Shown here: positions 1 to 64,000 of the stretch, in pieces
Layout of the letters: the number at the start of each line of letters is the position of its first letter
Position numbering within the stretch: the first letter of the stretch is position 1
DNA from: Phyllosticta citribraziliensis
Taxonomy: Eukaryota
Direction of reading: 5' to 3'
Assembly (NCBI RefSeq): GCF_038025025.1
Contig: NW_027117345.1
Location: 1,116,001-1,180,000 of the forward strand
Length of the DNA: 64,000 nt
The notes under the pieces: model-generated
What the model saw: the letters and a program-made list of their open reading frames with translations, nothing else
Database searches by the model: none
Told to the model about the DNA's origin: nothing
Made by a program: the position numbers and the translations under genes

Positions 1-35
1 TTTCAGGGGGATGCGCTGACCAGCTTCGTATGTCC

Positions 36-239
36 GAATGCCCCAGCGGCGGAAGGGCCGCGAACGGTCGAATGCTCCAGCAGCGGAAACACTGAGAAGG
101 GTTGAATGCTCCTGGAGCGGAAGCACTGTGAAGAGCTGAATGCTCCAGCAGCGAAATCGCCTCGAAGTGAGGAGTGCTCCAGCAGCGGAAACGCTGTGAA
201 GGGTTGAATGCTCCAGCAGCGCTGCAGAAGCACCATGCA
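36..239. repeat. Degenerate 34-bp-period tandem array (minisatellite), about 6 units, consensus GAATGCTCCAGCAGCGGAA-N7-GAA-N5
   Basis: Core starts at 36, 70, 104, 138, 172 and 206, exactly 34 bp apart. Units at 70 and 172 differ at only 3 positions. Confidence 0.9.
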
Positions 240-2296
240 CCGCACGCACTCCTGACCAGCTGCTGACTTCTGTCTGGGCTGGACACCAGCATGACCTACT
301 GTTCGTGCTCATGACTCTACCTCAGCCGAAGCCGGCTACCAGACCGCACGCGCTCCGAAGCCGCTGCACGTGCTAACTGGCACCATATCCACTGCCAGCG
401 GCGGCGCAGTATAAAATGACCTCTTTCCCCCCTCCTGGGACAAATGCGCGCCGCTTCATGGCTCTTTTCTGCCACTTGTCAAGAATGAACAGCCACTGTC
501 TCTGTTCTGGGTTCTGCGGCTTTTGTGTCCTGGTACAATGCTTCCTATACGCCTATTCCCATGCCATGATACGATTATGGCGAAATTCATCATTGCCCAC
601 TGACGTGGTTTGCCCTGTCCCGTTCTTACTGCTGCAGCAACTCCTTGCTTCGCTCCATCCTTCGCAGAACTGGCCGTCCTTCTGCAACCGGATCAAGATT
701 CGCCGACGGCAGCAGAAGACAAACAGTCTTTTCACAGAATCACTTAGTCTGATTTCGGTTTCTTGTGCTCTGTGTGATGGCCAGAGGCTTAGTTGCGGAC
801 GCTGCTGGGGCGCTTTTATGGAGCTTAGACACACTGCCGAAAGCATGAGGAAAGACGAGTCGCACGCATTCATGGCGTCACGGTCAGCGGGCAAGCGAGT
901 CGGCATATCAGCTGCTTGGTAGGCAGTGGACCTGGATGGGGGCCAGAACAACGTACGTGCCTATCTCCTCTCGACTATCCTCGCCCATAAAGGGGCCCTC
1001 GAAGCCTCTGGAATCTTTCCTCGCTACAGCTCGCTGCCTCCGCTTGCTGCCAAGCGTGGGGGAACGCTGCACTCGCGGAAAGAGAGTACAGGACAACAAG
1101 ACTGTGTCTTTTGCGGCGCGGTGCTGCCGTGGCAGAAACTTGCAGGCAGCACGAGAACGAGGAAGAAATACGATGTCTCGCGGGCTGGGGTGCGGCGTGC
1201 AACACTGCTGAATTGCGTTTTCAGCCCCTGACGGCGCGACGCTGCGTGCTGGAGTGATGATGCTCAACTTTACGTGGCGGGAAATACATGCAATGTCCAA
1301 CGCTGGCCTCGCTTTCCAATTTCGACTCTTCGACTCCCACGAAGAGCCCCCGCTGGAACGGCCACAGTTGAGCTGGGACAGATCGCTGTAGTGCAATTGC
1401 AAGCGCGATGTTAATGATTATCGGTGTCCTTGACACTGTAGGAGTAGGGTTTTATAGTCAGTAGAAGGGTGCCAACAGGAGAAAGGGAGAAAGAAAAGAG
1501 GCATGCAGCATCCATGGCTTCTTTTGATGACAAAGGAGTAAAGGTATATAAGAATGCGCCGTGGCTGGGGGACTTGACCTCATTACAACTACACTACCTG
1601 GCCAGATCACATACCTCTGCTGCACGACAGACTTTTGGCTGCGGCAGCTTCTGGCATCATCGATTTGGCGGTGCTGACAGGAAGAGGTGATGGGGAGGCT
1701 CTCGGGCAAAATTGGGACGAGTAGTCACTGGTGATGAGCATCAAAGCTCCTAATGATGCAGGTCGTCAACATTACATTCCACCATCAAGCCTCACCGCAC
1801 ATGCTGCCCAAGGAGAAGCTTAACCTTCCCCACAACTGCCAACGCAAGTGGTCCATTTCGGCGGAATCTTCGCAGCCCGCCACAGTGACTGGGTGTTTGT
1901 CTGAGCTTTGCACTCTTTTGTTAGTGAGTGTAAAAGCTTTGCGGTGGAGAAGGGGACAGGCGAGGGGAGCCAGGGGTTATGTACCCATCGACAGAGGCCC
2001 GAGCGCTGACTCCGACGATAGAGGCGCTTGTGACTGTTGATGCTCATCGATCACCAGGTCTCCATGCCGTCAGTGCTTTTGGTCAGGTGTGTTGGTCGCG
2101 GTGGGTTCTGAGTCTTCACACGTGGCTAAGGATAAGGGCCTTTCAAACGCAAGAGAAGCCCAATCACTGAAGAATTTCGCCATGCACTAGTAGTACTACG
2201 TACCGCTAAAACTATCACCAGTCATCTGCAGTGACGAACGCATGCTTCCAGGCCTCATAAATGGGATCAACCGAAAGTTCCCTTCCTGGATGCAGC

Positions 2297-5200
2297 CTAC
2301 GCATACTGCAGTCTATCCTCCGTCCACCCCGGCTGCAACTCCGACCAATCTCTCGCGTACCCAAACGCAGAGACGTACTTGCCATACGCAAACAACTCGG
2401 CCTCGACCTTCGCGCCCGTCTCCGTCTGCGCCCACACGCTCAGCGAAACCACATTGTCGCCCTGATTGTTCAAGATGCCCGGGGGGACAGGGAAGCGCGT
2501 CTGCGGCCCAATGTGCGGGAAAAACTTGCCGTACTGGTAGCCGTTGACGAACAGCTGTATCCTCGCGGGGACAGTCGTGGAGGCGCTCAGCTCGATGCCG
2601 ATGGGCACGTCCAGATCGTCCGGGATGTCGAGCGAGAATGTTGTGCGGTACCACTTGATTCCCGCGCCCGTGAAGCCGTCCCCAGGGCTCCCAGCATCCC
2701 AGGCCGCGTCGTCGAAGCCGGGCAGGTGCCACCCGAGGCGCTCGCCCAGCAGGCCGCCCTCGTTCTGCGGGCCGCGGACCGGATCGATGTTCGCGGCGCC
2801 GCCCGCGTTGCCCTGAATCTTCCACCTCGTAAAGTCAGACCCGACGAGCTGCGCTCCCAGGATGCCGCGAGTGTTCTCCGGCCCGTAGGGCCCCTGGCTG
2901 TCCTGGTCGTGGCCCGTGTAGTCGGTGACGACGGTCAGCACGTTGTCGCGGTCCTGCAGCGTGGCTTGGGTGAAGTCCAGCTCGTCCCACGAGGCCAGGA
3001 CGGACGCGTTGCCTTCGAAGCCGCCGGCGAGCTTGCCGTTGACCCAGGCGGACCATCCGGCTGCTGCCCCGCCTTGCACCGTCACGTTGGCGGAGGTGGC
3101 GTTGCGTCCGTTGAAGTAGCCGCGGTAGACGAGGATGCCGGAGTAGTAGCCGTAGTCGCTGCCGTAGAGGACGGGCAGCGTGATCGGCGCGGCGGGATTC
3201 AGGGTCGTGGTCTTGTTGGCTACGGTCCATCGAGAATCGTCGTATGACGGGTCAAGCTCCGGGAGAGAGTCGGCAACCTTCCAGCCCGTCAGAGCAGGCA
3301 GTGAAATTTCGCGGTCCGCAGCTCCTGGAAGTTCGGCCAACAAGGCACCGTACTCTGTCTTGTTGGTCGCTAGAGCCTTGCCGTTCCAGGTGATGCTCGA
3401 AACCGACGAATCTCCTGTGTATACCTCAATCGTTGTCGAGTTGGCGTTGTCTCCAGTGACGAGAACGGCTTCGCCAGATATGCTGGCACTCCGCACGAGG
3501 TAGGGGCCCAAAACGAATATTTGCTCATTCGATGCCACTGCAGGATTAGTTGTCGTCGAGGGAGCGAAAAAAGTGAATGCCGATTCGCGATCCAAGAGAT
3601 AAAGGACAGGTCCATGAGCAAACTTGACAACGCTTGCCCCGATCCCTTGAGTGTGGCGAAAGATTGCGGAGCTTCCATTGCTCTGCTCGACCGCAAAGTC
3701 GGTCGCCGCTCCGAAAGTAGCAAAGTCGCTCACGCCCCCTGACTTGAAGGCGATCTCGCCGACTTGGCCGGGGTTGAGATAGAACGCCAGGACTGGAATA
3801 TCGAAGATACCATAGGTCAAGACTTCTGCAGACGAGTAAAGAAGCGTCAAATTTCCAACCTTGTAATCAGTCACGACAATGCGAGACTGCCGGCCATCCA
3901 AGGAGACGTCGGGTACAGTGATTTGGCCAAGCGAAGTATTGACGACAAGGTCAAACCAGGTATCGTCTTGTGATCTGGAATTATCGTGCTGCGTGATGTA
4001 GAAGCCGGCAAAAGTGTCTGGGTTTCGGAGAACCCAAGTGTAAATCTCGCTGGTATTGGCCGCGTTCCCCGTTCCATTGGATTCCATGTTGGTTTTGAGA
4101 AGGTCCTCGCTTGCTCGCGTGAATAAGGCGATGAGCTTGGTCTGTTGGAACTTTGGCTGAATCTCACGCGTCTCCCGCAAAGGAGCAGAGTAGTCGTAAG
4201 ATGTGTACACGACCGGCGCCGCGCTGTGACCCCAATTTGTACCGCCGAAGGCCATGTACATGTTGAATAGCGTGACTCTGTTGGCGATGTTGTTCTTGTA
4301 AAAGACATCCGGGTACTCTGGAGAGCGTTCTGATTCACAGTCGTCGTAGAAAAATCCGCCCCAAGGCTGGAACCACCTGGGAAAGGATCAGTGGTTGAGG
4401 GGAAACGCCAAGTGAATCGAGACGTACCCTCCTCTAAACTCTGGCAATAGCGATGGTTGCGTAAAGCTGTAATTTTGGAACCACTGGTAGTATGTCCGTA
4501 CAAGGGTAAATCCGCTGCTTGGATTTGAACAGCTTAAGCCTCCAGGGTAACTGTGTTTGCGTTAGCTCATATCCTAATGGGTCGAAATCGACTCACCTGT
4601 CAAGACCGTAGATGTCTACCGCGCCGCCGACGTCCATATAGTCTGTCGACCAGCTCTGCGAGCGCATGCCTTTCTCGTTGGAAGTAAAGGGAACAACAAT
4701 ACCCAGATCCCTCAGCTCTTTCTTGATCTGCTCCATGTAGAGTACGAGCGTATTGTTCGCCTCATGCACCAGTTCTTGGAGCTCGTTTTCGACTTGCACG
4801 AGCAATACCGGTCCACCCTCAGTCACCTGGTTGCGCCTTAAAATCTCGCCAATTTCTCTGATCCATGGCTTCCACGCCTCATAGTACGTCTCGTCTGAAG
4901 TGCGCAAATCACCCGCGCTGCCGTCGGTGCCCCAGAGGGCAATCCCCCCTGCGCTGGTTTCTGCGTTGCAGTAAGGTCCGGGACGTGCAATCACGTAAAG
5001 TCCTGCGGCTTTGGCTTCGTCAAGAAGTCGCTGAACGTCCTTGCCGGGAGAGGAGAAGTCGAATACATCCGGGGAAGCTGAGTGATACGACCAGAAGAAG
5101 TAGATACTGCACGTCACCAGTCAGCAGAGATCTTGAAGTGTGTCATTCGTAATACCTGACAGTGTTCAGCCCACTCGATTTGAACCTTTGAAAAATGTCG

Positions 5201-5382
5201 GCCCAGAGATCTGGATTCGGCAGCCGCTGGTAGTGAAACTCGCCACTAAAAACAAAGAGACGATCGCCATCTACGAGCAGACTGTGCTCATCCCATTGCA
5301 CATAATCAGTGAACCCATTGTCTCTCTGTGCGAAAGAGACTACGGCTAAAAGCAGAACAAGCAGAATCGAGAAAGGCGACAT
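2297..5382 (-). CDS. Secreted GH35 beta-galactosidase (fungal Lac-type), 4 exons
   Basis: Signal peptide MSPFSILLVLLLAVVSFA; motifs FSGEFHYQR, RPGPYCNAE, QVENE (acid/base Glu), PEFRGGWFQPWGG (nucleophile Glu), YMAFGGTNWG, YTSYDYSAP, GPQTRFPVPPGIL. Introns about 5107-5155, 4551-4596 and 4377-4427 join the ORF pieces in frame. Confidence 0.96.
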
Positions 5383-6245
5383 TGTCAAGGACAAAGGCGC
5401 AGCCCATCAGCGCTCAGTCTTAACTTGTATGTCCTTATACGATGCCAAACATGACGCCATCACGGGCTTTGGGTGCAAGCCAGATCCATCAATCGGACGG
5501 GCTGATCTTCGCTAGGTTAAATAAAACAAGTTCGCGTTCCTGTTCCTGGAATTTTGCCGTTGGTAGCTGCATGTTCATCAACAAGACCGGGGGATGGCTG
5601 TAATTTACAGCAAATCTTGACATGGAGCCCTATGCGGACTTTCGCATGATCATAGACCGAGGTTTGTGGGGTACTGCGAGAGGAGTTTTGCCGCTTTCCT
5701 GCGTCGGGGGTGGGACGGCAGGCGCCACACACGTGAATGATGCAAAGATGCGTGTGGGTTTCGCTAGCCAGATGGAGGATGCACCTACTGGAACAAGATA
5801 TTTGAAAGTCATTCTTCAGGGATTTGAAGCTGTGGAGGGGCAATGAGAGTTCCCAAGGGCTGACTGGGTTGATTCTTGACACTGCTGGTCTTCAAGGTTG
5901 AATCTCCAGACCTGCCTAATTAGGCAGGCCTCCCGGTCATCCTGGCAATACTGGTCTCCAAGATGCTTGAATGGCAAAGGTGCAAGCACTGATCTAGCAG
6001 AATAATGATAGGCAAAGTGGTTGAGAAATTTTGAATTCAATTTCCCGATTCCAGAAGAGTTGATGTAAGCGCCGAGGGAATGGTCCCAGACTATGTCTTT
6101 ATACTCCCTCTTCAAGACATAGGAATCCAGGAGACCCACGTGGTCGGGTAGTCAAGGAAGCCTCCGAGTCGTTCAGATCATCAAGTGTTGGATAGCGACA
6201 TTCTGGAATGTGGTTCAGTTCGTGTGGTGTTTTAAAGAGTCGACG

Positions 6246-6479
6246 CTACGGTATGAGAACAAGTGCGCACGCAGCCTGGCAAGCTCCGTAGGCGCTGTTG
6301 CAGTTAATGATGGCTGGAGGCGCGGCAGCGGCCAGGACGGTGCCGAACGTAAATCCGGCTGCGGCATAGCATGCGACAACCACGCCCGAACAGCCAGCTT
6401 GGCAAATGCCATAGCCCAATGGTCCAGCTGCTACAGAGGCTGCCATCGTGAGGGAGGCCACAAGCTTGGTGACACGCAT
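6246..6479 (-). CDS. Small secreted cysteine-rich protein (77 aa, 6 Cys)
   Basis: ATG start, hydrophobic signal peptide ending in VAA, mature part GPLGYGICQAGCSGVVVACYAAAGFTFG...CNSAYGACQAAC. Resembles a widespread GP.AYGICQAGC fungal small-protein family recalled from memory. Confidence 0.88.
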   Translation of the reverse strand: MRVTKLVASLTMAASVAAGPLGYGICQAGCSGVVVACYAAAGFTFGTVLAAAAPPAIINCNSAYGACQAACALVLIP

Positions 6480-8488
6480 TTTTGGATCTGCGACAAGATT
6501 TCAGTCCCTGGGAAATTCATGAAGAGGAAGTTGTTACCGTGAGTTTGGTGAATTTGCGCTCGGTGGTGAGTTGAATGAAAGGCCGCGAGGGCGAAGGTTG
6601 GATCCTCTTTCAGGGTTATCTTGATTTACTTATAGCCAAGATCAGGCATCGAGAGAACAAGTAGAAGGAGAAGGAAGGAGACCTTCAAAGTTTGCTTTCA
6701 CTTGCTCAGGCTTTGTCCAAGGTGAATTTCTCTGGGTGACTGCTTCTGAAATACACGCTTCATAGTGGTGACTTCTAAAAGACTTTCGCGGGTTGTCCAA
6801 GACACAACCAGTACTCTTCGTTGACGGTTCCAGTAACCACACCAGGTTGGCTCTCAAGCCGACGCTTGATGAGGAATTCTCGACGCGCATGCTATTCTTA
6901 GACACAATAGCTCGCATGTTCTGTTCGGAGAGGCGCATAGGAATCGGTCTTGGTCCTTGAGAGAGTGGGGTCGGGAGTAGCTGTCTACCAGCTTCGCACG
7001 CACATCGTCGATTCCTCACCTTCATGGATCCATGGTGTCAAGTGCTCGCAATGCCAGTAGGGCCCGTACAAGTTGACCACGCGTAGTGTGAGCACGCTGT
7101 CGGCGTGCACTGGTTCAAGGTCTGACTTGTTCAATCGCTCGTTGCTCGGCCGCTGAGGCTCCAGGGAACCGGACTTGTCTTGGGCTGGGTGACTGAGTGG
7201 GAATACGAAGCGTCAGAGAGCGGCATTGCAGCGATGAGCGTTGTGGTTGGTCGCGAGCCGTCAAGTCCAACGGCCCCTCGTTCTGCAAGGCACGGGCCAG
7301 GGAATGACTAATCTGGTCTAAACCATTTTCAGACGCAGCTATCAGGCTGCCAAACAACAAGTCCAGGTCCCTGCCAAAAGAACTCGGCTTCGACGCTCTC
7401 TCTTCACCGGCCGAGCTACACGACATCCCCATGACCCACCCCAGCTACACATTGCGACCAAGGCAACCTGGTGATGAAAGATGACAACGGCTCTACAGTT
7501 GGGGTCCTCGTGCCAGGTCTTGTGACAACACCGACGCTTCGAAGGATTCCAAACAGGCACAGAAGTCCAAGCTGAATTGCTTTGATGACCTTTGCCACTT
7601 CAGCCTGCCTCGCCCTTATCATCATGCCATGTGCGTCGCCTCTGCGTCGCCTCGCTTGGCCGCTCCTCCTCAGCGCCAATACGGCAATTCGACTTCTAAT
7701 TGGACAGCCGACCGCCTCCAATTTTTGAAGGTGCACAAATCGAGCGCACCTCGCAGCCATGCAGCGTGATGGGTCGATAACTAGAGATGCGCTCGCGGAT
7801 TTGGCATGCGGCTCAAAAGCTCAGACTTGATGATGCTTCCGCTTTGCAGAGGAACCGGACGCCAGACAAGTCTCAATATTCCGGATCACAACGCGGTTTG
7901 AACTGGACTTTGCCCGACGCTGGCTCAGGCTCATATCCACGGCTCTTCGTTTCCCACTGGTCTTTCTACCAGAGTGTTTCGGGATTCTTTTCTCTTGGGG
8001 TCCTCATGCTTGCGTTACCGTGGCGCAACGCTACAGCCCAAGAGGTGCACGAGAGCCGGGCTGACAAGATAAAGATGACCGGGCGCAAGGGGAAGCCTTC
8101 GAGAAGCTGTGGCGTCAGCCGAATAGGACAAGAACCAGCAAAGCCTCCAGATTACGAGTACGGCGGCGCGGACTCTTGTAACTGGACAGACAAAAGATAC
8201 TGCAGTTGGCCCCGGGGTCGAGTTCGAGCCAGAGGCTGAGATGCTTGAAGAGGCCGGCGCCTCAGCAAGACAATCCAAGGCAGCGCTGCGTATTTAGGAC
8301 CCATCTGCCTGGGTCTCATTGCAGCACCACTAGCGGTTTTGCAGCCTTTCAATCGGTCTTTGGTAAATATTGGCACCCTACTCATCAACGAATTCCTTCT
8401 TCCAATCGGAAGTAATATCAACCGTCCAATACACAGCTCCATGAAATTGTCGACACGTGACTACTCACACAGAACGGGGTTAGTCCGA

Positions 8489-10450
8489 ATGTCGCATCTG
8501 GTCTTGTGTTGCTTCCTAGCGCTGGTTCCGCTCTCATCTGCTTACAACGATGCGACATGTTGCGAGCTCGCACGAAGCAAGAGCGCGTTCCTCCCAATCT
8601 TCAACTCCAATATATCTTCACCCTGCGGGCAAAAGTATGCGGACGACATCCCTCCGGCCTCGAGTCTTTACATCACCTACGAATTTTGCCACAAGAATTG
8701 CCCTGGAATCGGGCTCTCCAAGGCCGATGAGCCGGACCAGTGGGCTGCACCACTCGTGCAGTTCCTTCTGCCGTCGATCATATTCTCAGGGTCAATTCCG
8801 AGGTCGATCCAGTTCGAATATGCATGTCCAATTCAAATCAATCCCTCCACGCCACTGAGTCGCTTGGCATCCTACCTCGTGTCTTTTACCTGGTCGCTGG
8901 TCGTCATGGCCTGCGTTTTCGTCGACACTTTGGGCTGGATTACCATAGTCGTAGCGTCGGCATCGGAAATGCTTGTTGGCGCATTGCACGAAGGGCTTCT
9001 CGATCATCGCATGGTGAAATTCTTGCGAACCAAAAAGAGCATGGTCAAGCTTTCTCTGGACGACCGGATAGACTTGCTTGTTGCGGTAGTCTCGGGCAAC
9101 TTGAAAATGGGTTCTCGTGTCAACCCAAGGATGGAGATATTGGCTGCACTGCAAGACTGTCCACGTGAGGAGAAGAAGACGAAACTCCGAGGTCTCATGA
9201 ACGTTCAAATTCCGTATGGTTCTGCTGTAGGCGCACCAGTCGTTTTCTTTCTTGGGTCTTTTGTCTACAACATCCTCGACATTAGGACCCGGCCTTCAGA
9301 CGAAGATAGCGCCGAGAGCATCGCCTTTGGAGTCGAGTGGATGCTTTGCGTTCATATTGCCATTGCTGCTGGATGTCTCCTAGCTGCCAATAACCCCTCA
9401 GCTGCTTCGATAGTTACGGGTTTCGATACTAGCGAATTCACACTCCGTCGTGCGCCTACAGTCACCAGTCTCATCAAAGGGAGATCGCACTTCATCGGCT
9501 CATCTGCTTCGGAGTCCTTCGGATTGACGAAGATTTACAAGAATCGCTACCAGCCAGTTGCTTTACGAAGTCGCGGGAAAAACAAGGAAAGATGGGCACA
9601 GGAGACGACGGCGTGGCTTGAGAACATTGAAGGGTTTCAAAAGCACATACAAATCACGAAATGGGGCTTCTTCTTCAAAATTGTCCTCCCAACCTTTGTC
9701 CTCATTTCTCTTCCTCCGATTGCAGGTGGTGTCGTGGTAAGTCTGCCAATCAACGCACTACTTCGCAGGCTAACAGGACTACAGGCCTATCAAACACCTC
9801 CAGTTGGTTGGGGCTGCCGCTCGCTGTCTTTCTTCTGCTACGCGGGCTGCCTAGTCGCACAGTTGATACTTGCAGCCCTGAAAAGAGTTACGCCCAATCG
9901 CGGTCGACGTTATTGGGTTTTGCGGATCTTCCGCTGGATCGTCTTTGTACTCTCAGCTTTTGTGGCACTGGGATCGACCACGATGCAGATTGTTGGAACG
10001 TATCGAAACTGCCTTTGCTACGTCCATGCCACGGATTGGCTCGACCTCGATCGAGCGTTTGTGAATGTGGCAAGCGATACAGCAGCCCAACGACATTCGA
10101 GCAAAAACTGGATTGAAATTGGGGCCGTGGCGACGGCTTTTATGGCAGCCTGCTGTTACGTCGCTTGGTGGTACCAAAGAGACATAAGAGATGGTTTTAT
10201 TTCCGCACTGGATCAACTGGATGAAGCCACGGAAGCTTCTGGACACCGCGGTAGACCGAGATCTTCGACTGGCGCATCAGTCACCTCATCGATTCGTCCT
10301 CTCCTTCAGTTGCCTTTGCACTCTCCGGCATCTTCGACCATGAGTGTGTCGGACGTTGAGCTTGGTGATCTTGATGTCGCAAAATCCAACGACTTCTTAC
10401 GGCCTCCTCCTGCAACGCGCAGCAGAGAGACTTCTCGAGGACGGACATGA
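8489..10450 (+). CDS. Uncharacterised multi-pass membrane protein with signal peptide and Cys-rich N-terminal ectodomain
   Basis: Long ORF; likely ATG at 8489 (MSHLVLCCFLALVPLSSA); CC..CGQKY..C..NCPG domain followed by about 8 hydrophobic segments. Probable in-frame 48-nt intron at 9737-9784 (GTAAGT...GCTAAC...CAG). Confidence 0.85.
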   Translation: MSHLVLCCFLALVPLSSAYNDATCCELARSKSAFLPIFNSNISSPCGQKYADDIPPASSLYITYEFCHKNCPGIGLSKADEPDQWAAPLVQFLLPSIIFSGSIPRSIQFEYACPIQINPSTPLSRLASYLVSFTWSLVVMACVFVDTLGWITIVVASASEMLVGALHEGLLDHRMVKFLRTKKSMVKLSLDDRIDLLVAVVSGNLKMGSRVNPRMEILAALQDCPREEKKTKLRGLMNVQIPYGSAVGAPVVFFLGSFVYNILDIRTRPSDEDSAESIAFGVEWMLCVHIAIAAGCLLAANNPSAASIVTGFDTSEFTLRRAPTVTSLIKGRSHFIGSSASESFGLTKIYKNRYQPVALRSRGKNKERWAQETTAWLENIEGFQKHIQITKWGFFFKIVLPTFVLISLPPIAGGVVVSLPINALLRRLTGLQAYQTPPVGWGCRSLSFFCYAGCLVAQLILAALKRVTPNRGRRYWVLRIFRWIVFVLSAFVALGSTTMQIVGTYRNCLCYVHATDWLDLDRAFVNVASDTAAQRHSSKNWIEIGAVATAFMAACCYVAWWYQRDIRDGFISALDQLDEATEASGHRGRPRSSTGASVTSSIRPLLQLPLHSPASSTMSVSDVELGDLDVAKSNDFLRPPPATRSRETSRGRT

Positions 10451-11913
10451 GCTTCCCACTGATCGGACTGCATCAGATTGTTTCTCAAACATACAAGAGC
10501 ACCTTGTTTCCTTGCCTTCGCTTGGATTAATGTCTCTCGGGGATACGAAGTAGTCCGAGGTCCGATGGTCCATCCTGCAATTATTGTGGATCCAGACCAT
10601 CAATTCAGCTGTATATCAATGTCGCCCTATCCGCGAGTCTTGGAACCGTCTTCCTTCGAACTTTTGGATCGCTGATTTATCCAGATCATGACTTGTGGAA
10701 ACATCTCTTACTTTCCCGACTCATATCAAGGCGCCTCCAGTCTGCAGCTCCAGCATGCATGTCAGTTCCCCTTTACACTTTCACTACGAACACGGGGTCC
10801 AGTTCTCCATTTCGAAGTCTTACTGACATGTGAGCCAAGTTCCGGCCTTGTTGTAATGGGCGAACCCTCCCGATCTTGACTTCAACGAGAGTAAGAAAGC
10901 CGTCTTACTTACCTCAACAAGCCACGCAGATCTTCTCCATATATGCACCGGTCGAAGACTGCCTTCAACACCAAGTCTTACTCGCACACCGAAGATTTTC
11001 CACATCCACGGTCCGGCCACGACCAATCAAGCTGCCTCTCCACACGAAACCATGCAATGAACGGCACTCTGGGATGCCTTTTAAATCTACTACAAACCGA
11101 TATCACCGGGCTGCCTTATGAGCGGACTCAGCACTCAATAGCCGACTTGGACCGTGGCTCCCTGCGCTTCATAGCGGAAGTCCTCCTCCAGATCCGGCCT
11201 GAGACTCTATTAAGAGAAAGAGGTACCATGATCAGGAGAGCTCGTGGCTCTGAGCCCCCTCAGCCTCTTGCCTTGCTCTCGAACTGGCGGGACGGTCCGG
11301 TCTCGGCTGAAATCTTATCTTATCGGGACCTCCAAGCGCTTCGAGCTTGCGGGAAGCGTCGTAAGCGCGCTCCTTTTGCATTATTGCCGGGCGTTCTTTC
11401 TTTTCCGAACCCGCCGACGTCTTTCGAGCGGGCAGGATGCCTGACGGAAATATTCCAGTTTTCTTCCACAGTCTGGGAGGAACGGAATGAAGCCTTCTAC
11501 AAGAGCCAGGGGCCGTCGTTTCCAGCAAACAAAGCCAAAGCCTCGCAACGCTTTGGGCCTCTGACGCGTAGTCCATGCAAATCCGAAGAGTTGAGGCTCT
11601 TGTTTCATGCAATGCTACTCGCGCGTTGCCTGATCTGCGAACAGGATTATCCGCACAGACTGTTGCCAGCATCACAAGAGCCCCTACGCGCACGGATTAT
11701 TGCGCCGACTAATTCGCCATGAAGCAAGCATACAGGTGCTTGTATGAATTTTGAAGGCGGACGCGTCAGCCATACGAAACCGAACTCGGCAAAGAACAAC
11801 ACTGCGCAGGACGATGAGGCCTTTCCATTTAAGTTGCGCCGTCCCCAGTATGAATCGTAACGTCCCAGCTCGCCTGTCACTCATTACTGGCTGTCTTGCA
11901 CAGCTCCATCAAG

Positions 11914-14375
11914 ATGTTGTCGTCGTTCGCTCGTTTTTCCGGTCTTTCCCTCTTGCTGAGCGGCGCCTCGGCCTATTCCGCCAACAGCACTGCTCAAAGT
12001 CAACTTCTTTCGTCTGGATCCAGTATGTATCTCATCTGGCGCTATGTATACTCGACTAACGAATGAATAGTCAAGCTTGGTGACTGGGAAAGCGCTTATG
12101 CTCGTGCAAAGACTTTTGTCGACGGTCTTACCGTGAACCAGAAGATCGCAGTCATCAACGGCGAGGACATTACAAACTTCACGGCACTCTACCAAAGAGA
12201 CTCTGGTGATGGCATCCTGGACTTCTTCTACGCCACGGCATGGCCGCTTTCGAGTGCCCTCGCCATGACCTGGGACCGCGACTTGTTTTACCAGCAGAAC
12301 AAAGCCCTTGCGGATGAGTTTTACGCAAAGGGAATCCAGATGGCCAAAGGCCCAGTTTCCGAGCCGCTCGGAAGAAGTCCTTGGGGTGGCAGGAACGGTG
12401 AAAGTTTCGGTCCGGACCCGTACCTCAACGGCATTGCCTTTGCAGACAATGTCAAGGCCTTTAATGATGCAGGCGTCATCTCTTGTTCCAAGCATTTCCT
12501 GCTGAATGAGCAAGAGAACAACCGCACCAGCGAGACCAGTGGTGGCGGTGGAGGTGGCGGTGCCGGCGGTCCCCCCAGCAGTTCCAACAGCTCGACCAGT
12601 TCCAGCGGTCCCAGCAGCTCCAGCAGCTCCACAACCGAGTCGGAGGCATACAACGCCATTGTCGGTGACAAGACACTCCATGAGACGTACATGTTCCCCT
12701 TCTACGACGGTATTCACGCTGGAGCGGGCGCAGTGATGTGTGCCCTTAACCGAGTCAATGAGACTTATGTAAATTGCCTCATTTCACTCTCTGACTTGAC
12801 TGGATCTCTTGCTGACTTTTGCCAAAGGCTTGCGAAAGTCAAGACCTTCTGGGTGGACTGCTCAAGGAAGAGCTTGGATTCCCTGGCCTTGTTCTCGGCG
12901 ATGTTGGTGGCCAGAAGACCGTGATAAATTCGGCCAACGCAGGTCTCGACTTTGGCTCCTTCACCAACGATTCGATGGTTGCTGGTCTCAACAACGGATC
13001 CATTTCCGAAGCTCGCCTCAACGACATGGCCATCCGCAACATTCTGCCCTCATTCAAGCTCAACCAAGACAATGGCAAGTACCCCGAAACTGCCGACCTC
13101 GAGGACTACGTGGACCCCCGCAAGCTCCACAGGAACATTGCCAGGAAGGTTGGCGCTGCCTCTCTTGTTCTCTTGAAGAATGAGAACAACGCTCTTCCGC
13201 TCAAGAGCCCAAAGACGATGGCCGTATTCGGTGCCCATGCTACTGCCAAAATTGATGGTCCCAACGATGAGCTTTCCGTCACCGGATCAGATGACGTCCT
13301 TCAGGGACACGCTGCTTCGATTGGTGGTTCGGGATACGCTTCTTTCGCATACCTTGTCACTCCTCACCATGCTCTCCTCAACCGTGTCATCGAGGATGGT
13401 ACGCAACTCAGATATCTGTTCAACGACACTGGATACTCGCAGTCCTCCAGCAGTGGAATGGGAGGAGTGTCTGGTTACAGCTCAGGTACTGCCGTCTCGC
13501 ACACATACTCCGATTTCGCCGGGTCGACTGAAGTCTGCCTCGTCTTCATCAACGCCTACTCGGGAGAGGGCGCCGATCGCGGCGAGCTGTACAACGCCGA
13601 CCAGGATGCCATGGTTGCTGAGGTGGCTTCTTCTTGCAATAACACCATTGTGGTCATCAACGCCGTTGCCGCCCGCCTGGTCGATGCCTGGATTGAAAAC
13701 GAAAACATCACCGCCGTCGTCTACGGTAGCATGCTCGGCGAGCAGAGCGGCAACAGCATTGTCGACGTTCTGTACGGCGACGTCAACCCCTCGGGCAAGC
13801 TGACCTATACGATTGCCAAGAATGAGACCGACTACAACACCGGCCTCTGCACCGGCCTGACCTGCGAGTTCACTGAGGGCAACTACATCGACTACAAGTA
13901 CTTCGACAAGGCCAACGTCACGCCGCGTTACGAATTCGGCTACGGCCTCTCCTACACGACGTTCAACTTCTCCAGCGAGCTTGCCGTCAAGAACACTGCG
14001 CCCAAGGTCCTCGCACAGAAGTACGCCACGGGTTCTCGTGCCATCGGCGGCCGCGAGGATCTGTGGACCGATGTCGTGACCGTTTCGACCCAAGTCTCCA
14101 ACACGGGCAGCGTCGCCGGCGCCGAGGTCGCCCAGCTGTACGTCTCGTTCCCCGATGCGGCCGAGCAGCCTGTCAAGGTGCTTCGCGGCTTCGAAAAGGT
14201 GCACCTCGAGCCCGGAAATAGCGCACCCGTCACATTCACCCTGCGCCGCCGCGACCTCAGCTACTGGGACGTTGCTGCGCAGAACTGGGCCGTTGCTCCC
14301 GGAACTTACACGTTCAAGGTTGGCTCGAGCAGCAGGAACATTCATGCAACTGCTACGCTGGAGATTGAGCAGTAG
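11914..14375 (+). CDS. Secreted GH3 beta-glucosidase (BglD-like), 3 exons
   Basis: Signal peptide MLSSFARFSGLSLLLSGASA; motifs GRSPWGGRNGESFGPDPYL, KHFLLNEQE, VMCALNRVN, LKEELGFPGLVLGD, SGEGADR, PSGKLTYT, YEFGYGLSYT and a C-terminal Fn3-like LRGFEKV. Introns about 12023-12070 and 12769-12828. Confidence 0.95.
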
Positions 14376-14950
14376 TTGCGCGTGTCCATTTATTGTGGCG
14401 AGCGCTTGAGAGAAGGTTATGTTCTTGTATGTACTTTTTGACGATGTAATTTGATAGTTATGTTTCACTGAGCAAACTTATTTCGAAGTTGAATGTTCGC
14501 ATCTATTAGACATACCTTGGGGGAAGCAGTTAAACGCAATTCTCTTCATTGCTGATCCGACCATCGCCCTGGGCCCATTGTGTAGACAGTCGGATGTTTT
14601 CCTTTCTACCAGATTGACTGGCATGGCACTCTCACTTTGGTGTGTCCCACAGTATTGAATCTTGAATGCCTCTGGGCTGCTCACTTATCTTCTAGAGGCT
14701 TGAATGCTGCCTGAGTTAGTCTTCCCAAGGCAATCAATGCTTATCGCTTCTCTGGGAAAGCAAATACATGTCTCGACGCAGTCTCAATCGCGCAAGCTTC
14801 TAGTGGATTCTCACGGGCAGTCTGAACGTGTGTAATCAAATTCAAAGTCTACAGGCCGATTTCACTGCTCTTTCGCGGACAAATTAAGAAAGCTGACTAG
14901 AAATTTCAGTGTCCCAGATCCCTTCATGCTCCGACATCTCCATAGCACGC

Positions 14951-17900
14951 TCAAAGCAACCAAAAAACGCCTCCCATAAACCCCCACAAACCCACAACAA
15001 CAGCCCAAGCGCCCGTCGCCATCGCCGCCGCCGCATTCTTCTTCCCCTTGCCCTTCCCCGTCTCTTTAGACCCCGCCGCCGCCTCCGCCGTCGCACTCGC
15101 CCCCGTGTGCGTTGGCCCAGCCCCAAATGTCTCGGTCGTCACTCCCGCGACGACGGCCACCGCCGCGCCGCCGCTTGCGCTCTGCAGCACGACGGTCGTT
15201 CCCGGACCGAGGACGACGGTGCCGCCGGGCGTGAGCGTAATTCCATTGATGACGAAAGTTGGCGCTGCGCCCGCGCTACCGGGCAGCGCTGTGTATGTCG
15301 AGGCGCCGATGGTGAGCTCGGCGCGTTTGCTGGGGTTGTTGGAAGCAGCAGTTTCGGTTGCGGGGAAGAGGGTCGTCGTGGCGCCGTTGACGATGAGGGC
15401 CGTGGCGAGCGGCGCCAACGATACTGTCGTTCCCCCGCTCAGCACGATGCTGCCGCCAGCTGTCAGCGTTTTGCCGCCGATAATGTACGTGGGCTGCGCG
15501 CCGCTGCTGCCGGGCAGCGCTGTGTACGTGCGCCCGGCGAGAGTTATAAGCGGCGCGTTTGTTAGTACGGGTGCGGCGGCGCTGGCGGAAATGGCCGAGA
15601 GCGCGTATGTTGCGCCGTCGATGACGACCGCGGTGGGCGTGGGCAGGAGGGACAGCGTTGTTCCGGATACAGTGATACGGCCGCCTGGTGTGAGGGTTTG
15701 CGAGCCAATAATGTAGGCGCGGCCGGGACCGAGGATGGGCGAGAGAGAGGTCGAACCAAATGCTATGGCGGGGAGAGAGGTTAGAACGGCTGGGTTGAGA
15801 GTTGAAGTCGCGCCGTTGATTATGAGGGCTGTTCCAAAGGGGGCGAGTGAGAGCGTCGTCCCTAACACGACAACGCGCCCACCTGGCGTCAGAGTTGCGC
15901 TGCCAATGGTGTAGGTGGGCTGACTGCCGGCGGACTGAGCGTGGGGCGCGATCGTTGTGTCTTGGAACGTAATGGCTGGGTATAAAGTGGAAAAGGAGTT
16001 CCCCTTGGAAATGCTGGACGGCACACCGTTGATGTAGATGGACTTGTCTGACGCATCAAGTGAAAGAGTCGTACCACCGGCCGTGATGCGTCCACCAGGA
16101 GTAAGGGTCTGGCCTCCGATGACGAACGAGGTGCCGTCGACGGCAGCGTAGTTGCTTCCAGCGACACTGATAACGGCCTGGTTTGCTGCTGCTCCGCCCA
16201 ACGCTCTGCTGTACCCATTTACTACCAGATTAGATCCGCCAGAATCCAAAGATATCGTGGTTCCACCAAGGACAACGTTTCCACCCGGTGTGAGAACCTG
16301 CCCACCAATTTCGAAGAATTCACCTGCGGCGATGGCTGGCGCAGCCGTAATCATGGCAGATGGAAAGGCTTGTGTGGATCCTCCAACAACCACATAGCTT
16401 GCAGAGGGTCCAAGACTGACGATGGTTCCTCCCATGTTGACGGCCCCTCCGGGAGTCAAAACCTGTCCTGGTCCGAGATAATACTGGGTTGCTGCATTGG
16501 CAGTATAGGCGTTTGATCCGACAATGATGATTGGGGGACTCGGTGCAGCTTTTCCGGCACCCGGGATAGGCGATGAGACTCCATCGATAACGACTGCGGT
16601 GGCTGAGGGAGCCAGAGATAATGTTGTTCCACCGACTGCTATCGCAGGACCGCCAGGCGCAAGAGTTTGCTGGCCGACCACAAAAGCTGACGATGAGCCC
16701 ATGGCGAAAGACTCTCCGCCTATGACAATCACTGGCGAAGGAGAATCGGAGCCGGGCCCGTTTTGACCTCGATGGTGCGCGTTCTGAGAGCCTGATTCGC
16801 CGTTCGGGGGAGCTTCATCACCATTGGCAGCGGTTGGAGCCGGCGGCGAATCTGCTTCTGCACTTGAAGTTTCAGTACCCGCCTGTACGAGAGAAGGGAG
16901 ATCAACGTGGGCGACGGAGGACTCGATGTGAGCAATATTGATTCCAAAGTGGTGGAAAATTGCAAGGAGTGCAGCGATTTCATTACCAGTAAGAACAGGT
17001 GGGCCCGGAGAAAGTGTACCAGAAGGCAGCACTTCCGGTGCCTCTACTGGCGCCGATGTCTCGACATATGCTTTTGATCGCCCTGGCGGAACAAGAGGGC
17101 CGACCGACGACTCTATATGGACCATGTCCCCTTTGGCAATAAGGCTGTATACGATGTTGACGATGAAAAGGACCGTTACCGAGCCAGTGTAAGTCCCTGG
17201 GATGCAGGTCGAATCTGGAATCTGCGCAAGGATATTGGTAGGGACATTTCCGGTAGCAGTGGACAAGTCGTCGAGACTGTCTCCGCTATAATCAAAGGCA
17301 AAGGGAGCGGATAAGTTGTACGTCGTAGTTGAATGAGTATAGGTGACCTTTCCAAGACCATCTGTGGACGTCTCCAATCTTTCGACTTGGTATTGTGTAA
17401 ATTGAACGAAAGGCGTCCCACTAGGGACAATATAAGAGGCATTTGAAGGTCCTGTGATCGTGACGGAGGGCGGTGTGGTTTTACTAAGGTACAGCGAGTC
17501 AACCAGATCTGGCACGGTCAGAGGTCCGGTCGGTAGCGGTGCAAATTGAGAAATCGATAATACGGAAGTTGCTGCTGCAACTGGCCCAGGCGCGGTCGTA
17601 GGAATGTACTCTATCAATGAAGAACTCAAGTCGGAGTTCCAAGACATTGTCGTCACCACGGCTAGGCCGAGGGCCCAACTCAGCGCCGTGGTGACATTGA
17701 ACTCGTCCGCAGTGTTTACTGCATACGTGAGATCAGAGTCCATATTTTGCGCCATGAAATAGAGGGTCGGCCATATGAATTCCGAAGTGTACCATTTTTC
17801 GATGGTCGCCTCAGGAATGTTGACGGTGCAAGCATTGTCGGTCGAGCCATTCCCGGCAACTGCGTGGCTTGGAGACGGCAACCCAACGATTCCGTGGTGA

Positions 17901-18219
17901 GATAAGTTTCCACGGGCAATTTGGGATGATGCTGGAAATAACGCTGGGCCGATGGAAGTGCCCAGAGGCGTTGGAGATGGTGTTGGAAATGCTACCGGAT
18001 TTGTGGGTAGAGCAGGCGTGAATGAGCGAAGTGAAGTCGAGTCTGACGAGTTACCCCATGTCCAAGGAGAAGCTAGCGAGGAGTTAGAGTCACAGTTCTG
18101 GGTCGGAAGAAGACGAATTTACCAATGGATCCATCCCTTGAATGTCGAATGCGGTATCTAGAGGCAGAAGTTGTCGACAAGAGCAGAGCGGCTGTTAATG
18201 CGGATGTCAGGTGTGGCAT
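14951..18219 (-). CDS. Large secreted, probably GPI-anchored, Thr/Gly/Ala-rich cell-surface repeat protein
   Basis: Exon 1 encodes a signal peptide (MPHLTSALTAALLLSTTSA). Intron 18073-18122 (GTAAAT...CTAAC...TAG) joins it in frame to the 976-aa ORF. Eight repeats of IGGQTLTPGG-x-ITV-x-GTT(L/I/V)SL; C-terminal basic patch plus hydrophobic tail. Confidence 0.88.
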
Positions 18220-19250
18220 GTTCATGTTGCAGCCGTGACCTGCGAAACGCAGACAAGCCCATCTGGGCGGAAGAGAAGCAAGGCAGTATTGAGAGAGCGC
18301 AGGGTTCAAAGCGACATCGAAGAGATTTTGGAAATTCAAAGTGCAAGTTACCGGAGAGATTTGGAGGGCAAATTGAACTGTTCAGCCACAGAGACCTTTC
18401 TCCATCAGGCGCCGGCGGCCACCTCTCCTGCCATCCGTGTACGGCGCCTCGATATAGTCTAGAACCACAGTCCCGCCGGCTGTGTTTTGGCAGCGTTGAT
18501 AAGTCTCATGGCTGCTACGTCTGAGAAATTTGACACTCGAAATGCATCTTCAACAGTGTGTGGACTTGGCTGACCGCATCTCCACGTTTGCCCAATTTTG
18601 CAACTTTCAAGGCCGTTTGTTACTCTTAGACAGTGCGTCACACTGGTGAGCTCCAGGGCGTCGGTGGAGGCGGTCTTGAAGACGGATGCGAGCCAGCCAT
18701 CCTCGGTACATGTCGATCAATTGGTGCGTCCGAAGATTGTCCTGGGGGCCGGCGCGGCTCTGTCGTTGGCTTGGTACAGCCGGAAGAGGCCTAGCTTGGG
18801 TGGAGTGACGCACATGGAAATAAGCATTTCTATTCCGGCGCGGCTTTCCATTAGTGCTGACCGGCCTGGCTGACCCAAGAATGCCGGCTCAGGTAGAGTT
18901 GCAGACGGCAATGGATTTGACAGGTCCAAGGGCATCCACAGGGCTGATCAGGGTCAAGGCGGACCCAAAAACCCCACTAGACATCCATTCTTGACATGGA
19001 CCGTCTCCTTGCTTGAGACGTCGGCTGGGACCGATCGTAGACGCCTTTCCCTGAAGAGCAAAGTTTTTATATCCCTAGAGCAGGAGGCAGCTCTGGCTCT
19101 CATGTTCTTGTCCAATATGACCAGGCAGCTTTATTGCCACGTCTGTCGTGCGTCTCGTGTTTCGGTGTCGAAATTTCCGCATACAATCGTCCCGTGCAAG
19201 GCTTCGATATGAAAGTCTTGGGGATACCGAGTCCCTGAAAGCCTTGCAAC

Positions 19251-21178
19251 ATGTCATTGCAAAAAGACGTCTCCATCCTGGTCTTACTAGCCAACACACT
19301 GTTTTCGCGCAGCAGCAGCAGCGCCGCGGAGCTGACAACTCGAGCATCTCGCCTTCCGGATCCACTGGTTTTCACACCCGATCAGAACTGGGACGGCATC
19401 GATGGCCAATGGAATACCTTTACACTTCGAGTGGGGACACCACAGCAGTTCGTTCGAGTGTTTGTGGCAACATCTAGCCAGCAGACTTGGGTCGTCCAAC
19501 CAGAAGGATGCGCATACACAACCGATTTTGGCAGCTGTAATGAGATCCGTGGATGGACATTCAACATTTCGGCCTCGTCGAGCTGGGATCCCATCGGCAA
19601 CTTTTCGACCGCTGTTGAGAGCGACTTGGGGTATGACTCGGCTGCAGAGTATGGATACGAGACTGTCGGGCTAGGGGGTTTGGGTGAAGGAGGGCCTACG
19701 CTGCTCAACACGACCGTAGGTGCCATGATGAGCTTGACGTTCTTTCTTGGGATTTTTGGACTGCACCCAAAGTCGACAAATTTTACGTCGTTCAACGATC
19801 CATCGCCGAGCTATATGGCCATGCTGAAGGAGCAAAATCAGATCCCGAGTCTCTCCTACGGGTATACCGCTGGGAATCAATATCGTACGACAATCCATCC
19901 CAAAGTTGGAGGCTGCTACTCACAAAGTCAGGTCTTGACAAGGTTCTTGCAAGTCTCACGCTCGGCGGCTATGATTCGTCAAGATTCACGCCCAACGACC
20001 TGGCCTTCAGCTTTGCTCCTGACAACGAACGCGACGTGGTGGTTGGCCTGCAGGCCATCACAGCGGATAGCTCCGGTCAACCAACGCAGGCTCTCTTGCC
20101 AAAGCCGGTCACAATGTACATTGACTCGATCGTGCCCGAGATCTGGCTGCCAGTGGAATCGTGTGAGAAGTTTGAGCAGGCTTTCGGGTTAGTGTATGAC
20201 GTGGGGACAGACCTGTATTTGGTCAACGAGACTTTGCACCAAGAACTCTTGAGCATGGATCCCAACATAACCTTTACGCTTGGGCGGACAACGAGTGGAG
20301 GGCAAACGATCGACATTGTCCTCCCGTACGCAGCCTTTGACCTCACAGCGCAGCCACCTTACCGGGGCCTGGCCAACAGCAGCTTGTATTTTCCGCTGCG
20401 GCGGGGATCCAACTCGACCCAATATGTCTTTGGTCGCACCTTTCTCCAGGAAGCTTACCTGACTGTAGATCACGAGCGGCAGAAATTTTCCGTGTCACAG
20501 TGCGTCTTTCCGGAGAGTGGTCAGCAAAAGATTGTGGCTATCAAACCTCTGCAAGCCAACACGTCCGACTCGAGTGGAGGTGGTCAAGGGCTCGCAAAGG
20601 GCGCAATGGCAGGCATAGCCGTCGGCAGCGTCAGCTTCATCATGGTGGTGCTTGCTTTGGGTGGACTCTTTTGGCGACATGGCCACCTCCAGGCAAAAGT
20701 CGGGCGCAGAATCAGCTCCGCAGCTGGTGCCTCACATGCAGGCTCCGAGGGCATCGAGGACAAGGGCATGTCAAAGGCCGAGCTCGATGGATCGTCGACA
20801 AAGCGCGCCAAGGGGCCAATGACGCTCAAAGCCATGGATCCGGAAGAGGTGGACGGGTCGCAAACGCAAATCTACGAGATGCAGGGCGATGTCCCAGGCG
20901 AGGCCGAGGCGGATGGCAGGCAGCTTAGTGAGAAGGAGGGCATGTTGTATCGCGAGCGAAAGTACAACGGCACCGACCTGGACGTGTCGCCGGTGACGCC
21001 GACGGCACCGCCCGAATACTCGCGGCGAGCTCCAGTCAACGGTTGCGACGTCAGACGGGTGCCTCTTCGAGACGTGGGGACAGGGACGCATGGCGTGTCG
21101 CCCATTACGCCCGTGAGCGACAGCAGCTCTGGGCACTGGACTCGGCGGCGATTCTCGTTCGAGGACGGGGGTGTCTGA
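19251..21178 (+). CDS. Pepsin-fold (A1) aspartic protease homologue with single TM helix and cytoplasmic tail; first catalytic Asp absent
   Basis: Signal-like N-terminus; WDGIDGQWNTFTLRVGTPQQ, IPSLSYGYTAG, LTLGGYD, IDS, FGRTFLQEAYL; TM GAMAGIAVGSVSFIMVVLALGGLFW. Intron 19885-19931 joins the two ORFs in frame. Confidence 0.92.
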
Positions 21179-21762
21179 AGACGGTTTCCGGTGCATTCTA
21201 GCGACGGCGTCCTTTGGCAGTTGGTCGCATTGTTTGTTGTAACGTAGAGGGTTGGTTTTTAGCGCGGCGGTCAAGGGCGGTCGAGGGGAGGGCACAGTCG
21301 AAACAAAGAGCGACCTGGCCCCCATCCTTATTAGCCATTGTCGTTTCAGTCAGTCCCAGGGCTCCATTTTTCCCGTTGCGTGTGCTCTGCTCGGTCTCTG
21401 CGCTTTGTTGCGCTGCTCTTTGTGTGGTGTGCTGTGCTGTGCTCTGACCACGGCGCATGTGCTGAATATACAGACAGGTTATCCTGATCTCTGCTCTGCA
21501 CCCCGCGCCCACTCTTCACCCACACAACACACCACACCACCTCCGCGACACCAACGCCTCCTCCACAGCTGTCCGGCCTCTTCCGTCGTGCCATCTGTCG
21601 CGCCACTCTTTCCGCCAGATCGCCTTGTCCTCCGTGTCCGCGCGCATTGGCTTTGTGCTGCTGCTTTCGCTCACCTCCGCTGCTACCCCGCCATTACCTC
21701 GACCACAGCCTCCGACGCTGCCTCTCTCTGCCTCGTCCACCGCACCCGCACCCCTCGCAGCA

Positions 21763-23275
<1,513 letters not shown>

Positions 23276-24341
23276 TTTGAATAGGCATCGATACCTTTTT
23301 CCCCAGTGAACCTGCCAAGGCAGTCGGGAACGGGCATTTTTTGGACACGGCGACCGGGAACGCGTTTATTTCCATCTCATTGATGTCTTGGAGATGCTTG
23401 GTTTCTTTCCATTGGTCAGATTGACTTGTGGCCCTCTGTCCTGCGTCTTGTGCAAGGTCGATTTTCAAAACATGGGCATGGGATTAATAGGAACGACTCG
23501 ACGGTCAGCGCGATGGAGATGAGGGCATGTGAGACGCTGCTTGCTCTGCTTTGTCATGCACGAGAGCTGGCAGAGCGAGCGGCAGTGGTGGAGTCGGGCG
23601 ACGATCGTGTGTAGCTGTGGCTTCTGGAAAGCTTCATCCGTTAGATATCATGGCGTGTTCTTAGATCATCTCTACGACGATGCATCATCAGTTTTCTTGC
23701 GTTTTTGGGGACCCTGAGGGCCTAGATTAGTTCCCGCAATTCTCCCTGTTTTGTGATCGACACGTCTGACATCCCTGATGTTGCCCGAAGCGGCGACATG
23801 GAGAAGATTGAATTCGCGATCGGGTCGATGAATGGCAATGTCGTTCGATTTGCATCCCTCTGCGCGATGCTGCCGTCAGGTGGCGAACCCAAGGGCCAGC
23901 CGTTTGTGAGGGACTGAGGGTCCCGTCGTGGGTTTCTTTTGGGGGCAAAGACGCATATGACATCACCGTTGGCGCGATCATTACATCACAACGAGCAGAG
24001 AGCGCACCCCACGGCGTGCAGATGCAGACAGGCAGTTACGCATTTGGGTGGAGTAGCTATCAGTGTACCTCGATGTCTGCTGCTGCGACAAGTCTACGTC
24101 AAGACGGCAGATCCAATGGGGGGTTTGTGTATTTAACCTGTGGAAGGGAGGACTATTCGATCGGACATCAAATTTATACACATTATCACCCTTCTTCTAC
24201 CTTATACCCATCTCTGTCTTGACAAGAGACTACTTCTGCTCTTATCGTCAACCAACAAACAAACGAACTCTACGCCGCCCACCAACAACCATTAAATCTA
24301 CCATCCCAATATCCTCTCATAAACCAACACCGCCAGCGACA

Positions 24342-24788
24342 ATGTCTTACCAGAACACCGACCCCATCACCCTCGCCAAGCAAGCCGAGCAAGACCTCAA
24401 CAGCTACCAAGCAAAAACAGGCCGCGGCGACGCCAGCGTGAGCAGTACGTCTTCCCTCCGCCCTAAAACCCCCCTCCCCGTTCACAGAACCCCGACTGAC
24501 ACCCCCACCACAGCCGAAGAATCAGGCATCAACGCAACGCAAGCGTCGCGCTTCCCCGGCGGCGGCGTGACCTACGGCAGCGCAGCGACGGGCCGCGAGA
24601 TCCCGCCCGAGGACGGCGGCGGCGTGCAGCGCGGGACGGGCAAGACGACCAAGGACTACGACTTCGAGGGGCCCGGCATTGGTGGGCCCGAGGACAGGGC
24701 CGTCAAGTTCGCTGAGGACCATGGAGGCAGCGATGATGCTGTGAGGGCCAATGTTAGAGAGGGCCCGAGGGGGGAGAGGAAGGCTTAG
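24342..24788 (+). CDS. Small hydrophilic Gly-rich fungal protein (hydrophilin-like, function unknown)
   Basis: ATG at 24342 (MSYQNTDPITLAKQAEQDLNSYQAKTG); in-frame 69-nt intron 24445-24513 (GTACGT...CTGAC...CAG); second exon GREIPPEDGG...FEGPGIGGPED; GC-rich codon usage. Confidence 0.85.
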   Translation: MSYQNTDPITLAKQAEQDLNSYQAKTGRGDASVSSTSSLRPKTPLPVHRTPTDTPTTAEESGINATQASRFPGGGVTYGSAATGREIPPEDGGGVQRGTGKTTKDYDFEGPGIGGPEDRAVKFAEDHGGSDDAVRANVREGPRGERKA

Positions 24789-25193
24789 GTTTTTGTCGTT
24801 GGAACGTTTCTTCGATGCTTTTTAATGAGTGCATGAATTAACGTTGTGCATGATTGATTGAAACTTGTTGGGTTGTTGCGTGGTGTCAAGGTTTGCTGAG
24901 TGAATAAGTTGAATCATCCCAATCGTTGCGTCGGCGCCATCTGGCTTCAAACATAGTCCCATATTGATTGACTGTATACCTATACACTAGGGGGTAGTCG
25001 AACGTTCATGCCGACCGGAGTCAGCCAAACACCTCCAGTAGCGACTGTTATGCTGACAAAATGCAAGTCAATCACCGCCTCTTCCATGCCTTTTCCGTTT
25101 TGAAGGCATTCATGACGTTGAATACTTACACTGCCATGCTGCTGACAATGCTTCAACACACGGCATTGCATTTTGCGAATCGCAGTGAGTCGT

Positions 25194-27033
25194 CTACAAC
25201 AACGCGCGGGCGCGCAACTGTCGCCATCCCAGGGCCACTGTTTCGTCAGCGTCCATCTACTCGTTCAAGAAGCGAGCGTGACACAAATGACAAAAATTCA
25301 ACCTACGCGAGAGGGTCAGCACTTACCAACAAACAGTAGCACCCACCGCACCAGGGCAGCCTTCTTACCTCTGGCGCCCAGCGTCAGCAGTGTCCACAGC
25401 CATGCACCCCAACCCCTCACATTGCCGTCGCGGTCAAAGTTTGCCTTGGCTCCTGACATAGAGCGGTACTGGTTCTGCTTTTGTAGCGTGTAGGGTGGGT
25501 AGCGCACAGCAAGGAACCCCTCGATCCACGACGGCGTTGTTGTCACAGAACGGCGATGCGTAAAGGTATCGAATGACGCTCGGCCCCGATACGCTCCCTG
25601 CCCACTGCTGCCAACGCCACCAAACGCCAAGGTCGGGATGGAGCCGTGGAAAAAGCCGTCGTTGACAGACGCTCCTCCAGACAAAGTCGAGTCGAGCACT
25701 AGACGGGTCAGCGTGAGCGCAAGGAAACAAGACTTGAACATACCTTTGTTTGTTTCGGCCTTGTTGCCAAAGGGGTAGATACCCAGGGGAGTGTCGTCGA
25801 CCTCATTGGCAATGCGGATAGCTTCGTCAAGGTTTTCGACGGGAAGAATGGGCATGAGTGGCCCAAAGGACTCTTCCTGAATCAGGCTGTCGTGCACACT
25901 ATCCACTTGGACGACCGTAGGCTCGAGGAACAAATCTGCTTCGTCCATGGTGCCACCAAGCAATATCTTGCCTGAGCTCTCGTCCAACATCTTCTTCAAC
26001 CGCTTGAACTGCCGCTCGTTGATGATGCGCGCATAGTCTGGGCTCTTTTGCGCGCCGTGCGGAAAGAATTCGTCATACGCCTTCTTCAGCTCCACTATGA
26101 ACAGCGGCAAAATGTCCTTATCCACCATTGTATAGTTTTGGCTTATACACACCTGGCCTGCATTGTGTACCTTGGCCCACAGCAGTCGCCGGGCAGCGAG
26201 ACGCGGGTCCGCGTGCTTCGCGAGAATGGCAGGGTTGTTGCCGCCCAGCTCCAGAGTGACTGGTGTGAGGGTCTCTGCCGCCTTCTTCGCGATTATGGTG
26301 CCGACGGCGCTATTGCCCGTGTAAAAGATCTTGTCCCATTTTTGCTCAAGCAACGCCGTGCTCTCCTTGACGCCACCTTGTACGACAGTATACGATTCGG
26401 GGTCGAGGGACTCGCGGATGACCTTCTCCATGACGGCGGCGGCGGCCGGGGCATTTTCGCTGGGCTTGAGGACAGCGGTGCATCCGGCTGAAATCGCTCC
26501 AATGAGGGGACCAAGGGACAGTTGGATGGGGAAGTTGTAGGCCCTGGTCCGGCACAGTCAGCTTGCGGCTTCAATTGGACTTGTCGCGTACTTACCCGAG
26601 CACTAGAACCGAGCCCAGGGGGTCTTTGCGGATCTTGGGGAAGACGCCCTTGTTGATGAGCGCAATATCGGGCGCGCTCTCATCTTTTGCCCATTTTGGA
26701 ATGCCTTTGGTCAAGAACAAGATGTCGTTGAGAACCCAGTTCAGCTCGGCAAGGTAGGTCTCGAAGTGAGCCTTGCCCAGGTCCTTCTTGCAAGCATCAA
26801 GGATGAGCTGCTCATTGTCCTTGAGTCTGGCGGCGGCGTGTCAGCGTGTGATGAGTAAACAGTCGGGGCGCAGGGGAGATATACCCCCAGTAGAACTTGC
26901 GTAATTGCTTGAGGCGGTATTCGATTGGACGCGTTCTTCCCGAGCGATAGGTGGTGCAGACCGCTTTCGCGGTTTCCGGGATGGCGTCGATTGGGGTGTA
27001 TTTGAGTTCGGGCCAAGCTTGCTTAGTATCCAT
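25194..27033 (-). CDS. ALDH3-family membrane-anchored aldehyde dehydrogenase (Hfd1/CarD-like), 5 exons
   Basis: LKPSE, IFYTGNSAVG, TLELGG (catalytic Glu), GQVC (catalytic Cys), EESFGP, FGGVGSSGQGAYRG and a hydrophobic C-terminus. The last exon (VALGWRQLRARALL*) is inferred from CTGAC...CAG near 25238. Confidence 0.94.
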
Positions 27034-28823
27034 GGCGTCGCGCTGCAAGGAAAAACTTCCAGAGCTGGACACGACAGACAGGACGTTGCGATTGACGTAA
27101 GGCGACTTGGACGTGAAATGGGTCGATCGTGCGATGGAAATTGTCTGGCGGCTTAGAGGATGGCGTCTGCGCAAAAGCGTCGGTCGGCCTTTTAACAGTG
27201 AGGACTAGTCGTCAGATGAGGGGAACAGGGAAGCAGCGAATGTGACAGTCTGAAAGTGAGAGTACGTAGTGGCTGCACTGTCAACGGCCCTCGGTTGATG
27301 CCACACCCTTCGGTTCTCCCTCGTCCCCATCCGTGCGCTGCTCCTTCGGCCGGCCGTGTCAAGTGGAGATCCTTGCCGTCCCGTCTTGTTGATGGATGGA
27401 TGGCTGTCGGTCTGGGTCGTCTTCCATCCGGTCCAATCATCGTTGCTCGTTCTTTTACTGCTCTATTTGGCCAGCTGCGCGAAATTCAATCCTGAAGCAG
27501 CCAATCAGCGGTACATACAAACTTTCGCCATGTCGCGTTAGACATGTAGAGGCAATCGCCCACCGTCTGAAAGCATCTCCATCACCACGGCACATCCAGT
27601 TTGCAGCGTGACGGATCGACAGGGCAGGTCTTCATTTGGACATGTCCAATCCTGCAGGACACTTGGGTTTGCGACCAATCTTTTTAACCAGAGATTGCCT
27701 GCCCTCGCTTTCGCCAATGGCGTAATCAGATGCATCGATCAAAAGTACATGTCACTTTTGAACTTCTTCGGAGATTAGACATGTGTTTGCTTTTTCCGCA
27801 GATATCGTGGGCGCTTAGGCGTCTGTCTGTCTGTGCAAGTTGGAACAGAACAAAAGCAGCACCAGCCACGACACCATTCTCAACCTTCATCCTCCGTCCG
27901 TCGGATCCAGCCAGTATCTTCTGAACTTTCTCTGACTGATTCCAGTTCAACATCGCTTGGGATCCGATCCGACCCCTCGCACGCTTCCTCCCCCGCGAAG
28001 TTGCTTCCGCATTGCTGTTGCCCGCCGGCCTGTTACGTGAAGTGACGGGTAACAGAGTACTGTACGCATCGTCAGACCGGCCCGTCAATTAGATCAAGAT
28101 AGCGTAAGGCGACAGAGCTGCTTGGGGCGCGTCTCTCTGTCTCAATCGGTTTTTTCTCTTGGTGGTGGGCGACGGCGTCTCGAACCGGCCCATCTCGCTG
28201 GGGACAAACATCTGAATTGGACGAGATGCTGCTCTTCTCCCTCGGCCTTGCATATCCTGCCTGGTTCACAGGTGACAGTGTTGGGCGGTGTTCGCGCCGT
28301 TCCCAACCGGCCTGTCTATCAGGATGACGTTCCGAGTCGGGTGCAGCACTGTTGGAGCATCTCTCAACGGTTGGGAGCGTTGCTGGACAGGTCAATTCTT
28401 TGCAACCTCTCGACTCAGGGCTGCTCGAAACCAAAAGGCCCGGGTGGGAAGGAACCGCTCTTCGCGGGGTCATCATTTTATCAATCCAAACAAATTGAAG
28501 ACAGTCTCTGCATGCGTCTCGGTCTTGTGAAATTCCAAATTGCTTTGAAATTGTTCATCATCTTTCCTATGCTATGCACAGCGGACATGAGAGAAATTTA
28601 CACGCCCCAGTAATGTCCAACAACCCTTCGTGCGCCGCGCCAGGACCCCCTGACCCTGACCCCCCAAACGCCTTGGATAGACCCGTCGCTTTTGTTGCAG
28701 CAGGCAAACAAGAGCCCAGAATGGGCTCATCATGAGGAAAGAAATTAGACCCGGGAAACACGTGACTTGATACGCGCGAGAATGAACTAAAGGAAGAAAT
28801 GTTCAACGCCGTGGACGTCGAAA

Positions 28824-30622
28824 TTAGTCCTTGTTCTTCTTTTTCTTCTTCTTCTCGGCCTTGTCGCCATCGTCGTCGTGCTTCCTCTTCTTCGACTCGC
28901 TCGCGCCAGCCGTGGCATCTGAAGACTTGCTGACCTTCTTGGCCTCCTTTGCGGCCTTCTTCGCTTCCTTTGCTTCGCGCTTGGCTGCGCGTTCTGCCTT
29001 CCTGGCCTTCTTGGCCTCCTTCTCAGCCTTCTTCGCCGCCTTGGAGTCGCCATTGGCAATCTCCTTCTTGGGCTTCTCATCCTCAGACTCGTCCTCGCTC
29101 GAATCCGAGTCGTCGCCCATCTCGACGTCGCCGTTGGTCTTGGCTTCAGCAGCAGGCTTGCCATCACCAGTGAGACCATCGGCGTTGATGTTGTACTTGC
29201 TGGCCTCCTTGATGTCGAACTTGGGGGCCGCAGACTGTCCGCTGGGGCCAACGTTGGAAGCAACTGGCCTCTCGGGCTTGCCCTCGAGGAACCTGAGCCT
29301 GCGCTCAATGGCAATGCGGGCAGTAGTTCCGAGAGCGGCCTTCTCCTCGTCCGTGGGCTCCTCCTGGCCAGCTTCGCTGTTGGCGCCCCACTCGGACAGA
29401 GAGTCCACACGCAGACCGAGAGCAGCCTTGGAAGCGAGCATGCGTGCAACCTTGCCCTTGTTCTTGCCGGATGCTTGGCCAATCAATGAGGCGTGGTAGA
29501 TGAGACCGTACTTGGGGGTTTGGTGCTTGGTCTTGAGGGCACGGAAAAGCGCCTTCTCGGCACCCAAAATCTGAATCGTGGAACCGGGCGACTTGGCAAG
29601 GTTCATCAAGCTACCGGAGTGTGCGATGAGACGAGCACCGACAAGCTCACCAACGAGAGCAGTAAGGTTGGGGGCAATGGCGTGCATGCGGGCGCTGAGG
29701 TAGTTGGACAACTGGGCGCGGTACTCGGTCAACTCGACGACCTGCTCTGCGAGGAGCTGAATGTTTTGCAGGTCAACGTCGGTGATTTCAGTACCCATCG
29801 AAACTTCCGCAGCGAGCTTAAGCGCAGTCTCAATCTCCTCGGGGAGGACGTCGGACAGGTCGGTCTTGGAGGCGTTGGACCTCATGCCCATGACGAGAAT
29901 GACGCGAGCGTACGCAACATTGTCGTTGATGATCTTGGCCATCTCAGGGAAATGCCATCCGTACCATTCCTTGACTCTCATAGCGTAGTTGTTGAGTTCC
30001 TTGTCCAGGTCGTCAAGGAGGGCAATGGCTTGGATGATCATGGTGTCAACCTTGTCGGTCGAAAACTTGAGCTTGTGGCGCGAGAGGGAGTGGGAGAGAC
30101 CCAGCGACATGGTGTTGATGTCTTCGGGGACGAGTCCAGGAATCAACGAGGTAAGGTGGGCGCGAACGGCACGGAAGACATCTTGAGTGGTAGAGTCGGA
30201 GATGGGAGTGATGGAGAAACCGGGCAGCTTGTTGATGGAGTTTCCGAGCTTGGGATCGGCGACGGCCAGCGAGGCCTTTTTCTCATCCTTGATGGAGTCG
30301 AGGAGGTTGGAGAGCATGGGCGAAACCTTGCCATCGGTCAACGCAGCAGCTTCGTTGAGAGCGGCAGCGGCGCTGTCAAACTTCTCAAACTTCTTGAGCT
30401 TCAACCTGTGCATGAACACGTTAGAACCTGTTCAATCCCAAATGTGTAGACCCTCGTAGTCTCCAGGCTCGCAGTATTGGCGCAGAAGGGTACTAACAGG
30501 TTGCAGGTGCCCTCTGCAGTCTCGGTCTCTTGGGCGAGGTCATCGCGCTTGAGGAGCTTCTTGTCCTTGGCCTTGAGGAGCGCGTAACCAGCACTGGTCT
30601 CGGTGAGGATGAAGAGGGTCAT
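28824..30622 (-). CDS. nop58: Nucleolar protein Nop58 (box C/D snoRNP core), 2 exons
   Basis: [67 protein letters not shown]; Lys/Glu-rich tail. Intron about 30406-30498. Confidence 0.97.
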
Positions 30623-30929
30623 ATTTGATAAGAAAGAAGGTAAATATGCCCGTCGTAGGCGGTGGTGGTTGCTGGTTGGTGGTCGTCGCGCAACTTTAGG
30701 ATTTTTTCTCACGCCGGGCCTCAGCCATGCTTTTCCGAGCAAGCAAAAGGAACGAATTGCGCGGAGCCGGCGAAACTAATTGTGCGGTCGGCGAGGGAGC
30801 CACCGAGCCACCGGCCACGGCCCGCCGGGACGCGTCGAGCCACCGAACCTCACCGCCCGGCGACCGCGCGTGCCTCTGTTGTACCATCAACTCCGTCATG
30901 TTGATGCTGCGTCCCAATCATCCTCCAAC
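30623..30929. promoter_or_regulatory. Short bidirectional promoter region between nop58 and the actin-related gene
   Basis: Head-to-head ATGs about 307 bp apart. Confidence 0.6.
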
Positions 30930-32897
30930 ATGAGCGCCGGGGCTGGAGATGAGCTCCTCGGTCCCCCATTGCCCGTTGCGCGCACTCGGCCGTCTTCTGG
31001 CCAGCTAGACCCCATCCGCAAAGCTTCAGGAGAGCGCGTATCGTCACGGGCCTTTTCTGGTATTTATGGATCCAGCACCGCCAACTTCCGCTCCGACGAG
31101 GAGCATCTGGTGCTTGAATTTGGAGCCCGGTGCCTCCGTGCTGGCTTTGCCGGCGAGAGCAAGCCGCGATGTACCAAGAGCTTTGGGCCGGAAGAGCAGC
31201 GCAGAGTAGGCGACTTTCGCCGATGGATGCCCGGCTACGAATTCGTCCGCAAGAAAAGGAAGAGAGGCCAGGACTGGGGCCAGGACTATGAGCTTTGGAA
31301 AATGGACCTTCGCAATGCCGACATGGGTCTCGTTGAAGACAAGATTGAGCGGGCCGTCCGGGAGATTGTCGCCCAGTATCTTCTCCTCGATCACAGACCA
31401 CGCCGTGCTACCGTCGTCATCCCGCCGCTGCTGCCTCGACCGCTGCTATCTGCCTTGCTGTCTTCTGTGTTTACGACGCTCCAAGCGGCCAGCATCACCG
31501 TACTGTCCGGACCAGTGTTGAGCGTCGTCTCGGCTGGGTTGAGGTCAGGCTTGGTCATCGACCTTGGTTGGGAGGAGACATCCATCACGGCAGTTTACGA
31601 ATATCGCGAAATCCACCACCGGACTAGCATCCGAGCGGGAAAGGTCCTGACCGAGGAAGTGGCCAAATTACTTGACGACGAGTGTCACAAAGCGAGAAAG
31701 GAGCCACCGGAAGAGCCCGACCAGGTCGGCTTTGAAGAGGCAGAGGAGGTGCTCACACGGGTGGGCTGGTGCTTCAGCCGCGGTGAGGCGCAAAACCACC
31801 ATGCCGGTGTCGAGGAAGATTCAAAATCCAATATGACCATCCCCTTCCCTGCCGCCTCTCCTCCAATCACCATTTCCGTTCCCTTTCAGCGCTTTGCAGA
31901 GCCAGCAGAGTCCGCTCTGTTTGCCAGCGGCATGGACCAGCACGAAATTGACGACCACGATCAGCCCATCCCACTGCTTGCGTACAATGCACTCCTCTCA
32001 CTGCCCATCGACGCGCGCAAGCTCTGCATGTCGCGTATTATCATCACGGGCGGCGTTGCCAAGCTGCCCGGCATCAAGCGTCGCATCCTGGCCGAAATCG
32101 AGCACATCATTGACGAGCGCGGCTGGGACCCTGTCAAGAATTACGGGCACGCAACGTCGCGGCGCGACCTGCGCATGCCGCACCGCCAGCAGCAGAGCCG
32201 CAAGCGTGCCAGCACCATGATGGCCGACGTGGTGACCCCCTTGCCATCGGAACAGCAGCAGCAGCATCAGGAGCTTGGAAGTCCGCGCCCTACAACGGGC
32301 TCCTCCTCGGCCACGGACACAATCCCCGAGACGCCAAAGCGCGAGGAGGCCTCTCCTCTCTACGGTCAAGCGCGCATGCAAACGCCCACGCCATCGCAAT
32401 CAACGACAACGACAGGCGGCATGGCAGCAACGCCGCACACGCCGCCCCCGGCGTCGCTGCAGCCGCAAGAGTCGGACCCCATCTCGTCCAAGCTGGCGTC
32501 GCTCAGCCTCAAGCACAACGCGGCGCTGCACCCGTCGCCGACGGGCGTGGTGCGCGGCGTCGGGTCGCTGGGCGCGTGGGCCGGCGCGTCGCTCGTCTCC
32601 AGCCTGCGCGTGCGCGGCATCGTCGAGATCGAAAAGGACCGCTTCATGCAGCACGGCCTTGCCACGGCCACGCGCGAGCCCGGTAGCGTCGAGGTCGCCG
32701 GCCAGTTGGCTCCGGGTGCTGCTGCCGGGCCTGGTGGTGCTGCCGCCGCCGCTGGTGGCTCAGGGAACCCGCCTGGTAGTTCGGGAGGCGGCCAGCCTGG
32801 TGAGAGGAACAGCAAGCGGTTGAGTAGTCTGGGGAGTACGGGCGGAGCGGGCGGCAAGGGAGATAGGGGCAGTTGGACGTTGGGCGTGTGGGCGTAG
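30930..32897 (+). CDS. Divergent actin-related protein, probably dynactin Arp11 (Neurospora RO7-like)
   Basis: Actin-fold motifs LVLEFGARCLRAGFAGE, GLRSGLVIDLGWEET, IIITGGVAKLPG and GAWAGASL; ends WTLGVWA; intronless. Confidence 0.85.
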   Translation: MSAGAGDELLGPPLPVARTRPSSGQLDPIRKASGERVSSRAFSGIYGSSTANFRSDEEHLVLEFGARCLRAGFAGESKPRCTKSFGPEEQRRVGDFRRWMPGYEFVRKKRKRGQDWGQDYELWKMDLRNADMGLVEDKIERAVREIVAQYLLLDHRPRRATVVIPPLLPRPLLSALLSSVFTTLQAASITVLSGPVLSVVSAGLRSGLVIDLGWEETSITAVYEYREIHHRTSIRAGKVLTEEVAKLLDDECHKARKEPPEEPDQVGFEEAEEVLTRVGWCFSRGEAQNHHAGVEEDSKSNMTIPFPAASPPITISVPFQRFAEPAESALFASGMDQHEIDDHDQPIPLLAYNALLSLPIDARKLCMSRIIITGGVAKLPGIKRRILAEIEHIIDERGWDPVKNYGHATSRRDLRMPHRQQQSRKRASTMMADVVTPLPSEQQQQHQELGSPRPTTGSSSATDTIPETPKREEASPLYGQARMQTPTPSQSTTTTGGMAATPHTPPPASLQPQESDPISSKLASLSLKHNAALHPSPTGVVRGVGSLGAWAGASLVSSLRVRGIVEIEKDRFMQHGLATATREPGSVEVAGQLAPGAAAGPGGAAAAAGGSGNPPGSSGGGQPGERNSKRLSSLGSTGGAGGKGDRGSWTLGVWA

Positions 32898-33893
32898 AAC
32901 GGCCAGCGCAACACCTCATGAGAGATAGCTCACGTGTCGATTCAGAGTGTGGAACCGGTAGACCGTCGACGTTGGTTGAATGCCAGAGAGAATCGCATGG
33001 CAAAGCAAACGGAGCATGGAGGGGAGCAAGAGGAACTGTCACACATGACAAAGGAGAGACCGCAGAAAGAGTGTACTACGTCGCTTACACATCAAAAACA
33101 CATTCACAAAATGCACCACAAACACAAAGATGCAGCGATGCAAATGCCATTTGCCATTACAATAGCAATCAGTACTAAAACGACGCAGCCACCACGAATC
33201 GAAATGCCCATCCCGCTTATGCCAATCCATCTCACGGATCCCGCCCTTGCCCCCAACGCCAGACACGACATCGGCCGGCTAGCCCAGCCAGCCAGCCGGA
33301 AGAGAACAAACAACCACACAAAGGCCAAAAGATGTAAAAGCAATAGAATGCGTCGAAGGGAAGAAAGAAGAGAAAGAAGAGGAGGAAGTGCCGGCGACCC
33401 AAGAAAAATCCGTCCACCGACCCTATGCCGTGTATGTGCGTCCCTATGCGCGAATGATGCACCGCAAAGCCATGCTCTACTTTTCCGAATCCCTGTCCAA
33501 AATCCCTAGAGCCAAGCGTGTAGAAGAAAGGCGGCAACGAAGAGAAAGAAGAGAATTACGCTTCTCTTTCGCGCCGTTCGCAGCAAAAGCGTGTCCTGGA
33601 ACGGCGGTGGAACGGGGTCGACCGCTTTGGCGTCTGTTGCAGCCGCACGCGTGGTTATGCGCAGGCGGTGGCAATGTTAGCCGGTTGGGTAGCGGCTAGA
33701 AGAAGAATGTGATATGCTTTCGTCCATGCTTGCCCTAAAAGATGCTCGCTTCGTCTGGAGTACGCCGAGCAGGAGAGGGGGAATTCTCCCCATTCCTTGC
33801 AGGCGATGAGATCGCACAGAGCGATCCAGCGAAGCGGTAACGACGCGTCGATGACGCGACCACCAGAACGTATAACAACCCCTCCATTCTTGC

Positions 33894-35160
33894 TTAGTTC
33901 GGGCATGTCAAGCTCCGCCTCCTCTTCTCCAGGCCATCTGGCGACTGTGCAGACCCTCTTGCGTTCTCGGTCGCCTGCTGCTGGGCCGCCGCTCGCACGT
34001 AGGCTCTGTCTCTGCCACCAGGAATCGCGCCCGTCAACGCGGCTTTGCCCCAGCACTGCAGGACCAATTTCTGCAGCAGTACTTGCTCTTCAACGCGCAT
34101 GCGTTGCTGACGTCTCGCAAGGCGCGAGGGTTTCACAGCCGGCAGTTTGCCGCAATTGGGGGCGCCGGGGCACTGAATGAGCGGCGAGGCTGGTGCGGTG
34201 CGTGCGGTCTTGAACGACGGTCGCGAAGATTGAACGGAGGATGTAGTGGAGGAAGAGGTGGAGGCAGCTTCAACGCTGTCACGGTAGTCTGTGACTAGGG
34301 CTTCGATCTCGGCGCATTGGGAGACCAGGGCGTGAATGTGGGAGGTGAGCTTTTCGGCGGATGCCTCAATCGATGACGTGGTGCCATAGTAGGGTGCCCA
34401 AAATGGGTCCGTCTCAAGAGCGGTGCGCAGAACGGACGCGAAAAAGGAAAATGACGGCATGCAGGGGCTAGGCTTGGTGGCAGCGAGGTTGAGAGCGGTA
34501 AAGATCATGCGGAGGTGTGGTTCAGTCGACAGGCTCGTGGTCACAACGCAAGCTATGAGGTTGGTTAGTGAAGTGTCGCGGCAGGGTTGACCTGGCAAAA
34601 ATTGTGTGAAAGGCGGGTGAGTGCATTAAAAATGCGCGAGATTTTTGACTCGGGACCGGGGTGGCGGTTGGAAAAGGGAAAACACACCTGGACAGCCAAT
34701 TGAGTGGCACCAAGCCTCCTCGTCGGCAATAAAGCACTGGAGCCAGAGAAAGCCGCTGCGTGCGTCGCCTGTGTAGGCCATTTCCAGGTCCTCTGGCTTG
34801 GAGCTGCACAAGGCGGCCTCGGCCAAGGTCGAGGCGCGGTGGAACAGCTGGACGACGGGGTAGACGAGGGCGTGGAGAAAGTCTCGGTGGAGGGTCCATG
34901 TGGATTGTGCTTGGCTGGAGCAGGCAGCGTGCTCGGAGCAGAAGCTACCATCAGTCAGCTCGAGCTCTGGTCTGAATATTGCCATATCTGGAGCAAAAGT
35001 GGGGCGTGGAACGCTGTTGTCGCGGGGTAGAACCAACGTACCTCTTGGAGGCATTCAGCGCCAGGTGTTTGCGAAGAATCTGGAAGGACTCGGAGCGCTG
35101 GAGCGATTGGAGGTCTTCAGGGGCGATGCAAAAGGGCGACTCGAGAGTTGAAGAGTCCAT
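33894..35160 (-). CDS. Hypothetical fungal protein, 3 exons
   Basis: Three consecutive minus-strand ORF segments (MDSSTLESPFCIAP..., WLQCFIADEEAWCHSIGCP, ACVV...DPFWAPYY) separated by GT..CTRAC..AG introns. Confidence 0.8.
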
Positions 35161-37553
35161 TCTGGCGGTGAAAGCGTCGAAGATGGGGAGGGGATTCAGT
35201 CCGGGGCGAGATGGAACGCGGCAGTCGACAGGACAGGCAGATGGACTGGATTGGCGGTGGGTATAAGAAGTAGCGAGCGAGGGACAGTCGATAGAAACGA
35301 GTGGAAGTGCGAGAAGCAAAGGAGAAGCAGTGATTGGGGATGTAAGGTTGACAGGTGTGGAGGAAATTGCAACTTTCAGTTCACGCATCGACGGGTCCTA
35401 GGCTCATCTCGTCATAGCCTAAAAATACCGCAGGGAGACCAAGGCGAGCAGGGACTGAAACGCGGGACACTGAGACTCGTAGGCCCATGGTCCATGGCCC
35501 ATGTCGACCAAGATGCGTGCTTCGGACGTCTTCAACGCTTCAGTTCCTGCTCGTCGTATTCTGGCCCCTCTAGGTCGCCTGTTTGGTCCAAGCATCTCGT
35601 CGGCTCCGTGTCTGGCTCCCGCCACGCGCCGCCCCAAAGCCACCACCACACACCCAACCACGACGACGGCTACGTGTGCTGCACCCTGTCACCAGTCTCG
35701 ACTTCAGACGCGGCGCCTCTCCCGTCGCTTCACCTGTGGGAGCCGACCAGGGCCTGCCGGGTCATCTGAACGCGCCTGCAGACAGGCACAACATTCTCTC
35801 CCCTCCTCAATCCGGTCTCCAGTCTGTCTCTCCACCAGCCTCGTCGTCCGTCACCCTCCCAGGCCCAGCAGCACTTCCTAGAACCGGCGTCTCAGCACCT
35901 GCCATTCCATTCGCCTGTAGGTATTCCCATGAGCTCGTATCTATCGTCTCCAGCCAGCTAGTGACGGCGCTTCAAACACGCTCTGTGCCTGGCTGCGCCG
36001 CTCCAAGGCTAACTCAAATATCGCCCTCGCAGCCCGAACAGATAAGCCTCGCTGCTGCTGTGGCGACCTGTGTTTACCACCTACGGTACCAATCGGCACC
36101 CCAGCCAGCCACTGCGGCGGCCTCGTGGTTGACCAACTGCCGGTCCGTTAGTGTCCATGCCGTGCTGCTGTCTGTCTGTCGTCCTTTTGGTCGTCGGCAG
36201 AGTCCAGAGCCTGAGCCAGTCCACCGCCCCACCCTCTGCTGTCACGGCCGTCTAGACTCAAACCAGGCTCAGGTCGACTGTACCGTAGCGTTTCTTCTCT
36301 CTCTCAGCTGCCGGCTCCCTCCGTCCCAAAAAGAACACCAGCTGTGGCTCCGCTGAGACGCTCCGAGCCAACAAGGAAACCAGCATCGCCTCAAACCGAC
36401 CCACAATCGTACTCGTACTTTTCGAGGCCTAGTGCCAAAAATTGAAGCAAACAACCGCAGCTGTGGAATGATTCCATCTCCATCCCTCTCGATTGCATGA
36501 TTGCTCCCTGTATACCGCCGCTCCCCATGTTGTGGTTGCGCGTGCCAAGGCCTGTGCAGCCAGCCAGAGACAACCAACAACAGCCCATCGATCGCCGCCG
36601 CCGCCATCCAAGATATGTCTCTCCATCTCTTTGCCATTATTGGTCTAGACGGATCCCTCCAATCCGCCCGTCGGGTGCACCCGAAATCGCCCGCACACCT
36701 CTTTGCCTCGTGCCTCAACCTTATCTCTCTGTCGTGTGCCCTTTTTTTTTTTTTCCTTCCCCTTTCCACTCTAGTCCTCCGGTCTGCAGTAGCGTTCCAA
36801 CGGCGACTTATCGAGAATGTGAGACATGGCATCGATGCAGGTCTGCTTCTTGTCTGGGGAGTGCCGTCGAGTTAGGTGCCTACTCTAGGTGCGTTGCCGT
36901 TGGCTGGCTGCAGGCGGCGAGCGACCTACCTAGCCGCGAATTGGCTCTGCTCCGTCTACGCCACTATCCTGTCGAGCTCATCGCGGTGTTGATCTGTCGT
37001 GAGTGCGCTGCTAGGAGTATTCTTTGGGCCTGCTTCGACGTTGATCGAGCCTGATGGTTGCCGTGATGCCTGCTTCACAATGCGTCGATTGGCGTCGTCG
37101 ACTGCGCGGCGTGTGATGTTCGCCGACTGCCAGCAGCAAGAACACGCCTCGATGGGCAGGCGAGCACGCTACGGTGGTGAGAGAAGTCGGCAGACCGCCC
37201 CATTCGAACAAGCAACACATGCGGTATCGTGGGAAAAGCTGGGGAAGTGTGGAACACGCTGGACGAGTGCGCAGAGCAGAATTGGTGACCAGTCCGTCTG
37301 TCCTAACAGCCATGCAGCAGTGCACAGCTAGATGGAAAGGCCGACTTCTGCCATCTCTCCACCACTAAGGCATTCAGCCATCTACGCACGTGTGAAAATG
37401 GCCTTCTGGTTCCCTTGGTGCCGTAGCCCAACCTCACCAACCAGCGCCGCAGCCAGCTCGCCATCCTCAGCTCCTCCGCTCCGTCCATCACACCACCGCC
37501 TCTCCACTCTGGACGCACCTCTCCATCTGACCGCTCACCCTCTCACCCACCAG

Positions 37554-37646
37554 AGCAGGCAGACAGGCAGGCAGGCAGGCAGGCAGGCAGACAGACAGGC
37601 AGGCAGGCAGGCAGGCAGACAGACAGGCATGCAGACAGGCAGGCAG
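37554..37646. repeat. Compound tetranucleotide microsatellite (GGCA/GACA)n
   Basis: About 90 bp of direct GGCA/GACA units. Confidence 0.95.
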
Positions 37647-37759
37647 GGCCACCAACAACCCTCGCCTCCCACAGACCACCCACCCAACCGCAGCGTCACG
37701 TTGAGGTGTGGGGAAAAGTGCTGTCACTTTTCGGTGGGGTTTGGCCGACGAGCGAAAGT

Positions 37760-37779
37760 GGAGAGAGAGAGAGAGAGAG
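37760..37779. repeat. (GA)n microsatellite
   Basis: GAGAGAGA run of about 9 units. Confidence 0.9.
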
Positions 37780-39094
37780 AAGGTAGAGACGCCCTGGCTG
37801 GTCTGGTGCGATCAGCGACCACCGACCAACCTACAACGTCGGCTGCCAAGGGCAACGCGCGTATGTGTGTATCATTATCATCGTTGGTGTGCTCGTCCGC
37901 TGCATTTGGCTATGGCGACATTTGGTGACCAAATGGTCTTTTGTGTACATTCAGACATACCTGACCTACACACGCACCGCACCGCCCTGCCCTGTCTATC
38001 AGTCGTTTCCTGTCTCCACACCACCTCAGTGATGACCTCTTTGCACTCCTCCTCCAGTGCATGCGAAAAATCCGTGCGATGACGAGCAGACTCGCATCAA
38101 CGTCGATGCAGCGGAAAAGAACCGGCAGAGCGGGAAATGGCGATCAACATGTGCGAAAAAGTATGCGGGGCGCGCAGGCGAGCAGTCAAGCGTCCGATGA
38201 TGTAGGCCGTCGGGTTGACGAGTCGCGTCGCATCGCGTCGCGTCGGCCTGCAGAATGCGCTCCATGCTGCTCGCTGTTCTCGTCTCACCCGTTCTGATGC
38301 GTGGTCTCTACGTCTTGGTGAGTGAAGCTTCAGGCGGCTGTGAGCCGCGGGCCAGCGAGTGAGATTGGGTTGCCAACAGGCGGGCGGGCGGGCGGACCGC
38401 TCCTCCGTCCATCGTCGGGTCAAATCATGATTTATTACTTGGTCAAGTGACCACTGATTGATTGGACAAGCACGACACATATTGGGAGCAAGAAAACTTG
38501 TGGAATATAGTTTGATTTTTTACCTACGTTAGCTGGCTGGAACTGTAGGTTCTCCGTCTTGGTCTTCTGTCTGTTCAGAGAGCATTACTTTTTTTTTTCC
38601 TGCGCTTTCTCACCCAGTGAAAAGAAGCGCATGGTGAGCGGCGGCGGCGATGTAAGCGCGGCGTGGTAGAGGTCGGACGCCGAGCAAGCGAGCAACTGAA
38701 AGGGCGAGCGTTGCTTCTTCCGCGTGCGCCTCGAGGGGAAGAGATACTAAAGTACATGCACGCGCAGGGGTCGATGCTTTCATGGGATGGGAAAAGGGGA
38801 AGAGGGGCAGCACCACCGAAAAAGCAAAGAAAGAAAAAAGGAGATCGATCAGGGCAAACTCCATCCAAGCAATACCGGAACGTCCTCCAAAGTACCCATA
38901 GGCCATTGTTGCTCGTCGGCCAGGCCCAGTCCAATAACGCCAGGTTCAAAATAGATTGCAAAGCTCGAGATCGGATTGAAGCAAGAGGCATTGGAAATGT
39001 GACGGGCAAAAGTGTCGTGAGAAAATCGTGTTGAATCGTCTTCAGAGCGAGTTGAAAGCAAGCCGCCGTGAGCGAGCTTCGGCCCAAGAGAGGC

Positions 39095-40132
39095 TCACAT
39101 CTCCATTGCAGTGTCGACCATCTGGGTTTGTCGCTGGACAGCGGGAGCATCGATACTCATCTCGGCGTTGATGGGAGCCGAAGAGGCTGGCGAAGAGACG
39201 GGAGAGGCCGAGAGATCGCGCGCATTGACCACATCGCTTTCGAAGACGATTGGGTGCTGGGTGAGGTTGCGGACAACGCCCTCGAGCGACGTGCTGATGA
39301 GCCGACAAGACCGCAAGTCCTGACTGAAGAGAAAGAATTTTTCCAGCTCGTCGGCGTCGTCGCAGGCGAAGACGAGGAAAGCGTCGTGAGCCTCACTCTC
39401 GTGGAGGAGCTGCGGGCGAGACAGAGGATAATGCCTGCTGATGAATCTGGCCCAGCCGCGAGCGCCTTCTTGCTTTGCTGGGTTGAAGACAATCTCCTTC
39501 CAGCCAATGCCGAGGGCCATCGTGAGGTCGTGAATGGTATGGCCTGCGTCGTCAATGCGCATGGTGGTCGCCTTGTACGCAAGCGAAGACTGGTCGATGC
39601 CGCCAGGAGCGGACTGAAGCGTGCTCACGGGCTTGACGGCGGGTGAGACGGATGCAGCGTTGATGATGCTGTCGGTGCGTTGCGACTTGCGTGAGGCGGC
39701 AATGGGTCGCTCGGCGGGCTTGTTGGCTTCTTGGACTTCGTTTTTGGCTTCAGCCCAAGTTCCCGTCTGAGATTCGGCGGCGAGGGAGAAGCCGGGCTCG
39801 CCAGGGTAGATGAGCGTCATACCAGGTCCCATGATGGGTTCCGGCTTGGGCTTGGTGATGACCCTGGAGCCGTCTGCCGAAGCTTCATCCGCGAGGGAGT
39901 CGACATCATCGAGCGAGCGTTTGCGGCCAGCGATGGCATGGCTGGGAGCGGCTTGGTAGTTGAGCGATGGAGGCGTAGGGTACTTTGGAGTCCGTCTGGG
40001 CTTGCTGGAGGAGCCGGGAGTCGGAAGGGCGGAGTAGTGCTGCGCGTTGAAGCGCTGCTCTATGGGATATGTTGGGGGCTGCTGAGGCGGCAGAACCACC
40101 GTGGGCGAAGAGGCGTAGTAGTTGAGACCCAT
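39095..40132 (-). CDS. Hypothetical fungal protein (345 aa)
   Basis: ATG-initiated intronless ORF with coding-like codon bias; basic patch AGRKRS; ordered blocks GPGMTLIYP, AESQTGTW and ALGIGW. Confidence 0.85.
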   Translation of the reverse strand: MGLNYYASSPTVVLPPQQPPTYPIEQRFNAQHYSALPTPGSSSKPRRTPKYPTPPSLNYQAAPSHAIAGRKRSLDDVDSLADEASADGSRVITKPKPEPIMGPGMTLIYPGEPGFSLAAESQTGTWAEAKNEVQEANKPAERPIAASRKSQRTDSIINAASVSPAVKPVSTLQSAPGGIDQSSLAYKATTMRIDDAGHTIHDLTMALGIGWKEIVFNPAKQEGARGWARFISRHYPLSRPQLLHESEAHDAFLVFACDDADELEKFFLFSQDLRSCRLISTSLEGVVRNLTQHPIVFESDVVNARDLSASPVSSPASSAPINAEMSIDAPAVQRQTQMVDTAMEM

Positions 40133-41695
40133 GACGGCTGTGTGTTTAGTAGGTCAAGCAAGAGCAAGAGAAATTGAGATACTGGTCAATTGTTCAGATG
40201 GGTCACGCGCAAGAGGTCGAGACGCGCTGAAGCCGGGCCAAGTGAAGCGCGTCCGGACGCGGTAGTCGAAGGTGAAGGGCGGTAGGAAGGCGGTAGGTTG
40301 TGGGTGGAGGTAGGCGATGAGGTAAAAGTGACGAGAGAAGGGTTGATAGAGGTGGACGAGGATGAGAGAGGCGGACGCGGGTTGGCGAGATAAAAAAGTA
40401 ACACGGCGAGCAAAGAGCTTGAGGGTGAAGGGTGAGGGTAGATGAAAGAGACGAGGACGGCGGACGGGAAGAGCGAGCTTTTGAAGATGGTCGGCTGAGC
40501 ATTCTGACCCCGGAACCTGGGTTGTCGTTTGTGGTTAGACTGCATTGTTGCATACCTTGGTAAGCGCTAAAAACCTGTCGAAACGTTTGCTTTGTCCGAA
40601 TCTAGCCCGATGCAGAGTTTTACCCCTGTCGGTCCGTAATGAATCGGGGGTTTTGTCTTGGAGGTGCTCGAGCCACTTGGTGGTCTGGTCTCTCTGGCCT
40701 CACCCTGCTTTTTCCCGCCATTTCGCCGACGCCTGCTTAGTCACGTCCACCCCCGCCACCCCGGACGCTGCTACGTCACGTGTGACGGCATCAATGGCCC
40801 CCGAGCTGCAAGTCCGCGGCGCCCGCCTTGCCTTCATCTTGTTGGAGACCCGGTCCCTCTCTCAAACCATCACTGCCCAATCCGCGAGGCCAAGCCCTCG
40901 GATCCTGCTTGTCCCTGTCCGTGTCTCGACCTCAACCACCGCTGTCCGCATCGTGGCTGGATGCCTTGTCCGACGATGCCATCGACACTAGCAATCGCTG
41001 CCTCACCGCTTGATGTTGGGCATGTCGACGGTGATTGACCATCAATCAACAACGTCGCCTCCTTAGCTGCCGTTCAGACCGTTGCGCCAGGGGGCTTGAT
41101 CAAAACGGGACAAGACGGTTTAGTGCGAGCAATAGATCCGACTCCCTCGGTTTGACACAATAAGCAGGCCTTGCGAGGGACGCTCATGCACTACATACCC
41201 GGATGTCCAGCGCCCAGTCCCTTGAATACCAGCCCACCGCCTTCTGCTTGAACATAGACTGGATGTTTTGTTGTTGGCGTGCAGAATGAATACGTACTGC
41301 AAGAGCCGCAGGGTTGGAGGCAAGGAGAGAAAAGGTGCAATCCGCCCGACAAGATTCTAGGTTTTGGGGTGCCGTCAGCCATAGGCAGTCTTCGATACGC
41401 GTCGGCCTGGAAGAGAATACATGTAGTCTCCATCAACCCGTCACCTCACAAATGAAGCAAAGATTGCACTCGAGGTGTTGGTGGGCGTTGCGAGATATCC
41501 ACACGTGACTCCCCCGCGAGCTGGCGCCCGGGCTCCGAATGCTTGGCGTGTTTGTGCATTTTGTCGGGGGCTCGGAAAATCGTCGCGCCAAAACGCGCTG
41601 CTCCAAGTCCGCGAAAGCCAGCAACTTGACCCTATTGCCCCTCTGCCCCGCCAAAAGAAAGGAGTTCCCACCGAGCATCAACACACCAAGCAAAG

Positions 41696-43528
41696 ATGCA
41701 GGCCCCCGTGGTGGTTATGAGTACGTCTCGCCCTGCGTTCCGCTGCCCTGAAGCTAACACAAGCTCCGCCAGATACCCAAACTGGAGGGGAGAGACAGAC
41801 TGGCCGCAAAGCACAGCTCTCCAACATCACCGCCGCAAAGACGTGAGTCCGCCGTCCAAGGCCTCGCTCAATCCAGCTAATCGCCCTCAGCGTCGCCGAC
41901 ATTATCCGATCATGTCTCGGTCCCAAGGCCATGCTGAAGATGCTCCTCGACCCCATGGGCGGTATTGTCCTCACCAACGATGGCCACGCCATTTTGAGAG
42001 AAATCGAAGTCGCTCATCCCGCCGCAAAGAGCATGATTGAGCTCAGCAGAACCCAAGATGAGGAGGTTGGCGACGGCACCACCAGCGTCATCATATTAGG
42101 TTCGTCGACCCTTGGTTTGACTTCAGGGGAGCTACACTGACGCCGACACAATCGCAGCCGGTGAGATGCTGGCGCAGTCTCTTCCCCAACTCGAGCGCAA
42201 CATCCATCCCGTTGTCATAATAAGCGCCTTCAAGCGCGCCCTCACCGACGCCATCGCCATCATCGAAGAGATTTCGTTACCAGTTGACGTCAACGACGAC
42301 AAGGCCATGTACTCGCTCATTTCCTCGTCGATTGGCACCAAGTTTGTCTCGAGGTGGTCCGAGTTGATGTGCACCCTGGCCCTGCAGGCCGTGCGGACAG
42401 TTTCGTTTGACGCTGGTGGCGGAAAGCGGGAGGTTGACATCAAGAGATACGCCAGAGTGGAAAAGATTCCTGGCGGCGAGATTGAGGAGAGCAGGGTTCT
42501 GGACGGCGTCATGCTGAACAAGGACATTACCCACCCCAAGATGAGGAGGCGGATCGAGAACCCCAGGATCATTCTCCTCGACTGCCCCCTGGAGTACAAG
42601 AAGGGCGAGTCGCAGACAAACATTGAAATCACCAAGGAGGAGGACTGGAACAGGATACTGCAGATTGAGGAGGAGCAGGTCAAGGCCATGTGCGAAGCCA
42701 TTGTCGCAGTCAAGCCCGACCTGGTCATTACGGAGAAGGGAGTCAGCGGTAAGTGCCCCCTCCAACGATTGAGCCATGATTCTAACTGCTGCAGATCTCG
42801 CTCAACACTTCCTTGTCAAGAACAACATCACTGCTCTGCGCCGTGTTCGCAAGACAGACAACAACCGTATCGCCCGCGCAACCGGCGCTACCATCGTCAA
42901 CAACGTCCAATCCCTCCAGGCCTCGGATGTTGGAACACAGTGTGGCCTGTTTGAAATCTCCAAGATTGGTGACGAGTACTTTACGTTCCTCACGGCTTGC
43001 AAGGACCCCAAGGCTTGCACCATCCTGCTGCGTGGTCCCTCCAAGGATATTCTGAACGAGGTTGAGCGCAACTTGCAAGACGCCATGGGCGTTGCGCGCA
43101 ATGTCGTCTGGAACCCTCGCCTCTGCCCTGGTGGTGGTGCAACCGAGATGGCCGTCGCTGTTGCCCTGGAGAAGAAGGCCAAGTCTGTCGAGGGTGTTGC
43201 CCAATGGCCGTACCGCGCCGTCGCCGAGGCCATGGAGGTCATTCCCCGCACGCTCATCCAAAACGCAGGTTCATCGCCCATCAGGGTGTTGACACAACTT
43301 CGGGCCAAGCATGCTGACCAGGCCACTGGTAGCAGCTGGGGTATTGATGGCGATGGTGGAAAGATTGTCGACATGAAGGAGTATGGCGTCTGGGAGCCTA
43401 TGGCTGTCAAGGAGCAGAGCGTCAAGACGGCCATTGAGAGCGCCTGTCTCTTGTTGAGGGTGGACGACATTGTCGCCGCCAAGGCGGCCAAGCAGCCCAG
43501 CGGCCCCATCGGTCAAGGTGGTGAGTAG
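41696..43528 (+). CDS. cct3: Chaperonin CCT/TRiC gamma subunit, 5 exons
   Basis: MQAPVVVM, LTNDGHAILRE, VGDGTTSV, RVEKIPGG, GGGATEM and LLLRVDDIV. Introns 41721-41772, 41843-41890, 42100-42157 and 42749-42794. Confidence 0.98.
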
Positions 43529-44115
43529 ACACAAAATGGGTACTAGGTGTACAAAAGAAACATATCTGGCGTCAGAGGTTGCATGATGGTCAGGGAAACT
43601 CTTTAATGTAGCATAGACGGGTGCGTCCAAGAAATCAAACGTCGGAGACACACGCGTGCAACAAGCAAACCTCTACAGGACTGGGTCATTGATCGTGTAC
43701 AACAGAGGCCCTTTGGCAAAGGTTTCGGCTTGAAAGGTTCAGGTTGACATTACGATTAAAAGCTAGATACAAGAGGAAGCAACTAAAGACTCCTATGGCT
43801 TTTGCTCAACATGACATGTCAGAGCAGACGCCCACGCAGTAGGTGTGAAAGACGAGGCGCTGTAGTGAACGACAGCCCGACATTGTAAGATATCTTCGAG
43901 CTAAAGCGCCCTAGATGCAGCAGCAGAGCCAAAGCATATCATTTCTTCCGACACCCACTGGAGCCCCTCATCCGTACTCGTAAAGATCGTGACACGGCTC
44001 GCAAGTGTCTTGAAACGAACGTCGCCGCTGCTCGCCGCGGACAACAACCACCACTCCCGCCAACTGCGACGACGTGAATTCCCTGGCCGTTTCGGTTGCA
44101 CATACCAGGGACCCC

Positions 44116-46215
44116 TCAATCACTCGTCTTTTCGTCCTTTGGGATGGCCGCTTCCGCTTGCTCGACGTCGTCGCTGCTGCGGCTCGACAGCGACGCCGTG
44201 TGCTCGAGCTGCTTGGCCGCCGACGTGTTGTGCAGCCTATCCGACATGAAGATGAGATCGACCTCCTCGAGCGTGCGCCCGCGCGTCTCGGGGCAGCAAA
44301 AGTAGACTGGTGAACAGGACCGCCGTCAGCGATTCATCTCACAACACATTGGCTTTTCGCCATGCATGTTCAGAGGGAGGGAGCATTTGTCTTACCGTAC
44401 GGCCCGGCAATAATGTTAAATACCAGAAACCAGATCCACGTCTTCCAGCCAACGCTGGTGTCGGCGATGGCGATGGGACCCGCGAAGGTCGTCAAAAAGG
44501 CACTGAGCCACTGCGCGCTGACCGAGAGCGCGAAGCCGATGTGGCGGTACCGCAGCGGCATCACCTCAGAGGCGTATACGTACGGCACTGGGCCCCAAGT
44601 CGGGCCAAAGACCTGTGATCAGGAGAAGTCGTCAGTCGCCTGCTTCTGATTTCGTCCGCGCTCTGGATGGAAAGGGGTCTTACAGCGATCCAGCCAAACA
44701 GCATCGACGCGGCTGCGGCGCCCGTTTTGGCTCCCGGTGACGACATGAGACCCGTGAAAATCGCCATGAACAGCGTCTGGCCAATCGCACCGGCTGCTCC
44801 TCGTCAATAAAACTCTCCAGGGGATCAAAGCCGTTTTCTTGCGACTCACCAATCAACCAAGTGCGGCGACCAAACTTCTCCATAAACGTCACGCCCAAGA
44901 AATTCGTAATGGTCAAAACCGTCGTAGCAACAGCCGACATCGCCGACGCCACCTTAGCCGGCAAGCCAATATACGACTGAAAAATCGTCGACAGGTAATA
45001 GTAAATCATGTCGGTGCCAATCATGTAGCCGATGCCCACCAGAATCACGCCCGTCCGGATGCGCCGCGCAGCCTGCAGGTCCGACGTGTCGTAGAAAAAG
45101 TCCTTGAGGCGCAGCTCCGCCGTCGCGACCTTTTCCAGCTCAATCGAGGCTAATATGTCGCTCTTGGAGCGCGCGACGTCGCGGTCGGCCAGCGGTTTGG
45201 CGTACAGGCGTGCCAGCGTGGCGTCGCCCTCGGCTTCCTGCGAGGTCGCGTAGTAGTAGCGCGGTGTGTCGGGGTTGGGAAGAAGGAAGGCGATGGTGAC
45301 GAGAGACCATAGGACTTGGAAGGCGACGGGGAAGCGCCAAACGGCTTGCCCGCTGGCAAATGTCATGCCGAAGTCACTGAAGATGGCGTTAGCTGCGTTG
45401 CCATCTGCGGCGTGTTGGAGGTTGACTTACACCCAGTACGCCAGAGCGATGCCGCCGGCGGCGCTGCAAATCATCAGGTTCACGGCGGCACCGCGTTTGG
45501 GGACGCTGATGGCCATTTCCGCCACGTAGACTGGAATCAAGGAGGTGCAGAAGCCGTTGCCAACTCCCTAGTCTGCTGTCAGCTTTCATCCTGGATATTG
45601 ACCCTTGTGAAAGAGATCAGTGTCCGTGAAGACAATAGAGAAGGGGCAGAAAGGGCCCGAGCCTTGCTGCCAGAGGTCACGAGGCGTACGAAATGAATCC
45701 TCTCTGGGAGCTAGGATTTTCATGTCCAACCGTTGTCGAGAAATTCGATTTTGTCGTTCGTACCATGCCTTTTGGCAACAAGCCAGTCTTGCGAAACCTG
45801 CGAAAAGAAATCGAGACAAGGTGCGAGACTTACGATGAAAACGCGACCTGCAATCAATTGACCATAGCTGTAGCTGGTCGCGGATATGATGGTTCCGATG
45901 ATCTGGACAACTTCTCCAGCGATGATCCAGTTCTTCCTACCCATCTTCATGCCAAAGATAGTGATGATGATGCATCCCAGCCATGACGCCAACAGGAATG
46001 CCGACGTAATCATGGAAGTGATGGTGGTGTTGGGATACTGCAACTATTAGTTTTGGCCATGCTGTAGACAGTTTGGGACGTACGCCAACGGCCTCCAGGA
46101 AGGATGGCGTTTGCAGTACACCACCGAGAACCCCAGCGTCCCAGCCAAAGGTGACAAATCCCAGGGCTCCTGCAGTGACCGCATTCCGGTAAAGGGCATT
46201 GCCTTCGAGAACCAT
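44116..46215 (-). CDS. MFS sugar porter (hexose/polyol transporter-like), multi-exon
   Basis: FGWDAGVLGG, MGRK, LIAGRV, PVYVAEM, WRFPVAFQ, PDTPR, GRR, YASEVMPLRYR and PETRGRTLEEVD; at least 5 introns, including a long one at 45568-45833. Confidence 0.93.
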
Positions 46216-47741
46216 CTTGACCAAGCAAGAACAACAAGGGGAAGATGCGACTGGAAACTTCGAGCGAAACAACAGGAGACAGCAGGCCGGCGCCTGTCAC
46301 CAAATATGAACGGCTAGGACACCATGACTATCGTCCTTCAGGTACCGACAGCCTGTCATGCAGGCATCTTGAGAAATTTTCCGTTTCGCCCACCAGCTAT
46401 GGGGATACCTCAAGTCAAACGAGCAGGAGATCGCCACCTTCACTTTGCGCCGCAATATTGTGAACGGCTTTCCTCGACATCCAGGCCCTATTCGGAAGCC
46501 TTTCCGACATCTTTCAAAAGATTTGGGACATTCTGCTCAATTTCTGGAGGCGAGACACGTGGAGGACCACAATCTGGAAGTACGCCGTCGTACGACTGAC
46601 TTGCTTGCACGACTCGCTGGGGCAGGGTCGTCGGCTCGAAGCCATGTGGTAAACGACCTACCCTTTTGCAGTACAGCGATGAGAAGACGAGTACAAGATC
46701 CGCAGCAGCCACCGACTGTCGGCTCCCAAGCTCTTTCATGACTGGCCAAGAGAGGACTGGTCGGTTGACATTGATACCCACTGCCCCCTATTGCTGTTTC
46801 CAGAAGCGTTCAGAGTGACTCGTGTGCTTTGTGAAGAGGACAAGGTGGAACGGCGACAAGGTGGAATCATTGGAGGTCACATCAAGGGTCATGTCGAGCA
46901 GCAACGGCACTCGCACATGTGTGTGGCTCGCCAGTGGACCAGCCGACGGGGACGTCGGGATGTGGTGGAGATGCAGGGACGTGGTCGAAACAAGGTTCAA
47001 GGGTTAGTTCGGGCCCAATGCCGCACGCGAATAATAGTGCAGACGACGCACAGTCCGGCTGGTCGTCTTCGTCCCCTCCAGGCCTCGAGCACAAACAACA
47101 CCATCCCGACCATGACAATGGGAAGTCGTCATTCCCCAGCTTGCCCGACGCGCGCAACCGACATTTGATCTTCCACTTCCTTACGGCGTGGAACTGGGCC
47201 TTATCCAGAGCGTTGGAAATACCGTTGCGGCACAGCAAATGCAACATGACGACTGGCGGATGGGGGCAAATGCTCCCGCGGCACAAAGTCCACCGTCGGC
47301 AACCATTCATGTGCACCTGCCATTTTCTTTGACAGCGCAGTTTGCAGCTTTTGCCTAAAAGATGGAGGCCCCCGATCCACATCACAAGCACCTGATTCAG
47401 TTTGCACCCGCAGACTGTCCCATCCCCACTCTGGAAACATTGGCGGCCGGGCGCCGTGTGGTACGTGCTGTCTCGACAGTTGATGCGTCCCTTTTGGACC
47501 AGACGACTGCTGATGATGGTCCAACAAAGGCCGTCGGAGCAATGAGCGCAAAATGTCCGACCCTTGCGCGGAGAAGGTCCATTTTTTGTAATGCGAGCAT
47601 CAGGAGCTCGTTGCTGAGCTGCACGAAACGCGTGGCTCGCCATTCGTCCTCGAGCTTTCCGAGACCCTTTTTATTATCAGAGTTGCGCGCGCGCAAAGAG
47701 AGCGCTGCAGCTTGTCTCCCTTGGACACCTAATCCGCTACA

Positions 47742-49515
47742 ATGGCGTCGTCTTCCCAGGAGCTCGTTGGCGGCTCTGGCATCATTTCCAAGCTGACCCT
47801 TGGAAATGTCATATTCCTGGGCCTTGCCTACCTGGCTTTCAAGCTGCTCTATCAGGTTGTGTACTACCGCTTTTTCCATCCTTTGGCCAAGTTCCCTGGC
47901 CCATTCTGGGGCTCCGTGACCAGATTATGGATCGCATACCACAACGTAGCCGAGGACGAGTGCCAGACGAACAAAGCCCTCCATGAGAAGTTTGGTAAGA
48001 GCTCCAGTACATATTCCAGGCGCAGGCTAACAGAAATCCAGGTCCTGTCATCCGCATCACCCCAACGATGTTGCTCGTCAGCGACGCAACCAAGCTCCCC
48101 GAAATTTACAACCGCAATGCCGACAAGTCGAAGCACTACATCACCGGTTCCTTTGGCAAGACGGAGAGTCTTTTCAACATGCAGGACCACAAGGTCCACT
48201 CGCGATTCCGCAAGATTGCGGCCGCGCCGTACAGCTTCAGCAACGTGAAGAAGATGGAGCCCTTGATTGACGCGCGGATGCACGACTGGATCAATAAGAT
48301 CGACAAGCTTTTTGCTCAGACCGGAGCCAAATTTGACTTTGCTCCTTGGGCAATGTAGGCGCTCCGAATGTGCGATTGAAGACGGAAGTTGACGAGTGAA
48401 CAGCTACATGGCTTATGACATCATTTCCGAGGTTGGTTTTGGCGCGCCGTTCGGTTTCATCGAGCAGGGCAAGGACGTCGAGGGTCTCATCCAAGGTTTC
48501 CACGATGGTTTGGTTCCATTTGGAATCATGGCGCGTCTTTACCCCTTCACCAACTGGGTTAAGAGCACCTGGGTTGGCGAAAAGTATCTCGTCGCGAGTC
48601 CTGAGCAAGAGTCTGGCATAGGCACGTTGATGCGCTTCCGAGACAAGCTCATTGAGCAGCGCTTCCGTGACATTGAAGAAGGAAAGTCATCTGGGCGTAT
48701 CGATCTGCTCCAAACGTAAGCGAACCAGTCCCAAAATACTGAGGCTTCGACTGACAAGAAGTCTAGATTCATCGAAGCCCGGGATGAGAACGGAAACCCG
48801 CTCGACTTGGACTACATTAAGGCCGAAATTCTTCTGGTCCTCCTCGCCGGTGCCGACACGACCGGAACGGCTTTCCAGGCCATGATGGTCCACATTATGG
48901 GATCGCCGCAGGTCTACGCCAAGCTCATGGAGGAACTGGACCGCGTAACTCGCGAGGGCAAGCTGTCGGATATGCCGCAGTACATGGAGGTGGTCGAGCA
49001 CTGCCCGTACTACGTCGCTTGTACGAAGGAGAGCATGCGCTTGAACCCGTCTGCCCCCAACATCTTCCCGCGGCTCGCCGGCCGCGGCGGCATGGAGCTC
49101 AACGGCAAATACGTCCCCGAGGGCACCGAGCTGACGTCGAACCCGTGGCTGGTTCACCGCGATCCCAACATCTTTGGCGCCGACGCCGATTCGTTCCGGC
49201 CCGAGCGCTGGTTGGAGAGCGAAGAGCGCGCCAAGGATATGAACAAGTACAGCATGGGCTTCGGGTACGGCACACGCGTCTGCCTGGGAAGGACCAGTAA
49301 GTGGCTACTCCAAACACTCAGAAGCGTCGAGATTCTGGCTGACATGACCTCTAGTCGCTGAAATGGAGCTCTACAAAGCCCCGTTGCAGTTCTTCCGCAC
49401 CTTCAAGCCGACCATTCTCAATCCGGAGCAGCCGGGCAAGTACCACGTCAAGGGTGGTGTTAGCTTCTTCTCCGACATGTGGATCAACATTGACCGCAGG
49501 CCACGGGCTGTTTGA
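47742..49515 (+). CDS. Cytochrome P450 monooxygenase (pisatin-demethylase-like group; substrate unknown), 5 exons
   Basis: N-terminal TM, HPLAKFPGP, I-helix AGADTT, ExxR (ESMR), FRPERW and heme motif FGYGTRVCLG. Introns about 47995-48041, 48354-48403, 48716-48767 and 49297-49354. Confidence 0.96.
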
Positions 49516-52048
49516 GCAGTTTCTTTCTTTGGGTAGACTGAAGGAGCTCCTTTTTCGTTTGATACCAAGCATTTTGCAGCATATACATCTTCGTACGTAA
49601 TTGGAGTTGAACTTTTGAACCTGGCTCATGCGTGGTTCCTCTGTGCTTGCCCAAGCATCGGCATGATGGAATTTTTGGAGAATCGATGGCTAGCTCTTCG
49701 TAGAGGCTCTAGGAAGGGCGATGCTTCATCTCGCGCTGCCGCGCAAACAATCACATAAGGAGGTCCAATTCTCGGTCAGGTAGTCTACGGTCTCCTGGCG
49801 GCTCGGCACCGTCACCCGTCGACCGGGCGCGGGACGGGACGAAAAGCTGGTGTTGCAATGTCCGCAACGTGACTCATTTCGTCGTTGGCTGGGTCCAGAA
49901 GCACTGAACTACTACGCGATCATTTTGGTCGAGCTGATCAAGCCAAGCAGCTGCCCCTATGCATTGTGAAGCCTCGTCAACGACGGCGGGTCAATTCTCC
50001 TTCCCCTTTCGCCCATGTGTGCGACCATCTAGAAAAGTTCCACACTGCCACTCGCACTCTTCCACGCGAGCACTGCTGCAGGGGAACTTGGCACGCGAGC
50101 AAGCAATGAGGCCAAGGCGTCTGGGCAAGCAGGTAGTGAGGCAGATCACTCGCACCACTCTTCCCGAGCCCAAGAACCGAACATTCCAACAATGGAAGCC
50201 CAAAGGCGCGGAGAAAAGGGACAGATGGGGCAGGTGGCCGGAAGTTAATGTTTGACAGTTGGAAGCGTGTGCACATGCATGCAAGCTGCATGCTGCATGT
50301 ACTGTAGATCTTCTATTGTCCTATTGGCGCGGATAAGTGGTTGGGAGTTCGGCTACAGATATGTTTCTCCTGGAGGCACTGCCGGGGATGGGGATCGGGG
50401 AGTAGAGCACCATGACACGGCGAGGTATCCAGGGACTGGTAGTTTGCAGTGCGGAGTAGAAGGAGCACCTGAACACCGCAAGCGTTTCGACTGGCTTTGT
50501 CTCGACTCATGGCGGATTTGCGCGCACGATCGCATGAGGACGGAGACAGCCACACGATGAGATGAGACAACAAGACGACTCGCGTTGACGCCTCGGTCCG
50601 CACTTTGCTGCCGGGCCTGTCGGGTGGGAGTAGCGAGCTGCCGTACCGGTAGTAGTCGTTTACAGATGGTAGACTGAATCGAAGTGCTGGTTGGCCAGAA
50701 CGCATCAAGGCCCTCTGGCACGGCGAGCCGGCGCAGCGGTCTCGCTGTACGCGAGAGGTTCAGATGCATCCAGGCGAGCTCGAACAAGACCACGCAACCC
50801 AGCAAATGTGCTGTCAACCCCGTCCCTCCTAGGCGAGCGGACAGCAGTCCCAGGCGCAGGGCCGGTATTTCGAGAGCGGGCGTCTGCAAACCAAGCAGCG
50901 GGTTTACCCCGAGCCCGAACGCGACTCAGTTGCGTATCCCTTGGTGTGCTTGGCAGCCAACACAGTACATGGATCATGACAAGGCGATTGACAGAGCGAC
51001 AGTCGCAGTGGCTGAATGACTAGTGTTTCCAATGGCAGGTGGTAGCTTTGCGTACATGCTGGCCGTGCATGATTATTCTTCTGTGCCTCGAGCACACACA
51101 CAGAGCGAAACTCCATGGAAAATCAGCGCGCCACCCGTCCGCCTGCGGGAGCAACGAGCATCACACAGCGCGCGTCTCGCGGGCCGGTGCATGCTGCGGC
51201 GACGGACAGTTAGCGAGCATGACATAATTGTCTACTCCTGGGCGCTGGATGGGCAGTACTCCTAGGAAGTGTGCATCAAGCGGGTGGGCTGCCGGGTTTT
51301 GGTCCGGTTTCGAGCGGCGCGTCGGATCGACAGGCACGGCCCGGAAAGAGAAGGTGATCCGATCAATGGCGAGGGTGCGAGTGGATCGCGGTTGGCTTGG
51401 CCGGTGGCCCGAGGAGAGCCTGGCTGGGGGGAAAATAACATCGTCCACGACGACAACGACAACAACGGCTTGGGCCAAGATGATCACGGCCATGCCATCT
51501 TTCCTTAAAGCCGGATGAAGATGAACGTTGCACTAGAGATGGAATGCTGCTGGGCGGTGCGTGCTGCCTCTGGTCTCCCCATCGTCTCCTCATTGTTCGC
51601 GCTCTGTGCTAGGAGTAGCCTTTCTTCCTCTTTTCGGAGCGATGGACGCTGTGGCGTGGTCTTGCGAGTCGTGAATTGTGACAGCCGTGATGCTCGCTTG
51701 GGCACTCGGGTTGCCGTGAAGCACTTCGTACCATGAGGTTGCTGGATTCGTGTCAGGGCAACGCCTCGAAGGCTGTGGATCTGAAGTTTCCCGTCTCTTT
51801 CACTGAGACTTGGCGCATCCAAAGAAAGAAAAAGTTGTTGAGAGAAGAAAATGTCTCGAATATATGTGGCAAGTGAAAATGACTGCCTGCTCCAAACGAA
51901 AGCTCTGCGGTATCATGCGTAGAATAGTGAAATCGACAAAAGAAATGTGTTGTCCCTGAGTCCACTTCCATGTGTATAATTCGTCCCAAGCGCCCTCCAC
52001 GGCGCAGACCCTAATCTCAATTATTGTGAGTCTGCTTCAGGTGCAAGA

Positions 52049-53530
52049 CTACACGGCGTGAGTGTAATAATGCCTCGACGGGTAATTGGCCTCGTCCAAA
52101 CTGCCACTGTCTCGAAGAATGTGCGGTGGAGTCTCTTCAAACTGCGTCACAATCTGGGTTCGCACTCCAATCCGTCCATCCGGCAGGTTCAGCGCCTCCT
52201 CGCTGCTGTTCGAGGCCGCGTCTTGCTCAATCTTGGTCTGGATGCCGCCTTTGTCGCGCGTGTACGGGTTGGTCGCCATACCATCCTTGTCGAGGCTCCT
52301 GAGGTGTACGCTTCCGTCGTTGGTTGACTGCCCCTTTTGACTGCCCAGATTTTGAAATGTTGCTCGAGAAGGTTGAGATGCCTTGTGATTCGTGCCGTAA
52401 CGGTCTGTCTCGTAGTACGAGCCGAGGAGGCGCGGCAGGTGACGTTTGGCAATGACTTTGAAGGATGGTATGCTTGCGGCCAATATGCCGACGTTCGTCT
52501 CGATGACGCTCCAGTACATGGCCTTTGCAATGACCCAGGTTTGATCGGTACTGGTCAGCATCTCTGGGATGAAAGTAATTCTGATTATGGAGGATATGCA
52601 TGAACTGTGCGTCTAGTCAGCGACTGTTAGGCGGTCGACGAGCGTCGCAGGCCGACTTACAAGAGTCCAAGAGAAAGCATGATGCCCAGTCCAATCTTTT
52701 GGTTGCGGGGAACTTGAAGGTGAATGACGAGTCGGACTGGCAGCGTGTAGGTCAGAATGTCCGTACTGATATTGACTGCCGCGTTTGCCAAGTAGAAGGC
52801 GTTGATGTTGATGCATTTCTTGTTCGTGATTCTTGTATCGTATGCGGCCGCGATTGGGGAGCATTCAAACAGCGCTGCAAGCGAATTGCCGGTAGCCTGG
52901 CAACCGACCAAGACAAACATGACGATGGCTAGCTTTCTCAAACTGCGGTCTCCCAGGCGCATGTAGAGGGCCAGGACACTAGTTTTGATGAATCCCAAGC
53001 ACGCATTGTAGAAGATGGAACTAAGCCACACAATCTGAAGCCCATTAGCTTCCACTTGAATTCAAGGTCGGTCGAGCAAAACTACCTTTGCGTACTGGAT
53101 GAGGTTGTCCTCTCCGCGCTTTGCGACGTCGACATAATGGCTTCTGTTAAAACAGTCAGAATGATATTCCTCGAGAACAAAGTTCCGGGAGAGGGTTCTT
53201 TGGCTTACCCTAGTCCGCGACTCACTGATAGAATGGTCGCGACAATGAAGGCCCACGACAGTAGCTGCTTGACCGTTGGCATCTGTCTCCATTCCCTCCG
53301 CATGGATTCCTTTACTTACTGCACCGATGCAAATCAAGACTTTCAGGTTTTGGGTCAGATATCGGAACAAAATTGCAAAGGTCTCCCAGCTTACCATCAT
53401 CAAGACCTAGTTTCTGTACCAGAAAGATTCGAGCGTACAGCCGCAAGCTCATCACAATCGCTGTTATGACGGCAAACACAATCGCGATGGCATTCACCGT
53501 AGGGCCTTGGCTCTCGGGCTCGGCCACCAT
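52049..53530 (-). CDS. PTH11-like (non-CFEM) fungal rhodopsin-domain integral membrane protein, about 6 exons
   Basis: LRLYARIF..LGLDD, IKTSVLALYMRL, ECSPI, NISTDILTYTLP, LGL..CISSIIR and WSVIETNVGILAASIPS; several GT-AG introns. Confidence 0.92.
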
Positions 53531-55401
53531 TGTGAAAGATAGTTCGGTAGAACAGAGGGTCTCAAATGGTTATACAGGGTTTTGAAAACCACTGTCAGAA
53601 GGCGAGCTGTATACCCCAGAGTCTATCTGGGCATCCAGCGTCGTACTGTGGGGTTACACGAGATTAGGTCCAGGCGGGTAGTAGAAGAGACGAAGGATGT
53701 GATCTCATACTGTGTCCAGCAGGTACCGAGCGACAGTAAGTTGAACAGAAGATGGAAGAAAACCAAAGTGACAGTGTGAGAGGCTTTGCATGGAAGCCAA
53801 GGATCCCCTTCCCAATAGAACATAGATGCGCATAGTCCCTGGTGACCCAGTTTCCTGGTTCCAAGTGGGCTCGTCACCCTCTCGAAAGGGCAAAGCCGCA
53901 ATGCCTCCCATGTTGACCAATGGATATTCCAAACAACATGGTGCCGTAGTTGCTTGTCATTTCGCATGCGCCAGGACCATGGACATTGAGTTTCTGAATG
54001 TCACAAAGGCTGTAGAAAATGCCAGTGCTCGTCCGCTTTTGGCCACTGTGGACTTGTGGCCGCGACAAGGGCGCCTGAAAACGATGGGGACGCATCTAGT
54101 CGCAGCTACGGGTAAATGATTCGGTCACGTCTAGGATCCGTCGTGGCGAAGGGGTTATGCAGGATGACAAAGGAGGAAAACAAGCTTGGAAACGGACATG
54201 GCATCCAATCACCTAGAGGCGGTGATCGAGCCTACTGGAAGCCTCACCCGTCATTCCGCGCTGGCCGCTGCACTCAAAGGTGGGTTTGGCATTTCGCTCT
54301 CTCCGATGGCCAGCGTCTAGACATAGTAGTCAGTCGCATGGCTGATGAGTCCTGTCCACCATACGGTGCCATTCCCGCCATGATGTCGCAAGGCTTCTCA
54401 GAATGTGCTCGGTCTTCGGCCGCAGGCGCCCTGCCTCGAAGAACTCAAAAGCTGCGTCGTCGTGCATTGTCTGCATGGTGGAGTTGAAGCCTGACGGATC
54501 ATCCTGCATCGCGATGCCCAGCCAGCATTCTCAGACATCAACTAATCCGGCGAAATAATCAGTGGGGTCTATCGCTCACGGCCGTGGGGTCCGCCAAAAG
54601 AAGGTTGCAGTCGCGCCCGTCCTCGAGCAGTGTCGGGCTTTCAAGCCATGGCAGCAGCAGAGTTGGGCCAATATTCGAGACCCAAGCCTGCGCGACTGCT
54701 GCGTCGCCGCAATCTCTCGGAGCAAAGAGCTGCAAGTAGATACAGTCCATGGCCTGGGTATTGCTCCAATCAAGGCCAGCCCCACTGGCAAAGGCGCGAG
54801 TCCGACGCGAATTCATACTGGGCGGGTGACTTGGCTTCACGACTCGCGTCGTCCGTGGGCAGACGTAAATCTTCCTCCTCCCCCCTTCACGAACTTGCGA
54901 CTGCATAGTCCCAGCGGTTGATCCTCATTACCGTGCGCAGCACAAAGCGAATGGATTCCGCTGGGGTATCCAAAAAAAGAAAGGTCTTGGAGGTTGAGAA
55001 GACTTGTCGACAGACCAGCGTCGACGCCTCTCCGGTGCTGTCATGCAAGGCCGCATGCCGCAACAGCCTCCTGGCTCAGCGCGGCCACGGACAGGCCGAT
55101 GGCGATTCTAGCGATGGGGCAGCGGTCGGCAGTTTGAAAGCAGTGGAGAAATAAAAAAAAATGGCGACGTGGGTGGCACTGCTGGTGGAGATGGGTCGAG
55201 ACAGCGGAGGCGGCGCAGACAAATGTCGGGGGTCGTTCCGCCCGGAAAACTCTAGCGAGCTTTCGGTTAATCCTGCCGAAGCAAGTGGTCCTCTGTGATT
55301 GGATGCCAGTAGCCGTCCACGAATTCTACGACCGAGTTCAAGATCTATCAATTGATACTGCCAACGTCGAAGCCATCTCCGCCTGTATTTTCAGCCTTCA
55401 G

Positions 55402-57183
55402 CTAGCCCTCTCGCACCTTTTCCAAAAACTCCGTCACAAAGCCAGCCACGATGTCTGGCTTCTCAACCATGGGCAGATGGCCCGCATGCTCAACTTCATA
55501 GTAGGCGCCCTTCCCACCACCGTACGTCTCGGCCATCTTGCGCATGCCTTTGGGCACCGCGCCGTCACCCGCACCGGCCAGGAACGCGCCGGGCACCTGG
55601 CTGCCCTTCATCTCCTCGGCGACATCATAGGCGTGCAGAGCGCGCACCACCTTCTTGAAGCCCTCGAGGCTGTTGGTCGCGACGCCGCGCTTGACCTCCT
55701 CGATGCGGCTCTCTACCTCGCCCTTGTCAAACGACTCGTCGACAAACCAACGCCTGATAGTCTCCTCGGCGAGGTTCTCGCCAATGACCTCATCCGACTC
55801 GCTCTCCGCCGACACGCTGCCCACACTTGTCCATCGCCACGGCTCTGGAATCCCCGCCGCGCCACCGTATTCGGCGGCCGTCGCACCCTGTGCTTCGGCG
55901 ACGCCCACCCGCTTGTCCCAGGCAGCTGCGTTGGTGGCCGGAGCTGCCGCGTTGGTGTCGCAGGCCACAAAGGCGGCGACACGCGATGGGTGCTTGAGAG
56001 CGAGGTTGAGGACAGACACTCCACCGAGGGAAACACCAATGGCAGCGGCTGCGCGCGGCACGCGAAGCGCGTCGAGAAGGTCGCGCATATCGTCAGCCAG
56101 AACGTCAATTGTGATTGGTTGCGTTCCTGCGGCGGCGCCACGGCCGCGGGTGTGGTACCGCAGAATACGGTAGTTCTGGTTGGCGCGTTGAGAGAGGAAC
56201 GACGCCAGGAATGCATCGTAGATGTGCCAGTCGACCATTACCGACGTGGACAGGATAATGAGAGGCGCGTTGGGGTCGGGAGAGCCCTCAAGGCGGTAGG
56301 GAAGAATGACACCATCGCGGGCCGTAATGTACGACTCGATGGCGCCAGGAGTTGTGGGAGTGGCGGGAATCTCCTTCGTGAGGCCATCCGGCGACGTGAA
56401 CGGAGCGACAGAGCCCGTCGTCAGCGAAGAGAGGTAGCGCGGCGCTGGGCCAAAGGTGTAGTAGAGCTTATAATCGCGCCTATTGAAGCTGCCAAAGAAC
56501 TGCGACTTCATTTTGTGCGTCCAAGGAGTGTCGGCGCAGGCCTTCAATTCTGGGCCTTCGACATTTTCCTGGCTGTCGAACTCGTGCAGTGCGATGTATT
56601 CCACCTCTTTGATTTTATCCTGGGGACCCAACGGCTTGACCACCGTGGAAGACTTGAATCGCCTCGTCTGGCGCCATCCAGGGACCTTGGTGAGCAGGGG
56701 AATATGCTCTTCGTTGTACCACTTGTTAAACTCCTCGGCATCTGCACCCGGCTTGAGCTTGATGATGGCGCTTAGCAAGAACGGGAGCTCTCGGCCTTCG
56801 CTCTGAATCTCCGCCGCGCTCTTGTACCCCTCCTTTTTGGTCTCGTAAATCAGGTCATACGACTTTCTATTGACGTCAATCTTCTTCATGGTTGCCGCTT
56901 CGCGCTCGCTCTTCAGCGGCGGCCCGCGCAAAGAGAGGTATGACTCGGTGTTTAGCTGGTTCAAGTCATCCACGTCGTACATGGCCATCCACTCCGGCTG
57001 CTCCTTGCTACCGCGGCTGTCTGCTGCCAGGTCAGTAGCCTTGTAGCGGAATCCGGTGAGGAAGTACGGGAAGCGGAGACGGGTCGGGCCATGCTCATTG
57101 TTGTACCAATCGTGAAATTGGTCCGAGGAGAGGTCGTTATGAGGATTCATGGTAACGTACAAGATGCCGGGGGTGGGAGCCAT
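55402..57183 (-). CDS. Fusion of two EthD-like (dimeric alpha/beta barrel) domains and an alpha/beta hydrolase of the 3-oxoadipate enol-lactonase type; probable 3-carboxymuconolactone hydrolase (ChdA-like)
   Basis: Two FxxWYNxEH motifs (FHDWYNNEH, FNKWYNEEH); hydrolase nucleophile elbow GVSLGG, GAGDG and AGHLPMVE; lies next to the cyclase and dioxygenase genes. Confidence 0.85.
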   Translation of the reverse strand: MAPTPGILYVTMNPHNDLSSDQFHDWYNNEHGPTRLRFPYFLTGFRYKATDLAADSRGSKEQPEWMAMYDVDDLNQLNTESYLSLRGPPLKSEREAATMKKIDVNRKSYDLIYETKKEGYKSAAEIQSEGRELPFLLSAIIKLKPGADAEEFNKWYNEEHIPLLTKVPGWRQTRRFKSSTVVKPLGPQDKIKEVEYIALHEFDSQENVEGPELKACADTPWTHKMKSQFFGSFNRRDYKLYYTFGPAPRYLSSLTTGSVAPFTSPDGLTKEIPATPTTPGAIESYITARDGVILPYRLEGSPDPNAPLIILSTSVMVDWHIYDAFLASFLSQRANQNYRILRYHTRGRGAAAGTQPITIDVLADDMRDLLDALRVPRAAAAIGVSLGGVSVLNLALKHPSRVAAFVACDTNAAAPATNAAAWDKRVGVAEAQGATAAEYGGAAGIPEPWRWTSVGSVSAESESDEVIGENLAEETIRRWFVDESFDKGEVESRIEEVKRGVATNSLEGFKKVVRALHAYDVAEEMKGSQVPGAFLAGAGDGAVPKGMRKMAETYGGGKGAYYEVEHAGHLPMVEKPDIVAGFVTEFLEKVREG

Positions 57184-57544
57184 GATGGGCGGGGTAGTGC
57201 AAGTAAACAGTTGACGCGGAATAAGCAAATGGGTGTCGAGAGATTTGAGAGAAGAGATTTGGAGACGGAGAGAGGCATGAATGTCGACGCAATGGCAAGA
57301 TCGCGTTCATCGCAACCGAAACGACTGCCCGGCTTACGTCTTCACGGACTCGAGCTAGAGAGCCCCGCGGCCGCCGGCAGAGGGGTCGGGTGTTGGGGTC
57401 TCCGCCACGAGGCGGGTGTGCATTCAGCCGCCGCACCGCCACTGCACTAGCTGAGCTGTTGCTTCACCGCACTCTTGTTTCACCTTCATGTGGCGCGCAG
57501 CTAAGAAACCCTCATTTGTATTTGTCTTTCTAGCTTGCATCCTT

Positions 57545-58828
57545 TCAATCGTACCAAATGGCATTCATTCCAAACCCAGGCTCCGTAACCTCACACCTCG
57601 CGACGCGCCCCAGCCAGCCCTCGGTCCAGCGATAGATCTCGATGAAGCCAACCGTGTCGTCCGTGATGGCGATATACTCATCCGTCCATGGGCACGGCGC
57701 AACGGCGTTCGAGTGTCCCCCGCTAGACGACGTGGGATTCAGCAGCAGCTGTCTCTCGATGTGGCCATTCTTGGACAACTTGAAGGCGCTTATGTATCCC
57801 GGCACCCCTATCGTGTTTGAGCGGGTCGTCGCAAACAGTGTGTCGGCGCTCTGGGTATGGAAAACGACGTCGCCCCGAAAGTTTTTGATGTTATACTTGA
57901 GGCCTGGGCTTGTGAGCTTGAGACCAAGTTTCAGAGTCTGTCGAGCTTACCTGGTGGAATGAGCGGCCACCTGCGTTGCGTGAAGACGGGCAGATGTGTC
58001 TGCTGGTCAATGACGTATTCGGCAACATTGTTACCGGCCTCCATCAACACATAGAGATAGTTTCCGCTGGGGTGTATTTCAACCCACCGCGGGTGATCTC
58101 CAGGGTCGGGGGCTTCCAAAGAGCCTAGCAAGGTCAATTGGCCTGTTTGCGGGTCCTTCTTGTGAGTCCAGATTTTGTTGGCGCGCAAGTCTGCCGAGTA
58201 CAAGTACGTCTCGGTAGGGTCAAAGACCATGCCGTGGATGCCCGTCTTTGGCTCGTACTCGTAGTTTTGGACGTTTTCCTTGAGAGCGCCATTGTCGTTG
58301 ACAGAAAAGACGTTGCCGAAGCCAGCGTAGTCGTAGAACGGATTCCCGTAGACGTTGTATGGTGGCTTCTGGGCAGCAAGGACAAAGATGGCGCGTGTGT
58401 TGGTGTCGTTGTTGGCAGCAAGCGCTGTGCAAAGAAAAAGACAAACTGATCAGGCGACGCAGAAGAGAGATTGTTGGTGGGTAAACATACGATGACCAGC
58501 AATGGGATGGGAGGCACTTTGGACAATGTCGGTGGGACTCTTAACCGTGTAGCTGGACCATGTCTTCATGGAAGCACCGTAGATTTGCTTTCTGTCGTGC
58601 TGATTTCCAAAAAGGGCACGTCAGGGACCGAAACGATGAGATCAGGAGAGACTTGCAGGGAACAGGAGAGCGGGGACTCACGCTGAACGTCATCCAGGAG
58701 ATCGGTTCATGGTGCGGGATTTCAGACCGCTTGACAAGCTTCAGGGTCAAGGCGGCGTCGTCGAATTCGAAGGTGAAGATGGCTCCGGGCCGGGTCCACG
58801 TCCCAACCATCAGGTGATGCTTTGGCAT
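57545..58828 (-). CDS. cmcA: 3-carboxy-cis,cis-muconate cyclase (fungal beta-propeller lactonizing enzyme), 4 exons
   Basis: MPKHHLMVGTWT, EPISWMTF, GIHGMVFD, DHPRWV, VLMEAGN, ATTRSN, GGHSNAVAPC and GMNAIWYD. Introns 58600-58681, 58425-58490 and 57904-57950. Confidence 0.93.
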
Positions 58829-59290
58829 CTTGGCTACGGCTGGTGAGACTGAGAGGGCGTTTTGGAGGGAGCGTGAGATTCGCATTCGCGGGAGGCTGGC
58901 GGGCAAAAGAGCATCGTGAGAAATGCATGCCGTGGCTGATACCATAGGCCAGGCTACATGTAGCAGGAAGAGACATTATCCCGGGCACGGGAGCTGCCAT
59001 CGGTTGTTGGAGGGGCCCGCTGCAGCCAATGGCAGGCCCGACGTTGTCGAGTCTGGGGGCGCCCGCGGGGCAGCAGAGTGCGGGGCGGTGCCGGCGCCCG
59101 GGATCCTCAACGGCAACCTAACCTCCAGCCTCTGGTGAACCATCAGCCGACCCATCTGCCGTTGGCCGCCCACGCTCCTCCTGTCCTCTGTATAAGATCC
59201 TGTGGCCGTCAAGATGGATCCAACTCAATCATCGCCTCCTGTCCTCTCGCACCTCGTCAATTGTACATTTCCACCATCTCCACAGTCACC
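58829..59290. promoter_or_regulatory. Divergent promoter shared by the cyclase and dioxygenase genes
   Basis: Head-to-head ATGs about 460 bp apart; GC-rich core with several CGG/CCG triplets; TATAAG near 59191. Confidence 0.65.
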
Positions 59291-60280
59291 ATGCCTTCGC
59301 CGCAAGACCGCTTCGACCCCAACTTCACCAGCAATGTCATCAACGCCATTGGTCCTGCCTGCCCGCCCAGGGCCAGGTTCGTCCTGAGCGCCATGGTCAA
59401 GCACATCCACGACTTTGCTCGCGAAGTCGAGCTGACCAACGAGGAGTGGATGGCCGGTGTGGCTTTCGTCAACGCCTGCGGACAGATGAGCAACGAGAAG
59501 AGGAACGAGACGCATCGTATTTGCGACGTCATCGGTCTTGAATCGTGAGGGACACCACCAATCATTCTTCGAACAACTCTAACATGCTTCAGCCTCGTCG
59601 ACGAAATCGCAAACAAGCACATTTCGGAAACTGGCGAAACTCCCACCTCCTCCACCATTCTCGGCCCTTTCTGGAGCCCCCGGGCTCCTTTCCGTGAGAA
59701 CGGCGCCAGCATCATCGACTGCACCCACAACGGCCATGTTGCCCTGATGCACGGCCGTGTCATCGACCTCGATACCAAGAAGCCCATCTCCAACGCCATT
59801 GTCGACATTTGGCAAGCAAGCTCAAATGGCAAATACGACTTCCAAGACCCTGAGGGCCAGACGGACATGAACCTCCGCGGAAAGTTCAGGACAAACGAGA
59901 AGGGCGAATATCACTACTACTGCTTGAAGCCTACTGCCTACTCGCTGCCGACTGACGGTAAGTTACTGCCTTGAAATGGTAACCTGGACAGGCGCTAATT
60001 GTGCAAAGGCCCCGCCGGCGTTCTCCTCCGTCTCTTTGACCGCAGCCCTTGGAGGCCCGCACACATCCACCTGATGGTCAGCCACCCCGACTACAAGCCC
60101 GTCGTCACCCAGCTCTACCCCGACGACGACCCGCACTTGGTCGACGACTCGGTGTTTGCAGTCAAGGACGACCTCGTCGTCTCTTTCAAGCCGCGCGAGA
60201 ACGACCCCAAGGCCGAGCTGGATCTCGAGTACAACGTCACGCTGGCACCAAAGGATGCATCAGCAAAGTCGCAATTGTAG
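59291..60280 (+). CDS. prcA: Intradiol ring-cleavage dioxygenase, most like fungal protocatechuate 3,4-dioxygenase, 3 exons
   Basis: [44 protein letters not shown]; iron ligands GKYD (Tyr), PTAYSLP (Tyr) and RPAHIH (2 His). Introns 59545-59592 and 59958-60008. Confidence 0.9.
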
Positions 60281-60987
60281 ACGTGGAAGCATCTGCAACT
60301 GTTTTGAATTTGGGCGTTTTGTTGGATCTGTGAATATTCTCCTGGGATAGGTCTTGTATACGCGCCGCATGAAGCGCTTTGAATGAATTAGCCATGATCA
60401 ACCACAACTGCATTTTGGATTTGATCGTGTGTGATGTGGTTGGTTGAACGCTTTCGCCAGGGGGTATTCAATGGCAGCAGATCAATGCGCGCCATGCTCT
60501 TGCTCTGGTCAGATTATCTGGAAAAGCCTTTTGCCGCGCACAGGTGCCGCGATTCGAGCTCCTGTGCGGACCCCTAGCGCCGCAACAGTGTCCCTGCAGC
60601 TGGTCATGGGTGCCCCGCAGTGTGCCCCGCCTTGGGATCTGTTGGTTAAAAAGTTGAGCTGCGGTGCCTGAGCTCGACAACTTGAGCACACGACACGCAA
60701 CACTGCCGTTGCGAGATCCCGAAATCAATCGTCAACGGGGACATTCGGATTCGTTTTGCGCGTTCAATTGGAGCATATCTGGCGTATTCCGGCGAGAAGT
60801 GATCCCTCCATTAACTCCTTTGCTGGCGAGGTGACACTGACACTTCTCATTGCTGAGCAGAGCGCTTCGGTCAGCCGTTAGCTATTCGAACCGAATCAAG
60901 GCTCCTGCTCACCCCTTGCTCACCCCCATCCTCTTTTCCCTTGCACAACAAAGCAAGAAGGCAATAACGACGACCAAGCCAGCCAAA

Positions 60988-61590
60988 ATGCGCCTCCCCT
61001 ACGCGCCGTCCACACCCCCACCCTCCTCGCCCGCATCGACGCAAGAAATCTACGCGCGCATCGCCGAGCGCCGGCACCCACGCCCGCTCATCCCGCTCGA
61101 CCTGGCGCTGCTGCACTCGCCGCCGCTGGCCGACGGGTGGAACCACTTCCTCGGCGCCATCCGCAGCGCGACGACGCTGTCAGACGCACACTTGGAGCTG
61201 GCCGTGGCGCGCGTGGGCGCTCTGACGGGAGCGGTGTGGGAGTGGCGGGCGCACGCGCGACTCGCGGCGCTGGCGGGCGTGCGGAGGGCGGCGCTGGAGT
61301 GGGTTTTGAAGGGTGAAGGGGTGGATGGGCTGGTTGGCAAGGAGGTCGAGGGGTTGGGGGAGAAGGAGAGGGCGGTGCTTGCGCTTACAGATGAGGTTGT
61401 TAGGTTGGGGGGTGGGAAGGGTGTGAATGATGAGGTATGGGAGGAGTTGAGGAGGTGGTTCGATGATAGGCAGTGTGTCGAGTTGACGGTGGCAGTGAGC
61501 GCGTATTGTTGTGTCAGTCGTGTGCTGTTGACGCTGGATATCGGTGAGTGTAATGGACAGCCGATGGAGGTGCCAGCAGAGGCGACGTAG
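60988..61590 (+). CDS. AhpD-like / carboxymuconolactone decarboxylase-fold protein
   Basis: MRLPY, PLDLALLHSPPLADGWNHFLGAIR, ELAVARVG, EWRAH and VELTVAVSAYCCVSR; no AhpD CxxC motif. Confidence 0.88.
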   Translation: MRLPYAPSTPPPSSPASTQEIYARIAERRHPRPLIPLDLALLHSPPLADGWNHFLGAIRSATTLSDAHLELAVARVGALTGAVWEWRAHARLAALAGVRRAALEWVLKGEGVDGLVGKEVEGLGEKERAVLALTDEVVRLGGGKGVNDEVWEELRRWFDDRQCVELTVAVSAYCCVSRVLLTLDIGECNGQPMEVPAEAT

Positions 61591-63404
61591 GAGAGGTACC
61601 GTTCAGATGACGCTGGTTGGAGCCGGGGATGGCTTGTTTCTGAAACGGGTTGGGTGTCTTTGAGATATGTCAGCTTGGCGGTAGTCACAAAGGTCCTATG
61701 CTTGAGAGATTCATATCAAGTTTGCACTTGGATTCGAGATAATTCCCTGTTGCCATGTAAAGAAGTCTTTCTTGATGGATCTGAAGAATTGAGCAACGGC
61801 GTTGGCTGAAAGACTTGACTGTCAGTGGCTTGAGGCAAGTTGTGAGCACGAGGTGATTGATCCACTTCAAGGAGGGTGGCCATGGATGCCGCATGGAGAT
61901 TTCGATCGTGTGTGGGCCTTTCACTGCGCCTGCCCGAACATCGCCCTTCGACCAAGTTACTTTGTATCTCGGCCATTCGCCTCGTTGGCTTTCAAGTGAG
62001 CTCACCTGAGCTTTCCAAGTTTTGGATGGCTCTGGCGGCCAGTGACGTGAGGATTGGACCTTCGGCGGCTCTGTGAAATCTGCGGCACAGCAGACAAATC
62101 TGACGAGTACTGAGATCATGTCATGATTTGTTGGAGATGCATAAGCGGTTTCGGGAAAAGCTGCCGCGAGGAGAGATGCCAACAAGCCTGCCTTTGGCGT
62201 CTTTGAAAATCGGAGACGTGGTCGAAGGCGCCGAGATCGATTCGATGAAGGAGGCCAACGATCAAGGCGTTCTGCTCGAGTTGCTGGACATTGTTGACTT
62301 AGTGTCGGACTTGAGGCCCTGTTTTCCTTGAGACAAGTCCGGTGTAGAAATTGGCCTGGAGACAGTGCGCAGCGGTCAGCTGTCAGGTTTTGGGATGCCG
62401 TGGACGAGAAGTTCGTTCGGCTCCGCGATGAGTGCAGTCTTCTCGCGGCAATCGCCGCCTGTTACCCCTTCCAAGGGACGTTGCACCAAAGCTTCCCGCT
62501 CTTTCACCACCTCAACTTCAACTCGCCCTCACCAGATGGACTTGCTCGCTGGTCTCAATTTCAAGATTGATTCTTTCGCCCAGGATACCATCACAAGCAA
62601 GGAAGTTCCATCGTCTCTTCTCACCGCTCACCTGGTCGGCCGACTCGTATCACCGGCAGCCTCGCGCGAAGAGGTTCTAGTCCCACCGGCTGCGGCGTTT
62701 CGGCGTAAAAACCCACGAGCCCAACGGCCAAAAGGCCCCAACCGAACCATCACACGACCCGACTCGACGCCGTAATAGGCCTTCCGGCAAAATTGACAGG
62801 AAAAATGTCGTGAGCGGCTTTGGTACCGGCATGTCGTGGCCATCCGGGGCGGTCTTGGCGGCCGGTTTTGGGTGGACCACCGCGCACACTCCCCCACGGG
62901 GCTGGCCTGGCCCCCCAATTTCCCCATACAGCTTCGTCACCTTCACACTCCGACGTCTTGTGAGTAATGATGTTGCAGGCGGCATCCTGATTTGGGAAAC
63001 CCGCCCATGGGATACTGATTCCGCACGCGCGCTCGGGCGTTTTCCCAGCAAAATACTAAAGCCTGCCTGACAGCTGCTTCGGGCGCGTACGCGTGAGGTG
63101 ACATGGCTCGTCTGCCTTTCCATTCTGCTGCTGTTCAAGATTCCCGTCACGTCCAGTGAGTTGTAATCCTTTTCGAGGTGAGTGGTTTTTTGATTTTTCT
63201 TCTTCCCACCCGACAACTTCTTGAAGAAGCCCCTTTCGTACAATGCGACATAAAACTCATTAAATCCAAACGCGATGCTGAAGTATGCCTTCCAAGATTC
63301 GCTCCAAAATTCATGCGACAAAAGAAAACGGGCGAATGCGCCGCGAAACGCCTCGCCAACAAATCAAAACTTGATCAACATATCCATCGTCGTGGCATGC
63401 ACCT

Positions 63405-64000
63405 TTAGTGCTGCGGAACCGACAGCTCAGCGCCTGCCTTCTCATCCTCAATCTCGCTGACCTCCTCCTCGGACGCCTCCTCGGACGCAGCAGTGCTCTG
63501 CGCAAGCTTGGACCTGGCACGAATGGCAGGGCCGTACTTGTACACGACGAAGGGGATGAACGTCAACAGGACGGCAACGAGCGAGAGCAAAAGGCCAGCC
63601 CACTGCGAACCCAGGTTGTGGAAGAACTGAGATCCGAACAGCGGCGACACGGCACCGAGAGTGTTACGCATAAGACCCTACCAAAGTCAGCAATTGTGTC
63701 ATGAGTCGGAAAACAAGGCTCAGCTTACCTGTCCAGCAATGGCAGACGAAGAGTTGGTGCCGTAGCAGTCGGCAGTGAAGGAGTAGCACGACTCAAAGAT
63801 GAAGAAGATGCCAATGGCAATGAGTGCCAGGCCAACGACGGGACCCATCCAGTGGACGAACGCGTACTGCGTGTACGTGTAGATGAAAAGACCGATCGGA
63901 AGGAAGGGCGCGCCGAAGAGAGCACCATACAGACGGGCCTCGGGCTCGACCTGGCCGTTGTTCGCCTTGACGAGAGCCTCGTACCTCTTGATCTGGAAGA
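63405..64000 (-). CDS. MFS transporter (DHA1 type), 3' part only; 5' end lies outside the window
   Basis: VEPEARL, YTADCYG..SSSAIAG, intron about 63679-63729, then RNTLGAVSPLFG..LG.QWA and IPFVVYKYGPAIRARSK. Confidence 0.9.

Follow-up and report, generated by a model that had tools for sequence, protein, structure and literature searches.

A Fungal Protocatechuate Breakdown Cluster Whose CMD/AhpD-Fold Protein May Act as a Late Decarboxylase

Within a 64,000-nucleotide window of the Phyllosticta citribraziliensis genome (assembly GCF_038025025.1, contig NW_027117345.1, positions 1,116,001 to 1,180,000), the four genes at window positions 55402–61590 almost certainly form a protocatechuate breakdown cluster of a known and widespread fungal kind (Table 1). 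The cluster itself is ordinary and not new, and its reading as isomerase, hydrolase, and decarboxylase has already been published (FAMeDB); its value lies in the reaction of the CMD/AhpD-fold gene. On balance, though by little, we consider it probable that the encoded protein is a decarboxylase that acts after the barrel isomerase and the PcaD-like hydrolase of ChdA. The Aspergillus niger literature names the role of this gene an open question (PMC10406623), and a 2025 review does so again (PMC12388069).

Gene Content and Organization

All four genes are intact, and splicing agrees with the gene models: each of the five coding introns appears as a joint in public contigs of run X1, presumed by guess to be RNA, and again in RNA run X7, from a related strain or species. 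The intergenic gaps measure 361, 462, and 707 bp, in line with the spacing of about 360–700 bp reported in a preliminary description, which also saw two divergent pairs sharing one promoter. Two pairs do diverge from a single 462-bp region, but each pair is itself arranged in tandem, and the outer genes have separate upstream regions, which leaves a single promoter for all four genes unsupported. The CGG-N10-CGG repeats in these regions, a pattern picked after the fact, are only suggestive as candidate Zn2Cys6 sites. The idea of a co-regulated unit finds support at the level of orthologues, which are induced 45–2200-fold on protocatechuate in A. niger and, in R. toruloides (12620–12623), are co-induced on coumarate.

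Table 1. Features of the protocatechuate cluster, in window coordinates.
Feature	Position	Strand	Description
Gene 1, chdA orthologue	55402..57183	-	593 aa, intronless; EthD + alpha/beta hydrolase
ChdA barrel domain, putative 3-carboxymuconolactone isomerase	56434..57183	-	aa ~1-246; tandem dimeric alpha-beta barrel, EthD-like
CGG-N10-CGG repeat upstream of chdA	57316..57331	-	candidate Zn2Cys6 site
Gene 2, cmcA	57545..58828	-	four exons, 362 aa
Divergent cmcA/prcA promoter region	58829..59290	.	462 bp; two CGG-N10-CGG repeats, 58988-59003 and 59086-59101
Gene 3, prcA	59291..60280	+	exons 59291-59544, 59593-59957, 60009-60280; 296 aa; Dioxygenase_N/C
Two CGG-N10-CGG repeats upstream of CMD gene	60534-60549, 60706-60721	-	candidate Zn2Cys6 sites
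5'-leader intron of CMD gene	60799-60860	+	seen as a joint in a single X1 contig
Gene 4, CMD/AhpD-fold gene	60988..61590	+	200 aa; PF02627

Motifs, domain architecture, and published oligos identify the same four genes in A. niger as PrcA NRRL3_01405, CmcA NRRL3_02586, ChdA NRRL3_01409, and NRRL3_00837 (PMC10406623), and their A. nidulans counterparts are AN8566, AN1151, AN10520, and AN5232. Whereas the A. niger gene numbers are scattered except for prcA and chdA, all four genes are adjacent here; in A. fumigatus, consecutive numbers cover three of the four (AFUA_6G11570/11580/11590, encoding hydrolase, cyclase, and CMD protein). Of 26 distinct fungal metagenome loci with sufficient length to be informative on linkage, nine repeat the full four-gene arrangement, order and orientation included, three carry a three-gene form (hydrolase, cyclase, CMD) in which prcA does not lie between cmcA and the CMD gene, and 14 are unlinked. 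Recurrence of the four-gene arrangement exceeds chance, bearing out the earlier expectation of conserved linkage.

The PrcA, CmcA, and ChdA Orthologues

Gene 3 is predicted to be a protocatechuate 3,4-dioxygenase of the PrcA class, as first proposed. It matches PF04444 and PF00775 and contains the Tyr/Tyr/His/His set Y166, Y201, H225, and H227, which from established family knowledge we take to be the iron ligands. It also carries the 13-residue motif of the PrcA class, as compared with the hand-translated A. niger NRRL3_01405 oligo, whereas the two other intradiol dioxygenases of the genome read RNEGQLVCDV and RQEYILLSD at this position; the stretch read from the oligo is found identically in one of the cluster loci (L048). 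By this motif, gene 3 belongs with PrcA and not with the catechol or hydroxyquinol enzymes. Cleavage of protocatechuate, not catechol, has been demonstrated for A. niger PrcA, and for that enzyme only (PMC10406623).

Gene 2 fits the proposed cyclase CmcA (CMLE, EC 5.5.1.5), its best PDB match being Neurospora CMLE 1JOF (E 1.9e-75 for exon 3 and 5.3e-41 for exon 4). The protein is a seven-bladed propeller closest to 1JOF and retains H148, R196, E212, and R274, presumably the catalytic residues.

Gene 1 corresponds to ChdA, as had been suggested: a barrel domain is fused to a PcaD-like hydrolase domain with a Ser385 (in GVSLGG), Asp540, and His569 triad, and the start and internal oligo of NRRL3_01409, translated by hand, match it. 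The predicted mass is 65 kDa, compared with about 60 kDa expected for ChdA. The hydrolase domain matches 2XUA (E 3.7e-24), and ChdA scores E 1.8e-36 against TIGR02427, below the family cut-off. An AlphaFold model of the barrel (pLDDT 91) matches tandem dimeric alpha+beta barrels (Z 15.5–18.1), with no muconolactone isomerase (CatC) or MmlI-type isomerase among the structure matches listed. This fold also spans oxygenases and one decarboxylase, so that fold alone does not fix the name isomerase. Stand-alone homologues of the barrel exist, and it is a free-standing protein in basidiomycetes; FAMeDB assigns IPR011008 to ChdA and names RHTO_05020 a putative isomerase (PMC13094099).

The CMD/AhpD-Fold Protein

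Judged by its sequence, gene 4 is the orthologue of A. niger NRRL3_00837, A. nidulans AN5232, and A. fumigatus AFUA_6G11590. As for the other genes, the link to the A. niger protein is drawn through short published oligos: hand translation of the NRRL3_00837 primers and oligo gives MSLPYA and FLGAIRTQTI...LLELAVCRV, the latter being found in P0028 and other Aspergillus homologues of gene 4. An A. fumigatus Af293 protein bearing the AFUA_6G11590 product name shares 57% identity with gene 4, and in a quick tree gene 4 groups with Aspergillus homologues and most cluster-linked loci (SH-aLRT 91); an unlinked paralogue in the same genome (L003) falls in another clade. NRRL3_08340 was rejected as the counterpart, its oligo reading LHETLFDEG, unlike gene 4. 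The predicted mass of gene 4 is 21.7 kDa, against 25.5 kDa predicted for NRRL3_00837, and a cysteine occupies the position of the nearly invariant Asn174.

Family models recognize gene 4 poorly: PF02627 is matched weakly, just over the cut-off (E 4.8e-5), and no NCBIfam family at E 0.001, hence no PcaC model. The predicted structure is confident (pLDDT 95), and its top matches are all AhpD/CMD folds (Z 15.9–17.7), the nearest being uncharacterised AhpD-core proteins (PA0269, Atu0492, SMU.961) and Bmp8; structures labelled CMD rank below them (Z 11.9 and 10.7). Gene 4 shares with the AhpD-core proteins the Glu and His of the proton relay but differs in the absence of the redox cysteines. The PA0269 CxxC (CAYC) aligns to AVYE/AVWE in the family, the position reading A82-V-W-E85 and then H89 in gene 4 (A82-x2-E85-W-x2-H89), and no cysteine is conserved across the family. 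Conserved instead are R28, R29, D38, R59, E70, R75, E85, H89, and E165. R28, R29, D38, R59, E70, W86, H89, and E165 are invariant in all 82 ascomycete and all four basidiomycete rows, and E85 is kept in all 82 and in three of the four, respectively; the invariant charged residues sit at AhpD active-site positions. Betaproteobacterial relatives of gene 4 are not located in pca operons.

The preliminary description considered the CMD gene an extra member of a fungal route said to need no PcaC decarboxylase. Published genetics do not support an extra gene, or a route that can do without a CMD protein: NRRL3_00837 is induced by protocatechuate, and its deletion abolishes growth on protocatechuate and quinate, yet the protein was inactive in the published assays; the PcaC-like NRRL3_08340 is dispensable (PMC10406623). 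The CMD gene is therefore not extra; its orthologue is a known essential pathway gene. The anticipated deletion phenotype on aromatics is thus on record for the orthologue, and the notion of a CMD protein with a step still to be demonstrated stands. For A. nidulans, AN5232 is likewise cited as essential for growth on protocatechuate, and the passage of Sgro et al. that cites its deletion has intermediates up to the lactone accumulating (PMC10406623). In A. niger, LC-MS of the NRRL3_00837 mutant revealed no intermediate, and when purified ChdA was combined with PrcA and CmcA, NMR showed beta-ketoadipate whether NRRL3_00837 was added or left out, at unchanged rates (PMC10406623). These assays tracked 290, 260, and 230 nm, and NMR followed treatment with 6 M HCl and extraction; pLATE52 and His-trap purification were used only for NRRL3_00837, and pLATE11 for ChdA and CmcA (PMC10406623). 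FAMeDB labels the CMD orthologue a 3-carboxymuconolactone decarboxylase (PMC13094099).

Domain Fusions and a Proposed Route

The same five domains lie side by side and are co-induced in a basidiomycete cluster known from R. toruloides (RTO4_12620-12623 / RHTO_05019-05022) and Pleurotus (PMC7873862; PMC13094099, citing Martins et al. 2019), in which FAMeDB names a putative isomerase and a decarboxylase/hydrolase (PMC13094099). There, it is the CMD domain that is joined to the hydrolase, with a separate barrel protein; in the present cluster the hydrolase carries the barrel, and the CMD protein is separate. A gene-4 profile matches the N-termini of the basidiomycete CMD-hydrolase fusions (Rhodotorula P0238, E 1.6e-47; Tilletia, Schizophyllum, and the Ganoderma cluster), P0238 being 34% identical to gene 4 and 28% identical to the ChdA hydrolase. 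R. toruloides 12620 has fitness values of -4.0 and -2.6 in two columns, read by analogy as coumarate and ferulate. We infer that the step from lactone to beta-ketoadipate needs three domains, which Dikarya have kept together in two fusion layouts; conserved linkage and reciprocal fusions place the CMD gene at this step.

In the proposed route, PrcA would cleave protocatechuate and CmcA would form 3-carboxymuconolactone, as demonstrated for the A. niger orthologues. The ChdA barrel would then move the double bond of this lactone to give a carboxy-enol-lactone, which the PcaD-like domain would hydrolyse; ChdA has been shown to consume the lactone, and the division between its domains is our suggestion. 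Finally, the CMD protein would remove the branch carboxyl of the resulting 4-carboxy-3-oxoadipate, or decarboxylate the enol-lactone just before it, with the E-x3-H acid/base pair and several arginines replacing the AhpD cysteines. This last decarboxylation would be needed in the cell though unseen in tube assays, and it may have been missed because the UV chromophore would already be lost and acid work-up would decarboxylate the beta-keto acid chemically.

Bacterial PcaC and PcaD, and their PcaCD/PcaDC fusions, likewise pair a CMD fold with a PcaD-type enol-lactone hydrolase, and the ChdA hydrolase domain is nearest PcaD. In bacteria, however, 4-carboxymuconolactone is decarboxylated first, hydrolysis comes afterwards, and no isomerase is required; gene 4 also has no match to the PcaC model. 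The literature searched yielded no report of 4-carboxy-3-oxoadipate as a metabolite and no beta-keto-acid decarboxylation assigned to the AhpD fold. A fuller proposal is plausible but falls somewhat short of probable as a whole: the "one enzyme" fungal step would comprise three reactions on three domains, ChdA would be an isomerase-hydrolase rather than a decarboxylase and would release 4-carboxy-3-oxoadipate, the cysteine-less CMD protein would be a metal-free beta-keto-acid decarboxylase, assays by UV and acid work-up would explain an essential but inactive NRRL3_00837, and a CGG-N10-CGG site for a Zn2Cys6 activator may be common to all four genes.

Alternative Roles for the CMD Protein

ChdA might instead convert the lactone to beta-ketoadipate alone, its barrel being the decarboxylase, as Sgro et al. 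have it, with the CMD protein acting as a repair enzyme that disposes of a by-product, toxic or dead-end, for example the incorrect lactone enantiomer, a cis,trans isomer, or non-enzymatic 4-carboxymuconolactone. We consider this unlikely but worth serious attention. ChdA is sufficient in vitro, acid lactonises carboxymuconate without enzyme to racemic 3-carboxymuconolactone, and deletion of the CMD gene is more severe than that of chdA, as expected of a poison; but this lactonisation required acid, no by-product was detected in the mutant, and the CMD-hydrolase fusions of four basidiomycete lineages suggest steps that follow one another. It is improbable that the same decarboxylase chemistry is mainly mitochondrial, the tricarboxylate being imported and decarboxylated by an isoform with an N-terminal extension, beside the CoA transferase KstA. 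ATG-started, Arg-rich, acid-poor extensions of at least 12 residues do occur in 32 of 120 listed homologues (24 of the 32 without D/E), and WoLF PSORT predicts R. toruloides 12620 to be mitochondrial. Against this, the other 88 have no such annotated extension, the fusions P0238, P0224, and P0282 start at or a few residues from the CMD domain, the spliced leader of gene 4 is open for 80 codons in frame without an in-frame ATG, and translated pyrimidine-rich leaders can imitate an Arg-rich composition.

A non-catalytic CMD protein, either a regulator, which Sgro et al. suggested might be FapR-like, or a scaffold on which the pathway enzymes assemble, seems slightly less probable still. Inactivity in every assay would fit, and the structure search of Sgro et al. 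returned FapR (PMC10406623); FapR is not among the matches listed here. Against a helper role, the confident model matches AhpD/CMD folds, the invariant charged residues occupy active-site positions, gene 4 has no DNA-binding domain, and basidiomycetes fuse the CMD domain to an enzyme. The preliminary description had offered, as an alternative to an undescribed step, an accessory role on gallate-derived or substituted lactones, which we now regard as very unlikely: CMD-fold proteins are diverse, and the unlinked paralogue could hold such a role, but growth on plain protocatechuate and quinate already requires the orthologue, and gallate takes another pathway that does not need this branch. Least credible is an AhpD-type thiol reductase shielding the iron dioxygenase from oxidative damage; the fold and the adjoining dioxygenase gene would suit it, but the replaced CxxC and the lack of a family-wide cysteine largely refute it.

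Should the CMD protein prove to be the decarboxylase that follows isomerization and hydrolysis by ChdA, both the map of the fungal pathway and the naming of ChdA would be corrected, and the AhpD fold would gain a new reaction. Such a result would be relevant to engineering fungi for the conversion of lignin aromatics to beta-ketoadipate.

Gene Content and Transcripts

Four intact genes occupy 55402-61590, namely chdA, cmcA, prcA and a gene of the CMD/AhpD fold (genes 1 to 4), with successive gaps of 361, 462 and 707 bp. All five coding introns appear as joints in public contigs from sequencing runs X1 (RNA status guessed) and X7 (RNA, related organism). The preliminary description placed the genes around one promoter; two tandem pairs do diverge from one region, but a single shared promoter goes beyond the data. 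A single X1 contig spans 60008-61656, covering the last prcA exon, the intergenic region and the CMD gene with introns removed, which may reflect read-through or overlapping untranslated regions, the two being indistinguishable from one contig.

Features of the cluster, its surroundings and unlinked relatives (L169, stretch past the right end of the window; L003 and L172, fetched loci; G000, host genome)
Feature	Position	Strand	Details
Gene 1 (chdA)	57183..55402	minus	intronless, 593 aa
Gene 2 (cmcA)	58828..57545	minus	four exons, 362 aa
Gene 3 (prcA)	59291..60280	plus	three exons, 296 aa
Gene 4 (CMD gene)	60988..61590	plus	200 aa
Leader intron of gene 4	60799-60860	plus	joint in X1 contig
MFS transporter	63405-64000 + L169:1-1368	minus	PF07690; right neighbor of cluster
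Fungal rhodopsin-domain gene	52049-53569		left of cluster
Aldehyde dehydrogenase	25319-26557		6-30 kb left of cluster
Sugar transporter	44683-45426		6-30 kb left of cluster
Cytochrome P450 exon	48720-49358		6-30 kb left of cluster
Intradiol-dioxygenase-like gene	L169:7483-9091	minus	about 7.5-9 kb beyond window end
Gene 4 paralogue	L003:1052-1686 (G000:C13 about 490736-491370, minus)		197 aa, one intron
Cyclase-like beta-propeller gene	L172:1046-2160 (G000:C9 about 1581631-1582071, minus)		not linked to cluster

Gene 2 is identifiable from its sequence as a carboxymuconate cyclase, with exons 3 and 4 matching the Neurospora enzyme 1JOF (E 1.9e-75 and 5.3e-41) and all four residues that we take to be catalytic retained. 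The cyclase-like gene elsewhere in the genome has 44% identity over exon 3, and the accessible text on R. toruloides likewise describes a second cyclase without phenotype. Gene 1 combines EthD and hydrolase domains; its C-terminal half is closest to the enol-lactonase PcaD, with a Ser385-Asp540-His569 triad, and its N-terminal 250 residues are predicted (pLDDT 91) to fold as a tandem dimeric alpha+beta barrel (Z up to 18.1).

In gene 3 the intradiol domains come with a full set of four iron ligands; the gene was placed by hand translation of a published A. niger prcA gene-editing oligonucleotide. This yields a stretch of 23 residues, identical in the cluster-linked dioxygenase of the fetched locus L048, to which 13 residues of gene 3 correspond; the host genome's two further intradiol dioxygenases, found by Pfam search, read RNEGQLVCDV and RQEYILLSD. 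Because its motif agrees with the A. niger oligonucleotide and differs from these two enzymes, gene 3 is assigned by motif to the PrcA type. Among 23 linked metagenome loci the motif was readable in 16, as NE[A/C]HR in 14 and NEGQR in two. The 1JOF match, the PcaD-like half and the PrcA motif bear out the identities first proposed for these genes. The gene on L169 resembles, by eye, one for a secreted intradiol-dioxygenase-like protein, with an apparent signal peptide and GPYY and DIWNAN motifs; a Pfam scan of two of its exons returned no match at 1e-5.

Conservation and Proposed Co-regulation of the Cluster

At 90% identity, the best 80 out of 272 metagenome loci with members of the gene 4 family form 55 groups, 26 of them informative, with at least 6.5 kb upstream. 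Linkage of the four genes is conserved: nine of the 26 keep the full cluster in identical order and orientation, although these nine are not nine independent events because several are close relatives. Three more lack prcA but retain chdA-cmcA-CMD, and in 14 no cluster partner is present; among the 29 shorter groups, part of the cluster is visible in eight. In a quick tree of 93 rows, whose basidiomycete and bacterial rows drew long-branch warnings, a 37-row clade that includes the paralogue takes in eight of the unlinked groups and the gene 4 clade five, leaving one of the 14 unplaced.

In basidiomycetes the domains are divided differently. The barrel is free-standing, and the gene 4 profile matches CMD-hydrolase fusions at their N-termini in Rhodotorula, Tilletia, Schizophyllum and a Ganoderma cluster (E down to 1.6e-47); the reading of a PcaC-type domain in the fusion was rejected. 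The same five domains are adjacent in R. toruloides 12620-12623, all coumarate-induced (PMC7873862). Two records joining dioxygenase, CMD and acyl-CoA dehydrogenase (P0121, P0123) are taken as merged gene models and support adjacency only.

Co-induction of the orthologues in A. niger and R. toruloides supports, by analogy, the proposal that the four genes are a co-regulated unit. A putative shared element, CGG-N10-CGG, is found in 10 of the 12 regions between the divergent genes, 11 of the 13 upstream of chdA and 7 of the 15 upstream of the CMD gene, compared with means of 3.8, 3.1 and 3.4 in random same-length stretches from the same loci (counts this high arose in 0, 0 and 6 of 300 draws). 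The enrichment is only a lead, because the element was chosen post hoc from 48 dyads, the loci share ancestry and the control stretches were drawn without matching to promoters. With an N11 spacing enrichment is absent, with N9 it is confined to the divergent region, and CGG-N8-WTCGG is enriched upstream of chdA only (8/13 vs 1/12 divergent and 0/15 CMD upstream regions).

The cluster and a three-domain reading are already in print, given the labels in FAMeDB and published adjacency. As available to us, FAMeDB, citing Martins et al. (2015, 2019), labels AN5232 and NRRL3_00837 "3-carboxymuconolactone decarboxylase"; from cluster evidence only, it lists RHTO_05020 as a putative isomerase homologous to the ascomycete hydrolase N-terminus and RHTO_05019 as a decarboxylase/hydrolase, and it gives AFUA_6G11570, 11580 and 11590 as orthologues of hydrolase, cyclase and CMD (PMC13094099). 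In Ceratocystidaceae a cyclase has been noted beside a dioxygenase (PMC8896014), and the A. nidulans and Scedosporium genes are described as not clustered (PMC8283699). Our search found no literature joining carboxymuconolactone decarboxylase, ketoadipate and Dothideomycetes. The window thus holds a further instance of a known cluster.

Orthology and Genetics of the CMD Gene

The accessible text of Sgro et al. (2023) examines two induced CMD-like A. niger genes: NRRL3_08340, PcaC-like and dispensable, and NRRL3_00837 (orthologous to A. nidulans AN5232), induced about 48-fold, whose deletion abolished growth on protocatechuate or quinate and whose purified product was without effect in vitro (PMC10406623). 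Gene 4 belongs, by sequence comparison, to the NRRL3_00837 family. By hand translation, the published NRRL3_00837 primers and oligonucleotide read MSLPYA and FLGAIRTQTI...LLELAVCRV, nearly the sequence of P0028, an Aspergillus homologue of gene 4, where gene 4 itself has MRLPYA and FLGAIRSATT...HLELAVARV; the NRRL3_08340 oligonucleotide (LHETLFDEG, also by hand) has no match to gene 4. Gene 4 also shares 57% identity with the protein of A. fumigatus Af293 bearing the product name given for AFUA_6G11590, the listed orthologue of AN5232 (PMC13094099), and the best homologue of gene 4 (92%) is labeled Phyllosticta (Botryosphaeriales).

These genetics alter the preliminary description of an extra, unstudied gene: the orthologue is required for growth on protocatechuate and quinate, and has published knockouts (PMC10406623) and a FAMeDB label (PMC13094099). 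The suggested role in gallate metabolism is unsupported: in the accessible account, gallate is broken down by a separate route with no requirement for this branch (bioRxiv 10.1101/2023.06.06.543907). The preliminary sense that a step at this gene is unexplained was right.

The unlinked paralogue at L003 retains all conserved charged residues, lies in a different clade of the quick tree and is flanked, by eye, by transporter-like and methyltransferase-like genes; it could be a backup for gene 4 or serve another pathway. Among 80 loci retrieved with a betaproteobacterial relative (P0132; L089-L168), the commonest neighbors are SDRs (72, a broad family), threonate-dehydrogenase-like (27), efflux (25) and sulfomuconolactone-hydrolase-like (12) genes, and the ten neighbor families scanned contain no pca gene; this neighborhood pointed to no function. 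The adjoining dehydrogenases, aldolases and lactone-hydrolase-like gene hint at an uncharacterized acid-catabolic route. A further bacterial member, P0226, is a double-hydrolase and CMD fusion.

Possible Function of the CMD Protein

The gene 4 model (pLDDT 95) is AhpD-like, which lends no support to the FapR-like regulator idea (PMC10406623). At the PA0269 CxxC position, gene 4 has A82-x2-E85, with H89 and E70 retained. R28, R29, D38, R59, E70, W86, H89 and E165 are invariant in all 82 ascomycete and all four basidiomycete rows, a pattern that would fit a polycarboxylate site with an acid/base pair. Residue 174 is Cys in gene 4 and its closest relatives (P0001, P0002, P0008) vs the nearly invariant family Asn (YNCVSR to YCCVSR).

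Orthologue data cover the PrcA and CmcA activities, lactone consumption by ChdA and CMD gene essentiality (PMC10406623); for the remaining steps, chemistry and domain layout suggest a route. The carboxyl of 3-carboxymuconolactone sits on a vinylic carbon, so isomerization to the enol-lactone would be needed first, and the ChdA barrel may catalyze it. The PcaD domain would then hydrolyze the enol-lactone to 4-carboxy-3-oxoadipate, a beta-keto acid, from which the CMD protein would remove the branch carboxyl. We regard this decarboxylase role as evenly poised between right and wrong. Counting against it, in the accessible text, are the sufficiency of ChdA in vitro, a cited 54-kDa bifunctional enzyme and a mutant described without accumulated intermediate (PMC10406623). 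The negative assays relied on absorbance (290, 260 and 230 nm) or on NMR of samples that had been treated with 6 M HCl and extracted with solvent, and recombinant NRRL3_00837 was the sole pLATE52 construct among three newly cloned enzymes (PMC10406623). The UV assay would end at chromophore loss, the acid work-up would favor chemical decarboxylation, and the NRRL3_00837 primer encodes Ser, native or not, at a position that is Arg2 in 81 of 82 ascomycete rows. The vector is presumably one that adds an N-terminal His tag.

A repair role for the CMD protein seems unlikely, decarboxylation by a mitochondrial form of the protein appears more doubtful still, and the remaining readings rank lower.

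As to the N-terminus, an apparent mitochondrial presequence in front of gene 4 was considered and dropped, the stretch being partly intron with no in-frame ATG; the open leader runs to 80 codons, and its only starts are near-cognate. In many orthologues (32 of 120 proteins, P0001-P0120; loci L009-L088) an ATG lying upstream in frame adds an extension that is Arg-rich, acid-poor and presequence-like.

A 2025 review, in its accessible text, still lists NRRL3_00837 as unknown (PMC12388069). Decarboxylation of 4-carboxy-3-oxoadipate by the CMD protein, if correct, offers a concrete way to close this published question.
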